Source: Oikopleura dioica | Taxonomy: Eukaryota > Animalia > Chordata | Direction: 5' to 3' | Length of the DNA: 64,000 nucleotides | Assembly (NCBI GenBank): GCA_907165135.1 | Contig: OU015568.1 | Span: forward strand, 5,704,001-5,768,000 | Part shown: positions 1-64,000 of the stretch, in pieces | How positions within the stretch are numbered: position 1 is the stretch's first letter | Layout: the number at the start of each line of letters is the position of its first letter | The notes under the pieces: generated by a model | The model's database searches: none | What the model was told of the DNA's origin: nothing | What the model saw: the letters and a program-made list of their open reading frames with translations, nothing else | Position numbers and translations under genes: made by a program

Positions 1-23
1 CTTTTATTTATTTTTAGGTTAAT

Positions 24-128
24 GACACTGTTTGGGGTCATCTGAGGTCACTTGAGGTCATAAATCATATTTTCAAGTTTTTTTAATATCTTCACCTCAA
101 GTGACCTCAGATGACCTCAAACTGTGTC
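24..128. repeat. Short inverted-repeat element (MITE-like) whose arms carry AGGTCA direct repeats spaced by 4 nt
   Basis: gacactgtttggggtcatctgaggtcacttgaggtca (24-60) is mirrored by cacctcaagtgacctcagatgacctcaaactgtgtc (93-128). Confidence 0.6.
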
Positions 129-562
129 TTCAACCTCAAACATTAAAGAAAGACTGATAACAAGAGTTTTTGAAGCATCAGTGAAGGAAAATGCGTACTT
201 TTCCCAAAAGCACCTATTTTCGGCCGACTTCCCAACTTCGGAGGCATCTAGCGCCTCTGGAATGGGGGTATCAGTATTTTTCGACCTCAAAATGACCGTC
301 AGAGCCTAAGCTACAATTCTAGCATAGCCGCTGGCTCTAGAAAGCCAGTCCGGGCGGTCAAAAATTCAAATTTCCAAAGTTGGCCAGATTTTGGGACTTT
401 GGAGGCCCCTTAATGCCCTCAGGGTACGAGATGACCCCCTATTATCAATAGTCAAAATGATCCTTAGCTTCTGTGGATTCTAAAAAGGTATTATACTACC
501 ACCCTACTAAGCTAGAAAAAAAGCTCAATTATTAGTGATTTACCCTACTGATGACCCTAAAT

Positions 563-740
563 GAAAAGCCGCGCAGCGGCTTTTTTCAAAAACGAAGCCG
601 CGTAGCGGCTTCGCCAAATTGTCATTTCAACCTTTTCTTTAATACTTTGCGGCTTCGTTTTTGAAAAAGCCGCTTCGCGGCTTTTCATTTATCGTCTTCA
701 AAACCTGAGTCAGGTTTTAAACACAGGTTTCCGAGCGCGG
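563..740. mobile_element. Partial copy of the CTGGGCTC-TIR MITE family with internal AAGCCGC/GCGGCTT palindromes
   Basis: Right end cctgagtcaggttttaaacacaggtttccgagc matches the family TIR. The left TIR is not recognisable. Confidence 0.5.
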
Positions 741-779
741 ATCATCCATTTATTGCTAATTTTTCAATTTCTTATTCAG

Positions 780-987
780 GAGAATTGGCGAAAATGCGGC
801 AAAACGTAATGAAGCGTCAGGAAAATCTACAATCCTGCACTGACGAGACTGAAAAAATGAAGGAAAGTGCAAGTCAATTTCAAACAAATGCGAAGCAGCT
901 CAAAGAGAAGGTGAAAAACAGGAAGTTTTTTAAGATTTACTTACGTTCTATTTTCAGTTCAAGACAAAAAAATGGTTTCAGCTTTGA
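780..987 (+). CDS. STXBP5: Last two exons of a tomosyn-like protein (C-terminal R-SNARE-like motif)
   Basis: Exons 780-910 and 958-987 (47-nt GT-AG intron) give GELAKMRQNVMKRQENLQSCTDETEKMKESASQFQTNAKQLKEK|FKTKKWFQL*. This resembles the tomosyn tail (GELA..R.....ERG..L ... KYKDKKWYQF) and has no TM anchor, unlike VAMPs. Confidence 0.6.
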
Positions 988-1212
988 ATTCCTGGAATAA
1001 AATATTAAAACTAATAATCTATTGTAAATAAAAAACCACGAAGAAACATTTATATTTTTTGATGAATGTTTTACTAAATTTTTAATGGTAATACTTATAA
1101 GAGAAAAGCTAAGAATAGTTTCTTCTATTTTTTGTTTTTTTAGTTTTTCAGACGCAATAGTTCGCAGGAACTCCAAGAATAACAGGAAACGAACTTCTGT
1201 CGGCATTTCCAA

Positions 1213-2193
1213 CGACTCGTTGATTGATCAGTCGATTTCTGTCAAAATCCAGTCGTTCGATTGCATAAGGACTATCGTAGCCAGGGACGATGAAAATTGA
1301 ATTTTCCATCATAATTGCAGAAACAGCATAGCAAGCCTCAATTCAGATCAAAATCTTTGACAGCTTAAGAAACTAACGTGTTGAAGATTGCCGATTTTTC
1401 CCCAAATATCGTTTTCAAGAAGCCAAATTGCTTTTTGTCTTTCTGACACATCCCTTCCCCCGGCGAGCAAAAGACTTCCACTTGGAAGGCCCATCAGAGC
1501 ATGAAAATATGTTTGTCTTTAATAATAATAATAAATAAAGGATTTTTTTTCAATACCTCTTCGGGAAATCGGGTAAACTTGTCCATCCCGAAGAACCAAG
1601 GGTCTCGACTTTATTACTTTCATGACCGTAAGAATCTCCAACAGTAGTCGGCTTTCCTTTATAGAGACCGAGGTTTCCTCCCCAATGACCATAATTTGAA
1701 GAGAAAGTTTCGCTTGAAAATTCTCCATCAAAATCGTCACATCTGTTGTAATCGAAGACATCAAAGCAAATTATTGCTTTTTGTCCATCATCGACTGAAA
1801 GCGCTGCAGAGCCCATCGAGAATCTATTGATCAATCGAGTTTGCTGTACTGTCCAAGTGCAGCCTTCCAGTTTCGCGATCTAGACTCAATTATTCTCAAA
1901 ATTCTACATTTTCTTACTTTTTGTGAATCCGGCCATCCTGCAAAAATGAAAAGCTCATTTTTGACAAGAGCATGTGGAGCGTATAAAAGATAGTCATAGC
2001 TCGGAGCCTCGATTACCACGTTTCTTCTTGTTTTTCCATCGTTAGTCATCAAAAATGCTTTTTCTAAGTCCTTGCTCATAACCAAAATTCCCTTTCCAGA
2101 AAAAAAATATAAATTCTTGATTTCTGCGCGATCATCAAACTTGAACATCCGCATCTTTTTAGTCTTCAAATTTTGAAGACCGCTCATTTTCAT
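1213..2193 (-). CDS. Multi-exon kelch/beta-propeller-like protein segment (lineage-specific family), copy 1
   Basis: ORFs 1831-2193 and 1550-1834 (HALVKNELFIFAG; CFDVFDYNRCDDFDGE; KVETLGSSGWTSLPDFP) are near-paralogous to 15640-16596. Exon boundaries are approximate. Confidence 0.55.
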
Positions 2194-2267
2194 TTTCGAT
2201 AAGTATCTGTTTTTATTTTGATTCTTTTTCTGGTTGAGTTTTTGTCAAAAAGGTGAAGCATTTATTT

Positions 2268-3120
2268 TTAATTTAACCTCTCCTCGGTTATTTCTAAAGA
2301 AGTTCCCGTTGAACTCGATGATTTGAAACGTAACTTTAATTTCGACAATCGATTGATTTTCGTCGCCAAAAATGAGCGAATTTCAGAATAATCGGAATCA
2401 ATCCAAAGAGAATAATTTGAAGAAATTCCGAAACTCAGAAAAGTCGATCCTTCAAAAAAACTCAATTCAAGTATTTTAATTTCTTCAAAAATGGGCGATT
2501 TCTCTGAAGAGACCATTTCGAATTCGAATTTTTCTGTTCCATTGAATTTCATCTCGAATGTAGAAATGTGATTCAATTCTGCGAGAGAAGTAAAGAATTT
2601 ATCCGGAATGATCGTTGACTGCCCGAAACTAGGTGGGAATCGCGGCTGAGCGACGGCGTTCTTGGCAAAAGCTGGAAATACATCGTCGTGAAACGCAAAA
2701 AATGGATTGCTCGTGACGAACATTTGTTTGTTTGCTGGTTGCAGGACGAACTCGATTTCGAGAAGGTCTTTCAAAAGAATTTAAAATTAGATTGAGATTT
2801 TCAAATTTGAAAAAATAAATCCTTTCCTAAATCGTAATTGACTTCGAACGAAAAATCGAAAACGTAATTTTGAATGAAAATTTTCTCGTCGTTGATGATC
2901 CCGTTTCCAAAGTATTCACATTCGTCATTGTAAAAGCCCCATCGATCTGTGTACCAGCCATCTTTGGCAAATAACTTCGAATAACAAATAGTTTTCTCTT
3001 CGTATTTATCAAGCGAGCCGATCCACTCGCGGCCAAGAGTCAGGAATTTGCCTTCTGCCTCCAGCAGCACCGAGTAAAGAGTGTTTGAGAGATCGATACT
3101 TCTTGTTACCAGAATCAGAA
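2268..3120 (-). CDS. Uncharacterised coding segment, paralog of 16656-17449 plus 19143-19310
   Basis: ORFs 2268-2774 and 2801-3070 are conserved at protein level with the second copy (FVTSNPxFAFHDDVFPAFAKNAVAQPRFPPSFGQSTIIPDKFF). Confidence 0.5.
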
Positions 3121-3189
3121 GAAGTCTATCCAGGTCGATCTAATATCGGTTAAAAAAGAAATCCAAATCATAGTCAATGATCACAAATT

Positions 3190-3519
3190 TTAACTCGTTC
3201 CAGAGGGACCACGTGTAGAAGATCGAGATCTTTCAGCTCTGCCGAAACTCCGAATTCGCCTTTTTTTCCAGCCTTTCTCCGACTCCTCGCGCTTTCTTAT
3301 TCTGTTCAAAGCGATTGTTGTCGACAACTTGATGAAATGATCTCCCAGCTTGACGCTCATCAAGTGAAAAACTCCTTTGAAGCTGATCGATGAAACTTTG
3401 CCGTTTATGTGATTGCTGGGAATGTAACCTTGTGCCTCTTCGAATCGCCTCGCATTGTAATCGGGGGCGTAGTAGTAGCATTTGTCTTCTTTGCCAGTTG
3501 GTCGACTTTTAAGGGTCAA
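3190..3519 (-). CDS. Divergent SH3-like coding segment, copy 1
   Basis: YYAPDYNARRFEEAQGYIPSNHI and EKGWKK resemble the SH3 motifs DY, GW and GxxPSNY. The paralog is at 19320-19664. Confidence 0.35.
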   Translation of the reverse strand: MTLKSRPTGKEDKCYYYAPDYNARRFEEAQGYIPSNHINGKVSSISFKGVFHLMSVKLGDHFIKLSTTIALNRIRKREESEKGWKKRRIRSFGRAERSRSSTRGPSGTS

Positions 3520-3709
3520 AAATTGTTTTTTTACCGATAAAAATCATTCTTTTCGACCCTTTTCAGATAACGACGACCGGAAAGACTTTTGTTTCTTTTT
3601 CTTTATTGCGAATTTCAATTTGATGAGTCCCGATCGAAGAGCCGTAATGAAAGACAAAAAAGCCACTGTAAAATTAACTAATGAAATTCACGAACATTTA
3701 CTTACATTT

Positions 3710-4830
3710 TTTTGTGTCGATAACGAATCAAATCTGTCGAACAACCATTTTCTTTAACTATAAGCAGGTTCCCTCCTGCATCAACCAAATAATGCTCGCC
3801 ATTAAGAAAAGTCGCGCCTATTGACTTTTGCTGTTTTATTCAATTTTATACAATTATTTCCCGGAAAAAAAATTCCCCCGCGAGCAGCACAGGGGGTGCT
3901 CTGACCGAGACGCATAGGGTTTATAGAGAAGAAAAACATTCATGGGAAAAGAAATTTCCTGGAAGAGTCAAATTCTTCAAATTTATAGCAGTTGATTCGT
4001 TCGTCGCCCGGAAACTCGACAAAATAACCGGATATTCTTTGTAAAACGTTTCGCGAACGTATAGTCTCTTTGTAATCAGTTCTCTTCCATTTTGGACTTA
4101 AAAGGTGGGCATAAGGTGCGCACGGTTATTATCCTGCGTAACAAATATGTCAACTTTCCTTCAGTCTTATTGGCATTCTTCAAATCCCAAACGGGAACAA
4201 GCGTTTGCTCATTAACGACCTTCTCACACTGATAAAAAGGGCATGGACATCCTCCTTGGCAATATTTCTCGAAAGGGCAGACTTCTCCGGCAAAGTTGTG
4301 TGATCTTGTCAATTGAACGCAGATTTTATCGCAACGCGAAGCAGTTGTATTCCTTGTTGATTTCAAAACGAGAGTTTCCGAACAAAGATGGCGGCAAACG
4401 AATCGGTCTTTTTTTATGTTTTAGAAAAGAACAGAAACTAAAGGAGTTATTTTGAAAAACATGGCATAGAACTTTTGTTTTTTGCATCGCACTTGATTGA
4501 CTTCGTTTTCTTTGTCTGTGAATGTAAGAGGTGGCTCTATTGCTCTTTCCTCAATTTCGATTGCAGCCGGTTGAATGAAATTGCCAGTTCCGATGCATTC
4601 ATGAAGCAAGTGCGCGCAGTAATCCAAATCGTTCGTAACAGTGCAGTTTTTGAAGCCAGCTTGGCAAACGTTCGTCAAATAAGTTGGTTGAATGCGAGCT
4701 GCAAGCATCGAATAGTAATTCGCTGAAATACTCTAAAACTGAGCTTGATCGGATCTGAATACTTATTCCGACGACGGTGCCCCAGAAAATGCAGCCGAAC
4801 AACATGTAAACGGCGAATTGAGGCATCGTT
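3710..4830 (-). CDS. Cys-rich probable type II membrane protein (CPxxxxCxxGCPCxxYxC family), copy 1
   Basis: Hydrophobic segment FAVYMLFGCIFWGTVVGISI is followed by CDKICVQL...GEVCPFEKYCQGGCPCPFYQCEK. The same motif occurs at 20066-20965 and 61821-62432. Confidence 0.55.
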
Positions 4831-5161
4831 GCGTTGCCGCTGAAGAAGATAAATGATAATCAACGATAAGGTTCTGTTCTTCTTGCGAAAAAAATTCAGG
4901 TAGTAATGGGTTCTCATTCGAGCTGCCCCTTACCCTAAACCTAACCCAGGTGGCTTCGCCCCCGGACCCTCCCCCTGGAAAGAGTTCCGAGTCCCTTTCC
5001 TTCACCAATAGGCTATTGGCAATAGCCCAGATTCTAGAGATATTGGATGGCTCAAATCATAGCGTCGAATGATAGCCCCTCTCTAAGAAGTTCCACCCTG
5101 TGACCATATATCCGATCGTCAAATACTACTTCCTCAAAAAAAAATTCATGTTCACCAGTAC

Positions 5162-5962
5162 TTACTGGAGCGAAAAGCGTTTTTTCGATTTCCAGAAGTT
5201 GTCCTTCTCAAACTCGTCAGAAAAGAAGCCCGTGAATCGTTCAGGAACATCCTTCGCCGGCGTTTTCGTTTTTTCCTTTTCAAGTCGCTCCATCATTTTT
5301 ACAAGCTCGAATTTCTTTTCGCCCTTCGTATTTTTGATCCCACTGGCGAATTTTGTTCTGAGTTTTCGGAAACTTTTAATCGATCTCTGTAGAAATCCGT
5401 CGTTCTCTCCGTCCTCTTCGTTGTCTTCAACTTGATTGAAACCTTCCACGAATTTCTTCGCCTTATTATTGGCTATCTTGACAGTCGGCTTGACTTTCTT
5501 TATATTCGGCATCAAAATGCCCCCGCCAAGCTCGAGCAGCGTTTTTTTCACCTTGTTCGGAAAAAGGACGATTCCGTCGATCGTTTTCATCACCGTTCCA
5601 ACAGCGTGGCATTCAAGGCATCTTACATTAGCCAACTCATTCGATTTCGGGCCTTTTTGGACGGTAGTTTCTTTCATCGGACTTTTTTGGATCCTTACGG
5701 GAATACGACTTTTGGACCTTTTCGCCTCAGTTGGCAAAGGGTCATTTTCGCTCTTCATTTGGTCATCTTTTTGCCGCTTTCGTGGCGAATCACTGCTCAA
5801 CGGTCGAAGTTTCTCTTCATTCGCAGTTTTCTTTTTCTGCCGACATTTCGGTTCCTTAATTTTCTGCGGAGGCGTCTCTTCAACGGGGCGAATCTCTTCC
5901 TCGATTCTCGATTTCATTTCGAAAATCGAATCAAAGTCGACTCTGAAAGTAAACAAAATCAA
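5162..5962 (-). CDS. Uncharacterised Lys/Glu-rich protein (266-aa ORF)
   Basis: Long ORF with protein-like composition and a CxxCH motif. No family recognised. Confidence 0.45.
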   Translation of the reverse strand: MILFTFRVDFDSIFEMKSRIEEEIRPVEETPPQKIKEPKCRQKKKTANEEKLRPLSSDSPRKRQKDDQMKSENDPLPTEAKRSKSRIPVRIQKSPMKETTVQKGPKSNELANVRCLECHAVGTVMKTIDGIVLFPNKVKKTLLELGGGILMPNIKKVKPTVKIANNKAKKFVEGFNQVEDNEEDGENDGFLQRSIKSFRKLRTKFASGIKNTKGEKKFELVKMMERLEKEKTKTPAKDVPERFTGFFSDEFEKDNFWKSKKRFSLQ

Positions 5963-6260
5963 CTCCCGCCGCTTGTTTAATAGTCTTTTTTAATCCTCGG
6001 AAGAGCTCCCCTAGTCGGTGTTATTGAGCAAGAGAACTCTGGTTGGGATTATTTGACTCTGGCTTGGCATTCACGTCATTGCCAAAGCGTAGATCCAAAT
6101 CTGACGGATTATTTCTGCTCTTTCGGGGATGAAAATAGAGAATTTGAAAGATGAAAAAACTTTCTTTCGATATTTTATGTTTTCTGAAGCAGATAAAAAA
6201 CCTTGATAATAATAGATTACGCACTTCTTTCTTTTGTCTAATCGTAAATTAAGATCAATT

Positions 6261-6495
6261 TGTAGTGTCTTTACATAAGAGCTACTGAACATCAATGCTA
6301 ACTCAAGTGCTACTCAAGTGTTGATCACTGCCCGAGTGAACCGATCACTGCGCGAGTAACTCCTTCACTGTTTTTCTGTTAACAATATATATACTGTCTT
6401 TCTTTCAGCGAAATTAAGACCGCTCGACATTCACAAATAAATAAACTTTTTACACTCACAAGCCTCTTTTGTAGTCTCTTTGCAAAAGCACTACA
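6261..6495 (+). repeat. 5' LTR
   Basis: Direct repeat of 13031-13265 with TG...CA termini and an internal AATAAA. Confidence 0.97.
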
Positions 6496-6498
6496 AAT

Positions 6499-6509
6499 TG
6501 GTGACTGAG
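6499..6509 (+). promoter_or_regulatory. Primer binding site (TGGTGACTGAG), possibly tRNA-Trp type
   Basis: TGG starts 3 nt after the LTR. TGGTGAC is complementary to the ...GUCACCA end typical of tRNA-Trp; the host tRNA sequence was not checked. Confidence 0.6.
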
Positions 6510-6676
6510 TTCTTTACGAAACCCACCCGAAAAACACGTACTACCGAGAGATTAAACCTAGAGAATTGCCGTCTTCACACCAATCAACATCCTGCTCCAC
6601 GATGAAAATCATTGATAAGGAAAAGGCTTAAAAACTCATTGAAGAAAAATGGGTTCCCCTCGCTCTAGATGCTGAA

Positions 6677-8130
6677 ATGATCGACGCTAACCTGAAAACC
6701 GAGCTCAGCGAGCTTGTCAAAAAAGATTCAACTCTTGTTAAACGAACAGACAGGAATCCGTTACGTCGACTCGGTACTGAAAAAGCGATCTTCATTTTCA
6801 AGAATCCTACAGTAGACTTTCTTTCAATGAATAAAACCCAGCAAAATGCTTACTCAGAAGAAGCCAAAAACTTTCTCGAGTCTGAGGGCGATGGAATGAT
6901 CTTCTCCGTTGAAAGAGAAAGACCAGCTACTGTCAGAATAATCAAGAAGGAAGAAAATCTTGAAAATCAAGAGACACCAGAAGACTCCAAAAATCAAACA
7001 ATTTCTGAAGTCTCGAAGCTTGTTGATGAGGGAAAAATTTCCATGACCGAGCTGGAAGTTCTATTGACAGCTTTTCGGGAACAAAACGCTCAGGATAACC
7101 ACGCTCAGTCAACTGCAGTGAAAGAAGAAGCAGTACCACAAACGTCTCAAACTGTCGATAATCTTACTGCTGAAATCACAAACATCCAGGAACTTGTCGA
7201 CACAGGAAAAATAAGTCCAGAAGAAATAAGACTTCTTCTCGGTGCTTTCCGCGAACCAGAAGCTACAAAAACCAGATCAGCATCCGAACCAAGAAAAATT
7301 CTTCCAAAGAATACCCAAAAGTCTCCTACAAGAAGAACCCCAAACGTCAAAGTGAAAAGCCCGAAATTCGATGCAAGCCTTCCTGTTTCTGCATGGATTC
7401 GAAATATGGAAATCTACGGAAAAATATCGTCCCTAGATGATGAATCCCTGATCACAGTTGCTCTAAGCAGCCTACTTTCAGAAGAAGAGGGAAGTCACAT
7501 AATCGAATCACTCACAAACGACGAGCTCTGCAAATGGACGCTTTTCAAAAACAAACTTCTTGATACTCTTGGAAAAAGACGTGACCATGACAAGCATGAA
7601 TTTGAAAACTACATGCGTGGATCAGATTCGTTCGGAGTCTGTATGGCAAAATTGTCCTCTTACTACAAACAAGGTTACGATATAACAGAGCAGCGCCGCA
7701 CAGATCAAGAGCTTCTCATTGAACGATTCTGCAAGGCACAAGATGACAAGCTTCAAGAGCTCCTGCTGCGAGAAAAAGGATCTCTGAATATGCAAAGTAT
7801 TGTACGCCGAGCAAACGAGCTTGAACGATCGCAGAAAACAAAAACAAAGGAAGTCAACTTTGCAATCCCTCAAGTTGCAGCACATGAGAATCTTGAGAAG
7901 AAAATCGAGAATTTGACTGAAATCGTGCAGAAAATGGTAAAAGCTGATGCTGAGCGCAAGAAAAACAGCAAGCTCCGAAAAAGCGACAACCAATTGACCA
8001 AGAAAAGACACAAGGTTACTGCATGAAATTTATCCGCGACGGAAAATGCTCGTATGGAGCAACATGCAAATATATCCATGATTCTGACAACACGCCATTT
8101 GATGTTAAGGAATACGCTAAGACATTGTGA
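6677..8130 (+). CDS. gag: Gag with C-terminal CCCH zinc finger (one -1 break near 7957)
   Basis: ORF 6677-8026 has capsid-like motifs (FDASLPVSAWIRNME; GVCMAKLSSYY). The -1 frame continues QGYCMKFIRDGKCSYGATCKYIH to TGA at 8128-8130. An upstream in-frame ATG at 6602 is cut off by TAA at 6629. Confidence 0.85.
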
Positions 8131-11100
8131 CTAGGAATTGAACTAACATGCCCTAACTACCTATCTTGTCCAAAGTCACTTAAATTTGTCAATGTCACGA
8201 TCAGCAACTACACCGTCCCTGCCCTTGTGGATTCTGCCTGTTCCCGGACATGTATCGACTCTTCTTTACCGTTCATAGGAAAAACAACAAAATCAAAACT
8301 TCAAGTCTATTGCGCAAACAACCAGATCATAACTCCAGATGTTCTCTCTACGCCGCTTTTTATGGAAATTAAAACAATGGATGGTCCTCTACACCTGAAA
8401 ACACAACCGCTTATCATCAAACACTTATGTGTCCCAATCATACTTGGACTGGACCACCTTCATGATCTACAAATCAGCGCAGACAACGACTTCATACTCA
8501 TTAATCAAAAACGAATCAAAATTGTACATCCTGATCTCAACAAAAATTCAAACATCAAAGTCAACGCCCTAAACGCAATTGTAGAAATCGACCTTGATGA
8601 TAAAAACGAAAAAAAATCTTTAGAAAAATTCCAAAAACTTCGTAGTCAAAAAGCAGCCAAAATCAATTTCCAGCCAGAAATTGGTTCATATGGACAGACA
8701 ACCGAAGACCAAAAACAAAAACTTTTCGCCCTTAATTGTAAATATCGCCTTTCATATTCAATGGATGACTCTGACCTTGGCAAAATCCATGGATATCGAT
8801 TCTCTATGCCATTTCATAATGAGGAAGCAACAACTCATCAACCGCCGCGCCCTATTGCTATTCATCTACAACCCGTAGTTGACTCTCAATTCGAAGTTTG
8901 GGAATCACTCGATGTTATTGGAGAAACGCAATCACCGAATAACGTGCCTTTGCTGGTTCTCAAGAAAGCTGACGGAAGTCACCGAGTCTCAGCTGATGCC
9001 CGAAACCTGAACGCCTTACTAGTCAAGGACAGGTTCCCACTACCATCTATGCAACAAATTTTCTACGAAATCGGTAAACGTCTTTCCAACAAAAACTCCT
9101 GTTTCATCTCAAACTTCGACTTACACCGAGGTTACTGGCAACTTCAAACACTCGAAAAAGATCGTCCAAAAATGGCGTTCTCCCATAGCAACAAACACTA
9201 TGCAGCGCATAGAATGCTTTATGGAGTAGCCACTGGACCTGCAGCATTTTCCAGATGCATGGCCAAAATCCTTAATCATGAGTCTATTATATGCTATCTT
9301 GATGACATTATTGCGATTGATGGAGATTTCGAAAGCCATTTTGCGACAATCGAATTCATCTTAAAGACATGCCAAGATCATGGAATGCTTCTCTCGCCAA
9401 AGAAAGTCTTCTTGTGCAAACCAGAACTCAATTTTCTTGGACACTCAATCTCTAAAAATGGAATCCAGACAAGCGAAAAACATTTGAAAGTCATACGAGA
9501 TCTGGAACCGCCCAAAACCGTGACGAAGTAAAGCGAATGTTAGGCTCAATAAATTACAACCTAAAATTCGTACGAAACGGCTCTTCTATTCTCCAGCCGC
9601 TGTATGAACTCACTTCTAAAAATCGCGATTTCATCTGGGAAGAAAAACACCAAACTGCATTCACCGACATCAAAAAGAAACTTCTTGAACGACCCTGCTT
9701 AGCCCATTATAAAGAAGGATCCGAACTTATCCTTGTTACCGACAGCTCAGGATCGAAAATTGGCGGCTGCCTATACCAAAAAGAAGATGATCAGCTTCAC
9801 CCGCTTGGATACTTTTCGAAAGCTCTTTCAGGACCTGATCTCCGACGAAGTATGCGAGAAAAAGAACTTTTCGCACTTGGTTTATCAATCAGTTTCTTCG
9901 AATTCTACCTATTGAACACGACTTTCACAGCTGTGGTAGACCATAAGAGTCTCCTCTTTCTATTCAAGGAGCAAGGAGAATTGAAGAAGAATGATATAAA
10001 AAAGATGAATATCTTAAACTATCTCCTTCGATTCGATTTTCGAATTCTACATCGGGAAGGAAACTCACCAATAATAGCAACTGCAGATTGGCTAAGTCGT
10101 CTTCCTGAATACAAAAGCACTGAACTCGAAAAAGATGCTGAAAACTTTGATGGAATCCCGGACACTGTCCTGCTGCTACATACAGTTGTTCCAGAAAGCA
10201 AAAAGAAGATTATTTTTTCGTTCAGCGACAGATCCTTCGACGAGGATAAAATGAATACTCTTCAAATGGAATGCAGATCTACGCGTAACATTATCGAAAA
10301 AGTGAAACGGAATCCAACACCTCCTTTTAAAATCAAAAAGAATGTTCTCTTCAAAGATGATCGGCTTGTGCTACCAAATAATCTCAGTGAAGAATTCTTA
10401 CAGTACTTACACTGTATCACAGGACACTGTGGATCAAAACAACTAAACATCCTCTGCAGAAAATTCTACATCCACCAAATCCAGCACAAACTCGCCAACT
10501 CACTCGATTTTGCCCAACATGTATCCAGATAAAACCAATGCCGAAGTTGAAACCTTCAATGATCGAAAATCGACGTTTCGCAGAAACACCGTTTTCAAAA
10601 ACTCACTTCGATCTTGTTGACTACTACAGGCCTGACGCTGCTGGAAAAAGATACCTACTTACTGCAATGGACTCACTCACAGGATTCCTCGATGGTATAC
10701 CCTTAACTCGAAAAACTGACGAAGTCGTCGCGAAACAACTCCTCAATCTTATACTGACGCATGGTATTACCGGCGATGCAATTACAGACAACGGAGCCGA
10801 GCTAAATGGACCACTTGTCACAGAAATCTTCAAACGCTTTGAAATCCGTCATACAACAACTACAGCTTATCGAAGCCAAAGTAATGGTCAACTCGAGCGA
10901 GTTCACCGGGAAATACACCTGAAGCTCAAAAGCTTGAATGCTTCAAACAAAAACTGGTCCTCAGCGTGGCCAATGAGCAAATACTTTATCAATAACCTTC
11001 CAAAAGAATCTTTGGATGGACTCAGCGCAAATGAAGCCTACTATGGAAGAAGTTTTCATCCACCATTCCAGACAAATTTCGACGCAAAAGGCCCTGGAAA

Positions 11101-11629
11101 ACCCTGGATAAAATCAATTGAAAGCTACTTCAGAGAGCTCCACCCTTCGATTCTAGCGCACCAAATTGCAAAGCACCGCAAACTTGTCGCCACCGACAAA
11201 AACAGCTGCCCTACCCTTAAAATTGGTCAAAAATGTTTGATCTGGAAACCTGCTCTAGGCAAACTCAGCAGAGTTTGGCACGGTCCTTATACGATCCATA
11301 AACGCATAGCAAAGGACTCGTACATTGTCAAGGACATTCATACAGGACGCGAATACAGAAGGCACATCAATCTGATTCGGCCTTGTAAAATTATAGAGCT
11401 TAATGAAAACGACCATGATGACACCAAAAACAGTAAAATCGAGAAAGCACACTCGACGAATGGAACTGTAACACAAATGGAAACCAACAATCTTCCAGCT
11501 AAACAACCAATCAAAAGATCGCAAAATTGTTTTGATAAAATTCTGTCAACCGAGACAATAATCAACTCCGACAACGAAAATGAAAATTCTTGGTCGAAAC
11601 GGCTTCGACCGAGAAAACGCCAAAAATAA
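8131..11629 (+). CDS. pol: Pol polyprotein (protease, RT, RNase H, integrase) with two -1 breaks (~9522, ~10500)
   Basis: Protease ALVDSAC; RT FDLHRGYWQ and CYLDD; RNase H LVTDSS and VVDHKSL; integrase HHCC (H-x4-H...CPTC after frame repair), D..D(ITDNGAEL)..E(LERVH), and GPY motif. Confidence 0.95.
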
Positions 11630-12189
11630 AAAGGGAAAGGAAGGACCTCTTAAATCCCTGTGCAAAAATCCAGCTATGAAAAACCTGGTTGCCAATACAT
11701 AAAAGCCCATTGGACGTCCGACTTGCAAATATCCAAATGGTAGCTCATGGAGAAGGGACCTCCGAAATTGCCAATCGTCAAAACCCCATTGGATAAAATC
11801 ACAACTGCAACAACAAGTCAATATGGCCAGTCTTCGAAATGAACCTCTTTTCCGGAATTTCTCAAAATGTTCAACGGCGCCATTCGAGCTTTTGAGAAAT
11901 CTGGTTAAAATCAGTTCGAGCACGACTGTGGAACAATAAACTGCTAACGTTCCAATTGGCACTAACTGCAAACACCGAAGGAATACCGCTTATTCCTTGA
12001 AAAACGCGCGCCCATCTCAAGTGCACTTGCGCACTGTCGGAAACGAAGCCGCTCATCAAGCTGCTCATCGTATACAACAATTACAGTTAAACAAAAGAAG
12101 GCTACTACTCATGATACTTGACAAGGAAAAAGTGTTCCATATCAGAATGTGGCAGATGAAGTTTTTAAAAAACAAGCTAAGGAGAGAAA

Positions 12190-13017
12190 ATGAGAGCGAT
12201 CGAACAAGATGTCCATTACTTCAGGTCTGAGCCCCTCAAAAGGAAATTTCAGAAGCATTGTTTACCCTGCTTGTGGGGAATTGAAACCAATTTCGATTAT
12301 ATTCCGAAATTTCGAGCCCTCTTAACTGAATTCCACGAATTTATGATGAATCTCCGCGCCATCAATCAGCAAATACAAGAACAATGCCCGACGCTGTGCT
12401 TGCAAGGATTGCCAATTATACTTAAGCATGACGGTAATCTTCGATTACTAGAGTGGATCATTCTTGCTAGTTTACGGACATTCTTCTCCCCGAAAAACCT
12501 TGCTGAATCAGAAGTTATACTGCGAGATTTTGAAAGGAACTTCAATAGAAAACTTGGAATTTGGAGTAGGCTAGAACAACAAAACACAATAAGAAACGAA
12601 ATCCGAATCGCCTTGAGCTGGATTCCTACTCTAGTTGAAGACATTCTCCAAGACCAGCCACAACCGGTCCAATCTGAAGTCGTATTTTCCCTGAATATTC
12701 TACCGCCTGTTACTGAACACGCAGCTACACCAGCTGAAACACCACTACCTGATACTCAACCAGCACCGGCTCAGCCAGCACTAGACCCTCCGACACCAAC
12801 TTCATCAATTATAGCCTCTCCCACGAGAACCGAAACATGGCAAGATGACCCAGATCAACTTCTCAGCCCGAATCCAGCGATTCCACCACCCTCAAACGAG
12901 CAAATAAACAACATATTAGACGACATTCTAGCACAAAATGAGACAAACGAGGATACCGAATTTGACGCTTTTGGATTCCTCGATCTTCTCAACGCACCAG
13001 ATGATAACAGTTTCTAA
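12190..13017 (+). CDS. Accessory ORF3 of the retrotransposon, function unknown
   Basis: 275-aa ORF between pol and the PPT with a helical N-terminal half and a Pro/acidic tail. It probably extends upstream through -1 breaks at ~12122 and ~12190. Confidence 0.7.
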   Translation: MRAIEQDVHYFRSEPLKRKFQKHCLPCLWGIETNFDYIPKFRALLTEFHEFMMNLRAINQQIQEQCPTLCLQGLPIILKHDGNLRLLEWIILASLRTFFSPKNLAESEVILRDFERNFNRKLGIWSRLEQQNTIRNEIRIALSWIPTLVEDILQDQPQPVQSEVVFSLNILPPVTEHAATPAETPLPDTQPAPAQPALDPPTPTSSIIASPTRTETWQDDPDQLLSPNPAIPPPSNEQINNILDDILAQNETNEDTEFDAFGFLDLLNAPDDNSF

Positions 13018-13030
13018 AAAGAAGAGGATA
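13016..13030 (+). promoter_or_regulatory. Polypurine tract
   Basis: aaaaagaagaggata directly precedes the 3' LTR. Confidence 0.85.
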
Positions 13031-13265
13031 TGTAGTGTCTTTACATAAGAGCTACTGAACATCAATGCTAACTCAAGTGCTACTCAAGTGTTGATCACTG
13101 CCCGAGTGAACCGATCACTGCGCGAGTAACTCCTTCACTGTTTTTCTGTTAACAATATATATACTGTCTTTCTTTCAGCGAAATTAAGACCGCTCGACAT
13201 TCACAAATAAATAAACTTTTTACACTCACAAGCCTCTTTTGTAGTCTCTTTGCAAAAGCACTACA
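13031..13265 (+). repeat. 3' LTR
   Basis: Direct repeat of 6261-6495. Confidence 0.97.
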
Positions 13266-13776
13266 AATTTTCTTTTCGTTAGATGAAAACCAACAGATTC
13301 TTGAAATTGAGCTTCTCCGCGTCAGAGCTCGACATTTGAAAAGAGCAATTTTAATCTTCTCGGATTTCGGCGCGATCTTGCTTTCTTGAGAGAGCGAAAT
13401 CCAGATTTGAAATGTTTTTATTCTCGACAGCGAGGTCGGATTCGAATTAGCGAGGGAAGAAGGAGAAAAAAGCTTCTGCGTTTTATTTGAAAATCAAGTC
13501 GTAGCAATCTTTCATCATTTTGTATTCGGCGTAGAATCACCTGTCCAGAGGAATTTTGACTTTGGTGCCATGCTCGATGAGAGTATTTTGGAGAATGAAT
13601 TTTGAGTTTTCGATTCGGTCCAGCACCATTTGGTGAAAAAAACACTTCTCCGTCGGAGGTAGGCGCCGGTGACGGTCAGGGGACGGGTGAAATTGGAGAA
13701 GTTGTGATGGAGGAGCACTGAAACTTTGTATTTTTTTAATTAGAAAGATTACATTATCTACAGTAGGCCTTTGATC

Positions 13777-14145
13777 TCATTTTAAAATGCGAAAATTCGA
13801 CCCTTCTGTTAGATAAAAGTTCCTTTCAGTCCCGAATGATTCGGGATCCCGAACCGTTCGAAGAGACAACCCTTGAGGCATTCCTTCAATCTCAATCGGA
13901 GTCCCAGGGTGTGTTTCATCAATTTGAAGCGCCAGAAAATGCTCGACCAATTCTTCTTCTTGTTTGTCCAGAACGTTTTCTGCAAGATCTTCAAACTGCT
14001 CGATTTCTTCTCGAAAATAATCCTCTTGAAGTAGTCCTGTGTTGATCCTTGATCGTTTGTAGATTGCTGGGTTCAAGTGCATAAGATTTCGGTGGAAATT
14101 TTCGATCGATTCTTCTGATATGTTGGCAAAAAAATTTTTCACCAA
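13777..14145 (-). CDS. Uncharacterised acidic coding segment
   Basis: 122-aa ORF with a helical Glu-rich centre. It may be part of the minus-strand gene interrupted by the LTR element. Confidence 0.35.
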   Translation of the reverse strand: MVKNFFANISEESIENFHRNLMHLNPAIYKRSRINTGLLQEDYFREEIEQFEDLAENVLDKQEEELVEHFLALQIDETHPGTPIEIEGMPQGLSLRTVRDPESFGTERNFYLTEGSNFRILK

Positions 14146-14385
14146 GGGTCCAATTTAAAGAACACATTTGGAATCCTACTTGGTTCGGGCGATAGAAACA
14201 TGCGGCAGACTCTGGCCTTTCCCTTTGAACTTTTATGATTCATTTCTGTCCCAAAAATATGGGAAAATTTTTGTCATTAGACGAAAGGCAAAGAATATCA
14301 ATTTTAAGGCTACTTTTGAAATTCGCTGTCATCAGGGTTTTCACTGTACATATCAAATTTGTAATGATAATAAAAATGAGGGAAG

Positions 14386-14890
14386 CAGCGGTCTGATTCG
14401 CTTTGCGAATTTCGCTTTTTGTTATTTCAATTCGCTTCGCTTCGCATTCGCTTTTACCAAAAATTTTCGCGATCAATCAATATACTGTATATTAAATATA
14501 TCATATATACAGTATATATTATATACATTTATTCACATCGCCGTTTGCCCAAGATTTCGGTTTCTCCAAGTTCGGTAAACGGCGATTAGGGAAACGGCAT
14601 TTGGGCAAATGGAGATCACTCGAGCCACACATCCTCTTCAGCTCAGTTAGATCAGAAAATTTACGATTTCGCTCTTTCCGATGAGGTAGTCCAAATGCCC
14701 GAAAAAGGAATAAAATTGAAAACGAATCTTAAATGGAAACTTTTTCAAAGGTTACATATTTTCGGAAAATTTTCGATTTTTAGAAAAATTTTTCGCTTTC
14801 GCTTTAGAAATTTTGATTCGCTTCGTTTCGCTCTCGCTTTAAATTTTTGAAAAATTTTCGCCCTCGCTTTTCATTTTTGACCAAAATCCA
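14386..14890. mobile_element. Short derivative of the 17450-19142 DNA element
   Basis: Starts cagcggtctgattcgc (cf. caggggtctggattcgc) and carries TTCGCT arrays. Segment 14527-14850 matches 18827-19120. Confidence 0.65.
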
Positions 14891-15167
14891 ACTTATTTTA
14901 TACATATTTTAAAGCTCTGACTATACCGGAATTGACCCTAATTTGACCAAAATTTTTCAATTTTCATGATTTCCCAGATTTTGCAAAAGTATTTTCCCGG
15001 AAGGGTACGGAGGTATTTGAGGGCTCAAAATGATCAGCGCAACGAGCTCTATCAGATAAGCGCAAAAAACAAAGCGTACAGAAAAATTGTTTGAAAAGTG
15101 ACCCACCCTACCCCTGAGGGCAGAGCTAAAATCATTTCTTCTATTTCTTTTTTTGATCGTTTTTTAG

Positions 15168-15548
15168 GAACGTGCATGTTATGTCCCCGAATGTCCCGAA
15201 TGTCCCCGATTTTGTTTTTTATAAAAAGTAATATTATTTAGCAAACATTTCTGTTCTAGAAACAGAATTTACCAAATAATGCCTAAACAGTAGAAGGCGT
15301 GAAAAAAGATGTGTGGCCTGTCAGATCAAGGAGTTTTCTGCCATAAATTGCGCGGAGCGCTTTCTTCTCCCTAAATTTCATCATTTTAAATGTTTTAAGC
15401 GCATTTATGAGCCGAAAACGGTCATTTTAAGTAATCAGGGTAATCACGTTAATTTTCTAGATGGGGTGATGTTTTTATTTTTTTTTTGAGAAAAATGGCG
15501 GGGACATTCGGGACATTCGGGACGTTCGGGGACATAACATGCGTCTAC
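15168..15548. mobile_element. Mutator-like MITE
   Basis: TIRs gcatgttatgtccccgaatgtcccgaa / ttcgggacgttcggggacataacatgc are flanked by the 10-bp direct repeat cgttttttag (15158-15167, 15549-15558). Confidence 0.7.
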
Positions 15549-15639
15549 CGTTTTTTAGACGCAATAATTAACGGGAACTTTCAGGAGAACAGGGATTAAA
15601 CTTGAAATACTATTTCCAATGACTTGTTGACTTATCACT

Positions 15640-16596
15640 GCATCTTCTTCAAAATCCAGCCGTTCGATTGCATAAGGCCTTCCCCATCCAGGAACGATGA
15701 AAATTGAGTTTTCAATCATAATTGCAGATGCAGAACAGACAGCCTTAATTCAAATAAAAATCTCTGACAGTTTAAGAAACATACGTGTTGGAGATCGCCA
15801 ATTTGTTCCCAAATGTCGTTTTCAAGAAGCAAAATCGCTTTTTGGACTTCATAATTATCATCCGATCCCCCGGCGAGCAAAAGACTTCCACTTGGAAGGC
15901 CCATCAAAACATGATATCTTATTAAACTATAATAATTATAATTAATAAACGATTTTTTTAAATACTATTTCGGGAAATCAGATAAACTTGTCCATCCCGA
16001 AGAACCAAGGGTCTCCACTTTATTTATTCCAAAATATCCGGAATTTCCAACAGTAGTTGGATTTCCTTGATAGAAGCCGAGATTTCCTTCCCAATGACTA
16101 TAAATTGAAGAGAAAGTTTCAGTTGAAAATTCTCCATCAAAATCTTCGCATCTCTTGTTATCGACGTAGTCAAAGCAAATTATGGCTATTTGCCCATCAT
16201 CGACTGAAAGCGCCGCAGAGCCACCCGAAAATTTATTGACCAATCGAGTTGGCTGTTCTATCCAAGTGCAGCCTTCTAGTTTCGCGATCTTAACTCAATT
16301 ATTCTCAAAATTCTAAATTTTCTTACTTTTTGTCGATCCGTTCTTCCTCCAAAAATGAAGAGCTCGTTTTTGACAAGAGCATGTGGAGCCCATTCAAGAT
16401 AATTATTGCTCGGAGCTGCAATTGCCGCCTTATTCCTTGTTCTTCCATCGAATGAAATCGAAAATGCTTCTTCCAGGTTCTCGCTCATAACCAAAATTGC
16501 CTTTCCAAAAAAAAAATATAATTTCTTGATTTCCGCTCGATCATCAAACTTGAACATCCGCATCTTTTTAGTTTTTAAATTTTCGATGCCGGTCAT
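15640..16596 (-). CDS. Kelch/beta-propeller-like protein segment, copy 2
   Basis: ORFs 16276-16596, 15965-16243 and 15716-15907 are paralogous to 1213-2193. Confidence 0.55.
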
Positions 16597-17449
16597 TTTT
16601 ATTTTCGATAGGCTTCTTCTTTTCTTTTGATTCTTTTTCTGGTTAAGTTTTTGTCTTAAAAGCTTAGCGTATATTCTAAATTTAACCTTTCCTCGATAAT
16701 TTTCAAAGAAGTTGCCATTGAACTTGATGAGTTGAAATGAAATTCAAATTTCAACAATTGAGTGATATTCGTCGCCCAAGATGAGCGAGCTTCAAAATAA
16801 TCGGAATCAATCCAAAGAGAATAATTTGAAGAAACTCCAAAACTGAGAAAAGTGGATCCATCGAAGAAACTCAATTCAAGTATTTTAATCTCTTCAAAAA
16901 TGGCCGATTTTTCTGAAAAATTCATTTCGAAGTCAAGATATTCTATTCTATCGAATTTCATCTCGAATGAAGAAATGTGATTCAATTCTGCGAGCGACGA
17001 AAAGAATTTATCCGGAATGATCGTTGACTGTCCGAAACTAGGTGGGAATCGCGGCTGAGCGACAGCGTTCTTGGCAAAAGCTGGAAATACATCGTCGTGA
17101 AACGCAAAAAGTGGATTGCTTGTAACGAACATTTGTCTTCTCGCCGGTTGCTGGACGAATTCAAGCTCAGCAAGGTCTTTAAAAAGGATTCAATCACTGA
17201 GTAATCACTGATTACTAATCAGCTTTCGAACTTTGAAATTCAAAGAAAAGCAAAAGAATGGAATCCTTTCCAAAATGAAATTTGACTTCAAATGAAAAGT
17301 CAAAAACGAAATTCGAGATTAAAATCTTGTCGTCAATAATCATTCCGTTTCCGAAGTACTCGCATTCATCGTTATTGTACCCATCTTGATCCGTGTAGTA
17401 TGGATCAAGTTGGGTAAACAACTTAGAAAAACAGATAGTTTTCTCTTCG

Positions 17450-19142
17450 CAGGGGTCTGGATTCGCTTAGCTTCGCTCTGCTTCGCTTTCGCTTTTTGTA
17501 ATTTCAATTCGCTTCGCGTCTCTTTCGCTCTTTAACTTAAGTTTTTTGCTACTCCACAGTCAACTCTGGCTTCACCAAGATCAATCGCGGATTCAACAAC
17601 TTCCGTCAGTCCCGGCTTCTCAGTTGTCAATCATTTTTTGTCTAAAAATTGGTTGACGTTGGAAAAGCCTACATTGAAATTGATGTAGCCCGGAATCCTC
17701 ATCAACCTTTCCACGAAAGGAATAGTTCTGGCATAGTTGATAACGCTCACACAGCGGGATACGGGATTGAAAATGCATTTTAATATTTGACCAATCAAAA
17801 TCCCATCTCCCGTTATGTAGGAGAGATGCCCGAACTATTCCTTTTGTCGAAGAGTTGCTTAGTTGGTCCGATATCATCCCTAAAAGAATCAGCCCGATTC
17901 ACATACATATTCACCTCAAAAAGTGAATTTCAAAATTGCACCTATCGAAATCCCGTCTCCCGCTGAGTATGCGTTATCCGCGATGCCAGAACTATTCGTT
18001 TTGTAGAAGGGTTTATAAGTTGATCCTCTATCATTCCTAAAAGAATCAGCCAGAAAAATATACATATTCACTTCAAAAAAATTATTTCAAAATTTATTTT
18101 CTGAAAATCTCTCCTTTCGCTTTTTTGGCGTTATCAGCAATGCCAGAACTTTTCCTTCGGTAGAAAGGTTCGTAAGTAGGTCTGCTATCATCCCTTAAAG
18201 AATCAGTCTGATATACGTGTATATTCACTTCGAAAAATGGATTTTATCAAAAAAAGAAGGAATAGTTGCGTTACGTCAGCAGTTGATTAAAGCCACGTCA
18301 TCCTTAATTTATCCGTATTTTATACTTTAAATGGCAATGACGCGTCCGCAAAATAGTCAATCAGCATAAATGATATGTGATATATTTAGATATATGCTCA
18401 AAAATATTTTGATGATTTTGCGTAGGTGTCACGCCACCAAGTGGCGAAAAATCGCCATTTTTGTAAATTTTCCTGGTCGAAAACCGGATTTCCGATATAT
18501 TTTTGAATTTTTATTATTGATAATTGGATTCAAAATAATCAAATTACTCTTCTATTTTTTAATATTAAGAAGTTTTGGCGCCATTTTTCTGACGGAAAAA
18601 ATTTTCATTGCGAACCCTAGCCGGGATGGACGTTCGAGAAGACGGAATGAACGGGATCGGCATCGGTAAAGCCATGATTAAAGTCGGTGAAGCCAGGATT
18701 GATGATAAAGAAAACAGAATTGAAGATAGAGAAGCCATGATTAACATAATATCAATGATATTCGAGTAGACTTGATTGAAGTTGGTGAAGCCAATGTTTA
18801 ATGATCATTGATCAATCAATTTACATTTATTCACATCGCCGTTTGCCTAAGATTTCGGTTTCCCGAAGTTGGGTAAACCGTTTACCGTAAACGGCGATTT
18901 GGGAAATGGCATTTGGGCAAATGGAGATCACTCGAGCCACACATCCTCATCAGCTAAGTTAGATCAGAAAATTTACGATTTCGCTCTTTCTGGAGCGGAA
19001 GTCCGAATGCCCGAAGAACAAATAAAATTGAAACCGATTTTAAAATGGACACATTTTCAAAGGTAACATATTTTCGCAAAGGTAAAATTTTTCGCTTCGC
19101 TTCGCTTTCGCTTTAAATTTTTGGCCGAAATCCAGACCCCTG
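17450..19142. mobile_element. Non-autonomous TIR DNA element (hAT/P-like CAGGGG termini) with cargo
   Basis: TIR CAGGGGTCTGGATT / AATCCAGACCCCTG and 7-bp TSD CTCTTCG (17443-17449, 19143-19149). The paralog provides the empty site. Confidence 0.85.
17790..18240 (-). repeat. Three tandem ~160-180-bp exon-like repeats inside the element
   Basis: Minus-strand units read VNMYVNRADSFRDD / VNMYIFLADSFRND / VNIHVYQTDSLRDD ... SSGIADN. Confidence 0.65.
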
Positions 19143-19319
19143 CTCTTCGTATTTATCAAGGGAACCGATCCACTCGCGGCCAAGAGTCACGAATTTGCCT
19201 CCTGCCTCCAACAACACCGAATAAAGCGTGTTTGAGAGATCGATACTTCTTGTCACTAGAATTAGAAGAAGTCTATCCGAGTCGATCTTATTTCGGTTAA
19301 AAATGAATTTAAATCAAAG

Positions 19320-19664
19320 TCAATGCTCACAAATTTTAACTCGTTCCAAAGGAGCCACGTGGACAAGATCTAGATCTCTCAGCTCTGCCGGAACTCCGAA
19401 TTCGCCTTTTTTCCAACCTTTTTCCGACTCTTCGCGTTCTCGTATTCTGGTTAAAGCGATCGTCGTCGACAACCTGATGAAGTTGTCTCCAAGCTTGACG
19501 CTCATCAAGTGAAAAACTCCTTTGAAGCTGATCGATGAAACTTTGCCGTTAATGTGATTGCTTGGAATGTAACCTTGTGCCTCTTCGAATCGCCTCGCAT
19601 TGTAATCGGGGGCGTAGTAGAAGCATTTGTCGTCCCGGGCAGTTGGGCGGCTTCGAATGGTCAA
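19320..19664 (-). CDS. Divergent SH3-like coding segment, copy 2
   Basis: Paralog of 3190-3519, with EKGWKKGEFGVPAEL intact in frame here. Confidence 0.35.
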   Translation of the reverse strand: MTIRSRPTARDDKCFYYAPDYNARRFEEAQGYIPSNHINGKVSSISFKGVFHLMSVKLGDNFIRLSTTIALTRIREREESEKGWKKGEFGVPAELRDLDLVHVAPLERVKICEH

Positions 19665-19869
19665 AAATTGTCCCCGACTTACTCATGTCAGCGGGTTAAA
19701 ATATAAACAGTCTTCGATTTTCGACCTTTTTCAGATGACGACGACCGTAAACACTTTTCTTTCTTTTTTTTCGGTAAGAATTTCAATTTGATGAGTCCCG
19801 ATCGAGGATCCAAAGTGAAACACGAAAAAACCACTTTTAATATAAATACTGATACAAAGGAATATTCTT

Positions 19870-21050
19870 ACACATTTTTAAGTCGATTTCCAATAAATAT
19901 CGGGGCAGTGTCATCTTCAGCAAATCTCATTAAATTTCCCACCGCATCTACCAAATAGTGTTCCCCATTGAGAAAAGTGGCTCCAATAGACTTTTCATGT
20001 CTTTTTGATTGAATTTTGAATAAAGGAAAATAGAAATAAGTCGTTTCAAATGACTAATAAACTCTTTATTTTAAAATTACAAAACGGACTTCTCGTGAAA
20101 AACATTCATAATTGTAAAAACAGGGTGGAACATCTATTCCTCTAGCATTTCCCTCGAAGTCGGCAAGCATAATCGGAATCGACCTTTCGGAGTCTTTTTG
20201 GTTATTCTGAGAATCATCCCAACGCCGCTTTATCCGTTCATCGGATTTAGATGGAGCAATATAATCGCAGCTCGTAGAGATTTTGATGGAATTTGACGAT
20301 GAATTTGTTGATGTCGACATTGTCGACGATGACATTTCACTGTCTTCACGAAGATCAAAGACAGGGATCATTTTCTGCCGCGATTCAAATTTCTCACACT
20401 CATAATAAGGACAAGGACATCCCTTCGGACAATATTCCTGAAGTGGACAAATTTCTCCAGCGCCTTCGGAGGCACTTGTCAGTTGAAAACACATCGTGTC
20501 GCAAGGCGAGATTGGGTTGGTCCTTGTTGATTGCAAGACAAGCGTTTCGGAGCAGAGATGACGGCAGATCTTTTGGTCGTAAAACTGTTTCTTCTGACAG
20601 CGGCGGAGATTGACTTCGTTCTCGTCTTCGGAAAAGTCAAGCGGCGCCGATTTGACGTTTTCGATCTTGGAAACCGGTTCCGGGAGCATAAATTCTTGAG
20701 TTTCGAAGCACTGCTTCATCAAATGTCCGCATATATCAATTTCGGCGATTCGAACGCATTCCTTGTAATTTCGATTGCAAGTTGACGTCAGAAATGTCGT
20801 CACCGCGCGAGATTTCTCCAGAGAATACACATTCGCTAGAAAAGAAATTTGATCAATTATAATTTTCATGAAAACTACCAAGAAGCATGACAGTAATCCA
20901 AAACAAGGAGCCAGAACTGAGATAGGAGCCCATTTGAAGCATGGTCGAAAATCCGTGCTCGGCAAAGCTCAGTTGCGCGGCGGCTTTTTTCTTCCATGTT
21001 TTCTCCTCTTTCAAATCTCGCTTTCGAGTGTGAATGCTTCGAGTCGTCAA
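19870..21050 (-). CDS. Cys-rich probable type II membrane protein, copy 2
   Basis: 299-aa ORF with TM ISVLAPCFGLLSCFLVVFMKII and GEICPLQEYCPKGCPCPYYECEK. The downstream exon ATFLNGEHYLVDA is shared with copy 1. Confidence 0.6.
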
Positions 21051-21428
21051 CACTTCTTCGGGAAATAAATAAACTTTTTCCCCTGATTTTCTCAAGACAC
21101 CGACACAGTCGCAATCAAGACACTATTTTATAAGTTTATTAATTATTTAAAAGCTTTGCCTTTTAAGCCTAAGAATATTCACCTGAATTTTTGTCCGAAA
21201 AATCGGATTCTCCGTTCTCTCATCGACTTCTTCGATAACCATAGCAAGTGATCTCTGAAAGAAAATGAGCTATTCTGAGGAAAAACTGAAAGAGCGTTCG
21301 CTTATGAGAACCGTCGTAACGAGTATTTGTCTGACAGTTGGACAGCTTCAGCTCCGTTTTCGTTCCTTTTTGAACGTCATTTACTTCTTCCTCAAGGTTT
21401 GCTATTTTTGTACAGCTTAGAAATTTAG

Positions 21429-22280
21429 TACCTCGGGTACCTGATTTAGTGTCGCTTTTTTGGTCCCGACATTTCGAAAAAACGACACTAAATTGGAATC
21501 GAATGGTTGCCGACATATTTTCTCTCTTTGCAATGATTTTTGTTTTTAATACAGTCTCTAGACAATGTTTTTTGTTTACTGGCACTGATTTTGAGCTTTC
21601 TTACTAGAAAATATGTTTTGTTTTTGGATAATGCGAGGTATTTTTTTTTGGTTTCCCAAATCCAAATTTATTTAGCGTTCATAAACTGAAATTGATGCTC
21701 AAAAATATTGTCTTCTGTTTCTTTCTCCCAGCTACCACAGGTTGGTATCAACCCTGTGATTCACTTATCCTGGCTCAGTTGAAATCGAAAATTCATCGAT
21801 GAACAAGTATATATTAATGACCACACACGGATAGAAGAAGAAGTGCTTGCAAAAAAGAGCGTGGATATTTTCTTATCAATGAAGAAGGGAATTTTCACTC
21901 TTTCTTGGCAGAAGACTCATTTGGTTTTACCAGAAGAATTGAAAGCAATCGATTTTGATGAAGAAAATATTCCTACCGATCAGGAGTTGCTCTTAGCTCA
22001 AGTCGAAAAAGATGAAGATGAGATCAATATGCAGATGAATGCTCTCCAGATCCAAGAAAATCCTCAGCAGAATGAGCAAGAAAAGCCAAATGAAGAACCA
22101 AAGAAGAAAAACTACAAGCAAGCTTCTATAAAATCATTTTTTATGAAAAAATAAATCTCATTCTATCATGTCAATAAAGTTCAATCCGAAAAAAACGACA
22201 CTAAATTAGAATTAGCTGGTGACCACGTTTCGGAAAAAGCGACACTAAATTGGGCGACACTAAATCGGGTACCTGAGGTA
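21429..22280 (+). mobile_element. Internally deleted pogo/Tigger-like (DDE_1) transposon
   Basis: 27-bp TIRs tacctcgggtacctgatttagtgtcgc / gcgacactaaatcgggtacctgaggta with TA ends. Transposase remnant FLPATTGWYQP(C)DSLILAQLK (cf. FLPxNxTxxxQPxD) and C-terminal ORF 21843-22154. Confidence 0.8.
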
Positions 22281-25183
22281 TAGATTTTTGAACTTAAAAT
22301 TATTAAAATAGATATGGAGAAAGCTCTTCGCGATTACATTTGAGCTTGGTCGGAAAGTTGAAGCTTGAGAGTCGTTGTTTTCGGTTTGATTTGAGAAGAT
22401 AGGCTCAGCCAAAATTTGAGCAGGCCCTGCTCAGTCGTGCTCATGCTCAGCCAAAAATTTTGATTTTTTTTAAACGCCGGTGGTCGGAGTTCTTGCCTAA
22501 TAGCGCGTGTTCGTCAGTATGGCTGCTTCCCTGCTGACAGTTTTTCAATCATCAAGAAAATTCACTTCACAAAATTGTAAAGTTGAATGACAAGAGTTCT
22601 TGTTGATAGCGAAAGGTTAAAATAATCGGCGCAAGTGACGGACAGGTTCCGAAAATTCAATCAAAGCGGCGAAATGTTTTTTGGCAACCAAGCGGCGAAT
22701 TTTTATCGCTTTTTTGCAAGTTTATTTATTTGTATTAGATCTTTATCTTTCTTTTACCAATGCTTTTTCAAGGGTTCTAAAATGAGTCACGTGATTTTTT
22801 AACTGAATAATACAGTCTGTTTTATACTGTTTTTATTTGCGGAAAAAGACAATACAGTCAATTGTCAATACTAGATGGTAATGGAAACTCCAGATTCTTG
22901 ACGTCAAAGATTTGGTTACCCATAATATTTGCTTCCGAAAGCGCCAGTTCCAGTGGAAACTATTGTTCTTTTTGATTTATAAGGGCAAAGGCGCTCAGAA
23001 TTTTTATAAAAAAGAAAGAATGAGTTTCAACGAGCTTTGTTTCGCTGATCTTACTGAGCTCAAGTAAGTTTACTACGAAAAAAGGGGTAGCCTTGTTCAT
23101 CCTCTTACTTTCTGCATGTGTCACCTTGTTCATCTTTCAGCCAGATAGCCTTTTTCGTGAATAAGTTCGCTAGATTTTGGCAAGGAAAAAAAAAGCTTCT
23201 CGACCAAGAATGAACAAGGGAACGCATGCAGGAAAAGAGAGGATGAACAAGGCCTCCACCTACTTAATTTTTTAGAGCATTGAAAAATCCGCCTGTTCTG
23301 GTAAAAGACATCTTGGAATGCGTTTCTGTGCTCGTTGGAAATCAAAGCCATGAATGGCGAGATATGTAAGACGTACCATTTCTATATTTCTTCAATTTTA
23401 TTTAGCAAGAAAATGCTGGCGAATCCGAAATTGCTGAATGAAATCGGAGCGATTGAAAATGATGTTCTGATAACAAGATGCGAGAAGATTCGGGGAAAGA
23501 GCTTCAACATCGTTAGAATTTTTCAAATGGATTGATATTGAGAAATTCTTCTTTTAGGAGAATGTGATGAAAGTGAGCAAAGCAAGTGTTTCGTTTGCCA
23601 AATGGGTCAATTTTGTTCAATCTCTCTGATGTAATAAAATTCGAATGAATTAATTTTTAATGCTTGTATTTGAATAATCTGTTTTCAAATTCTAGATTTT
23701 GACGGGCTTGTTAGCTAAGCTTAGAAAGAAATCTTGGCTTGGCTGGGTAGCGGCTTTTCTGAAAACGAAGCCGCAAAGCGACTTTCTATTAGAGCTCTTA
23801 TTTTCCTGACTCAGGTTTTCTACACTGGTTGCCAAGCCAAGGTAGTTACCCCAAACTTCCGTTAATTGCTATAACTGATGATTTTAAAAAATAAAATGGT
23901 TAAAATATTTGAATTTCAAATTTCTTTTCAAAAGAAAAAAAGAAAATTTCCTGTTCATCTGTTTCCCTTCCCGAAAATCTACCACACCAATGTTCTTAGC
24001 GTCGCATCTGTCAACAAACGCTACCAGCCCCTAATTCAAAAAAGCGGCACCACCATTTCTGCCACATGGCGTAAAAAAATACTCCAACTCGGCCGTTGCC
24101 AGCGCGTCAAGCCCGAGTAATTGGCCGAGTCGGGGCTCCGCGTCGAATTGAAGCGCGCCAGCATTGCTGACTCACCTGACGCAGCCAAAAATCCAGCCGC
24201 TTTCATTGAGCACCAGAACGTTTCCCAACGTTGAAGTGGCAGACGATAAAACTTGCAAAAAAGAAAAACAAAAGAGAGAAATAACCAATAAAAAGAGGAG
24301 TTTCTGTTCAACCACTTTTTTCGCCGATTTTGTTATTACCGTTGTCGCTCGTTTAAAATCGCTAATTAGTAATTACTCCCGAAAAGACCGAAATTAAGGG
24401 TTTCCAGATGGACTATTAAAATTTTATTACTATGAGTTTTTCAACAATAAAAAAAACACAAATTTTACTAATAAAATTAAACGGCTTAGAAATTATAAAA
24501 ATAAAGAAAATTAATTAAATCAGAATTTTTTTGAATAAAAATCTTTTGAATCGAAAAGTCGCTTGCTTGAACCCACAGGCGAGTTTATGATTAAGAATTT
24601 TATTCAAAATGATTCTGTTTTGTTTAATTAAATTTCTTTATTTTAATTATTTCCACAAAGTTAAACCCCTTAACCTTCCCCAAATGAACTTTTAGTGCTC
24701 CTTATCCTCCCCCACTGCCAGAAAATTGGCCCAATTTCAATCACCTCCACCACCTCATATTTTTTTCGCCGTTTCTGTCACAGCATCGGGCCCTAGAGGC
24801 ATGATGATGTGGCGGTTCCCGGCCAACGCGATTACGCTTTCGCTTTTTTCCTACAGTCTATTTTTTCAAGAGAAAACGGATTTTTTTTCACGAGACGGTT
24901 GACTTTTTCTTTTTGTTTGCTGAGAAAATTGAATTGAAAAATTTTGGCTTTGATTTTCGATTTTTTTTGGTCGAAAAATTGAAAAGCCGCTTGCGGCTTT
25001 AATCTGAAGATAAAGAAGAGCCGCTTTTCGCGTGGCTAACAATTATTTTGATTCAAAGCCGCAAGCGGCTTCTCGATTTTTAGACAAATAAATCCAAAAT
25101 CGAAACCAAAATTTCTCAACTCAATTTTTTTCCTTGTATTTTTACTTATTTTATTAGAATTAAATTTTCCTTTTCTTTTCAGA

Positions 25184-27173
25184 ATGAAATTTCTCTCCCT
25201 GATCGCCCTCTTGGGCGTTCGAGCCGAATTCGAGAAGGAAGACGGCGTCATCGTCGGTGGCGCTGACAACTTCGACGAGATCATCAAGGCTTCCAACCAC
25301 GTTTTGGTCGAGTTCTACGCCCCGTGGTGCGGACACTGCAAGGCCCTCACCCCAGAGTACGCCAAGGCGGCCGAGCAGCTCGAGAAGGACGGTTCTGACA
25401 TTCTCCTCGTCAAGGTCGATGCCACCGTCCACGGTGAACTCGCCAAGGAATTCGGTGTTGGCGGCTACCCAACTCTCAAATGGTTCAAGGTAATTTCAAA
25501 ACCTGTCAAATATAATTTTGGCCAATTAGGGTCCTAATTAGCGAAAGAATTTTCAAATCAACAACAAAAAAAGCCGCTATTCGCGCGGCGAAGTCCCTTT
25601 TCTTCTACAAAAATAGTTGGAAACTGCGAAGCTGCTTGCGGCTTCGATTGTAAAGAACGGAAAAGCCGCGCTTCGCGCGGCTAGAGCTTTCTTTAACTCG
25701 AAGCCGCAAGCGGCTTCTTGGTTTCAACTATTTCTGTAGAAGAAAAGAGAACTAGCCGCGATAATATCGGCTTTTCTGCCTCAAAAATGAACTCAATTCT
25801 AACTAAAAATTCAGGGATCTGACCGAGCTGCTCCAGTCGACTACAAAGGTGGCCGAAAAGCCGACGAGATCGTCTCCTGGGTTGTCAAGAAGTCCGGTCC
25901 ACCAGCCGTCCCCGTCAACGGAGCCGAAGCCGCCGAGAAGTTCCGAGATGACAACGAAGTCGCTGTTGTTGGTTTCGTCGCTGCTGACGATGCTGTTTTC
26001 AACGCCGCCGGTGATTCCTTCGACGATGTTCCATTCGGTATCCTCGACGCTGATGCTGCCAAGGCTCTCGACGTTGCTGAAGGCAAGATCGCTCTCCTCA
26101 AGCAGTTCGACGACAAGCGCGCTGACTTCACCGGAGCCACCAAGGAAGATTTGATCAAGTTCGTCGGCACCGAGCAGCTCGCCCTCGTCAACGAGTTCTC
26201 CGACAAGACCGCCCCCAAGATCTTCGGTGGTGATCTCAAGCAGCACAACCTCCTCTTCGCCGCCAAGAGCGCCGCCAACTACGACACCATCATCGCCGAC
26301 TTCACCGATGCCGCCAAGGAGTTCAAGGGCAAGCTCCTTTTCGTCCTCGTCGACTGCGACGTCGAAGACAACAAGCGAGTCATGGAGTTCTTCGGCATCA
26401 CCGAGGAGAACTGCCCATCCATGCGAGTCATCAACATGGAGAAGAACATGGCCAAGTACGCCCCAGAATCCGATGATATGTCCGCCGCCGCTGTCAAGGC
26501 CTTCGTCAACGGTGTCCTCGATGGATCCGTTCAGCGACACCTTAAGGTAATCATTGAAAAAGCCTTGGCTCAATTCTAACGCTTGTATTTTCAGTCCGAA
26601 GACATCCCAGACAACTCCAACAACGCCGTCAAGGTCGTCGTCGGCAAGAACTTCAACGACCTCGTCCTCGACCCCACCAAGAACGTCTTCGTCGAATTCT
26701 ACGCCCCATGGTGCGGACACTGCAAATCCCTCGCCCCAGTCTGGGAAGAGCTCGGTGAGAAATACAAGGTAAGCTTCTTTCATCTCTGACTGTACTTAAC
26801 TTGCTTTTAGGACCACGCCAACATCGTTATCGCCAAGTCTGACGCCACCGCCAACGAATTCGAAGATGTCGAGGTCCAAGGTAAGATTCGTACTTGAAGG
26901 TATCAGAGGATAAAAATGATTTCAGGATTCCCCACCATCAAATTCTTCCCAGCTGGTGAAGGCGCCGAGATGCAGGACTACAACGGTGGACGAACTCTTG
27001 ATGACTTCGTCAAGTTCCTCGAGCCCGTAAGTTGAAACATAAAATTGAAAGTCTTCCTTGATTTCTTTTATCATTCAATGAAGACCCTCTCTCCTTTCCC
27101 TTCTTTTCTTTCTAACATTTCCTTTCAGGAAGCCGCTTCTGACGATGCTGCCGACGCCAAGGACGAATTGTAA
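25184..27173 (+). CDS. P4HB: Protein disulfide isomerase (a-b-b'-a', ER-retained)
   Basis: Exons 25184-25489, 25815-26546, 26595-26768, 26811-26880, 26926-27026, 27129-27173, all GT-AG. Signal peptide, two [10 protein letters not shown] sites, C-terminal KDEL and strong C-ending codon bias. Confidence 0.96.
25570..25780. repeat. AAGCCGC/GCGGCTT multi-palindrome element in PDI intron 1
   Basis: gaagctgcttgcggcttcg ... aagccgcgcttcgcgcggct ... cgaagccgcaagcggcttc within long inverted arms. Confidence 0.75.
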
Positions 27174-27716
27174 TTTCGTTTCATCGTCAACCTCCAAACA
27201 CTTATTCACTTTCAAACCCAACTTAGCTAAATTATCATTATTTGTGTCTAACCCTGCCCTCGTTAGTCCGATTAATTCATTTGTCGGTCGACAATTCAAA
27301 GTTAGCTAAAAATTTAATAATATTTACGAATAATTCCTTCTTCCAACTTCCGATTCTGTCAAATCAATCGACCAAAAAGTCGATTGAAAGAAAAAAGTCC
27401 TGGGCAATTGATAGTTTTTGAAATTTTCAATTGTCCAAGATTTGAGAAAACTACTCGTCCCTCGTAAAATCCCGGCGTGAATGCAATATTTTAATAATTT
27501 CGCGATTATCCCTTTTCCTTTTCGTTTTTTCTGTGCCCTTCCGAAATTCAACTGAAAGGAAACCAAAAATGGCGGCCAATAAATGGCAGTCTGTGAAAAT
27601 AATATTGAAAATAATAAAAATAGCAATACCAACAACACAAAATCGAATGTCTATTTTCTTGCAGGATATAATTATATTATTATGTTACTATACAAAGCTG
27701 TTTATTTGTATGAAAA

Positions 27717-29700
27717 TCAGTTGCGAACTTCAAGTACATCACCATTTCTGACATCTTTTTGACATTCTGGACATCTTCTTTTTTGTCTTAGCGAATTTTC
27801 AATACAACTTCGCCCAAACAAATGACCGCATCCTTTCAAAACCACAGGTTGATGAACTCCAGGTTTAAACTCCCTAAAAACTGTCAAAAAACATTCATTT
27901 GAGGGCGAATACTCGACGCAGATTCGACAGTTGAACTTGTCAACGATAAGCTCAAGATACTGAAGATTCTTCTCCAGTTCCTCGACGTTCTCTATTTTAT
28001 ATTCTTCCAATTGTTTCTTCAGCAGTGTTTGAAAAAGCCTGAGAATCGAATGGTCGGACGAGCGCGGGTGCGAAGGGTCCGATTTTTGGAAGGGCGGATG
28101 GGAGCGGGCATGAAAAGGCCAGATTTTGGGATGGGCGGATGTGCGCGGGCATCGTCCCGCGCCCGCCCGCTCACCCTCCCGGGGCGCTGAATTCTACTCA
28201 AAGAAAACAAACCGAAAGACACGTAAAAACAACCAAAACCGGAGACCAAAACAGAGTTGGAAATTAAGTATTGGTATTATTAACGCCGGAACGCATATCG
28301 ACCCATTTTTGGGCAAGGCGCTGAAACATGCCTTCAGAAATCATCATTTTCTAGTGCTTAAACAACAGATGAGAGTTATCATATGTATCTATTCTTGAAA
28401 ATTATTGTTTGAAGATCATACTTATGATAAAATTTGGGTTGATATAAGCATAAAAACGGGTCTACGGCATCTTACCCAAAAATGGGTCGATATGTGTTCC
28501 GGGAAAGAACCATTTCATGCGTTCCAGCGTTAAGTGGTGTATTCTGGTGGTAGTAATGGCAGTATGTAGAAGCAACATGTTACAACATTTCCAACTCTGG
28601 AGCAAAAACCCCCACCGAGCAACTAAGAAAACGGACGTAATCTACACAAAAAAGGGACTTATTTTACATAGAATATGGACTTATTTTACACATAAACGAT
28701 TTTCTTTATTTCTGTGTAAAATAAGTCCCAATTTTATGTAGAATAAGTCCTTGTTCTGTGTAAAATGAGTCCGTTTAACTTGATAATACCCGGTCCGATC
28801 ACATGCACTCACGGGCAAGGGGCGAGCATGGGAGGAGGGCGGGCGAGCGGGGGCGCATGAGCGGTACGTGCGCGTGCGAGCAGTATGAGGCTTGATTTTT
28901 TGATGGGCGGATGGGCGGGGGCAAAATTTGTCAGAATTTTAGGTGGTCGGATGGACGAGCGCGCCCGCCCGCGCCCCGCTCGCCCGCTCGCAGCCCGCGC
29001 ACATTCTTTTTCAAACACTGTTCTTCAGTTCTACGTTTTCTTCGGTTACAAGCAAGAGCTCAGTCGTTTTCATGTCGATTTTTCTGCTTTGATCGTCGAT
29101 TTTTGCTTGAAATCATCTAGTTTTTGGAATTCGCTTCTTCCAAATTCGATAGTCTTTTATTTTCTGAAATTCTCTCTCGATTTTTCAGGCGCAAATCGTC
29201 AAGTTCAGCTTGCTGCTCGATCAACTTTTCTCGAAGTTCTTCGTGAATATTTTCATAATGAAGTTCTACTGCAGGCTGGATGGGCGTTTCGCCACATTTT
29301 TTGCAGAAAGCTGATTCATTTGAATATTTTTGTTTTCGGAAATTTTCATTTTCGTGCTCGAGGGATGCATTTTTCTGCGAAAGATCAGAATTTTGAGCTT
29401 TCAATTGCTTGTTGATGTCACTTGATTTACTCAGCTCAAGTTGAAGCTGTCTCTCTTTTGCTTGAAGTTGCTGATTTTCATGTTTTAGTTTTCCAATCAG
29501 GATTTTCAGGTCGGCAATAATGGCAGCTTGAGAGTCCTGTTGCACATTTGTGGAATAATAACTTGGTGATATCGTGTTGACAGAAGCTGGCTGAGTAGAG
29601 TAGACTTCATATGGGATAGGTGCAGACACAGATTGCGCTCTTGAAGTCGGATTTTCTGATTCGGTAAAGCATGTGCAATTTATTTCTGGGCATTCAAACA
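27717..29700 (-). CDS. Coiled-coil plus C-terminal C3HGC3 RING protein (probable E3 ligase), interrupted by a hAT element
   Basis: CRIC...CGHLFGRSC...CPEC at 27717-28010, with a long coiled coil in the 29117-29947 ORF. The frame is restored (ENVELKKQLEEY) when 28023-29020 plus one TSD is removed. The 5' boundary is uncertain. Confidence 0.6.
28023..29020. mobile_element. hAT-like non-autonomous element (998 bp) with nested inverted repeat
   Basis: Perfect 15-bp TIR CAGTGTTTGAAAAAG and perfect 8-bp TSD TTCTTCAG (28015-28022, 29021-29028). GC-rich subterminal GGGCGG arrays and a nested IR at ~28286-28502. Confidence 0.9.
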
Positions 29701-30409
29701 CATCCCAGCTGATATTCTGACAATGAATATGATTGAATGGTATCTCTACGAAAACCCAAAAGTCATCGAAGAGAAAGTCCAGTGGCTCTCTTTTCCATAA
29801 GAACAGATAATGAAAATAGCCGAAAACAATCCAAAGAAGGCAGAAAAATGTCCAATAAAGTCCATCCGCCAGAGTACTAGAAATAAGAAATATTCCACTT
29901 TTCTTTTGATAGAAAATTTTGACTTCGATTATCTGATTGACTATCAATTCTGAACCTCCCAGAAAAACGTCGTCAAAAATACAGAAAATCCGTAAAACGC
30001 GAGACAGCTTCTTGCATGGCTATTTGTGTCATAGTCATCGACGATGGTAAAAGTCGCATCACAAATTTTTAAAAGCATGAAAAACCAATAAAAAAGATAC
30101 CATATAAAATGAATTGTGAAAAAATAAACCATCGTACAAAAAACAAACGAGACATGAATAGGCGCATAAAGAAGCCAAAAACAAAGTTCAAGAAAAGCCC
30201 ACATTTTTTCAGTTGATTTTAATCTCTCTGGACAGAGAAATATTGACACCAACAACTTCCATTTGCATGTATTTTCGTTTCGGGGAGACGTTATCACGGG
30301 GAAAACAAATAACTCTGTAGGAAGGCATTTTCCTCAGTAACCTATAGCTTACATTCGATTCGATAAACAAGCAGTTAAAAAAAGTCGGTTATTTATTTTC
30401 GTTTCAAGA

Positions 30410-31646
30410 CTAGAGTTTTCTCATAATAATCAAGAACAGAATCAGAGCGAGGAGAATCTTCCAGTTGAGGAGATGCGAGTCAGGCACTTCAAAGTACGGT
30501 GGAAGAATGTTCATGAACCACAGAGTCGCCAAAGCGATGATGATGATCAATCGCAGCACGATTGAAATTGTCTGCTTCCTCACCATCGCCTAATAAAAAC
30601 CAATCAATAAAGGTGTTCGAAGCAAAATGGCACCTTGTAGTTGACATTCTCTGCCAGCTCAGCGATCACTCCCCCGAGGCGATTTTTATGTGGAAGCGGG
30701 CAGGAAGGAACTGGTTTTTCAAGAAACTTGCAAATCGGTTCCCAGCCATCTTCGATCTTCCAAATCAACAGTTGGTCCTTTGGGCAAGTATTCATCACGT
30801 ACATATTGTGCATTCTACGGAGAAGATATTGATGATGTTTGGAAGGAAGGAAAACCTGTATTTGAGGCGATGAATGTCCATATTTTCGCCGACAAAGTCG
30901 CGCGATTCTGGGCCGAGCAGAAGCGGGCGAATCCAGTCCATGTAAAGACCCATCGCTCGGGATGAATGATTGAAGACCCAACTGTAGATGCCGCGGTGGA
31001 GCCTCCACCAGGACATTTCTTTGAAAGTATCTCGCTCCACCTTAAGGGCATCACCTCATTAAACAACCGAAAGCACAAGCAGTACCTGAAGATGTTTGTG
31101 AACAGAATTCGCCCAGGCGTCTTCGTCCCTGATCGCCAAAATCACTAGAAAATGGCTTAAAATTGACCTTCATCAATGATTTTTTGCACCCTTAGCATTC
31201 GGAAATTGCTTCAAAATCTGTTCCCAATAAGCATTGTGCGGCAAATCGACGCACGCCGTGTAGCCATCCTTATTTCCCGGTCCAAAGAGCTTCATCAGAA
31301 CGCTATTTGGATCCTTGCCATTTGCAATTTTCTCCCAATCCTGCCAGTGGCGATAAACGGCCTCGGGCGCGTCGCAAACTTTGTACCCTAATTGCTGAAA
31401 AAACACATTTTCCGAAGATCTTTTCCCAACTTACAGTCAGCATAGCATTCATACTCTTCGTTCCAGTCTTACAGTAGCCCGCATTGATCACCTGTAGCCC
31501 AGGATTGGGACCACATTCTCCTGGGCTCGGCAACCTGTGCAGAAAACCTGAGTCAGGGTTTGAAGTATCTCTTTTTCCATGAGATTCTCCAAACCCTGAC
31601 TCAGGTTTTCTACACAGGTTTCTGAGCCCAGACATTCTCTATCCAT
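30410..31646 (-). CDS. P-loop sulfotransferase (Sulfotransfer_4-like) with two C-terminal TM helices
   Basis: VINAGYCKTGTKSM (PAPS-binding loop), LGYKVCD, ACVDLP, VILVIRD..W, GWEPICKFL..PVP..P.PHKN. Tail IVLRLIIIIALATLWF...KILLALILFLIIMRKL*. Confidence 0.75.
31521..31631. mobile_element. CTGGGCTC-TIR MITE forming the first intron of the sulfotransferase (Introner-like)
   Basis: ~38-bp TIRs and perfect 8-bp TSD ACATTCTC (31513-31520, 31632-31639). Confidence 0.9.
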
Positions 31647-31924
31647 CTCTTATCTTTTGGAAAAATGCTGACTCGGTAGAAAAAGAATTTGACAATTATG
31701 AAGTCGATCGATTGGAAATAAATAAAAATAAAAGTCGTAAAAAATGTTGATATCAAATCCAGGGGTGGTCTCACGTGCCTTTTTAAAACTAACTAAGGGT
31801 GAAAGCGAAACTATTTGGAACCGGAAGGCATTGGTTTTTATGGCGCCATCGATCATTTTCTAGTTCTGATGCCATGCTTTTTCTGATAAAACAGGGGGCA
31901 CCGATTTCAAGTGTCAACTCTGGC

Positions 31925-32076
31925 GGTGGTGTCAAGAATCGACAAAAATTTCGACTAATTTTGCGTGGGAATTTTCGACTAACTTGAGGCCTTGATTCGG
32001 CTAACCAGCCAATCAGCAGTCGAGTAGCCGCCCACGCAAAATTTGTCGAATTTTTTTGTCGGTCCCTGACGCCACC
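31925..32076. repeat. Palindromic MITE-like repeat, second copy at 33525-33672
   Basis: gaatcgacaaaaatttcgac...gtcgaatttttttgtcgg arms with the shared core ccaatcagcag(t/c)cgagtagccgcccacgcaaaa. Confidence 0.65.
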
Positions 32077-32086
32077 CCCAATTTTG

Positions 32087-32270
32087 GGGTCGGAAAACTG
32101 TGTAGAAAACCTGAGTCAGGTTTTTGAAAGAGTTTTGGTAAAACCCGCGTAGCGGCTTTTTTTAAGAACAAAGCCGCGAAAAGGTTTCGCCAAAATAATC
32201 TGCAACGCGGCTTCTATATAAGCTTTTTCAGAGACCTGACTCAGGTTTTCTACATTTGTTTCCAAGCTTA
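32087..32270. mobile_element. Degenerate CTGGGCTC-family MITE (intergenic)
   Basis: ctgtgtagaaaacctgagtcagg ... cctgactcaggttttctaca. Further copies at ~23730-23842, 42700-42935, 49670-49760 and 53831-54010. Confidence 0.7.
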
Positions 32271-35148
32271 TTTTTGATGAGCAGAAGCATCAAAAGTTCG
32301 CGGAACTCGCGGAACAAAAAACAGTTAGCAGTTGATTATAAATTCCATCTGAGAGCTTGGCAGAGCAGAGAGACGTCAGTATAATTAACAAAAAGTGGCA
32401 ATGAGGTTTCATCCTTCATTTTCTTTTCTTTCGACATTGAGATCGATTCTGTCGTTGTGAAATTGGACGAGGCAAATCTTTGCAGCTAAGTGTCCCACCT
32501 TTCAGAAACATCGATTTTTCGCCATTCTTTTTATCCAGCTTTATCTTTCTCATTTTATCAGACATTTGAAACCGTAATTATTTTACATTTTTCGAAGAAA
32601 AAAATAAGAAGAAAAATGATTTGAAACGAGCGATTGGACAGAAATCTTCATCAACTTGATGGTTTGCTAAAATGTAATTACCGCGAGAATGATATCAAAA
32701 AATCGCCTCAATATATAAAACATTATAAAATAGCTAATCTTTTAAAAATTTCCCTATCTAACGGATTTTCAAGCAACTTGCTCGTTTCGGGCAAAAATTT
32801 AAGAAAAATCAGTTAAAAAGGGGACCATTTTGAAAAAGATTTCATCCGTTAATATGGTTACTTTCAAAGAAAAGCTGTCCATTAATATAGGGACTAACTC
32901 ATCATTTGTAGAGGCATGTTAACGGATGAAATATATTGGTCCCCTATTTAACGGACTTTCTTAAATTTTGCCCGTAACCAATATGTTTCTTGAAAATCCG
33001 TTAAATAGGAGACCTTTTAGAGGAATACTCAACCCGTTAAGTTGGGGACATTTTTCAAGTTTTTTCTCCCTATTTTTAATTTGAAGTCAGAACTTTCGAG
33101 AATCAGCGCAGAAATAAATAAAAAAAAAGCTCAGCAATGGGTATGAAAATTGAAACAAGTGCGACTGCGTGAATAAATTAAAATAATAGCCTTATCGTCA
33201 GGTGTCAGTGGACTTGAGAGCTTACTGTCGCATGTAAATCGCTTATCCTTTTCCCTCAGCGCGGCAGTTCTCCTCGGATTTCGACAAATCCCGGCCGCAA
33301 CTAGGCCGTGTTTTCACAACATTCTCATTTACTCCTCCTTTTTTTTCTGAACAGGCAATTTGGAGAAGTGAAGAGTCTCTTTTTATAGTCTGGGATAAAC
33401 TGACTTAGAGAAAACGAATTCCACTTCAATTTGAGATTTCAACAAAGTAAGTTCTTTATAAAAAATAAAATAAATAAGGGGGTACCCATTTTAACGGACC
33501 AACTTCACTCCGGTTTTAAGGAGAGGTCTCTGGAATCGACAAAAAATTTCGACAAATTTCGCGTGGAAATTTTCAACCAATCAGAAGCCTGGATTAGGCA
33601 AATTGGCCAATCAGCAGCCGAGTAGCCGCCCACGCAAAATTTTTCGAAATTTTTTTGTCGGTTCCAGACACCATCCCGGTTTTAAGGGTGTAAACGGCTA
33701 ACCAGCCGGTCAAAATCCCGTTAAAATGATAACTGCCTCCCTCGGGTCAAATAAACAAAGGTTTCAGTCGACCGGTAAGCCGATGACACCCTTAAGATTT
33801 AATTTTGCGTCATTGGAAGATAAAAAACACTTTTTTAGACAGTTTTTGTGAAATAATTGATGATTACGCGTCGTTGTTGTTTGCGGCTAAATTAAAATCA
33901 GTTCTCATTTAGTGTTTGTTCTGTGGATTAAATAATTAAAAGCTGTCTGACCGCGAAGAAGAGCAGCAGAAAGTAGAAAAATGGTTCACAGAGCTGTGAG
34001 CGCGATGTCGTTTGATTTTTTAATCACTTTGTACCCGTAGCCAGAGCTATCGATCCCGCAGAGATTGATGCAGCTACACCGCCGTCCCCCAAAAGACATA
34101 CGGCCACACCTGAACAAGAGTTGCACACACAAAAAACAACAAAAAGTTGAATTGTTGAAAAACGTTTTTTCATTGACCTTCTGAATTTCAGAATCTGAAA
34201 GACTTAAAAAACAGAGAGCCTGTGAAAGAAAATTGAAGACATAGAAGACTACCTACGTAAGAAAGCATTTCTCATAAGGGGGTACCATTTTAACGGAGAA
34301 TTTCTTTAAGGGTGCGTCTTTTTAACGGATTTATGACTCATCATAAAGCCATTCTATTTAACGGATTTTCCCTGTATCAAGCCCAGGGCTTACAAATCCG
34401 TTGAAATTAATGATGAGTCATCGATCCGTTAAGATGTCGACACCCTTAAGAAATTCACCGTAAAATTAAACTTGTAATTTTTTAGAAATAATGACCAGAA
34501 AAATAATATTTATGAAAATTTTTTTAACAAAAAAAATGACAATGAAAATAAGGGTGTCACTTTGAAAGAATAAATGTTATTCTTATGCTTGAAAAACGAC
34601 TGTAAGATTCAGTATTGGGTTAATTAATTAAGCTTGGTTGGCGACATTTTCTTCGAGAAAAATTGGCTTCTTGATTATTTCATCCGACAGATATTGGTTC
34701 AATTAGGATTTGCCAAAAAAGTCATCATCAAATGCGGCAATTGATGATTGAATTCGAAAAGTCAATTTTTCAATATCGTTTTTTTCCGAATCGTCTGAAT
34801 CGTCTGAATCGCATCAATTATGCAGCGATGCTCTTCTGAGTGCTCAATTTATTTGATTTCTTTTTCGATTGTTTTTGGAGAGAATGGACATTTCCGCGCC
34901 GAATAGCATCAATTTCCAATTCGACCTCTCGATCGGAGGTTCACTCAAAATCGCAATAATATTAATTATGCAGCCACGGGAAAAGAAGAGAGCTACTCAA
35001 ATATGGAGAATGAATTACGTAGTCCCACTCGAAAAATCACAAATAATTCATTTGATTAAAAGCTTTTAACAAGTGCTTTTCCGTTCAATATTCAACGCAG
35101 AAAACCAGGCTTTATTTCAATTTTATTCTATGAACACAGTATCCTTAA

Positions 35149-35427
35149 CCTTACGCCGCCAAACTTAAATTTCACCCCCCGCCGCCAAATGTGCCATATA
35201 TGGCACATCATCTTTTCCGTCGTCCTAGGCCCCATATAATGGCCGAACCCGAACCTTAACCAAGATCCGAACTCGAACCAGTACCCGAGGTCAAAAATGA
35301 ACCCAAACCCAAGCCCAGACTATTGCCCGAAAATGAGTAAAAATGGAAGAACCCGAAATGATGACGGAGAGAAAAATGGGTGTTAGAGAGCCCTTGTGCC
35401 ATATATGGCACATTTGGCGGCGTAGGG
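35149..35427. mobile_element. piggyBac-like MITE
   Basis: TTAA on both sides (35145-35148, 35428-35431) with TIR CC(T/C)TACGCCGCCAAA. Confidence 0.75.
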
Positions 35428-35960
35428 TTAAAACGTATCAACTCGCTTTGGGACCTGGAGGCCTGAAACCGATCGTTGTCGAGACCCTTAAGATGCGAAA
35501 AATTTTAGTTTTTACGCTCAGTCTAACCTTTTTATCGCTTTTAAAAAGTTCAAATGTAAAAGACACCCTTCAAGTCTTTCTCCATCCCGTCTCCCCTCAC
35601 AAATGCCATCTCCGGCCATTGAAGTAGCATCTGGATTCGCCAGAAGCTCGAGTTGTTTTCCATTTCTTTGCTTCATCCACATTCTCCTTTTTGTTCACTA
35701 ATTACGATACCGAATTGGCAAAATGGCGTTCCCCCGAGCCGCTCCCTCGGGACTTTCTTTACTTCAAATTGAGTTTAAACTTTTTCATTTTCTCTCTTTT
35801 TTTTCAAGCAAAAAAGAAAAGAAAAGAAATAAAAAAGATCTATTTTCCTTGCTTTTTTTATAACGATTTTTCTTAAGAAAAACAGCTCATGAAGACATAG
35901 AAGAAAAACAGATAAAACAGAATGAAAAACGAAGAGAAAAAGAAGTAGCAAGAACAAACA

Positions 35961-38900
35961 ATGATTATGAGGAGAGCGAGACTACTGGGAGGATTATTGC
36001 TAATTACAGTCAGAGCACAGGACCAATCAAGCAACCTGTGGAAGAATTGCGATCCAAATGGACAGAGAGCTTGCTGCATTAGCAACTGTAAATGCTTGTA
36101 CGAAGATGATCAGACCATCAACAAAATTGAGGTACTTCGGGTTTGGGTTTTTCATCATTTTTATTTATAATTTTAATATATTTTCAGTGCACTGATAAAA
36201 AATTGCGCGTGATTCAGCAACCAAGTCAGCCTGCTTCGATCAAAGAATATGACCTTTCCCGTAACAATATCGAGAGCATCCCGAGGGACACCTTCAAGGG
36301 CATGCTCTCTTTGGAGACGTTGAACATTTCCCGGAACTCGTTGTCTTCCCTCGATCCAGGTTCCTTTTCCGGGCTTTCCCAGACGCTTCGTGTTTTGGAC
36401 TTGAGCTCAAACAACTTCCAGCAGCTCCCGACTCGTGCTTTCAAGGTCAGAAAGAGAGCTTAATTACTGTCCAATCTGATCCAATTCAATTTCAGGCGGT
36501 GCTCGGACTGACAAAATTGTACGTTTCGCGCAATCAAGTGAAGAAACTCGGCCCACTCGAGTTCGCTCCTCTTGGCAATTTGTCCCTCATCGACATTAGT
36601 TTCAACCCGGGCGTGGAAGTTTCCGATGATGCCTTCAGGCAACTCGATAATTTACGCGATTTAGGCAATCACGGTCGAAATTTTTATTTTATTTACGACA
36701 TTTCGAGATGTCACGCAACATTTCGGGACATTTATAGACATTTTGAAATATTCTTTGACATCTTGAGACATCAAAAGACATCTTTTCAAATCAACAGAGA
36801 ATTCAAGACATCTTGAGACATTGGCAAACATTTTGAGACATCTGGAAACATTTAAGACACCTCAAATGTCACAAAATATCTCGAAGGATTTCTGAATGTT
36901 TCATGATGTCTTGAAATGTCTGAAAAATTGCAAAGGATACCTTTTGATGTCTTCCGATGTCAACACAAATTTTTTGATGTCTACCGATTTTCTCAAATGT
37001 CTCTGATTGCTAAAGACATTTGGTGACATCCAGGGACATCGTAAGGCATCTAAAGACATCTAATATACGACATAACTCATTTTGACCTATGAAAAAGTCT
37101 TCAAAAACTGCAAGTTAACAAAGATCCCGGATTTTACCGATGCCCGCCGCGAAATTCGCCGTTTGAACTTGGCCGGCAATAATTTAGTGAAAATCACGAC
37201 GACGAACTTCAAAAATATGCGATTGCTGGAGACATTGATTTTGAGGAATAATGCGATTACTTCTATCGACCAAGGGTCATTTGAGGTTCTGCTGGAAATC
37301 TAATGAAATTTTGAATTTAACTTAATTTAGGGTCTCGAAGCGTTGAAGGTCCTGGACTTGTCGAATAATCAACTTACCACTTTGCCTGAAGGAAAATGTC
37401 AACATAGCAAAAAAATGTCAGTTCTGTCAGCAAACGCAGAAATTTCAAGATTTTGGGGGGAGAAAATGACCATTCTAGACTTATACTTATCATTCACGTG
37501 ACAATGTTGACATTTCTGACATTCGCAATAAAAGCTGATTTGTCGGAAATGTCAGAAATGTCAACAACGGCGCGAAAACAACCATAAGTTATTAACTCAA
37601 GATGATTGACGTTTATTCTGACAGATTTCCTCACAAAAAATCCTGACATTTCTGACAATGCTGACAAATGTGACTTTCATGATGAACTTAATTCTAGCCG
37701 ATTGTTTCACAAATCAGAATGCGATCTATTGAAAAGAGACTCAATTTAGAGTTCTTAAAAGTCAAAAATGCACAATCTGTAAATCTTTAAACTTTGCGGT
37801 AATTGGAAATGTTGTTGACAAACGAACAGGTTTAATATTTTACACCAACGTGCTCCAAAAGCTGTATCTGACGGGGATGAAGTGGAACTGCGACTGCGAC
37901 ATTTGGTGGCTCACTGAACTCTTCAGGCACTTGTTCTTTCAATTATTTCATCATCGCTTGTTTCCTTGTTTCAAAATTGGACGATAACTTATTCACGAGC
38001 GAAGTTCTCTTCCTTGATTGCAAATTGAAAAACAAGTTCAAAAGCAAGCGGCCGGATTTGCTCGAAAGTGCAGATTCAAAACCGAAATGTGCTCAGCCGA
38101 TAAAATGGCTGAACTATCCGCTGGACAAGCTGAACGACAAGTACTCCGGAGCCTGGTGCAAGACTAGAAAGTTCTTCGGTGAGTCATTATCAGATACGGT
38201 CCAAATGAGGTACTCGTGCTAAGGGTCAGGGTAAGCTAAATAGAAAACATGAACCATGGGTATGGGGTCTTTTCTGATTGGCAATTGCGTAGAATAAAGG
38301 CTTCTGATTGGCTGAAAATTTGGAGCTTCAACAACCCCTTGGAATGTCTTTTCAAATAGGGACCTTCTTTCTTAAAATTTTGATATGTAATATTTTTGAT
38401 TCTTTGTCTTATTCTTAATAGAGCCCTACCGTATTTATGGTAAATAAAATAAACATCAAATTATAATCTAAACGACGATTTTATGCAACCGCTTTTCGAT
38501 TAGATCTGGGGAGAATATCTCAAGGGTAAAGATAGATACTTCTCCTTCTGTAATCGAGATAAGGTCGTATCATCAATTCTTAATTTTATATGCGCCGGGT
38601 GTTCGTCGCTAGATAATGCATTTTACAGTCGCTATTCAAAAAGCACATAAATGACGATTTTAAATTGACAAGAGACGAACTCGATTGGTTTCTTTAGAAT
38701 TAAAATAGAGGAAAAGTAAGTCGCTGAATAAAATATGAAATAACTTGTTTGAATAAGACCCTTTTATTAATGACGGAATATTCTAAATTTGCATGGTTCT
38801 ATTGGAAAAGAAAGAGGTAGATCCAATTTTAAAATTGCAAATTTTCGGGTATTCACCAAAAAAAACGAGATTTAAGGTAATGACCCCCTTATTTTTTTCA

Positions 38901-41900
38901 TTTTAGGCGATAATCTAACTCCCTTTATTTAATGAAAATTTGAAATCTTTGTAGAAAAATTCTTTTTCGAGCGTTTTCTCCGAAGTTTTACATAGTGACA
39001 CCCTTATTCAACTTGGGGAGCAGAATTTTTCTAGCTCCAATAAAAGACGAATTTCAAGAAAAAACTTCAATTTTCGGCCTATTAATTTTAAAGACTAATG
39101 ATTGGAGCAAGAAAGTGTCTTCTTTCGAAGTTAAATAAGGGCGTCTTTTTGAAAAATTTTTCGAGAAAAAAAGCCCAAAAATTATATTTTGTACAAAGAT
39201 GTCAAATTTTCTTCCTTGATTTCATCAATTAGTTTGAGTTTTTTTGACCTTCGAAAGTGATTAAGTATTTTCTCCGAAATTAATCCCCACAATTAGCTGT
39301 CCCGCAAACAAAACCTCATTTCAAGTGGTCTCCTTTTCATCTCATCTTTGATTCATCAAGTCTGACAGTCAGTTTCTCCATTTTCGCATTTCAAAAAGAA
39401 AATCATATTTTCGAGCATAAAAACCCATCATCATCAATAGCGGATAAATTGATGCAGCCGAATTTGCATCCATAAATATGGATTCGGCCTTTTTTCGCGG
39501 CGCAGAAAGTTAAATTGACCATTGTCGATTTCGCGCAAAATAAGAAAAGGACACGCTTTTGGCCGCAGCGCGGCGCCACTTTTTTTTTCTTCATTCTTTT
39601 TTTTTCATTTCTTGCTCTCTTTTCCCTTCCCTTCGAGCTTCTGACAATCTGAGAAGCTGCCCAAAACTCCACCGCGAAATAAGTTTTTTAATTGACAGAA
39701 AAATCGTTTTCAAAAAAGAAATTCAAAAAAAAAAGAGATGATAAAAGTTCAAGAGACCAATTAAAGGGTTCAAAAAAGAAGAAAAAAAGGAGTTACGAAA
39801 AAAAATATTCAAAAAAAATTTCAAAGAGAAAATAAAATCGGAAAGCCGCTTGCGGCTTCGAGCAAGATGAGTCAAAAAGCCGCGCTTCGCCGGGCGGCTT
39901 TAATTCATTTTGGCTCGAAGCCGCAAGCGGCTTCTCGATTTTGAATTCTCTTTGAATTTTTTTCGAGAAATTAGCTTGAAAATCACCTGATTTTTTCTTA
40001 TTTTTTTTATATGTTTGCTTTTCTTTTCAATCCTTTCAAAAAGCTTAAAGTCCAAAAGCGCAGAAAACGAACAGATCGAGCCGTAAAATCTAACCCGTCC
40101 GATTCAGTGAACAAATTCGCCCGGACAGGTGTCGAAGGCTCGGACATTCAACTCGAGTGCAAATCGCTCAGGTCACAATCAAACGCCCAGCAAAATGGCC
40201 AGATAAAGTGGTTTGGGCCCGATGGAAAGGACATCACGTGAGTTTTCCGAATTTAATTTTCTTGTAAAAGCGAGAAGCCGCTTGCGGCTTTGAGTAAAAC
40301 TTACAAAAAGCCGCACTTCCGCGGCTTATTTTTTATTTCTCGAAATTATTTTTGTTCTAAAATCGAGAAGCCGCTTGCGGCTTCGAGCAATCAAAAATAA
40401 AAGCCGCGCGAGCGCGGCTTTTTCTTGATCATACTCGAAGCCGCAAGCGGCTTCTCGATTTTAGAACAAAAATAATTTCGAGAATAAAAAATTAGCCGCG
40501 GAAGGGCGGCTTTTTGTAAGTTTAACTCAAAGCCGCAAGCAGCGTCTTGATTTTTTTGAAGAAAAGTCCTAAAAATCAAAAAATAATTTTCTGTGTCAAA
40601 AATTTTGACTCAAAATGGTTGTTTTAGCTTACAGTCGCAAAATTACAAGACGCGTGTTCAAGTATCCGGCTCAACGCTGAAAATAAAGAGCTTGCGCATT
40701 GATGATAGCGGCACTTGGACATGCTATAATGAAGACACTGATTACGTCGGTAAGTAGCAAGCGGGATCAACTGAGGCTTAGACACGATGAAACAAGCCTT
40801 GAGTTGATCAATTTGAAAAAGACCCAGGGGAGGGGAGATGCAATAACGCCCTTCTTGGATTGACTTTATTGCTTTTCCGATACTTAGAAAAAGAGATTGT
40901 CAGTTGAGATTCCATTATTCAGGATGAACTCGTGACATAGTAACATTATTCTTCGTAAACAAGTTTTACCAATAATTTTGACACGTCATTATGGATCATC
41001 AATAATGACCAACAGTCATCATTGGTTGAACTTTTCGCCGCAAAGAAATGATAAGAAACCAAAAAGCCGCTTGCGGCTTCGAGCAAAACTAAATCTTAGC
41101 CGCGCATAGCGCGGCTTTTTCTCATTCTTGCTCGAAGCCGCAATATTTTCGAGCATGAATGAGAAAAGCCGCGCTATGCGCGGCTAAGATTTAGTTTTGC
41201 TCGAAGCCGCAAGCGGCTTTTTGTTTTCTTATCATTTCTTTGCGGCAATAAGTTCAATCAAAAATAGCCTAAATTTATCTAAAATAAATTCAAGCGGACA
41301 CGGAGTTTACCGTCACCCCAGCATCGGGCGGCCCAACAACATTATTCTCGACATCGACGATCCGCGCCGTCGAGTCCGTCACTTCTGGCCCGAACGCGGT
41401 GCTGAACACCGAGCAGTCTGCTCCCGCCGCCTCGCCTTCTATCGTCAAAGCCGCCGCGGAAAATTCCGAAGCAAAAACAAGCAGCAGCGACAGTACTAGC
41501 ACTGGCGAGCCGCTACGGAGGACGAGGCTCGTGATTAGTTTATTTATTGGTTTGACGGTTGTCTGCGCTATTGTTTTAATTGTCTTTTACAAGGTGAGCA
41601 GCAGTTTAGAAAAAATCCACCGTCTCTTTTCTTCTGAGCTGAGTGTTGATACAGTTATATTTCAGAAGCGAAGGCGAAAGTCGCACAGAAATGATTGGGA
41701 AACGCGAAAACTCAGGCCGGAGGAACAAAATGGGAATGCAGGAGGAAGGGTTTCTGGACAACAACTGACTCGTTCCTCGATTTCTTCGCACAGGGTAAGT
41801 TCAGGAGGGGAAGGGTTGGGGGGGGGTCTGAGGAGGGCATGGGGGGTTTGCTAGCCTCTGATTGGCTGATGGAATACTGGCCCCTCATTGGCTGAAGGTA

Positions 41901-42530
41901 CCTATTCCCCCACCTTTTCAAAGGGCCCCTCCTCCTATCCATAAAGAAAACCCCCCTCCCGTTTAGCCGCAAATGATAAGAAAAAGAGCGATAAGGGGGT
42001 GTAGCTCAAATGGTAGAGCGCTCGCTTAGCATGCGAGAGGTACCGGGATCGATACCCGGCATCTCCAAATACTTCCTTTTTCAACCCTTTTTCGTTTCAG
42101 AAAACTGACGAGCAAATTCGCCCTCTTCGCCAATCACCCCCAATCGACCCCGAAGACGCTCTCGGAACCCCAATCGGACCGCCGGAGACGATTTCAAAGA
42201 GCAGGATCGAAAGTAGCGGCGCTGGAACACTTCCTTCCCAGAAAACACGGTCCAAAGCGGATATTGCCGAAGATCGAAGAGAAAATCGAAAATTTCATTC
42301 TCAACCGGGAACTTTAGGTATTTTTCGTTTACTCACTTTATCGATTCGAGTTGCATTTGAGATCAATTTTTTTTACTGGAACTGTCAAAATTTCTTTTAA
42401 CAGTTTGAGTTTGCTTTTTTACCAATAACTCATTTTTATTTCTTACAGGGAGAAATGGAAGAGTGAAAGATATCGTTCATCATTTAGAGTCAAATCCACC
42501 AAGGAAAGTTTCATCTGCTCGATTTTTTCT
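35961..42530 (+). CDS. Type I membrane LRR-Ig protein (LRRN/LINGO/LRIT-like architecture)
   Basis: Signal peptide, LRRNT (CISNCKC), multiple LxxLxLxxNxL repeats, LRRCT (WNCDCDIWWL...PKCAQP), Ig (IQLECK...IKWFGPDG...DDSGTWTC), Ser/Thr stalk, TM VISLFIGLTVVCAIVLIVFY and basic stop-transfer. The 3' end is uncertain. Confidence 0.8.
36700..37080. repeat. GACAT-rich degenerate minisatellite/MITE in an LRR-gene intron
   Basis: Many gacat(c/t)ttga / atgtc units in opposite orientations in the two halves. Confidence 0.55.
40273..40545. repeat. Large nested AAGCCGC palindrome (intronic)
   Basis: A ~270-bp inverted repeat centred on aagccgcgcgagcgcggctt, with AAGCCGCTTGCGGCTT modules in each arm. Confidence 0.8.
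41037..41245. repeat. Near-perfect ~210-bp AAGCCGC-family hairpin (intronic)
   Basis: ccgcaaagaaatgataagaaa... pairs with ...tttcttatcatttctttgcgg. Confidence 0.8.
41995..42067 (+). tRNA. trnA-AGC: tRNA-Ala (AGC)
   Basis: 73-nt cloverleaf: acceptor GGGGGTG/CATCTCC+A, D-arm GCTCAAATGGTAGAGC, anticodon arm CTCGC-TTAGCAT-GCGAG, T-arm CCGGG-ATCGATA-CCCGG. Confidence 0.95.
42077..42081 (+). terminator. Pol III oligo(T) terminator of tRNA-Ala
   Basis: T5 run starting 10 nt after the discriminator base. Confidence 0.7.
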
Positions 42531-44144
42531 GTTTCAGTTGTGCTCGATTCACTTTTTGTCAATTTTGTCGGTTGTTTCATTTCATATCTGTTTGTTGTTT
42601 CATCGAGGAAGTACTGTACTACAGTACTACTGTAGTATCATTCTATCATATCATAAGAAAGAGGTTGGGAGTAGCCGATTGGAAAGTTAGGGTTAAGCCG
42701 ATATCGGCAACCTGTGAAGAAAGCCTGACTCAGGGTCTGAAAGATCTTAAATAAATTACCGACTAGCGCCTTTTTTTAAGAAACCGCAGAGCGTTGCCGA
42801 CATATTTTATGTATCCATCAAATTTCGATTCTTTTGAAGCCGCTCTGCGGCTTAATTAGAAAAAAGCTGCTACGCGGCTTTTCATTAAAAATCTTTCAGA
42901 CCCTGACTCAGGTTTTTTACACAGGTTTCCGAGCCTTGTTAATTAACCCGTTCGGATAATGACCATTTTGTTGGCAGAGCATTTTGTGGTTATTCGAGCC
43001 ATCTGCCAATGAATTGGTCAATGTGCGCGAAGGGGTTAAATAATATTTTAAATGAAAATCGATTTCTGTACGTTATTCTTTGTCTCAATAATTCGGGAAC
43101 TCTGGTTTATAATTTGTATAATCGTCGAGTTTCAAAAAGGCATTTTATGAAACTGCTCTCAGATGTGTTACGAATCCCAGCTCGCCAGTGAAAACAACTC
43201 CCAATGGAGTCGCAACTCTTGGTAATCATTCTCAATGTAAATAAGAAACTTTCTTTTTTTCTTCCATTTTTTAACGAAAATTCTAGCCGCCTTTTTTCAT
43301 TTCGCTAACAACAATTCTAGCGCACCATGTGTACAGAACGCGAACGCTGAGCAAAAGCGAAATGGAACAGAATCTGACGTTTTTGCCCCAAAGCATCGAA
43401 AAACTTCCCCTTCAGGAGACTGCCATCTGAACTCCAGAAAAATATTATTTTATTTTCAAAAATTGCTTTCTTCACAAAACTGCCAGCTTTCCAATAAATG
43501 CAAATACTAACAAAAAAATGACAATTTTTACAAATTATGAAGGAAAAAGTCGCAAAGAACTTCAATGTCGTCATGTCCAGTTTTCTCCGCTAAGTTGTCT
43601 TCTTTTGCATTTTCCATCATTTCTTGAAATTATTATATTATTTCTTCCTATATTATTATTTAATTTCTTCCTTGCTCTAGAATTTACCTTGCAAGCATTC
43701 AAATCGAAGTCTTTCCTGTTCGTTTTCGTCATTTTTTCTTCTTACTTTTTCACTGTAAACTGGTTGACCAAGCAAGCAAAAAAGTAATAAGCAAAAGAAA
43801 GAATAAAGCATAATTGTCAAAAAATTTTATGAAAAAATGTCTATTCTGATCAGCGCTCGGAAATTCGCACGCTCAAATGAAGCCCTGGTTCGATTATTTC
43901 TACGTTAACTTTATATTTCCGACCAAGAAGTTCTTTTAAACCCCGCTAAAAGTAAAAAAAACAAAGAAGAATCCTGGACTGACCCCAAATGTCCCGCCTT
44001 GCGTTTTCTTTGCTTTGCTTGTTAGTTATTACGATCTCTTTGCGCCAACACTTGCCTTTGTCCCGTAACATTTGATATTTGCATATCTTCTATTTAACCC
44101 GCCTCCCGCCTCCCCAAACCTCAATTTTACAAAAAAAAAAAACG

Positions 44145-44623
44145 ATGAAAATTTTCAAATTTCTTTCCGCTTTTGCCGCTTTTGTCGCCTCGACTGGCAT
44201 TTCTACTCATGTTCTCGACCTGACTACTGGTCTTCCTGGACCAGGAATGAAGATTGACGTCTTTTACCAGGTCGATCAGGGCTATGGAGTCGGACCTGAC
44301 TGGACTCCAATTCGATCACTGTAAGTTGATCTGTTTTGAAAAATGCCTTTTTTGATGCTTCAATTTTCATTTTCAGAATCACGAATTCTGATGGGCGAAC
44401 CGACGAGCCCGTCGTCAGCACTGAGGAAATCGAGATGATCAACCGCGCCAGTGACAACTTCTACAAGATCGTCTTCTACACCGACGAGTACTACAAGGAC
44501 GTCGACACTTTCTTCCCACGACCCGAGATGGTCTTCCGCGTCAAGAAAGAGCAGATCGGCGAGCACTTTCACGTCCCAATCCTCTGCACTCCGTATTCTT
44601 ACTCTACTTACCGAGGTTCTTAA
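44145..44623 (+). CDS. urah: 5-hydroxyisourate hydrolase (transthyretin-related protein) with predicted signal peptide
   Basis: Exons 44145-44320 and 44377-44623. Motifs STHVLD, TNSDGR, YKIVFYTDEYY, FFPRPE, HFHVPILCTPYSYSTYRGS*. Confidence 0.92.
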
Positions 44624-45261
44624 ATCCACTGTTTCGCAAGAACCCGCGTAAAATGCCTTTCGCTTCAATAAAAAACGAATAAAATTCGACAAAAGATTTA
44701 AAGAGGCCAGCGTAAAAGACCATAAAAATTTAACAATTTTCATTTTCAAACTGTAGATTTCGGAAAATGTCATGCATGAAATATTTTTATTATTTAGTTT
44801 TAAACTTTTAACTTAAAGTTCGTCGAAAAGAAGGCAGGAACTTCAGCTTAATTTATACCTAAAATCGCTTCAAGGCTTCTCCCGTAGTATTGATGGAAAA
44901 AATGAAGAATGATAATGAAGAGTGTGAAATGAAAATTGATGAGAAATGAAAAGCCTCTCCACCAGATGAGGCTTTTTTCAATAACCTCTGATGCGTTGAA
45001 GTCAACTTCATCAGTGGTTAACATGCGTATAATAGCCAGCCCGGGTCAAGCCGTCTCCGGCTCGAATTATGCCAGCCTAGGCAATGCCTAGTAGGCATCT
45101 TACCGTTTTTTCTTGCGAAAGTTGGTCAGCTTTGCCTTTGAGGAAACTTCCTACAAGAAATTATTATTACTACAAATGCAAATGGTCGCAAGCATGTGCA
45201 AAAATCAAGCATCAGAATCGTGGTCGAAAACTCGAATTGTTTCGCGAAAGAGACTTCTCAA

Positions 45262-46925
45262 ATGAGGTGGATTTTGACCCTTATCAGTTTTTGCGCTCAG
45301 GCTGAAGTTTCTAGACGGAGGATTGATCCTTCTTGTCCGTGAGTACTAAAATTTTTTGTTATTTGGAAGAAAAGGAAAAAACTTTAGTGACGCTGATCTT
45401 GGCGAACTATGCGACGAAGACTGCTTTGAAAAGTGGATCAAATGCAAGGATGGCTGTTTGAGCTCTTCTTGCGAGCGCCAATGCGCTGGAGAATGGACCG
45501 GTAATTATCTATTTTTCTATTATGATTATGATATCTCAAGACTGCTACCGAGCTTGTCCATGCGACGAGCTCTGCCCGAACGGTTGCGAGAACTGCGCGA
45601 ATCCGATTTGCAGCTGTAAAAGCCCTGAGAACGATCCGTATTTCAAACAATGTCTGAAAGAGGCGAGAGGACGATTAGACGATTGTTTCGAATCCTGTGC
45701 GACGAATAACACTTGCTATGATGGCTGCTATGACGTGTTCGAAGATGAAAAAAGCTTCTGTCCATGCATGGAGAAATGCCCAATGGGCTGTTCTTGTGAT
45801 TGCGGTTTTAAATGTCAGACTCATGTGACAGTGCTTTGCCAGGGGAGAACAGACATTAGCGCTTTACCAAATTTTAGTTATTTGATTTCTGCTGATGGAA
45901 GTTTCAAGGTTCGCAAAAGTGATATTCTTCTTTGACGAGAGTTAAGGAAAAACGGCATTTCGAATCTCCTTTAAATGAAGAACGTGGATATATTTATTAT
46001 TCTGGCCATGCAATCTTAAGAGGAGAAGTGTATTTTTTTGGAAGTTATGATAACAATGGTTCAACTAAAAAGGTAAAGCTTTCTCTATGAAGCGATGCTG
46101 ATATCGATAATGATTTCAAGATTTCAATATTATCTGGCTGTAAAATTATAAATACCGAAATTCAACTTGTTAATTCTTTCGACGCTGTTTACGGATCCCT
46201 CGCAACTGTTTCTGCTGGAACTGAGTCCGTTATCTTATGCAGAGGTCGTTCGGCAGATTGCGAAAGCTTTAACGGGGAAAAATCTCAATCTATAAGTTCT
46301 ACACAAATTAATCATGAACGTTCTTGCATGGTAGAATTTGAAAATGCACCGATGATCATTGGATCTTATTCACCGACTTCAAATCGTGTAGAAATTCTTA
46401 CTTCAAGGTGATTCATAATCAAATGCTTACTTACTATTTGAGAATAAGCGGTTGGCAAGATACTACTCCTCATCCTCGACAGATTTATTCCCATACATGT
46501 CTTTCTGTCTCAAATGGAGTTCTTACCATTAGTGGAATCTTGAAAGATGACAATGTCTGGTTTTATACGAAAAATGTTTATCTCCTCCGTGATGATCAAT
46601 GGGCAAAAGTCGGTGTTTTGCAATCAGTTAAAATATTTTGAAAAATTATTTTCATTTATTATTCTTTAGGTTTACGGTCTTGCGTCTTCAATTCATTTTG
46701 GCGATTATTTTCTTGTTTTTGATGGTGTTCAAACCCGGTAAAAATACATATGTAGAATCTCATTTAAAATAAATCAGAAACGTGGAAAGGGCACTGTGGG
46801 ATGGTCAGAACATAACTTCTTCGATGATCATAAACAAGCATGAAGGAGACTGTTATCGGCCGATTATCTTCGAATCCGATCCAGATTCCTGTATAGAAGG
46901 TTGTGATGATTTCTGTTACTATTAA
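45262..46925 (+). CDS. Secreted Cys-rich plus kelch-type beta-propeller protein (lineage-expanded family)
   Basis: Signal peptide MRWILTLISFCAQA, CPCxxxCPxGC repeats, then propeller blades (HAILRGEVYFFG; NHERSCM; SGWQDTTPHP). Short GT-AG introns keep the frame to TAA 46923-46925. Confidence 0.75.
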
Positions 46926-47100
46926 TAAGAGTCTATTATTCTTGAAAACTTCGCGGAAAATTTTAATAAAGGCAGAACAGTCGCTCTTCTTTGATGAAAC
47001 TCTCAAGAGGCCCTTACCATTATTTAGGGAAAAATTTTACAATTTTGATTCTCAAACTATAGATTTCGGATAATGTCATGCAGGAAATATTTATTATTAA

Positions 47101-47781
47101 GGGGGTCCCAAACGATTTTGAGATTTTTCGAATTATAATTTTTTCTCTTCAGATTTGAATTCCTCATGCAAAAAGCTGCAAAAAAGGTCTTTAGCTTTTT
47201 TCGATTGTTTAAGAAAAAAGTGTCCAAAATTGACCTTGAAGTGGCCAATTTTGATGCATCTGCATGGAAATTTAAAAATCAACCCATATTTACAATTGTC
47301 TAAGGGTCGCATATGTCACATTTTCAGGAAGGATATGAGCTCACTTTTCTATTTATGCCCGAAAATATGGGTTTGGGTGATGCCCGGAAGGCAATTCACA
47401 TGGTTAAAATTTCAAAATTCGTACATTTTTTTGGCCGTCTTCGTTACATTATCGTTTTTTGGAAATTGAAAAAACTGAGATACGCTTCACTAGATTAACG
47501 TTAGACCTTACAGAAACCACAGGAAAATTAAATTTTGTTTCCTAAATTTTTGGAGTAAATCTCGGTCAAAAAGTGCCCAAAAACGCGATTTTGCGCGAGA
47601 AGGTTACCTTTTCAGGGCTCTAGCGCCGAATGTGGTTGGGTTAAAAGAAATTTGAGACACGCTTCACTAGATCTAAGACTGATCTATTTGTACGTGAAAA
47701 AATTTTTGAAAAATCTAAGTGCGCGTCGCCGTGAGCGCCAGTCAAAAATGGCCAATTTCGAAAAAATCGTTGGGGACCCCC
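47101..47781. mobile_element. Kolobok-like MITE (TTAA TSD, GG termini)
   Basis: ttaa|gggggtcccaaacgatttt ... aaaatcgttggggaccccc|ttaa. The paralogous segment at 44750-44800 lacks it. Confidence 0.75.
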
Positions 47782-47799
47782 TTAAGTTTTGTTATTTTT

Positions 47800-48303
47800 T
47801 ACTAAAATTCTTTGAAGAAGAAGGCACGAATTTCGACAAAATTAAGACCTAGTATTGCTTCAAGGTTTTTCCCACAGAATTGATGGAAAAAATGAAGAAT
47901 GATTATGAAGAGCGTAAAAATGATAAGAAGCGAGTAACCTCTCCAGTAGGGTGATGGTTCCTCTTCTTCAGAAATCTCTGCAGGCGTATCAGAAACAGCT
48001 TCATCAGTGGCAGCTTAAAAATGGGGTAAATATTTCTTTCTTATCTGAATTTGCGCTTTGAAGTCTCATTTTCGCTTGCTGAATCGGAGGTTGAAGAATC
48101 AGAGTCGAGAAAACGCCAGAGTCTGGCTCTAGAAGGGGAATTGTTCGGGCGGGATTCGGTTTAGTTGATTTGGGCCGAAGAGCTTCGGAAAGAACAACTT
48201 TGCCTTGAACAATAGTTAGTTGATAAGGAGTCCCACCGAGCTCAGTGATAATCGAGGAGACTTTCTTATTCAAAGCAATCAAGTTATCCAATCTTGATTC
48301 CAT
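47800..48303 (-). CDS. Small tail-anchored membrane protein, with a paralogous 3' exon at ~44850-45020
   Basis: 99-aa ORF plus a downstream exon WRGYSLLIIFTLFIIILHFFHQFCG. The paralog reads WRGFSFLINFHFTLFIIILHFFHQYYG. Confidence 0.45.
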
Positions 48304-48502
48304 TCTTAATCATGTATATAAAGCATGTTAATATCTCTTAAGACGATTAAATGTATAAGGAAGTACCTCTCCTCTTCGACTGAATTTGGTAAAAATCATT
48401 GCGTTAGTTCCAAATGTCACGATCGTAAAACTCCTCCTTGCGAAGAGAGACCTTTCAGTAAATCCAGATAAGATCCTGGTTTCTTCTTTCGAGATTTTCA
48501 AG

Positions 48503-50097
48503 ATGAAAAAGCTTTCGTTCTTTTTCTTATTTGCCGCGGAGAAAACAGTTTGCTCAAGAAGCTACTACTACTACGGATATCACAAGGAGGATCCTTATGC
48601 AGAGAGTCCTTGCTACTCGGACAACCACAATTGCCATCCGACCGAAAATTGCGTCCCAGAGGGTCAGCATCTTTACCAATGCTGCGATATGGGCTACAAG
48701 TACGATTACAGCACTCATTGTCGCCAGGGAAATCGTGAGTTTTGAGTCGAACGGGTCGAAAATTAGAAAAAATTCTAGCGCACCCGTGCCTTGAAAAAAA
48801 TACCTGTAATGATGGAGAGTTTTGCCATCGAATCGTCAAGCCAAATGAAGAAACTAACGATTACGAGTGCATCAAAAAGGATGACAAGTGCATCGGTAAT
48901 CGCTCGTACCAATCTTTATCTACCATTTTGAAATTAAGGGGTGGCAATGTGCACGGAGTTCTACCAAGGCTCCTGTTCGGCCAACAACAAAGAGGAAAAG
49001 CAACCAATCAGAATCGCTGTCAAGAGCGTTGACGACTGCTTCTGGGCTCCGCAACCTGTGTAAAAACCTGAGTCAGGGTCTGAGAAAATCTTTTTCGCGC
49101 CTTTCTAGACCCTGACTCAGGTTTTCAACACAGGTTTCGGAGCTCAGGACTGCTACAACGAGTGCAAAAACAACGAGGAATGCAAGGGCTTCGATTTGGA
49201 CGAAAAAGGTGGCTGTCTTCTTGCGTTTCAAGATTGCCGCGAGAAGGATTTAGACAAACACCCAATTTTCGAGTGAGGCCCCTTTTATAATAAGATTTTC
49301 AATTTATTTCAGAAAATACTCGGATCACAAAGACTTCTATTATTATTATCAAGAATACTACTGGAAAGACCAAAGCGTAGAGAAAAAGCAGCTCTCTTAC
49401 ACTTATTACCCAATGAAGGGATGTTTCACTCCAGGTTTGAGCACAATTCTAGCTGTCTGGCTCATTTTAGAGCTCTAGAACGGGATGAAGACTGCGACAA
49501 AACCCTCGCTGATCATCTTGAGGACATTTACTTTGATCTTCTCGGACGAATGGACAAGCTAGCGCCGGTTTTTCTCGCCCAATTCGCGAAAAAGAAAGAT
49601 AGAGAAAATGAAGAGCGCGAGTTTCGGAAAAAAGGAAAGTTCAAAAAATAATGATCAGACAAAAGCCGACAAAAAACCTGAGTCAGGGTAAAAGAGAAAA
49701 ATCCGCCAAGCCGATCTTTCGAACCCTGACTCAGGTTTTTAACACAGGTTTTCGAGCCGAGGCTTTCAACATTTATTGAACTAAGGAAAGTGATTATGCT
49801 TGTGACAGTACTCGGCTCGATTCTGGTTGTTCTAGCGTTCATTTTCGTTGTTTTTCGGATCGTAAGAAGCAGCCGAAAAGCTGACCCAGGAGTCCAAATG
49901 ACTGAAAATCGACAACATCATCAAAATCCGGCTCCGATTTCGGATTCATCTGTTACTGGCGTTGTTGCTCCTTTTCCATTCAACGGTAATCAGAGCAAAT
50001 AAAAACCATAATCAACGATTTCTATTAAGATTCCGCTCCAACATACTCCGAAATCGACGAATTTGGTTCAAATGTAAATCTCGCCAAGTCTTTTTAA
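48503..50097 (+). CDS. Type I membrane protein with EGF-like and PAN/apple-like domains
   Basis: Signal peptide, two Cys-rich EGF-like units, CTEFYQGSC...SVDDCYNECKNNEECKGF...GGCLL, TM VIMLVTVLGSILVVLAFIFVVF, and cytoplasmic PTYSEI. Confidence 0.65.
49042..49147. mobile_element. CTGGGCTC-TIR MITE forming an intron in the PAN domain (Introner-like)
   Basis: TSD GACTGCTT / GACTGCTA (49034-49041, 49148-49155). The element ends ...gagctcAG. Confidence 0.85.
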
Positions 50098-50459
50098 AAT
50101 CTGCACGTGACGAAAAAATGCATGAAAAATCAACCCTTTTCAAAAAATAAACAGAATCAAGACTCCTTTCTCCTCGTTTTTGTCCCATTTTGGAATCAAG
50201 GAAGACTCACACCCCGCGCCCTTGAACCCTAAACCGACTGCTTCCCAATTGGTCGCCCTGAGGCTTTCACATCGCGCGATTCATTGTCCCGCTGAAGAGT
50301 CGAGAAAAGACCAAATAATGAAAATGTACGTGGTTGCGTAATTACCCCGCACAATAGTGAAGAGAGAGAGAGTCATTGCTGCTGAGATGTTGATTTTTTG
50401 AATGCGCGCGCGTTTGGATCTGATTTAATCTTATTTCAATTTTTAAAAAAGAGAGAAAG

Positions 50460-52116
50460 ATGCTGGGGAAAACGACCAGGGAAGACTTTGAATGGGTTTA
50501 TTCGGACCAGCCTCATACTCAAAGAAGAACTCTGATGCTCAAGAAATATCCAGTGATTAAAACTCTCATGGGCGCAGGAAAGGCTTTATTTTCTCGCGTA
50601 GGAACAGACCACTAGATCGCCTTATACAACTATTATTCACAAGAAAAACAAAGTTTGCAAATATTTATTTTTTCATTTTATTCTGAAGCCAAAAAGATCC
50701 GAACGAAATTCTCGTCGTAACATCCATGGTTTTCGCCCAAGTCCTCGCCTGCTACTTTCTTCAAGATTCTTCCTGGTTCACCATCGTCCTCATGGCGTAC
50801 ATCTTCGGCGGAACCATCAACCATTCCCTGACTCTTGCGATTCACGATATTGGGCACAACACTGCTTTTGGAACGGGAGTCAAAAACGCGTGGAAAAATC
50901 GATATTTCGGCTTTGTCGCGAATTTGCCTCTTGGAGTTCCCTATTCTGTTACTTTTAAAAAGTACCATATTGGTAAGACCTTCCTAGAAAAAATCAAAAA
51001 GCCGCTTGCGGCTTCGAGCTCAAAAAAAAAAACAAAAAAGCCGCGCTTCGTGCGGCTCAAGCGTTTTTGGCTCGAACCGCAAACGGCTTATGGTTTTTCA
51101 CCCTGAATTTTATGAAAATTTTAAGATCATCATCGCTACCTGGCCGGAGATGGTCTTGACACCGATTTACCAACAGAATGGGAAGGAAAGTTCTTCACCA
51201 ACGGTCCACTCAAACTCCTCTGGCTCTTTTTAAACCCTCTTTTCTACGCGCTTCGGCCCATGATTGTCCGCCCCAAGACTCCAACTCACTACGAATTCAA
51301 GGTAAAACCCACCCAAATCGACGAAAAATGAGAGATTTAGAATTGGATTGTTCAAATTATCTTTGATGTTTGGATTTATCGATCTTTCGGAGGAAAGGCG
51401 ATGGCATATTTGCTCATTGGAACTTTTCTTTCGCTTGGAATTCATCCAATTGCTGGGCATTTTATCGCAGAGCACTACATGTTTGTCAAGGTAAGAAAAT
51501 GACTAAACTTTTTTTTCTTGAGAAAAACCGAGAAGTCGCTTGCGGCTTCGAGCTGTTTAGCCGCACTTGGCGCGGCTTAAATTTAACTGCACTCGAAGCC
51601 GCAAGCGGCTAATTGTCCCTGGAGCTCTAGAATTCATATCAAAATTAAGGGTGTCGATACCTTCTCCTACTACGGACCTTTGAACATGCTAACCTTCAAC
51701 GTCGGCTACCACAACGAGCACCACGATTTTCCGTTCATTCCGGCTTCGCATCTTCCCGAGCTGCGAAAGATCGCACCTGAGTTTTACGAAGAAGTTCCCC
51801 AACTTCAAAGCTGGATCATGGTTTTGTACGATTATGTGATGGACCCGAAAAATGGACCTTTCAATCGAGTTAGGAGAAGATTCGATGTTGATGGAAAAGT
51901 CGTCAAGCCAAAGGTGAGCATTTTAAGAGTATCCCTTCTTTAAAAATATCTCAGGAGGGAAGCAGCTACACTGACGAACACGCGCGATTAGGCAAGAACT
52001 CCGACCACGATCCTGTCTACCCAAATCAAGCCGAAAACAACAACTCTCAAGCTTCAATTTTCCGGCCAAGCTCAAATGTTATCGCCAAAAGCTTTCTCCA
52101 TGCCAGCCGAAATTGA
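50460..52116 (+). CDS. DEGS1: Sphingolipid delta(4)-desaturase
   Basis: [13 protein letters not shown], His boxes HDIGH, HIDHH and [38 protein letters not shown]. The first intron (50578-50696) is GA-AG. Confidence 0.93.
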
Positions 52117-54169
52117 TGAAAAGCCTAACCCTTTTTTTCTTTTTATTACATTTCTTAGTTCAAATAATAATAAAAGATTTACGAAAAGGCTGCATGAACC
52201 CTCTTCTGAAAATTAAAAATGCGTTTAAATTGAGATTGAACGAGTAAGCAGGACATTTTTCGGAAAATAAAGCAGAATTCATTTTTCAAAAATAGAAAAT
52301 AAAGGGCGGAACTCAAAATCAGAATTTTCCTCCTTGATTTCAAGCAATAAAAACTCGAAAACAAAAGCTCTTTCACTTGTTTTAGCGCTGTCTACTTTTT
52401 TTCTCGAAGTCGAAAACAGACCAGGGTCAAGTTCAAAAAAAATCTAAAATTCACACACTGTTATAATAATTTTTAATTTTTTTTTTGAAAAAATTATTTA
52501 TAATTTGCATACTCTGTAGTTTTCATTTTTAGTCATCCTTGATTTTTTTCAAAGCCGGTCTATATTAAATAGACTCTGACGATTAATCACGTGATAACAT
52601 TTTTTGAATGAAAAGAAATCGATCTCATGGATCGACCTTGTTTAAAAAAAGTAGACTTCAAAATGAACAACATAGAAAATTTTGCACAGGGTCATGGAAT
52701 GTTGACTTGTCTAGGGCGTGTTTGCTCTTTCAGCTCATAAAAAAAATGATGAAAAACTTGAAAATTTTAGTTTCCAAGCTAGAATTTTCAAGGAAAAAAT
52801 AATTAAGAACTTCATGTTTTTCCGTCAAAATAATACTGCTTTCATGAAGTAGCCAAAGTCGGGTAAAAAGAATGATTCGCTTAGTTTTGATTTGATTGAA
52901 AATAAGGGTGTCACTGTCTAAAAAGTCGAACTCAAAATCTCGATTCTCTTTTTTGACAATTATTTCAAAAAAAGGCTCCAAAAAAGAGGGCTAGAATGGC
53001 CATTTTTTCTTGCTGTTGGATGAAAAATGATAAGCACTAAAAGAAAGATAAGCTTTAAAGTTTAAACTTTTAAGAAAGTCCGGCCGAGGTCAGATTTAAT
53101 TCGTGACCTCTGCGAGCAGTCCATCTCGGAAGTAGGTCAGTCTTCATTTGTTAAACTCTCGATTGGTCGCAATGGTTTAGCCCTGTCCAATCAGGAGGGC
53201 CCTTTCGCCTCGATCTCGAGCTCAATTCCGCTTCTACGCGCTGAAACTAGTTACATAACTCGTATTTACCGATTTTTCACCTTTCTCTCGTCGATTTCGG
53301 CCACTTTTCGACCTCCCCAGGTCATCCAGAGAGTTAATAGAGAGTCCTGACCAATCATAGTCCTCCAGACTAGTTACGTAATAGCTATTACATAACTAGT
53401 AGTTATGTAACAATTTGAGAACTGGCCCAGTTGCGTTCAGACGCCATTTTTCACCAAAACGAAGAAAACAATAACGAAAAAATCGATTGCGAAAAACAAC
53501 TTCATTTCAATAATTACGAATTAGTTGCTAAGTATTATTTAACTGCTATTATAAAAGAAAATGGAGGGGGCTTATTGAAGCGGAAAATAAGTAATCGAGC
53601 GATGGAGGGCTTTGATTTAGGAATAAAATTTCACGCTCTATTGCATTTTTTCGATCCTGAAAAAGATTCTCCTTTTGCTTATGATAACAAAGTCACACCC
53701 TTATTGTTTCTCTGCAAAGAAACGATGAAGGTTTCAGCTTCCTTTTATCAAATTATATAAGGGTATCACTATCCATAATTTACCTGAAACCCATGAAAAT
53801 GTATTTGAGTTTTTAGTACTCTTATTGAGACTGTGCTCAGGAGCCTGTGTAGAAAACCTGAGTCAGGGTTTCAAATATCTCAAATGAAAAGCCGCGTAGC
53901 GGCTTTTTTCGAAAGTGGAGCCGCAAAGCGGCTTCGCTATAACATTGCAATCGAAAAAAAATTAAAGATCTTAAGACCCTGACTCAGGTTTTCAACACAG
54001 GTTGCCGGCTGGAAAATCGCTTGTAAATTTATATATATAGTTTCATATCTTGTGATTACTCTCACCCTACTCTTGAAAATATTATATAAGCGGTTGTATA
54101 AGACCTGTGAGAGTCTATTTTTAAGTCCATTGCTCAACACAGGCTTGTATTTAGAAGCGGTAGCTTCAG

Positions 54170-57100
54170 GAAAATGTAAATGTCGGTCGCATATCAAAAA
54201 ATGTGAAAAGCAGCGATGATCATCAAAACCAACGCATCCAGGGCGACGAGCTAGACGACACCTACGCCGACTTTTTCGACAAGTTTTTTGACGCGCGAGA
54301 GCGGCAAAATGAACATCTCCAGGTTTGAACTCCTCTTTGTTGCCTTCGAGACAATTTCTGTTTTTAGAAATCGTCGCCTCAGAATTCCGTCGAGTCTTAT
54401 CACGGCTCATCCGCGTCATCCCCCACCGAGTCAAACAGTCAGCCGCTGGAGAAGATTGTAACAAGAAGGAGGAATCGAGGCAGTGGAGATTCAAAACAAC
54501 TGGTTAGTTTTTAAGTTAGAACATACTCGTCTCACGCTTTAAGGACCCCCGTCAGCTTTTTTGAAAAATCAAATTTCGGAATTTTAAAATTTTGACCCCG
54601 GAAATGGATTCTATGGGTCAAAAAACGATTTTAAGGCTTTATTTTTTGGGGTCTATCTCGACTCCTTCACCCTTAAAATCGCATTTGAAAATTCGGAATT
54701 TCGCCGAAAATTGACGAATTTTGGCAAAAATATTGATTTTTCTTGGTCAAATCTTCGTCATATCAAGTTTTTGAAGCAAGTTTAACTTAAGGGTACATAA
54801 AGAACCAAAAATATGGTGTTTTTAAAAATTTCAATTTTTCGGAGGAAAAAGCTGACGGGGGGTCCTTAAATCCAAGCTTATAATAAGGGCGTCTCTACGC
54901 TTTGGGTTAAGAAAACTGGTATCTATTCAAAAGAAAAATAGAATAAGGGTGTTACCGTCTTAAATTTCCTCAAAGCCTTCTTGAAATGGGACTTTCTGTA
55001 AGAATTTCAAAAAATAATAAGACGGTGACACCCTTATTCTATTTTCAGATAGATACCAGTTTTCATAACCAAAAGACTAGAGACACCCTTATTTTAGCTC
55101 GGACGTAAAGCATGAGAGAATGAAGCGAAATCAAAATAAGGGTGTCCCTAGCCTATCCTTTTCCAAAGCAAGAAAATCATTAAAAATTCTAGCTCTGCGC
55201 TGTCTGCTCGGACAAATCAACCGGCTACCATTTCAATGCATTGACGTGCGAGGGCTGCAAAGGAAAAATTAAAAAATTTTGAATCTAATTTCAAAAAATC
55301 CAAAACTTAGAAAAATTCTAAGAATTAGAAACTTTCTTCTTGCGCTAAAGAGACTCTTTTAAAAACGACCAAAATCATATTCAAGACCACTCCTTCTCTT
55401 TCAGGATTGATTATTCCCGTCATAATTTAAATTAACCTAATTAGCCTAAAATGCCATTAAATTGGAATCGAAATTTAGTTAAGGGTGTCAACAAGCCTTT
55501 TTTCTTCAATTTTATTTTTGATTGTATACCCTTATTTTTAAGGGCCTCCCTTCAAAATCGATTAAAAAAAACTTTTAAATTCGTAAAAAAAATCAACCTT
55601 GTTGACACCCTTAAGCTTCAAACTAAGACCAAATCTTTAATTTCAATCAGGATTCTTCCGGTTAGTTCTAATTTTATATTTTCCGATAAATTCGACGATT
55701 GACATTTTTATTTTAAACACCTTAGTCGTTGCATCCGTGGGGACAAGAAATTTGCTTGCGGGTATGGGGTTCAATTGTTTTTCTCAAAGTAGAAAATCCT
55801 TTTTCTTATCTTTTATTATGAGTTCGAATAGGGCACATGGCTTAAAAATGTAATTGTATTAAAATTTTAAGGGATACTCACAGAGATCATTAATTCTGGT
55901 TCAATTATGCTGGCGTCTATGTGCCCTTTTTAGTTGAAGGCAGGGGTGTCCCTCGAAATTTTTTATGCAAGATTTTTTGGTTAGATTTATCATTGCCCCA
56001 CCCTTATTTTATTGTTCGATAACAGCAATTACAAAGCGCCTAAACTTATAATTTCGCTAAAATTTTGTCAGGAAAATCGTTAATTTTCCCGTTTTCCGAC
56101 TAAAATAAGCAAAAAAAATTAAGGGTGTCACAATGATAAATTTTCAAAAAAATTGCTCATAAATTATCTTCTCAAAATTTTTTTTTATTTAAGAATAAGG
56201 GGCCTAATTATTCAAAATTATCTTAAAATAGACGATAACTACCTTACTAGAGATAAGAAAGAGATCCCTTTAATTTCATGTGTTAAAAATAAGCTGTCAA
56301 AGACGCTCGGACACCCCTCTCTCTCGGATCCAGTCACCAGAATTTATTCCTTACTCTTCGTTGATTTCACTCGATTGGATGTTTTTAACAACTGGTGACT
56401 TAGGATTTGAACCGGCAATTTTCGCCGTAGCGTATTAACGGTCCTTTGACAAAACGTTGAATTCTTCTACGATATGGTGGCAACTGCGAGATCAACCGCG
56501 AGAACCGAAAGAAGTGCCAGTCCTGCCGACTTGACAAGTGCCGCGCTGCTGGGATGAAGGCGCAATGCGTTTTGAATGAAGGCGAACTTTTGCAAAAGAA
56601 GAAAATTATTGAAAGAAACAAGTAAGGCAGCAGAAAGAATAGATTCTTCCACGGGATTTTACGGTCCAGCGACGGACAGATGCACCTAAGTAAACTTATT
56701 CAAGACAAAATAGCAATTATCTTTTCTTTTTTGTCTTTTCGAATTTCAAAAATAACAACTGTCACTTACAGTAAGGATGAATTCCCTTCTTAATAATTTT
56801 TTTAAATTTAAAACGTCAGACCCCCTTAAATTTTCAATAATCTTTTGTTTGTCGGTCACTAAGTCTCGTTTTGTTATTATTTTTTGACGGATCGCTATGT
56901 CTAAGATTAGTTATCTACAGACGAATTATGACCAGTTATTTTGTCTTTTTCTCCACTAGCATCGTATAAATGCGGAAATAAACCGTCTTTTCTTCAGAAT
57001 AAAAAGAAGCATCAATCCCGTCTCACCTCTCAGCTCCGAAGAGCTCGACCGAATGTCCTTCATCGTCAAAGCTTACAAGTATGGATTTTTCTTGTTACAG

Positions 57101-58343
57101 TGATTTTCAGTCGGTTTTATAGAAAATGTTTTGCAAAAGAAATGCGCGTGGAAGAATTCATCAACGCCGACTTCTTCATCAACTGGAAATCGCTCAATCG
57201 ACAACGCGACAGCAACAGCTATAGTTCCGAATCAGGTACACACCATCCCTTTCTTCTAGCGAAACAAGGCTTAGACGTGAAATTCGAAGTCGTCCTCAGA
57301 AATCAAAGCAGACAAATCATCGAAATTTCAATCGACATGGAAAAAATTCTGCACCTCGCTGATGTCGCTACTTCAATGACTTTTGTAAGTTGAAACTTTT
57401 GGACCTTTTTTGAAGAAGGAATTTAGGATGTGGTTAATTTTGTGAAGGAAGTGCCTGATTTCAAGCAATTGGATGAGCAAGATCAAGTTATAATAATTAG
57501 AAATGCGGCTGTTGAGGTAAAGAAATTTCGGCAAAACCATAAAACAAAAAATATCTTAGGTTCACTTGCTCAACATCTGCGATTTCTACAACTGCGAAAA
57601 AGGCCAGATCGAAATCGGCCAGTGTTCGTATCCAGTTCACAAGCTCACTGCAGCAGGAGTCGCTTCATCGTTTCTAGAAAAATTCCAAAAATTCGTCAAA
57701 TCAATCTATTCCCTCCAACTTCGCGAAGAAGAAAAGGCCTTGGTAAGTCCTCTCTCCTCTTGACCATTTCGAAGTCCTCAATTAAGGCCTTGATGATTAT
57801 TTTATTCTCAGAAGACAGAGGTTCAAAAGCTGAGAGTTTGTCTCAAATTCAGGTTGGCGGTTTTTTGAAATCAAGGAAGAGTACCACCTTTTTGAGGAAT
57901 CATATGCGATGACACTGAAAGAAATTTTGGATGCGCGACGGGGAGCAAAATCAAAACGAAATATTTTCGCCGTAAGTCTGATTCTACAAGAGGGCCTTCT
58001 TTAATTGTTGATAAATCATGCCCCATTGGACCCCTTGATTATTGATATAGTGTACCCCTGTATTCTTAAAGTGTTCAAAATGACGACGTGACAACAAAAA
58101 GATGACTCATTTGCGAGTCACGTCGTCATTTTCAACACTCAAAGAACACAGGGGTATGCTATATCAAAAGTCGAGGGGGCTAAAAAGACCCCAAATCATC
58201 CCTCTTTTCAGGAGCTTATGTTCCTTCTCTCCGAGCTGCGGCGCCTCTCCGTCTCCTGCCGTCCGTATTTAATCGCCTTCTCCGATTCCTGCCACGATCA
58301 GTTAAACCCAGTTCTTCGCGAAATTTTCAGCCCCGTCGAATAA
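54170..58343 (+). CDS. Nuclear receptor of the NR1H/NR1I group (LXR/FXR/VDR/PXR/CAR-like)
   Basis: DBD [27 protein letters not shown]...CGYGGNC...RKKCQSCRLDKC (exons 55193-55262, 55651-55660, 55726-55761, 56472-56621). LBD signature FVKEVPDFKQLDEQDQVIII, LFSEDR, and AF-2 PVLREIF. The start codon lies upstream of 54170 and was not fixed. Confidence 0.9.
54543..54865. mobile_element. Kolobok-like MITE in a nuclear receptor intron
   Basis: ttaa|ggacccccgtcagcttttt ... aaaaagctgacggggggtcc|ttaa. Confidence 0.75.
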
Positions 58344-58549
58344 AAAACAACTCCAAAAGTGATGAGTCCCAATCAATTCTCCAATTCCTCCGACATACAA
58401 TAATATGGCCTTCTCCTTTTTCCGACAAGTCTGCATATCTATTTTATCAACTTTCTCTCTCTGTCTGTTTCTTTTTTCAAGCTTTTTCTCCTGAATTCAA
58501 AAAAAAAAATGTTTCAATACAATAAATTTGGATAATACTTACTCACCCG

Positions 58550-59530
58550 GCTTTTTTAAAATGTGCAATGAGCAAATATGCGGCTTTTCATGGCTTTTTC
58601 AAGAGATTTCACGGAAAATGGATCTTCTGAAAAACGAGAGAGCCAATTCTGAAAAAGAACTGTCGCTAGAATTGAAGAATTTGGAGCTTTTGATTCACGA
58701 GTGTAAGAAATTTATGCAACCAGTTGAAACTGCTATTGATGCGATTCGGGCGACTTTGAGTATGAAAATATCGTTTTGACGCCCTTAATTACCGATTTAA
58801 GGTGAAGAACGGAAGGCGAATTTATCGAATGAGGAGTTGAGAATTATGATAAATGAGAAGATAAAGAAGGATAGAATGGAAGTTCAGACGTTTATTTTTG
58901 ATCCAAACACGACGTTGTCGCTTATTTCGAAGTATATGGATGCTGAGGAGGACGAGCTAAAAGTCAGTTCTTCTATAGAAATCGACTATCTTCATGGTGA
59001 TGAAGATCAGTCCCATGCTGAAGATGACAAGAGCGTGGTCGATTCAGCTGAGAAGCAGCAAAATCAATCTTTGCCAGAGGTGCCAAAAGAAGATAAACAG
59101 AAAAGAAGACGAAGACAACGAGGAAAGAAAACAAAAGACGGCAATCAAGCTGTAAAGAAAATCGAAGAAGGAATGGAGAATTTATCTCTTCATCCTAAGA
59201 ATACCAAGGAAAATCAAAATACCTCGAAATCTCAAATAACGGAGAAAAAACCAAGGTACTATTAAAAAAATTTAATCCAAAGATAAGCCTTTTTTTTTAA
59301 GAAAAAGGAGGCCAAGAAACAGAACGAGAAGCGATATATGTTCACATAACATGATACTCTACAAGAAAAACGACTCAAATTACATTGATCATTTTTTGGC
59401 GCGAATAAATTCATGTGGTCATCAATTTGGCGGATCTTGCCTGGAAATGCTTTGCGTAGATAGACAATGTGGATATTGCCCAAAATGCAAAAGACCTTTT
59501 ACCATGGAAGACATTAAACCTGTTCATTAA
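58550..59530 (+). CDS. Coiled-coil/acidic protein with degenerate C-terminal C3HGC3-like RING
   Basis: Final exon (S)DICSH...CGHQFGGSC...CPKCKRPFTMEDIKPVH* ends at 59530. Upstream ORFs are 58528-58779 and 58837-59265. Confidence 0.55.
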
Positions 59531-59666
59531 GAGCTCATCAATAATATACTTGGAAAGCATTTATTTAAATTTTTAACTGTTCAGTATCGCCGTGAACTCT
59601 GCCAGTAATTGCTTGTAGTGCGGCGTTGATAGCTCCGGTCTGGTGAGAATTTCATGTAGCCTTAAT

Positions 59667-59954
59667 TTATTTGGTTTTCCTCTTGATCTCAACGATTTTA
59701 CCTTGATCGTAGAGATAAAGCAGCAGCAGTGGAATCTGAAACATCAGCACCAACTTGACCATTTCATAATTGTCCTTGATCTGTTTCGCCACCAGCGATC
59801 CAACCAGCAGAACAACAACAGCCCCAATTCCAAAAATGCACGTCGACCACATGACATCTTCATCCGCTTCCAAAAACTGGTCCCGATGCGCTTCTCTGTT
59901 CATTTTACCAAAAACACCCGCAAAAAGAAGAAAGGCGACGGAAAATCGCATCAT
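59667..59954 (-). CDS. Small secreted/membrane protein of unknown function
   Basis: MMRFSVAFLLFAGVFG signal peptide followed by two hydrophobic helices. The 3' end is probably spliced. Confidence 0.45.
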   Translation of the reverse strand: MMRFSVAFLLFAGVFGKMNREAHRDQFLEADEDVMWSTCIFGIGAVVVLLVGSLVAKQIKDNYEMVKLVLMFQIPLLLLYLYDQGKIVEIKRKTK

Positions 59955-60117
59955 TTTTTTTCGAAAATTGATCAAAAGGGGCTTCGAAATGGAGTTCTTT
60001 TTGTTGTTTTTCTGTTTATTGACCTTTTCAAACAGCTCAAAGGAGTCGCGCGAAGTCGTTAAAAAAGGTTCGGCGCCCGGACAACTGACCAAACAGATGA
60101 CAAAGGGTTTTTTTATT

Positions 60118-63100
60118 CTAATACGCTAGGACACTAAAATAGCTCAAAATCGAAAATCTGGGCTCAGCAACCTGTGTAGAAAACCTGAGTCAGGGTCTGA
60201 AACATAGTTAATGAAAAGCGGCTTTTTTAGATTTAATATTTCTTTAGATTTAATGAGATTTTTAACAATTTTTCGGATTTTTTTTTTCTTTCAGACCCTG
60301 ACTCAGATTTTCTACACAGGTTGCCGAGCCCGTTCGAAGATGACTCGTACGTAAATCGATTCATTTCTTCTTCGATGATGTCGAAAACGATGAATGTTGG
60401 GACGAGCCTCTTTCCCTTCAAACCGAGTTGATTTTCCATGACCATTAGTTTTCCGGAAACGATAAAGGTGTAAAGGTACGATTTGTCGTATCGATCGGGG
60501 GCTATTCGATCAGATTTGTAGGAAGAAATTATCGTCCAATGACCTTGATGAAGTCTGAAATCAAAAAATAGCGATAACCCGATATTTTGGCTCGACAACC
60601 TGTGAGGAAAACCTGAGTCAGGGAGTCAAAAATTTTCAATGAAAAGCCGCATTGCGGCTTTATTTTTTAAACGAAGCCGCCAAGCGGCTTTGCAAAATTA
60701 TTTTTTAGGTCGATTTTCAAATTCTAGCGGCTTTTCATGAGAATTTTTTTTTGACCCTGACTCAGGTTTTCTACATAGCTCGCCGAGCCCTGCCTTATAT
60801 TCAAAACTAACCTGTGAACATGAAAGTAGATATATCTCCAATCATAAATCTGATTCGAAGAAGTGACGAAAGTGATTCCCTCCCGATCCGGATACGCATC
60901 GAGAAAGACATTATCAACATGTTTCCGCTCGTCAAAATACGATGGGAGGTAGAAATTTTGAGACGTCCACGATTCCTCTCTTCGTTGAATGCCATGAAAA
61001 GTGTCAACCCGGATTTGCTGCCGAGAAAGGTTCAAAATCGTCTGAAATTTTCGATGAAAGGATGGAGCTAGAATTGAGACATACGAATTTTTGATTATGA
61101 GTGTACCCATGACTTCTTTTTTGAAAATCCTCGAAGGTAAATTGAAGCGGTTTTCGATAAAGAACTTCTGCAAGGCCTGAAGCTCGCGATTCATCAATTG
61201 TATAACAAACGTCTCTAGAATCAAATCAACTCAACGATTTACGGTTTTCTAGCTCTTACTGATTCTCCCTCGGTCCACAGACAAAAATCCTCTCAACAAC
61301 CGGCTCATTTACTTGAGCGCTAAGAATTCCATTTCCGCACAAAGAAGTGCCATATCTTCCAAAAACAAAGCCCGGCATATCTTCCCTCATCGACAAAACC
61401 CCTTCATTGCGGCCTTCCGTGTCGTATTTGAACAAATTCGCAGTCAGTTCAGGGGAGTAGTCGTTGTTGTTTCCAATAACAATCGTGGCGAAAATGTAAA
61501 AATGGCCTTGGAAAAATGTCGTGCAGACGGATCCGTCATAAGTTCCGAAAACAAAGAGCTCGGTGGTTTCGACTGTTTTTTCGTCGAAACTGACCAGCAT
61601 TGCTCGAAGCTGGGCTCGGCAACCTGTGTAGAAAACCTGAGTCAGGGTCTGAAAAATGTCTGAAGAAAAGCCGCGTAGCGGCTTCTTCAGATATAAAGCC
61701 GCAAACCTGCTTCGCAAAAAAATCTTTCAAAATCTGGCGAAGCCGCTTTGCGGCTTTATTTTTGAAGAAGCCGCTACGCGGCTTTTCATCAGAGATCTCT
61801 CAGACCCTGACTCAGGTTTTCTACCCAGGTTGCCGAGCCCAGGCCCCAAGAGTAGGTTCCGCATTCAAATCGGCAATCGTCTTTTTCTCATAAGCGACAA
61901 GTGTCTTTGGCGGGAATCCCTTTCGACATTGAAAATCGGGACAGGGACAACCTTTTGGACAGTTTTTCTGAAAAGGGCAAACGTCGTTGGAGTACTTTGA
62001 CCCGATTATTCGACAGATTTCGCGGCAGTTTGTCAGGTCCTCCAGCTTTGTGAGACTTGTTGGATCGCAGAGGGTTCGGCAAAGAGCGGTTTCGATTGAG
62101 AAGAGATACATGCATTGGTTTTTGTTTTCTTCGTTTTCGAAATCAGTAAAGGTTTCATTTTTTGCTTTGCGCTTTTTGACGAGCGCGATTTTCGGGCTTG
62201 GAAAGATGAATTCTCTGTAGTTGTCGTTATAAATGTCGCCGCAGTCGTACAAAGAAGCAGCGCATGCATCGAAATCGTAATCGTTTTTGATGCAGCTCTT
62301 GAATTTCATGACACAGGCGGATCCAAAAGAAGGGCGATATTTGACCATATCCCAGTGGATCAAATTCGAAGCGATCATGATCAGAATCCAAAAGATGGAA
62401 CCGAAAATTACCAGGTTGATGTATTGGTTCAAGGTTCCAAAGCCATGGTTCGAGACAGAGCTCCAAATTCACCTCACTCATGATTCACCTTGGTGAAGGT
62501 GGGTAAAGGTGAAAAAATTTCACCTCACCTCACCTAAATTTTTCGAAAATCGACTTTCACTCACCTTCACCTTGGGGTGAAATAGGGTGAAAATTTTTCA
62601 CCTCACCTCATCTCACCAATATTTTTTTGAAAATGAATTTTCACCTTATTTCACCAGGTGAAGTTGAGTGAAAGCCGATTTTTGGAAATTTTTGATAAAA
62701 ATGAGGTGAGGTGAAAATTTTTCACCTTCACCCACCTTCGCCTAGGTGAATCTTGGGTGAAGTGAATTCGGAACTCTGGTTCGAGATTTTGAACCTTTTT
62801 TCTCGCTTTCGATAGAGCTTCGGCTCGATTGGATAGAGATAGACCTCGTTGTTGGAGACAAATAACTCGCCCTCTGATTCGCAGCAAATGCAACGAACCT
62901 TGATTTTGAAGAAAATAGAGAGAATGTTAAGAAGTTACCTTTTCGATGCGTTCTCGTTGTATTTTTCTCATGATTTGAGCTCTGAATGAGGAATAGTTCC
63001 AGTGAACAGTTCTTTTCTTGAGAAAATTTAATCCTCCGCGGAGATAGATATTTCCTGGCTCCGAAGTTTCAAGAATATGACAGTGTAGTTCAGGAAGGTT

Positions 63101-63140
63101 CGAATTTGAACTCGAGCATTTTTCTTCAGATTTCGTCAGC
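60118..63140 (-). CDS. Cys-rich type II membrane plus propeller-like protein, interrupted in-frame by four MITEs
   Basis: TM INLVIFGSIFWILIMIASNLI and CPFQKNCPKGCPCPDFQC, followed by segments 61256-61609, 60793-61224, 60334-60585 and 60118-60157. Frames join when each MITE plus one TSD is removed. Confidence 0.55.
60158..60333. mobile_element. CTGGGCTC-family MITE
   Basis: TSD tcgaaaat / tcgaagat. Confidence 0.8.
60586..60792. mobile_element. CTGGGCTC-family MITE, with a CAGGGCTC-type terminus at one end
   Basis: TSD cccgatat / ccttatat and internal AAGCCGC palindromes. Confidence 0.75.
61610..61842. mobile_element. CTGGGCTC-family MITE (long form)
   Basis: Full TIRs, TSD gctcgaag / gccccaag, internal AAGCCGC palindromes. 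Confidence 0.8.
62456..62778. mobile_element. hAT-like MITE with TCACC arrays
   Basis: TIR CAGAGCTCCAAATTCAC / GTGAATTCGGAACTCTG and perfect 8-bp TSD GTTCGAGA (62448-62455, 62779-62786). Confidence 0.88.
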
Positions 63141-64000
63141 TGTTATATGAAATAAGTAATAATTTTTATGCTCAGGAAACTGATAAAAATAATTCAAAGA
63201 GAGCCAAAATCGACCGATTTTTGCCCCCTGAGACTTCAATTTGGTTCCCAAGTCCGGCAAATTATTCCTTCATGATTTTGCCGAAAGATCTTTTTACGGA
63301 GAGAAAATGAAAATGACGAGTAATGAAGAGGGCGGTGCAAGTTGCTGAAAAATAGCGAAACTAAATACCTTGTTGCCCTGGCATTGACATTGACTTGAGC
63401 GGTATCTTCATCGCTTATTCTGAGGAGAATCAGTAAAAAGAAAAAACTAAGCGGTTAGAGAGAAAGATAACAGAGCGTGAAAGAGTTTTGTAAATTATTT
63501 ATCAAATATATTAATAAATTTATTTTATATAACTCAAAAGTAAAAGGATGAACTTGGTCTTGAGTAATTACGAGCCGGTTCGAACAACAAGCAATAAACA
63601 GTGAGTTTATAAAGTTTCGAGTCGAAAACACTAATCCATCATGATTCATGACCTTCAGTGATTATCGAGACTGGACTGGCGTCTTCAAAAGTCAAAATTT
63701 GATCAACCCACTTCGGCCAAATTCCCCAACTCGTCGGGATGCACCTCATCCTCCAGGACCGGTTCTCCGTTTCTCACTTTCTTCTCAATTCCAACTCAAG
63801 AGCCTGAAAAAGGGATGTCGATTCAACGACCTTACAACTCGGGAAACGAAACTTTTTGGATTTGGAACCCTCCTCGACGGAGAATTCAAGAGAGGTTCTC
63901 TTCCTTGTTTTCAAAAAATCTTGATTCTTTAGATATCCAGCGACGCTTCCCTACATGTCTTATCAGAACTTTACTTGTACTCATAATTCTGGTAAGATGA

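Follow-up and report, generated by a model that had tools for sequence, protein, structure and literature searches.

A young, still-segregating MITE insertion in the first exon of an Oikopleura dioica sulfotransferase gene is a candidate nascent intron

Results

A sulfotransferase gene carries a hairpin element just past its start codon

We analysed a 64-kb stretch of Oikopleura dioica DNA, the whole of which we refer to as the window. On its minus strand lies a Sulfotransfer_4 gene of six exons, and a short element sits within exon 1 of this gene, 7 nt past the ATG (Table 1). Exon 2 matched PF17784 in a profile search (E = 2.8e-08), and the stretch just downstream of the element, VINAGYCKTGTKSMNAMLT, corresponds to positions 1-19 of that profile. 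When the homologues P0001, P0017, P0018, and P0021 were compared with the window by tblastn, all six exons aligned with 0 stops and 0 frameshifts. As judged from these alignments, the sulfotransferase gene is otherwise intact and is collinear with its full-length homologues of 295 aa. P0001 (295 aa) showed 83% identity to exon 2 in an exhaustive phmmer search, and P0017 is also 295 aa long. Both of these and P0019 are annotated proteins of the Oikopleura dioica assembly OKI2018_I69, in which at least three homologues of the gene are annotated. A comparison of the window with two sulfotransferase loci of OKI2018_I69 gave matches solely over the sulfotransferase gene itself and over MITE fragments.

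The full-length homologues all begin M-G-K-(E/G)-G-L-Q-V-I-(N/H)-A-G, and the residues ahead of LQVINAG vary among homologues in both length and sequence. At the two OKI2018_I69 loci, L001 and L002, exon 1 runs uninterrupted to the shared intron after ...LT. Without the element, the window would read M-D-R-E, which aligns with the M-G-K-E of the homologues. Because the homologues begin MGKEG-LQVINAG and their exon 1 is uninterrupted, this comparison supports the ATG at 31646 as the probable native start. A preliminary description of this DNA had placed the element in sulfotransferase coding sequence; the PF17784 match and the homologue starts agree with that placement.

TABLE 1 Positions of the gene, the element and further family copies in the window
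Feature	Position	Strand	Remarks
Exons 2-6 and four GT-AG introns (41-45 nt)	30410..31394	-	Stop codon at 30410-30412
Intron 1, canonical GT-AG, 40 nt	31395..31434	-	Intron after ...LT also present in OKI2018_I69 homologues
Remaining exon 1 (GPNPGLQVINAGYCKTGTKSMNAMLT)	31435..31512	-	Start of Sulfotransfer_4 domain, with GxxKTGT loop
TSD copy, 3' side in gene sense (GAGAATGT)	31513..31520	-	Codes part of R-E-C in the spliced or empty form
MITE	31521..31631	.	Near-perfect hairpin, termini CTGGGCTC...GAGCCCAG; limits fixed by X29 contig ends
TSD copy, 5' side in gene sense (GAGAATGT)	31632..31639	-	First two bases are the putative GA donor
Native start and four bases (ATG GAT A)	31640..31646	-	Cut off from the remaining exon 1 by the insertion
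Out-of-frame ORF, 52 codons	31488..31646	-	From the native ATG if the element is retained (ORF list)
Second copy in coding sequence	49042..49147	+	TSD GACTGCTT/GACTGCTA, 7/8; in-frame TAA interrupts the ORF
176-bp copy	60158..60333	-	13 codons before the stop, same gene as the 61610 copy; TSD 7/8
208-bp copy	60586..60793	-	Within an ordinary GT...AG intron, same gene as the 61610 copy
233-bp copy	61610..61842	-	Between open frames of 203 and 115 codons, one gene; TSD 6/8

Read directly from the window, the element is 111 bp long, and its coordinates and letters are those that the preliminary description had given. A repeat finder returned inverted arms at 31521-31571 and 31581-31631, each of 51 nt and 90% complementary, around a loop of 9 nt, and the entire 111-bp element is a single hairpin. 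There are 3 mismatches between the outer 38 nt of the two arms. The 111-bp element first described thus stands, but its terminal inverted repeats (TIRs), put at ~38 bp, are really 51 nt long. Folded as RNA, the element region reached -93.3 kcal/mol, compared with a shuffled mean of -40.8 ± 4.1 (z = -12.9). Whichever orientation is read, the element ends in CAG. It is flanked at 31513-31520 and 31632-31639 by a direct repeat of 8 bp, ACATTCTC, that is perfect (8/8). On the minus strand, the region reads ...AAGAG ATG GAT A, then GAGAATGT, the element (CTGGGCTCAG...CCGAGCCCAG), GAGAATGT again, and GGT CCC AAT CCT GGG CTA CAG GTG ATC AAT GCG GGC. The upstream copy of the repeat contains an ATG (31635-31633) that is in frame through the element.

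The element is absent from a related strain

X29 is a DNA run from a different study that shares 0.32 of the stretch's words; we compared its contigs with the window over 30300-31900. In the flanks of the element, these contigs are ~2.5-3.5% divergent from the window. One of them, 200 nt long at a depth of 75, follows the window to 31520 and picks it up again at 31661. Between these two matches stand 19 letters, TATCCATTTTTTTTCGAGA, and the contig has a single ACATTCTC followed by TATCCAT. TATCCAT is the reverse complement of ATGGATA, and in X29 ATGGATA directly adjoins GAGAATGT. Thus, ATG GAT AGA GAA TGT GGT CCC is uninterrupted DNA in the X29 strain, and the element is absent.

An empty site this exact shows that the 8-bp repeat is a genuine target-site duplication (TSD): the perfect repeat of the preliminary description occurs as a single copy in X29. 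It also means that the insertion is polymorphic and younger than the ~3% divergence between the haplotypes, and the MITE probably inserted after the window and X29 haplotypes had split, as far as these contigs can date it. Since the coding DNA of X29 is contiguous, there is no orthologous intron at the position of the element. It is well supported that this is a young, still-segregating insertion, with a filled and an empty allele in one and the same lineage. The preliminary description had proposed a search for intron presence/absence polymorphism among strains, which X29 now supplies for the insertion at the DNA level, and had named an orthologous intron lacking the TIR as counterevidence; at that position, the exon DNA of the related strain is contiguous.

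The element belongs to a recently active family

The 38-nt terminus of the element occurs 5 times in the 64-kb window, compared with 0 expected occurrences, and a 17-nt core, AACCTGAGTCAGGGTTT, occurs 20 times, compared with 0.01 expected. BLAST and a search for the terminus yielded ~12 family members across the 64 kb, counting fragments, with lengths from 106 to about 239 bp; the termini of the family can be written as CTGRGCTC...GAGCYCAG. Three of these have recognizable 8-bp flanking repeats in addition to the copy in the sulfotransferase gene (Table 1). The longer variants of the family contain internal mini-hairpins of the form AGCCGC-NNN-GCGGCT, 11 of which lie in the window (0.01 expected). 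The element accordingly has what defines a MITE: terminal inverted repeats (its 51-nt arms), a short, noncoding, multicopy sequence with relatives in the window, in L001, and in X29, and a TSD proven by the X29 empty site.

Thousands of X29 contigs stack exactly within 31521-31631, and contig ends with unrelated AT-rich flanks stack at 31520/31521 and 31631/31632. Summed over the X29 contigs, depth within the element exceeds that of its flanks by about a factor of a thousand. Among the X29 pieces, 942 are at least 99% alike over the compared region; on this basis, the family is recently active. We also found the family in the Okinawan reference assembly OKI2018_I69. A copy at L001:16627-16730 matches the full 111 nt at 83% identity, in surroundings that are AT-rich and noncoding-looking. 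A further copy lies at L001:13589-13680, and one at L002:8305-8347 is inside an apparent canonical GT-AG intron.

Of the window copies, four touch coding sequence, and two of these four, at 31521 and 49042, allow a scarless GA..AG cut. At the 49042 copy, the TSD begins with GA in the sense direction, in the donor context AC/GAC (the slash marks the cut). Formal GA..AG removal joins ...KSVDDC to (Y/F)NECKNNEEC ((Y/F)NECKNNEECKGFDL...); the half downstream of the junction aligns, starting with its first residue, to positions 26-52 of the PAN_1 profile, at an E value of 0.017 that does not reach the threshold. For the 61610 copy, no scarless G*-AG cut is possible; a GT in the TIR (CCTGG/GTAGAA) and a downstream AG (GGTCAG/T) give an in-frame canonical option. 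A scarless cut of the 60158 copy would be AT..AG. On either side of the 49042 copy, and likewise of the 61610 copy, a long open frame has been preserved. This suggests that some family copies leave the mRNA somehow, not necessarily by a rule in which the TSD supplies the donor and the TIR supplies the acceptor. Both the 49042-49147 and the 61610-61842 copies are apparently older than the copy in the sulfotransferase gene.

The usual terminal motif of hAT elements is YARNG. The preliminary description had read the 8-bp TSD as a sign of hAT transposases. The TSD length is as that reading has it (8/8 at 31521 and 7/8 at 49042 and 60158), but the termini, CTGGG in the window and CTGAG in L001, do not fit YARNG. 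The family is a candidate hAT family, by TSD length alone.

Searches for transcripts and proteins

We sampled three oligo-dT RNA runs from 2026, taking 56-59% of each and ~18 million records in total. Each run gave 1-2 partial reads with 90-95% likeness to exons 4-5, and none near the element. The reads on exons 4-5 are probably cross-mapped from paralogues. Older RNA runs kept as contigs contained 0.00 of the stretch's words. This silence is a weak guide to splicing, as the runs may differ in stage, tissue, or lineage; it is compatible with low expression, a silent gene, reads that are too divergent, or decay of a broken message.

In a large protein collection, 46 homologues of P0001 did not include the gene's own product. 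The 110-aa ORF through the element had no match in the protein collection, and a neighbouring 276-aa ORF had no match in a look-up. JGI metagenomes gave 0 matches to the exon-1 pattern and 0 to the TIR pattern.

Possible fates of the filled allele

The reading that we place first, at roughly 45%, is that the filled allele is at present disrupted or hypomorphic. A nonautonomous hairpin DNA transposon (a MITE with an 8-bp TSD) has landed in exon 1, and an unspliced mRNA would be translated from the native ATG, with A at -3 and G at +4, into a 52-codon out-of-frame peptide. The putative GA donor agrees very poorly with U1 and with the known GA-AG consensus of O. dioica, and the 51-bp stem encloses the branch-point-like CTGAC, a short run of pyrimidines, and the CAG at the element's end. 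Loss of the sulfotransferase gene could be cushioned by several paralogues. The filled allele would then be raw material for intron gain rather than an established intron. Several observations speak against disruption: O. dioica tolerates many non-GT-AG introns and is unusually rich in GA-AG ones; in the sister genus Fritillaria, MITE-derived noncanonical introns are spliced efficiently (PMC11282704); and apparently older family copies (49042-49147 and 61610-61842) lie between long open frames.

It is possible, although we doubt it, that the insertion instead acts as a nascent scarless intron. The spliceosome would cut at A/GAGAAUGU, with a GA donor at the first base of the upstream TSD copy, and rejoin the message after the CAG that ends the TIR. 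Positions 31521-31639 (119 nt) would be removed and MDRECGPNPGLQVINAG... restored, with the hairpin drawing the two sites together; the expected junction is ATGGATA/GAGAATGTGGTCCC (ATGGATA/GAGAATGTGG). We computed this cut, and it yields M-D-R-E-C-G-P-N-P-G-L-Q-V-I-N-A-G in the exact ancestral frame, just as the preliminary description had claimed for footprint-free removal. The product is identical to the coding sequence of the empty allele. The terminal CAG is available in either orientation, and the 3' arm has CTGAC ~32 nt upstream and a TTTTCT run. Further support comes from the unusual frequency of GA-AG introns in O. dioica (PMC7072748), from the GA-starting sense TSD of the second coding copy (49042-49147), and from the MITE-derived noncanonical introns known in Fritillaria, as recounted in PMC11282704.

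However, much stands against this scarless cut. The RNA runs examined contained 0 supporting reads. Of the 8 positions of the 5' splice-site consensus, the putative GA donor agrees with only 3-4. Its termini are the frame-restoring GA...AG of the O. dioica class, but the class has AG before and A after the GA, and TA/GAG misses all three of these conserved flanking positions (PMC7072748). A slightly better GA donor (GA/GAAUGU) two bases downstream would lead to a frameshift. There is also an acceptor, TTTTCTGCACAG, that is nearer and looks better than the terminal CAG, which it precedes by 14 nt, and all of the 3' signals fall within the 51-bp stem. In addition, the 61610 and 60158 copies cannot be removed scarlessly with a donor that starts with G. 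The five ordinary introns of the host gene are all GT-AG and 40-45 nt long, so a GA-AG intron of 119 nt would be an outlier here. We also enumerated the alternatives and found 48 G*-AG cuts that are in frame, stop-free, and preserve NAGYCKTGTKS, 13 of them with GT donors. Because the scarless cut is one of 48 in-frame options, frame restoration alone is weak evidence. At the level of DNA, then, the insertion is a candidate nascent intron, not a demonstrated one. It is also doubtful that the family as a whole is an active chordate introner, in which a G-starting sense TSD and the element would be removed exactly (GA...CAG) by a permissive spliceosome.

A less probable outcome is imprecise rescue, in which ordinary GT-AG splicing within or around the element would restore a usable message. 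For example, joining the GT at 31613 to the AG at 31492 gives MDRECLGSETC/VINAG..., and joining the GT at 31600 or 31594 to the CAG at 31521 would keep 10-13 codons derived from the element. Since the N-terminus ahead of the PAPS loop is variable among homologues, proteins of this kind could still work. The 13 GT-donor cuts among the 48 in-frame ones keep ...NAGYCKTGTKS. At the 61610-61842 copy, a GT at the same TIR position (with G at -1) and a downstream AG also make an in-frame junction. However, the GT sites in the sulfotransferase copy are weak (GTAGAA, GTCAGG, and GTTTGG) and lie inside the stem, and imprecise rescue likewise had 0 supporting RNA reads.

Least probable of these outcomes, in our view, is that the element is retained and translated from the ATG at 31635, so that MDRE is replaced by a 40-residue, element-encoded leader. 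An ORF at 31303..31635 does run in frame from the TSD ATG through the element into GECGPNPGLQVINAGYCKTGTKS, and the GECGPNPGLQVINAGYCKTGTKS stretch, ORF residues 48-66, matches the start of PF17784. Against this stands the native ATG, which precedes it by 11 nt, has a strong context (A at -3 and G at +4), and begins an out-of-frame ORF that overlaps this one; initiation at the second ATG would therefore require leaky scanning. The retained-element protein is the one that drew no match in the protein collection.

Two other explanations were rejected: an old intron later invaded by the MITE, given the empty allele and the homologues with an uninterrupted exon 1, and chance inverted and direct repeats, given the 5 occurrences of the 38-nt terminus against 0 expected and the X29 pile-up.

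Discussion

A natural test case for intron gain

Intron gain is seldom caught in the act; here, the allele with the insertion can be set beside its exact empty counterpart, in a chordate that can be cultured in the laboratory. The value of the locus is that it is a clean natural test case, with filled and empty alleles in one lineage. The case bears on whether a new insertion acts as an intron at once, without later adaptation, and on whether a noncanonical GA donor supplied by a TSD suffices. If the fresh insertion is spliced, it would be an intron seen as it is born, while the allele without it still segregates, and transposon-made introns, known from algae and Fritillaria, would be extended to Oikopleura dioica. 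In that case, the fast intron gain of O. dioica and its surplus of GA-AG introns would both have a direct source in the family. If it is not spliced, readings of the kind "scarless in frame" are not to be trusted at face value.

Comparison with known systems

The element resembles MITEs of the hAT superfamily in its 8-bp TSD, short TIRs, noncoding sequence, and high copy number. It differs from them at its ends, which are CTGGG or CTGAG instead of YARNG.

In O. dioica, 11-12% of introns are non-GT-AG (PMC8008620), and the species is one of two animals with exceptional numbers of GA-AG introns, in which the GA is flanked by highly conserved bases, AG upstream and A downstream (PMC7072748). The proposed intron shares with this class its GA...AG termini and its species. 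However, the consensus is AG/GAA (PMC7072748), whereas the putative donor is TA/GAG at the sulfotransferase copy and AC/GAC at the 49042 copy with the PAN_1 match. The proposed intron is also, at 119 nt, far longer than the median O. dioica intron of ~49 nt.

Transposon-made introns are best compared with the introners of Micromonas pusilla and Aureococcus (Huff, Zilberman & Roy 2016), here as summarized in PMC11282704. As in our proposal, a nonautonomous element gives one splice site and the TSD gives the other, so that the element and one TSD are removed scarlessly. The site here also lies in coding sequence without an ancestral intron, as the empty allele and exon 1 of the homologues indicate. 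The roles of the two parts are reversed, however: in Micromonas, the element gives a GT or GC donor and a 3-nt TSD gives the AG, whereas here the TSD would give the GA donor and the TIR the AG. The preliminary description had presented a TSD donor with a TIR acceptor as the mechanism of algal introners; the Micromonas example in PMC11282704 is its mirror image. Moreover, hundreds to thousands of introner copies have been verified as spliced. Introners are established across many eukaryotes (Gozashti et al. 2022, PMC9860276); neither Oikopleura nor tunicates are mentioned in its main text. Our full-text literature search turned up no account of MITE-derived introns in O. dioica.

The nearest parallel in a related host is Fritillaria borealis (Henriet et al. 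2019, Curr Biol), in which, according to later accounts, introns derived from MITEs with TIRs and TSDs are handled by an adapted U2 spliceosome (PMC11282704, PMC13326754), and these noncanonical introns are spliced efficiently (PMC11282704). The termini in Fritillaria are mostly AG-AC or AG-AT with an exonic TAC before the site, whereas here they are a putative GA-AG with an 8-bp TSD. Splicing in Fritillaria was shown by transcripts for most of the introns of the genome; our candidate is known from DNA alone. The likenesses between the two cases are a larvacean host, short elements with TIRs and TSDs, lineage-specific positions in coding sequence, and non-GT termini. They also share the notion of a permissive U2 spliceosome that neutralizes transposon insertions.

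Apparent GC-rich modules of the MITE family

Throughout the window, we observed that AGCCGC-NNN-GCGGCT mini-hairpins were far more frequent (n = 11) than expected by chance (0.01). All 11 were contained in or adjoined longer variants of the MITE family, and the 111-bp copy had none. Because the mini-hairpins are confined to or beside the longer variants and absent from the 111-bp copy, the family seems to consist of a constant TIR shell and GC-rich stem-loop modules that vary in number.

Positions of MITE copies and related features
Feature	Position	Context
111-bp MITE copy	31521-31631	minus-strand sulfotransferase gene
Two MITE copies in one gene	49042-49147; 49655-49761	plus-strand gene
MITE copy with candidate donor	61610-61842	minus-strand gene
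AGCCGC-NNN-GCGGCT mini-hairpins	567-682; 42838-42852; 53890-53933; 60645-60689; 61669-61783	
Degenerate tandem units, solo TIR remnant	L002:8160-8260	first intron of gene at 8123-9364, OKI2018_I69
Replaced 5' UTR segment	31640-31660	sulfotransferase gene

MITE copies in other genes

The plus-strand gene holding two copies has a signal peptide, a PAN-like module and a transmembrane segment. Its first copy, which includes an in-frame TAA, interrupts the PAN-like cysteine module, and the sequence directly after it matched PAN_1 profile positions 26-52 at a below-threshold E = 0.017. The copy with the candidate donor reads CCTGG|GTAGAA versus CCTGT|GTAGAA in other copies. This G in place of T directly before the TIR GT lies at -1 of a possible canonical donor, and joining this GT donor to a downstream AG (GGTCAG|T) would give an in-frame junction.

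Sulfotransferase loci in X29 and OKI2018_I69

The 5' UTR immediately 5' of the sulfotransferase ATG differed wholesale between the window and the contig of X29, a DNA run from a ~3% divergent strain: 21 nt (TATCCATCTCTTATCTTTTGG) in the window versus 19 nt (TATCCATTTTTTTTCGAGA) in X29. Few differences were listed in the coding exon on the opposite side of the site. At L002, one of two sulfotransferase loci examined in OKI2018_I69, the degenerate tandem units (AAAACCTGAGTA / AAAACCTGTGTA...) resembled the MITE core motif and were followed by the solo TIR remnant (ending ...CTGAGACCAG). Judged by its sequence, the segment that contains both is a canonical GT...AG intron. Apart from the sulfotransferase gene itself (30410-31646), no gene order was common to the window and either L001, the other of these sulfotransferase loci, or L002. 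At both OKI2018_I69 loci, a ~293-aa gene lies upstream of the sulfotransferase, a pattern suggesting that a two-gene block was duplicated.

What the first reader, a model, noticed from the sequence alone, without database searches (positions are those of the whole stretch)
49034..49155. Second independent Introner-like insertion: GA-AG intron inside a PAN domain
Seen: AGC GTT GAC|GACTGCTT-CTGGGCTC...GAGCTCAG|GACTGCTA C AAC GAG TGC. Splicing 49034-49147 (114 nt, GA...AG) restores KSVDDCYNECKNNEECKGF with normal PAN cysteine spacing. The geometry matches the sulfotransferase case, and again the TSD begins with GA. The gene, strand and interior differ, so the insertion is independent. A more decayed copy at ~49670-49760 in the same gene also lies in an intron whose two ends share GAAAGT.
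Basis: partly seen in the sequence, partly recalled or inferred. Interest (0 to 1): 0.8.

Follow-up and report, generated by a model that had tools for sequence, protein, structure and literature searches.

The report
Transposon-made GA-AG intron in Oikopleura
A 106-base hairpin transposon landed inside a coding exon of an Oikopleura dioica membrane-protein gene, and the public gene model removes it, with one copy of its 8-base target duplication, as a GA-AG intron. This is a clear but not new-in-kind case of a transposon becoming an intron.

Summary
Window 49034-49147 is 114 nt and runs GA...AG. It consists of one copy of an 8-bp target-site duplication plus a 106-nt MITE with about 40-nt inverted ends. 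The MITE family has at least 9 two-armed copies in the window.

The window is Oikopleura dioica OKI2018_I69, OU015568.1. The public protein model g9983 maps 100% onto it and already skips exactly these 114 nt, giving KSVDDCYNEC.

An environmental ortholog contig (L006) carries the empty site with a single GACTGCTA. dS against the window gene is about 1.1 and dN/dS is 0.07. Six annotated paralogs or homologs also have no intron at this codon, so this is a lineage-specific insertion. It differs in gene, strand, duplicated target sequence and interior from the sulfotransferase copy, so the two insertions are independent.

The junction lies inside a weak PAN_1 match (22.0 bits; cut-off 21.4).

Splicing was not seen directly: four RNA runs laid no reads. 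It rests on the hint-based public model and on conserved spacing.

The second, decayed copy sits in an older GA-AG intron that MITE-free homologs share; it did not create that intron.

Other notes of this scan reported the same kind of thing elsewhere in this genome (s1-322911, s1-338581). Transposon-derived introns are known, so this is a new member of a known kind.

The parts
48503..50097 (+). Gene OKI2018_I69.PAR.g9983: 8 exons, 369 aa. The product has a signal peptide, Cys-rich EGF-like regions, a PAN/Apple-like domain, a transmembrane helix and a short tail.
   Evidence: P0009 maps 100% onto the window.
49034..49147 (+). 114-nt GA-AG intron, phase 0. It equals the upstream duplication copy plus the MITE.
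   Evidence: There is a 114-nt gap in the P0009 mapping, and exactly 114 nt are absent from ortholog contig L006.
49034..49041 (+). Upstream copy of the 8-bp target-site duplication (GACTGCTT). Its first two bases are the donor GA.
49042..49147 (.). 106-nt MITE, a short deletion derivative of a family with 8-bp target-site duplications.
49042..49081 (.). Left terminal inverted repeat.
   Evidence: 95% identical to the family consensus arm.
49107..49147 (.). Right terminal inverted repeat. It ends in ...GAGCTCAG, which supplies the acceptor AG.
49148..49155 (+). Downstream copy of the duplication (GACTGCTA). It is exonic and identical to the single copy at the empty site.
49061..49063 (+). In-frame TAA that would end the protein if the element were retained (...DDCFWAPQPV*).
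48939..49033 (+). Exon 3, the N-terminal half of the PAN-like domain.
49148..49272 (+). Exon 4, the C-terminal half of the PAN-like domain.
49635..49790 (+). Second GA-AG intron (156 nt), just before the transmembrane exon. It is an old intron position shared with Bergen homolog P0010 and OKI paralog P0002.
49651..49761 (.). Second, decayed MITE copy nested in that intron. The left arm is recognisable only at 49673-49689; the right arm is 49723-49761.

Best explanation
A non-autonomous DNA transposon inserted at GACTGCTA inside the exon that encodes the PAN-like domain of gene g9983. It is a MITE with about 40-nt inverted ends and an 8-bp target-site duplication. The insertion happened in the Okinawa lineage of Oikopleura dioica, after that lineage split from the one represented by contig L006 (shown).

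If retained, the element puts a TAA ten codons into the insert (shown in the sequence).

The gene most likely stays functional because the permissive U2 spliceosome of O. dioica removes exactly the upstream duplication copy plus the element. The donor would be the G-A that happens to start the duplication, and the acceptor the CAG that ends the inverted repeat. The mRNA would then be identical to the pre-insertion one (inferred from the public hint-based gene model and conserved spacing; not seen in RNA here).

The roughly 50-bp hairpin places the acceptor at the foot of the stem and the donor 8 nt from it. That may help pair the two sites (inferred).

Only insertions whose duplication starts with G would be scarlessly removable in this way. 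That would act as a survivorship filter on exonic insertions of this family (inferred).
For: - Identity of the window: it is 100% identical to OU015568.1 over 21,595 nt.
- Public model: P0009 maps at 100% and skips exactly 114 nt.
- Empty site: L006 aligns with the flanking introns at the same positions and lacks exactly the 114 nt, keeping one GACTGCTA. Its ORF P0011 reads ...IAVKSVDDCYNECK....
- No intron at this codon in P0002, P0003, P0005, P0012, P0013 (OKI) or P0010 (Bergen).
- Family traits: 23 core matches against 0.04 expected; 9 two-armed copies; 8-bp duplications at 8/8, 7/8, 7/8, 6/8 and 6/8.
- Constraint: dN/dS is 0.07 and dS 1.08 over 177 codons against L006, and all 369 codons are intact.
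- Domain: PAN_1 rises from 14.8 bits for exon 4 alone to 22.0 bits across the restored junction.
- Hairpin: z = -10.7.
- Literature: 11% of introns in this assembly are non-canonical, and the models were built with RNA-seq intron hints (PMC8008620).
Against: - No RNA read was laid on 48300-50300 from four RNA runs carrying the same species label. That is no test, but it is also no support.
- The paper does not say which non-canonical splice sites AUGUSTUS was allowed to use. That a GA-AG intron in the model implies read support therefore rests on my knowledge of how AUGUSTUS behaves.
- After the first base, the donor GACTGC matches the usual GTAAGT only at +5.
- The upstream duplication copy differs from the downstream one at its last base.
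- The dN/dS figure averages over both lineages. It does not isolate the time since the insertion.
Confidence: 0.8

Rival explanations
1. The insertion is a null or hypomorphic allele. The element is not removed, or only rarely, so the transcript ends at the TAA at 49061 and the GA-AG intron is a convenience of the gene predictor.
For: No RNA reads were obtained. The donor is weak. O. dioica populations are highly polymorphic and the assembly is from one male (PMC8008620). Several paralogs could buffer a loss.
Against: The rest of the 369-codon frame is intact. The element has diverged from the family consensus: its arms are about 95-97% identical to it, more diverged at the outer right end, and the duplication has one mismatch. 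So it is not brand new. The predictor used RNA hints, and to my knowledge it places non-GT/GC donors only where a hint supports them.
Confidence: 0.12
2. The element is removed with the canonical GT at 49028 and the same acceptor (GT-AG, 120 nt). This gives KS|DCYNEC, two residues shorter.
For: GT at 49028-29 is in frame with the AG at 49146-47. Canonical donors are the majority in this genome.
Against: All eight family members, including the empty-site ortholog, keep the two residues (V-x-S-[VLI]-[DGE]-D-C). The public model does not use this donor.
Confidence: 0.05
3. The intron is old and was lost precisely from L006 and from all the paralogs. Alternatively, the transposon excised from them.
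For: Intron loss is frequent in Oikopleura (general knowledge).
Against: The intron is a member of a dispersed MITE family and is flanked by an 8-bp duplication, of which the empty site holds exactly one copy. Cut-and-paste excision normally leaves both copies or a footprint (general knowledge). This reading needs at least 7 independent precise losses against one gain.
Confidence: 0.02

Closest known systems
Introner elements of Micromonas and Aureococcus (Huff, Zilberman & Roy 2016), as summarised in PMC11282704
   Same: A short non-autonomous DNA transposon with inverted ends and a target-site duplication. One splice site comes from the element and the other from the duplication, so splicing removes the element plus one duplication copy without a scar.
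   Different: Here the host is a chordate, the duplication is 8 bp rather than 3 bp, and the element gives the acceptor while the duplication gives the donor. The donor is the non-canonical GA. Genome-wide use of this family as introns was not measured here.
MITE-derived non-canonical introns of Fritillaria borealis (Henriet et al. 2019), read only through PMC11282704 and PMC13326754
   Same: A larvacean tunicate whose lineage-specific introns carry inverted ends and target duplications, and whose permissive U2 spliceosome neutralises transposon insertions.
   Different: F. borealis introns are mostly AG-AC or AG-AT and make up about 95% of its introns. O. dioica keeps the AG acceptor, varies only the second donor base, and about 11% of its introns are non-canonical.
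G*-AG non-canonical introns and transposon-insertion intron gains of O. dioica (Denoeud et al. 2010), as cited in PMC3296678, PMC3443670 and PMC8008620
   Same: The same species, the same GA-AG class and the same proposed origin by transposon insertion.
   Different: I could not read the 2010 paper. I cannot say whether this MITE family, its 8-bp duplication or the donor-from-duplication geometry was described there. That work used the Bergen lineage, whose homolog lacks this intron.
hAT-superfamily MITEs
   Same: The 8-bp target-site duplication.
   Different: The roughly 40-nt inverted ends starting CTGGG are not the short ends I recall as typical of hAT elements. No transposase partner was looked for.

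Membership tests
Introner-type transposon-derived spliceosomal intron | Member of a multi-copy family of similar elements | tested here: met
   23 core matches against 0.04 expected; 9 two-armed copies in 64 kb; alignment A3.
Introner-type transposon-derived spliceosomal intron | Terminal inverted repeats and a target-site duplication | tested here: met
   The 8-bp duplication matches 7/8 here and at 6/8 or better in 5 of 9 copies.
Introner-type transposon-derived spliceosomal intron | The intron equals the element plus one duplication copy, with one splice site from the element and the other from the duplication | tested here: met
   The P0009 mapping has a gap of exactly 114 nt. GA is the start of the duplication and AG is the end of the inverted repeat.
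Introner-type transposon-derived spliceosomal intron | An orthologous empty site shows the gain | tested here: met
   L006 lacks exactly the 114 nt and keeps one GACTGCTA. Six paralogs or homologs have no intron at this site.
Introner-type transposon-derived spliceosomal intron | Splicing seen in RNA | tested here: inconclusive
   0 reads were laid from 4 RNA runs. The only indirect support is the RNA-hinted public model.
Introner-type transposon-derived spliceosomal intron | Many family copies serve as introns genome-wide | not tested
   Only this copy was checked against a gene model. Other scan notes claim more cases.
hAT-superfamily MITE | 8-bp target-site duplication | tested here: met
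hAT-superfamily MITE | Related autonomous element with a hAT transposase and matching ends | not tested
   No search was made for a transposase partner.
O. dioica G*-AG non-canonical U2 intron | Starts with G plus a non-T base, ends in AG, and is annotated in a gene model | tested here: met
   11% of introns in this assembly are non-canonical (PMC8008620).
PAN/Apple domain (PF00024) | Score at or above Pfam's gathering cut-off | tested here: met
   P0009:112-195 scores 22.0 bits against 21.4, E = 1.4e-4, with the match spanning the junction. All 8 family members match at E <= 1. The whole protein P0009 gave no hit at E <= 0.1, and P0010 scored 20.1 bits, so the assignment is marginal.
PAN/Apple domain (PF00024) | Conserved cysteine framework | tested here: met
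   Six cysteines are invariant in alignment A2. There is a weak profile match to the apple-domain lectin 2yil, E = 0.45.

The most novel reading that the evidence does not exclude
This MITE family, with its 8-bp target-site duplication, may be a working introner family in a chordate, and its geometry may explain the peculiar splice-site spectrum of O. dioica. The acceptor is always AG because it is the last two bases of the inverted end. The donor is whatever starts the host-derived duplication, so only the first G is required. That would produce the species' GA-, GC- and GG-AG introns and feed its fast, lineage-specific intron gain. Old GA-AG introns such as 49635-49790, which Bergen shares, would then be decayed descendants of the same process.
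Probability: 0.3. Interest if true: 0.6.

Novelty: new member of a known kind. Interest (0 to 1): 0.35.

Why it matters
This is a clean, datable example in a chordate of an exonic transposon insertion turned into an intron without changing the protein. The pre-insertion sequence is preserved in a related lineage. It gives a concrete substrate for testing how the O. dioica spliceosome accepts a GA donor that the host sequence supplies by chance, and whether the transposon hairpin helps. On its own it does not change what is known. Transposon-derived introns are established, GA-AG introns are a known trait of the species, and this intron is already in the public annotation.

Tried and rejected
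- RNA reads: four RNA runs carrying the same species label laid no read on 48300-50300 at 90% or more likeness. That is no test.
- Full-length spliced protein as a query: left out, because it has no reference and I did not type it. I searched exon 1 by reference instead. That led to the public protein ids.
- Contig L001 (TARA metagenome): 96% identical to exon 1 at the protein level, but only 660 nt long. It stops short of the site.
- JGI metagenome scan for the filled or empty junction: two matches, both in contigs from one set; the one I read (L009) is 58% G+C and unrelated around the match, so I take both as chance.
- Rfam on 48400-50200: nothing.
- Profile search of solved structures: only weak hits. 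TFPI at E = 0.016 is a Cys-rich match outside the Kunitz repeats, and an apple-domain lectin scored E = 0.45.
- The two GAAAGT copies at the ends of the second intron as a target duplication: rejected. The copies are 151 nt apart, which would shift the frame. The annotated intron is 156 nt. The GAAAG motif at the acceptor is also present in the MITE-free homologous introns.
- My first models for exons 5/6 and 6/7 (AG at 49472; GT-AG 49639-49785): replaced by the public model, which homolog spacing supports.
- I first recalled Henriet 2019 as being about O. dioica. It is about Fritillaria borealis.

Full report
**What is there**

Window 49034-49147 is 114 nt, starts GA and ends AG. It is made of GACTGCTT (49034-41) followed by a 106-nt element at 49042-49147. 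The next 8 nt downstream are GACTGCTA.

The element's two ends are inverted repeats. The repeat finder gives arms of 25 nt at 84% and 19 nt at 100% complementarity. As RNA, the interval folds into one long hairpin of -74.6 kcal/mol. Shuffles average -35.6, z = -10.7, and 0 of 200 fold as well.

**It is a transposon family**

- The 15-nt core AACCTGAGTCAGGGT occurs 23 times in the window at up to 2 mismatches, against 0.04 expected.
- A 45-nt consensus arm finds 9 two-armed copies and a few solo arms.
- The flanking 8-mers match 8/8, 7/8, 7/8, 6/8 and 6/8 in five of the nine copies. The family therefore makes 8-bp target-site duplications.
- Long copies of 176-241 nt carry internal GC-rich hairpins. 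The copy studied here and the one at 31521-31631 are short derivatives.

**Where the window comes from and what the gene is**

Exon 1, searched by reference against the representative library, returned Oikopleura dioica OKI2018_I69 proteins and a 96%-identical metagenome fragment. A word search then returned P0009, which is Oidioi.mRNA.OKI2018_I69.PAR.g9983.t1 (369 aa).

P0009 maps at 100% onto window 48503-50097 in eight exons. The 21.6-kb locus fetched for it is identical to window 38503-60097. The window is therefore OU015568.1:5,704,001-5,768,000.

The product has a signal peptide, Cys-rich EGF-like stretches, a PAN/Apple-like domain and a transmembrane helix. The PAN call is marginal but positive:
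- Exon 4 alone scores 14.8 bits.
- P0009:112-195, which crosses the junction, scores 22.0 bits against a cut-off of 21.4.
- All eight family members hit PAN_1.
- Six cysteines are invariant in the domain alignment.
- The whole protein gave no PAN hit at E <= 0.1.

**The intron is already in the public model**

The P0009 mapping has a gap of exactly 114 nt at this place and reads ...IAVKSVDDCYNECK.... Because the 8-mer is duplicated, the cut could be drawn in eight registers. Only 49034-49147 begins with G and ends with AG.

The models of this assembly were made with AUGUSTUS using RNA-seq intron hints and transcript exon hints. The authors report 11% non-canonical introns (PMC8008620). The paper does not name the splice sites that were allowed. 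That a GA-AG intron in the model implies read support is my inference from how AUGUSTUS treats non-GT/GC sites.

**It is a gain by insertion**

A search with the ORF that runs from inside the element through exon 4 found one protein, P0011 (71 aa). It comes from a 759-nt ENA metagenome contig and reads MCTEFYQGSCS...IAVKSVDDCYNECK... without interruption.

At the DNA level this contig (L006) aligns to window 48645-49420. The flanking introns are at the same positions but strongly diverged. The contig lacks exactly the 114 nt and keeps a single GACTGCTA.

Over 177 codons:

| Measure | Value |
|---|---|
| Amino-acid identity | 86% |
| dS | 1.08 |
| dN | 0.076 |
| dN/dS | 0.07 |

L006 is therefore an ortholog from a well-separated lineage, and the gene is under purifying selection.

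Five OKI paralogs (P0002, P0003, P0005, P0012, P0013) and the closest Bergen homolog (P0010, FN654109.1) have no intron at this codon. All keep the V-x-S-[VLI]-[DGE]-D-C-[YF] spacing. The Bergen scaffold has no trace of the MITE core. One gain in the Okinawa lineage explains all of this. Precise loss everywhere else does not.

**Independence from the sulfotransferase copy**

The copy at 31521-31631 has a perfect 8-bp duplication, ACATTCTC. Read on the minus strand, that is GAGAATGT followed by an element ending ...CCCAG. It is again GA...AG, but with a different duplication, loop, strand and gene.

**How it most likely works**

Shown:
- The insertion, its duplication and the empty site.
- The in-frame TAA at 49061-63 that would truncate the protein if the element stayed in the mRNA.
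- The exact match between the element plus one duplication copy and the annotated intron.

Inferred:
- The U2 spliceosome of O. dioica, known to accept G-non-T donors, uses the GA that starts the upstream duplication copy and the CAG that ends the inverted repeat. This restores the original mRNA.
- The hairpin puts the acceptor at the foot of a roughly 50-bp stem and the donor 8 nt from it. That may help pair the sites.
- Because the donor comes from host sequence, exonic insertions of this family would be tolerated only where the duplication starts with G.

I could not test splicing. Four RNA runs carrying the species label laid no read at all on the gene, so the runs were no test.

**Rivals**

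- A null allele that is not spliced: 0.12.
- Use of the in-frame canonical GT at 49028, which would drop Val-Asp. Homolog spacing and the public model argue against it: 0.05.
- An old intron lost elsewhere: 0.02.

**The second copy**

The copy at about 49651-49761 has a full right arm and a truncated left arm. It lies in the annotated 156-nt intron 49635-49790, which is also GA-AG (FRKK|VIML).

Bergen P0010 and OKI paralog P0002 have an intron at the same aligned position. Those introns are 62 and 58 nt, contain no MITE, and are also GA-AG ending in GAAAG. So this is an old non-canonical intron into which the MITE later fell.

The shared GAAAGT is the intron's own conserved end motif, not a duplication made by this copy. 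Outside the MITE, the window's intron also has an outer stem (49638-54 with 49766-82). The two homologous introns show no significant fold.

**Comparison with what is known**

- Transposon insertion as a source of introns in Oikopleura is credited to Denoeud et al. 2010 by PMC3296678 and PMC3443670.
- MITE-derived non-canonical introns in the larvacean Fritillaria borealis (Henriet 2019) and the introner mechanism of Huff et al. 2016 are summarised in PMC11282704.
- In the introner mechanism, one splice site comes from the element and the other from the duplication.
- Gozashti 2022 does not mention Oikopleura in its main text.
- The geometry here is the introner one, with the roles swapped and a GA donor.

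Other notes of this scan describe the same family at coding junctions elsewhere in this genome. I used them as leads only.

**Verdict**

This is a new, well-documented member of a known kind, and the intron itself is already in the public annotation. RNA proof is still missing.

Noticed in passing
window 49635-49790; L005:2257-2318; L003:2269-2326: The intron just before the transmembrane exon is GA-AG in the Okinawa gene, its Bergen homolog and an Okinawa paralog. All three end in GAAAG. It is a conserved non-canonical intron that predates the MITE nested in the Okinawa copy.
   Followed up: partly
window 49638-49654 and 49766-49782: A 17-nt outer stem (82% complementary) closes the second intron 3 nt inside the donor and 8 nt before the acceptor, outside the nested MITE. 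The MITE-free homologous introns show no significant fold (z = 0.59 and -0.49).
   Followed up: partly
L005:1151-1209 (Bergen FN654109.1): The first intron of the Bergen homolog reads as GA-AG (59 nt). It has a 9-nt near-terminal inverted repeat (ATGTTCATC / GATGAACAT). The position is not shared by the other family members.
   Followed up: no
window 42698-42938 and 53831-54014: Two further copies of the same MITE family lie inside annotated gene ranges: the LRR/Ig gene at 38503-43430, and the gene at 50460-55282. Their 8-bp flanks match poorly (2/8 and 3/8). Whether they sit in introns or exons was not checked.
   Followed up: no
window 50460-55282 and 56554-58343: One public model of 470 aa carries Lipid_DES and FA_desaturase together with a zf-C4 nuclear-receptor DNA-binding domain. 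The next gene carries only the Hormone_recep ligand-binding domain. This looks like a desaturase gene merged with the 5' half of a nuclear receptor gene.
   Followed up: no
L002, L003, L004, L007, and window 48503-50097: The gene belongs to an Oikopleura-restricted family with the layout signal peptide, EGF-like, PAN-like, transmembrane. At least 7 Okinawa members were seen (chr1 g261 and g896; chr2 g4612, g4613, g5185 and g5187; PAR g9983). No relatives outside Oikopleura-like sequences turned up in the searches run.
   Followed up: partly
L001 (TARA_SAMEA2730900 scaffold_342308) and L006 (ERZ27264819 k141_897469): Ocean metagenome assemblies hold contigs of this gene from two Oikopleura populations. 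One is 96% identical in exon 1 protein. The other stands at dS of about 1.1. Such contigs can serve as natural outgroups for insertion dating.
   Followed up: partly
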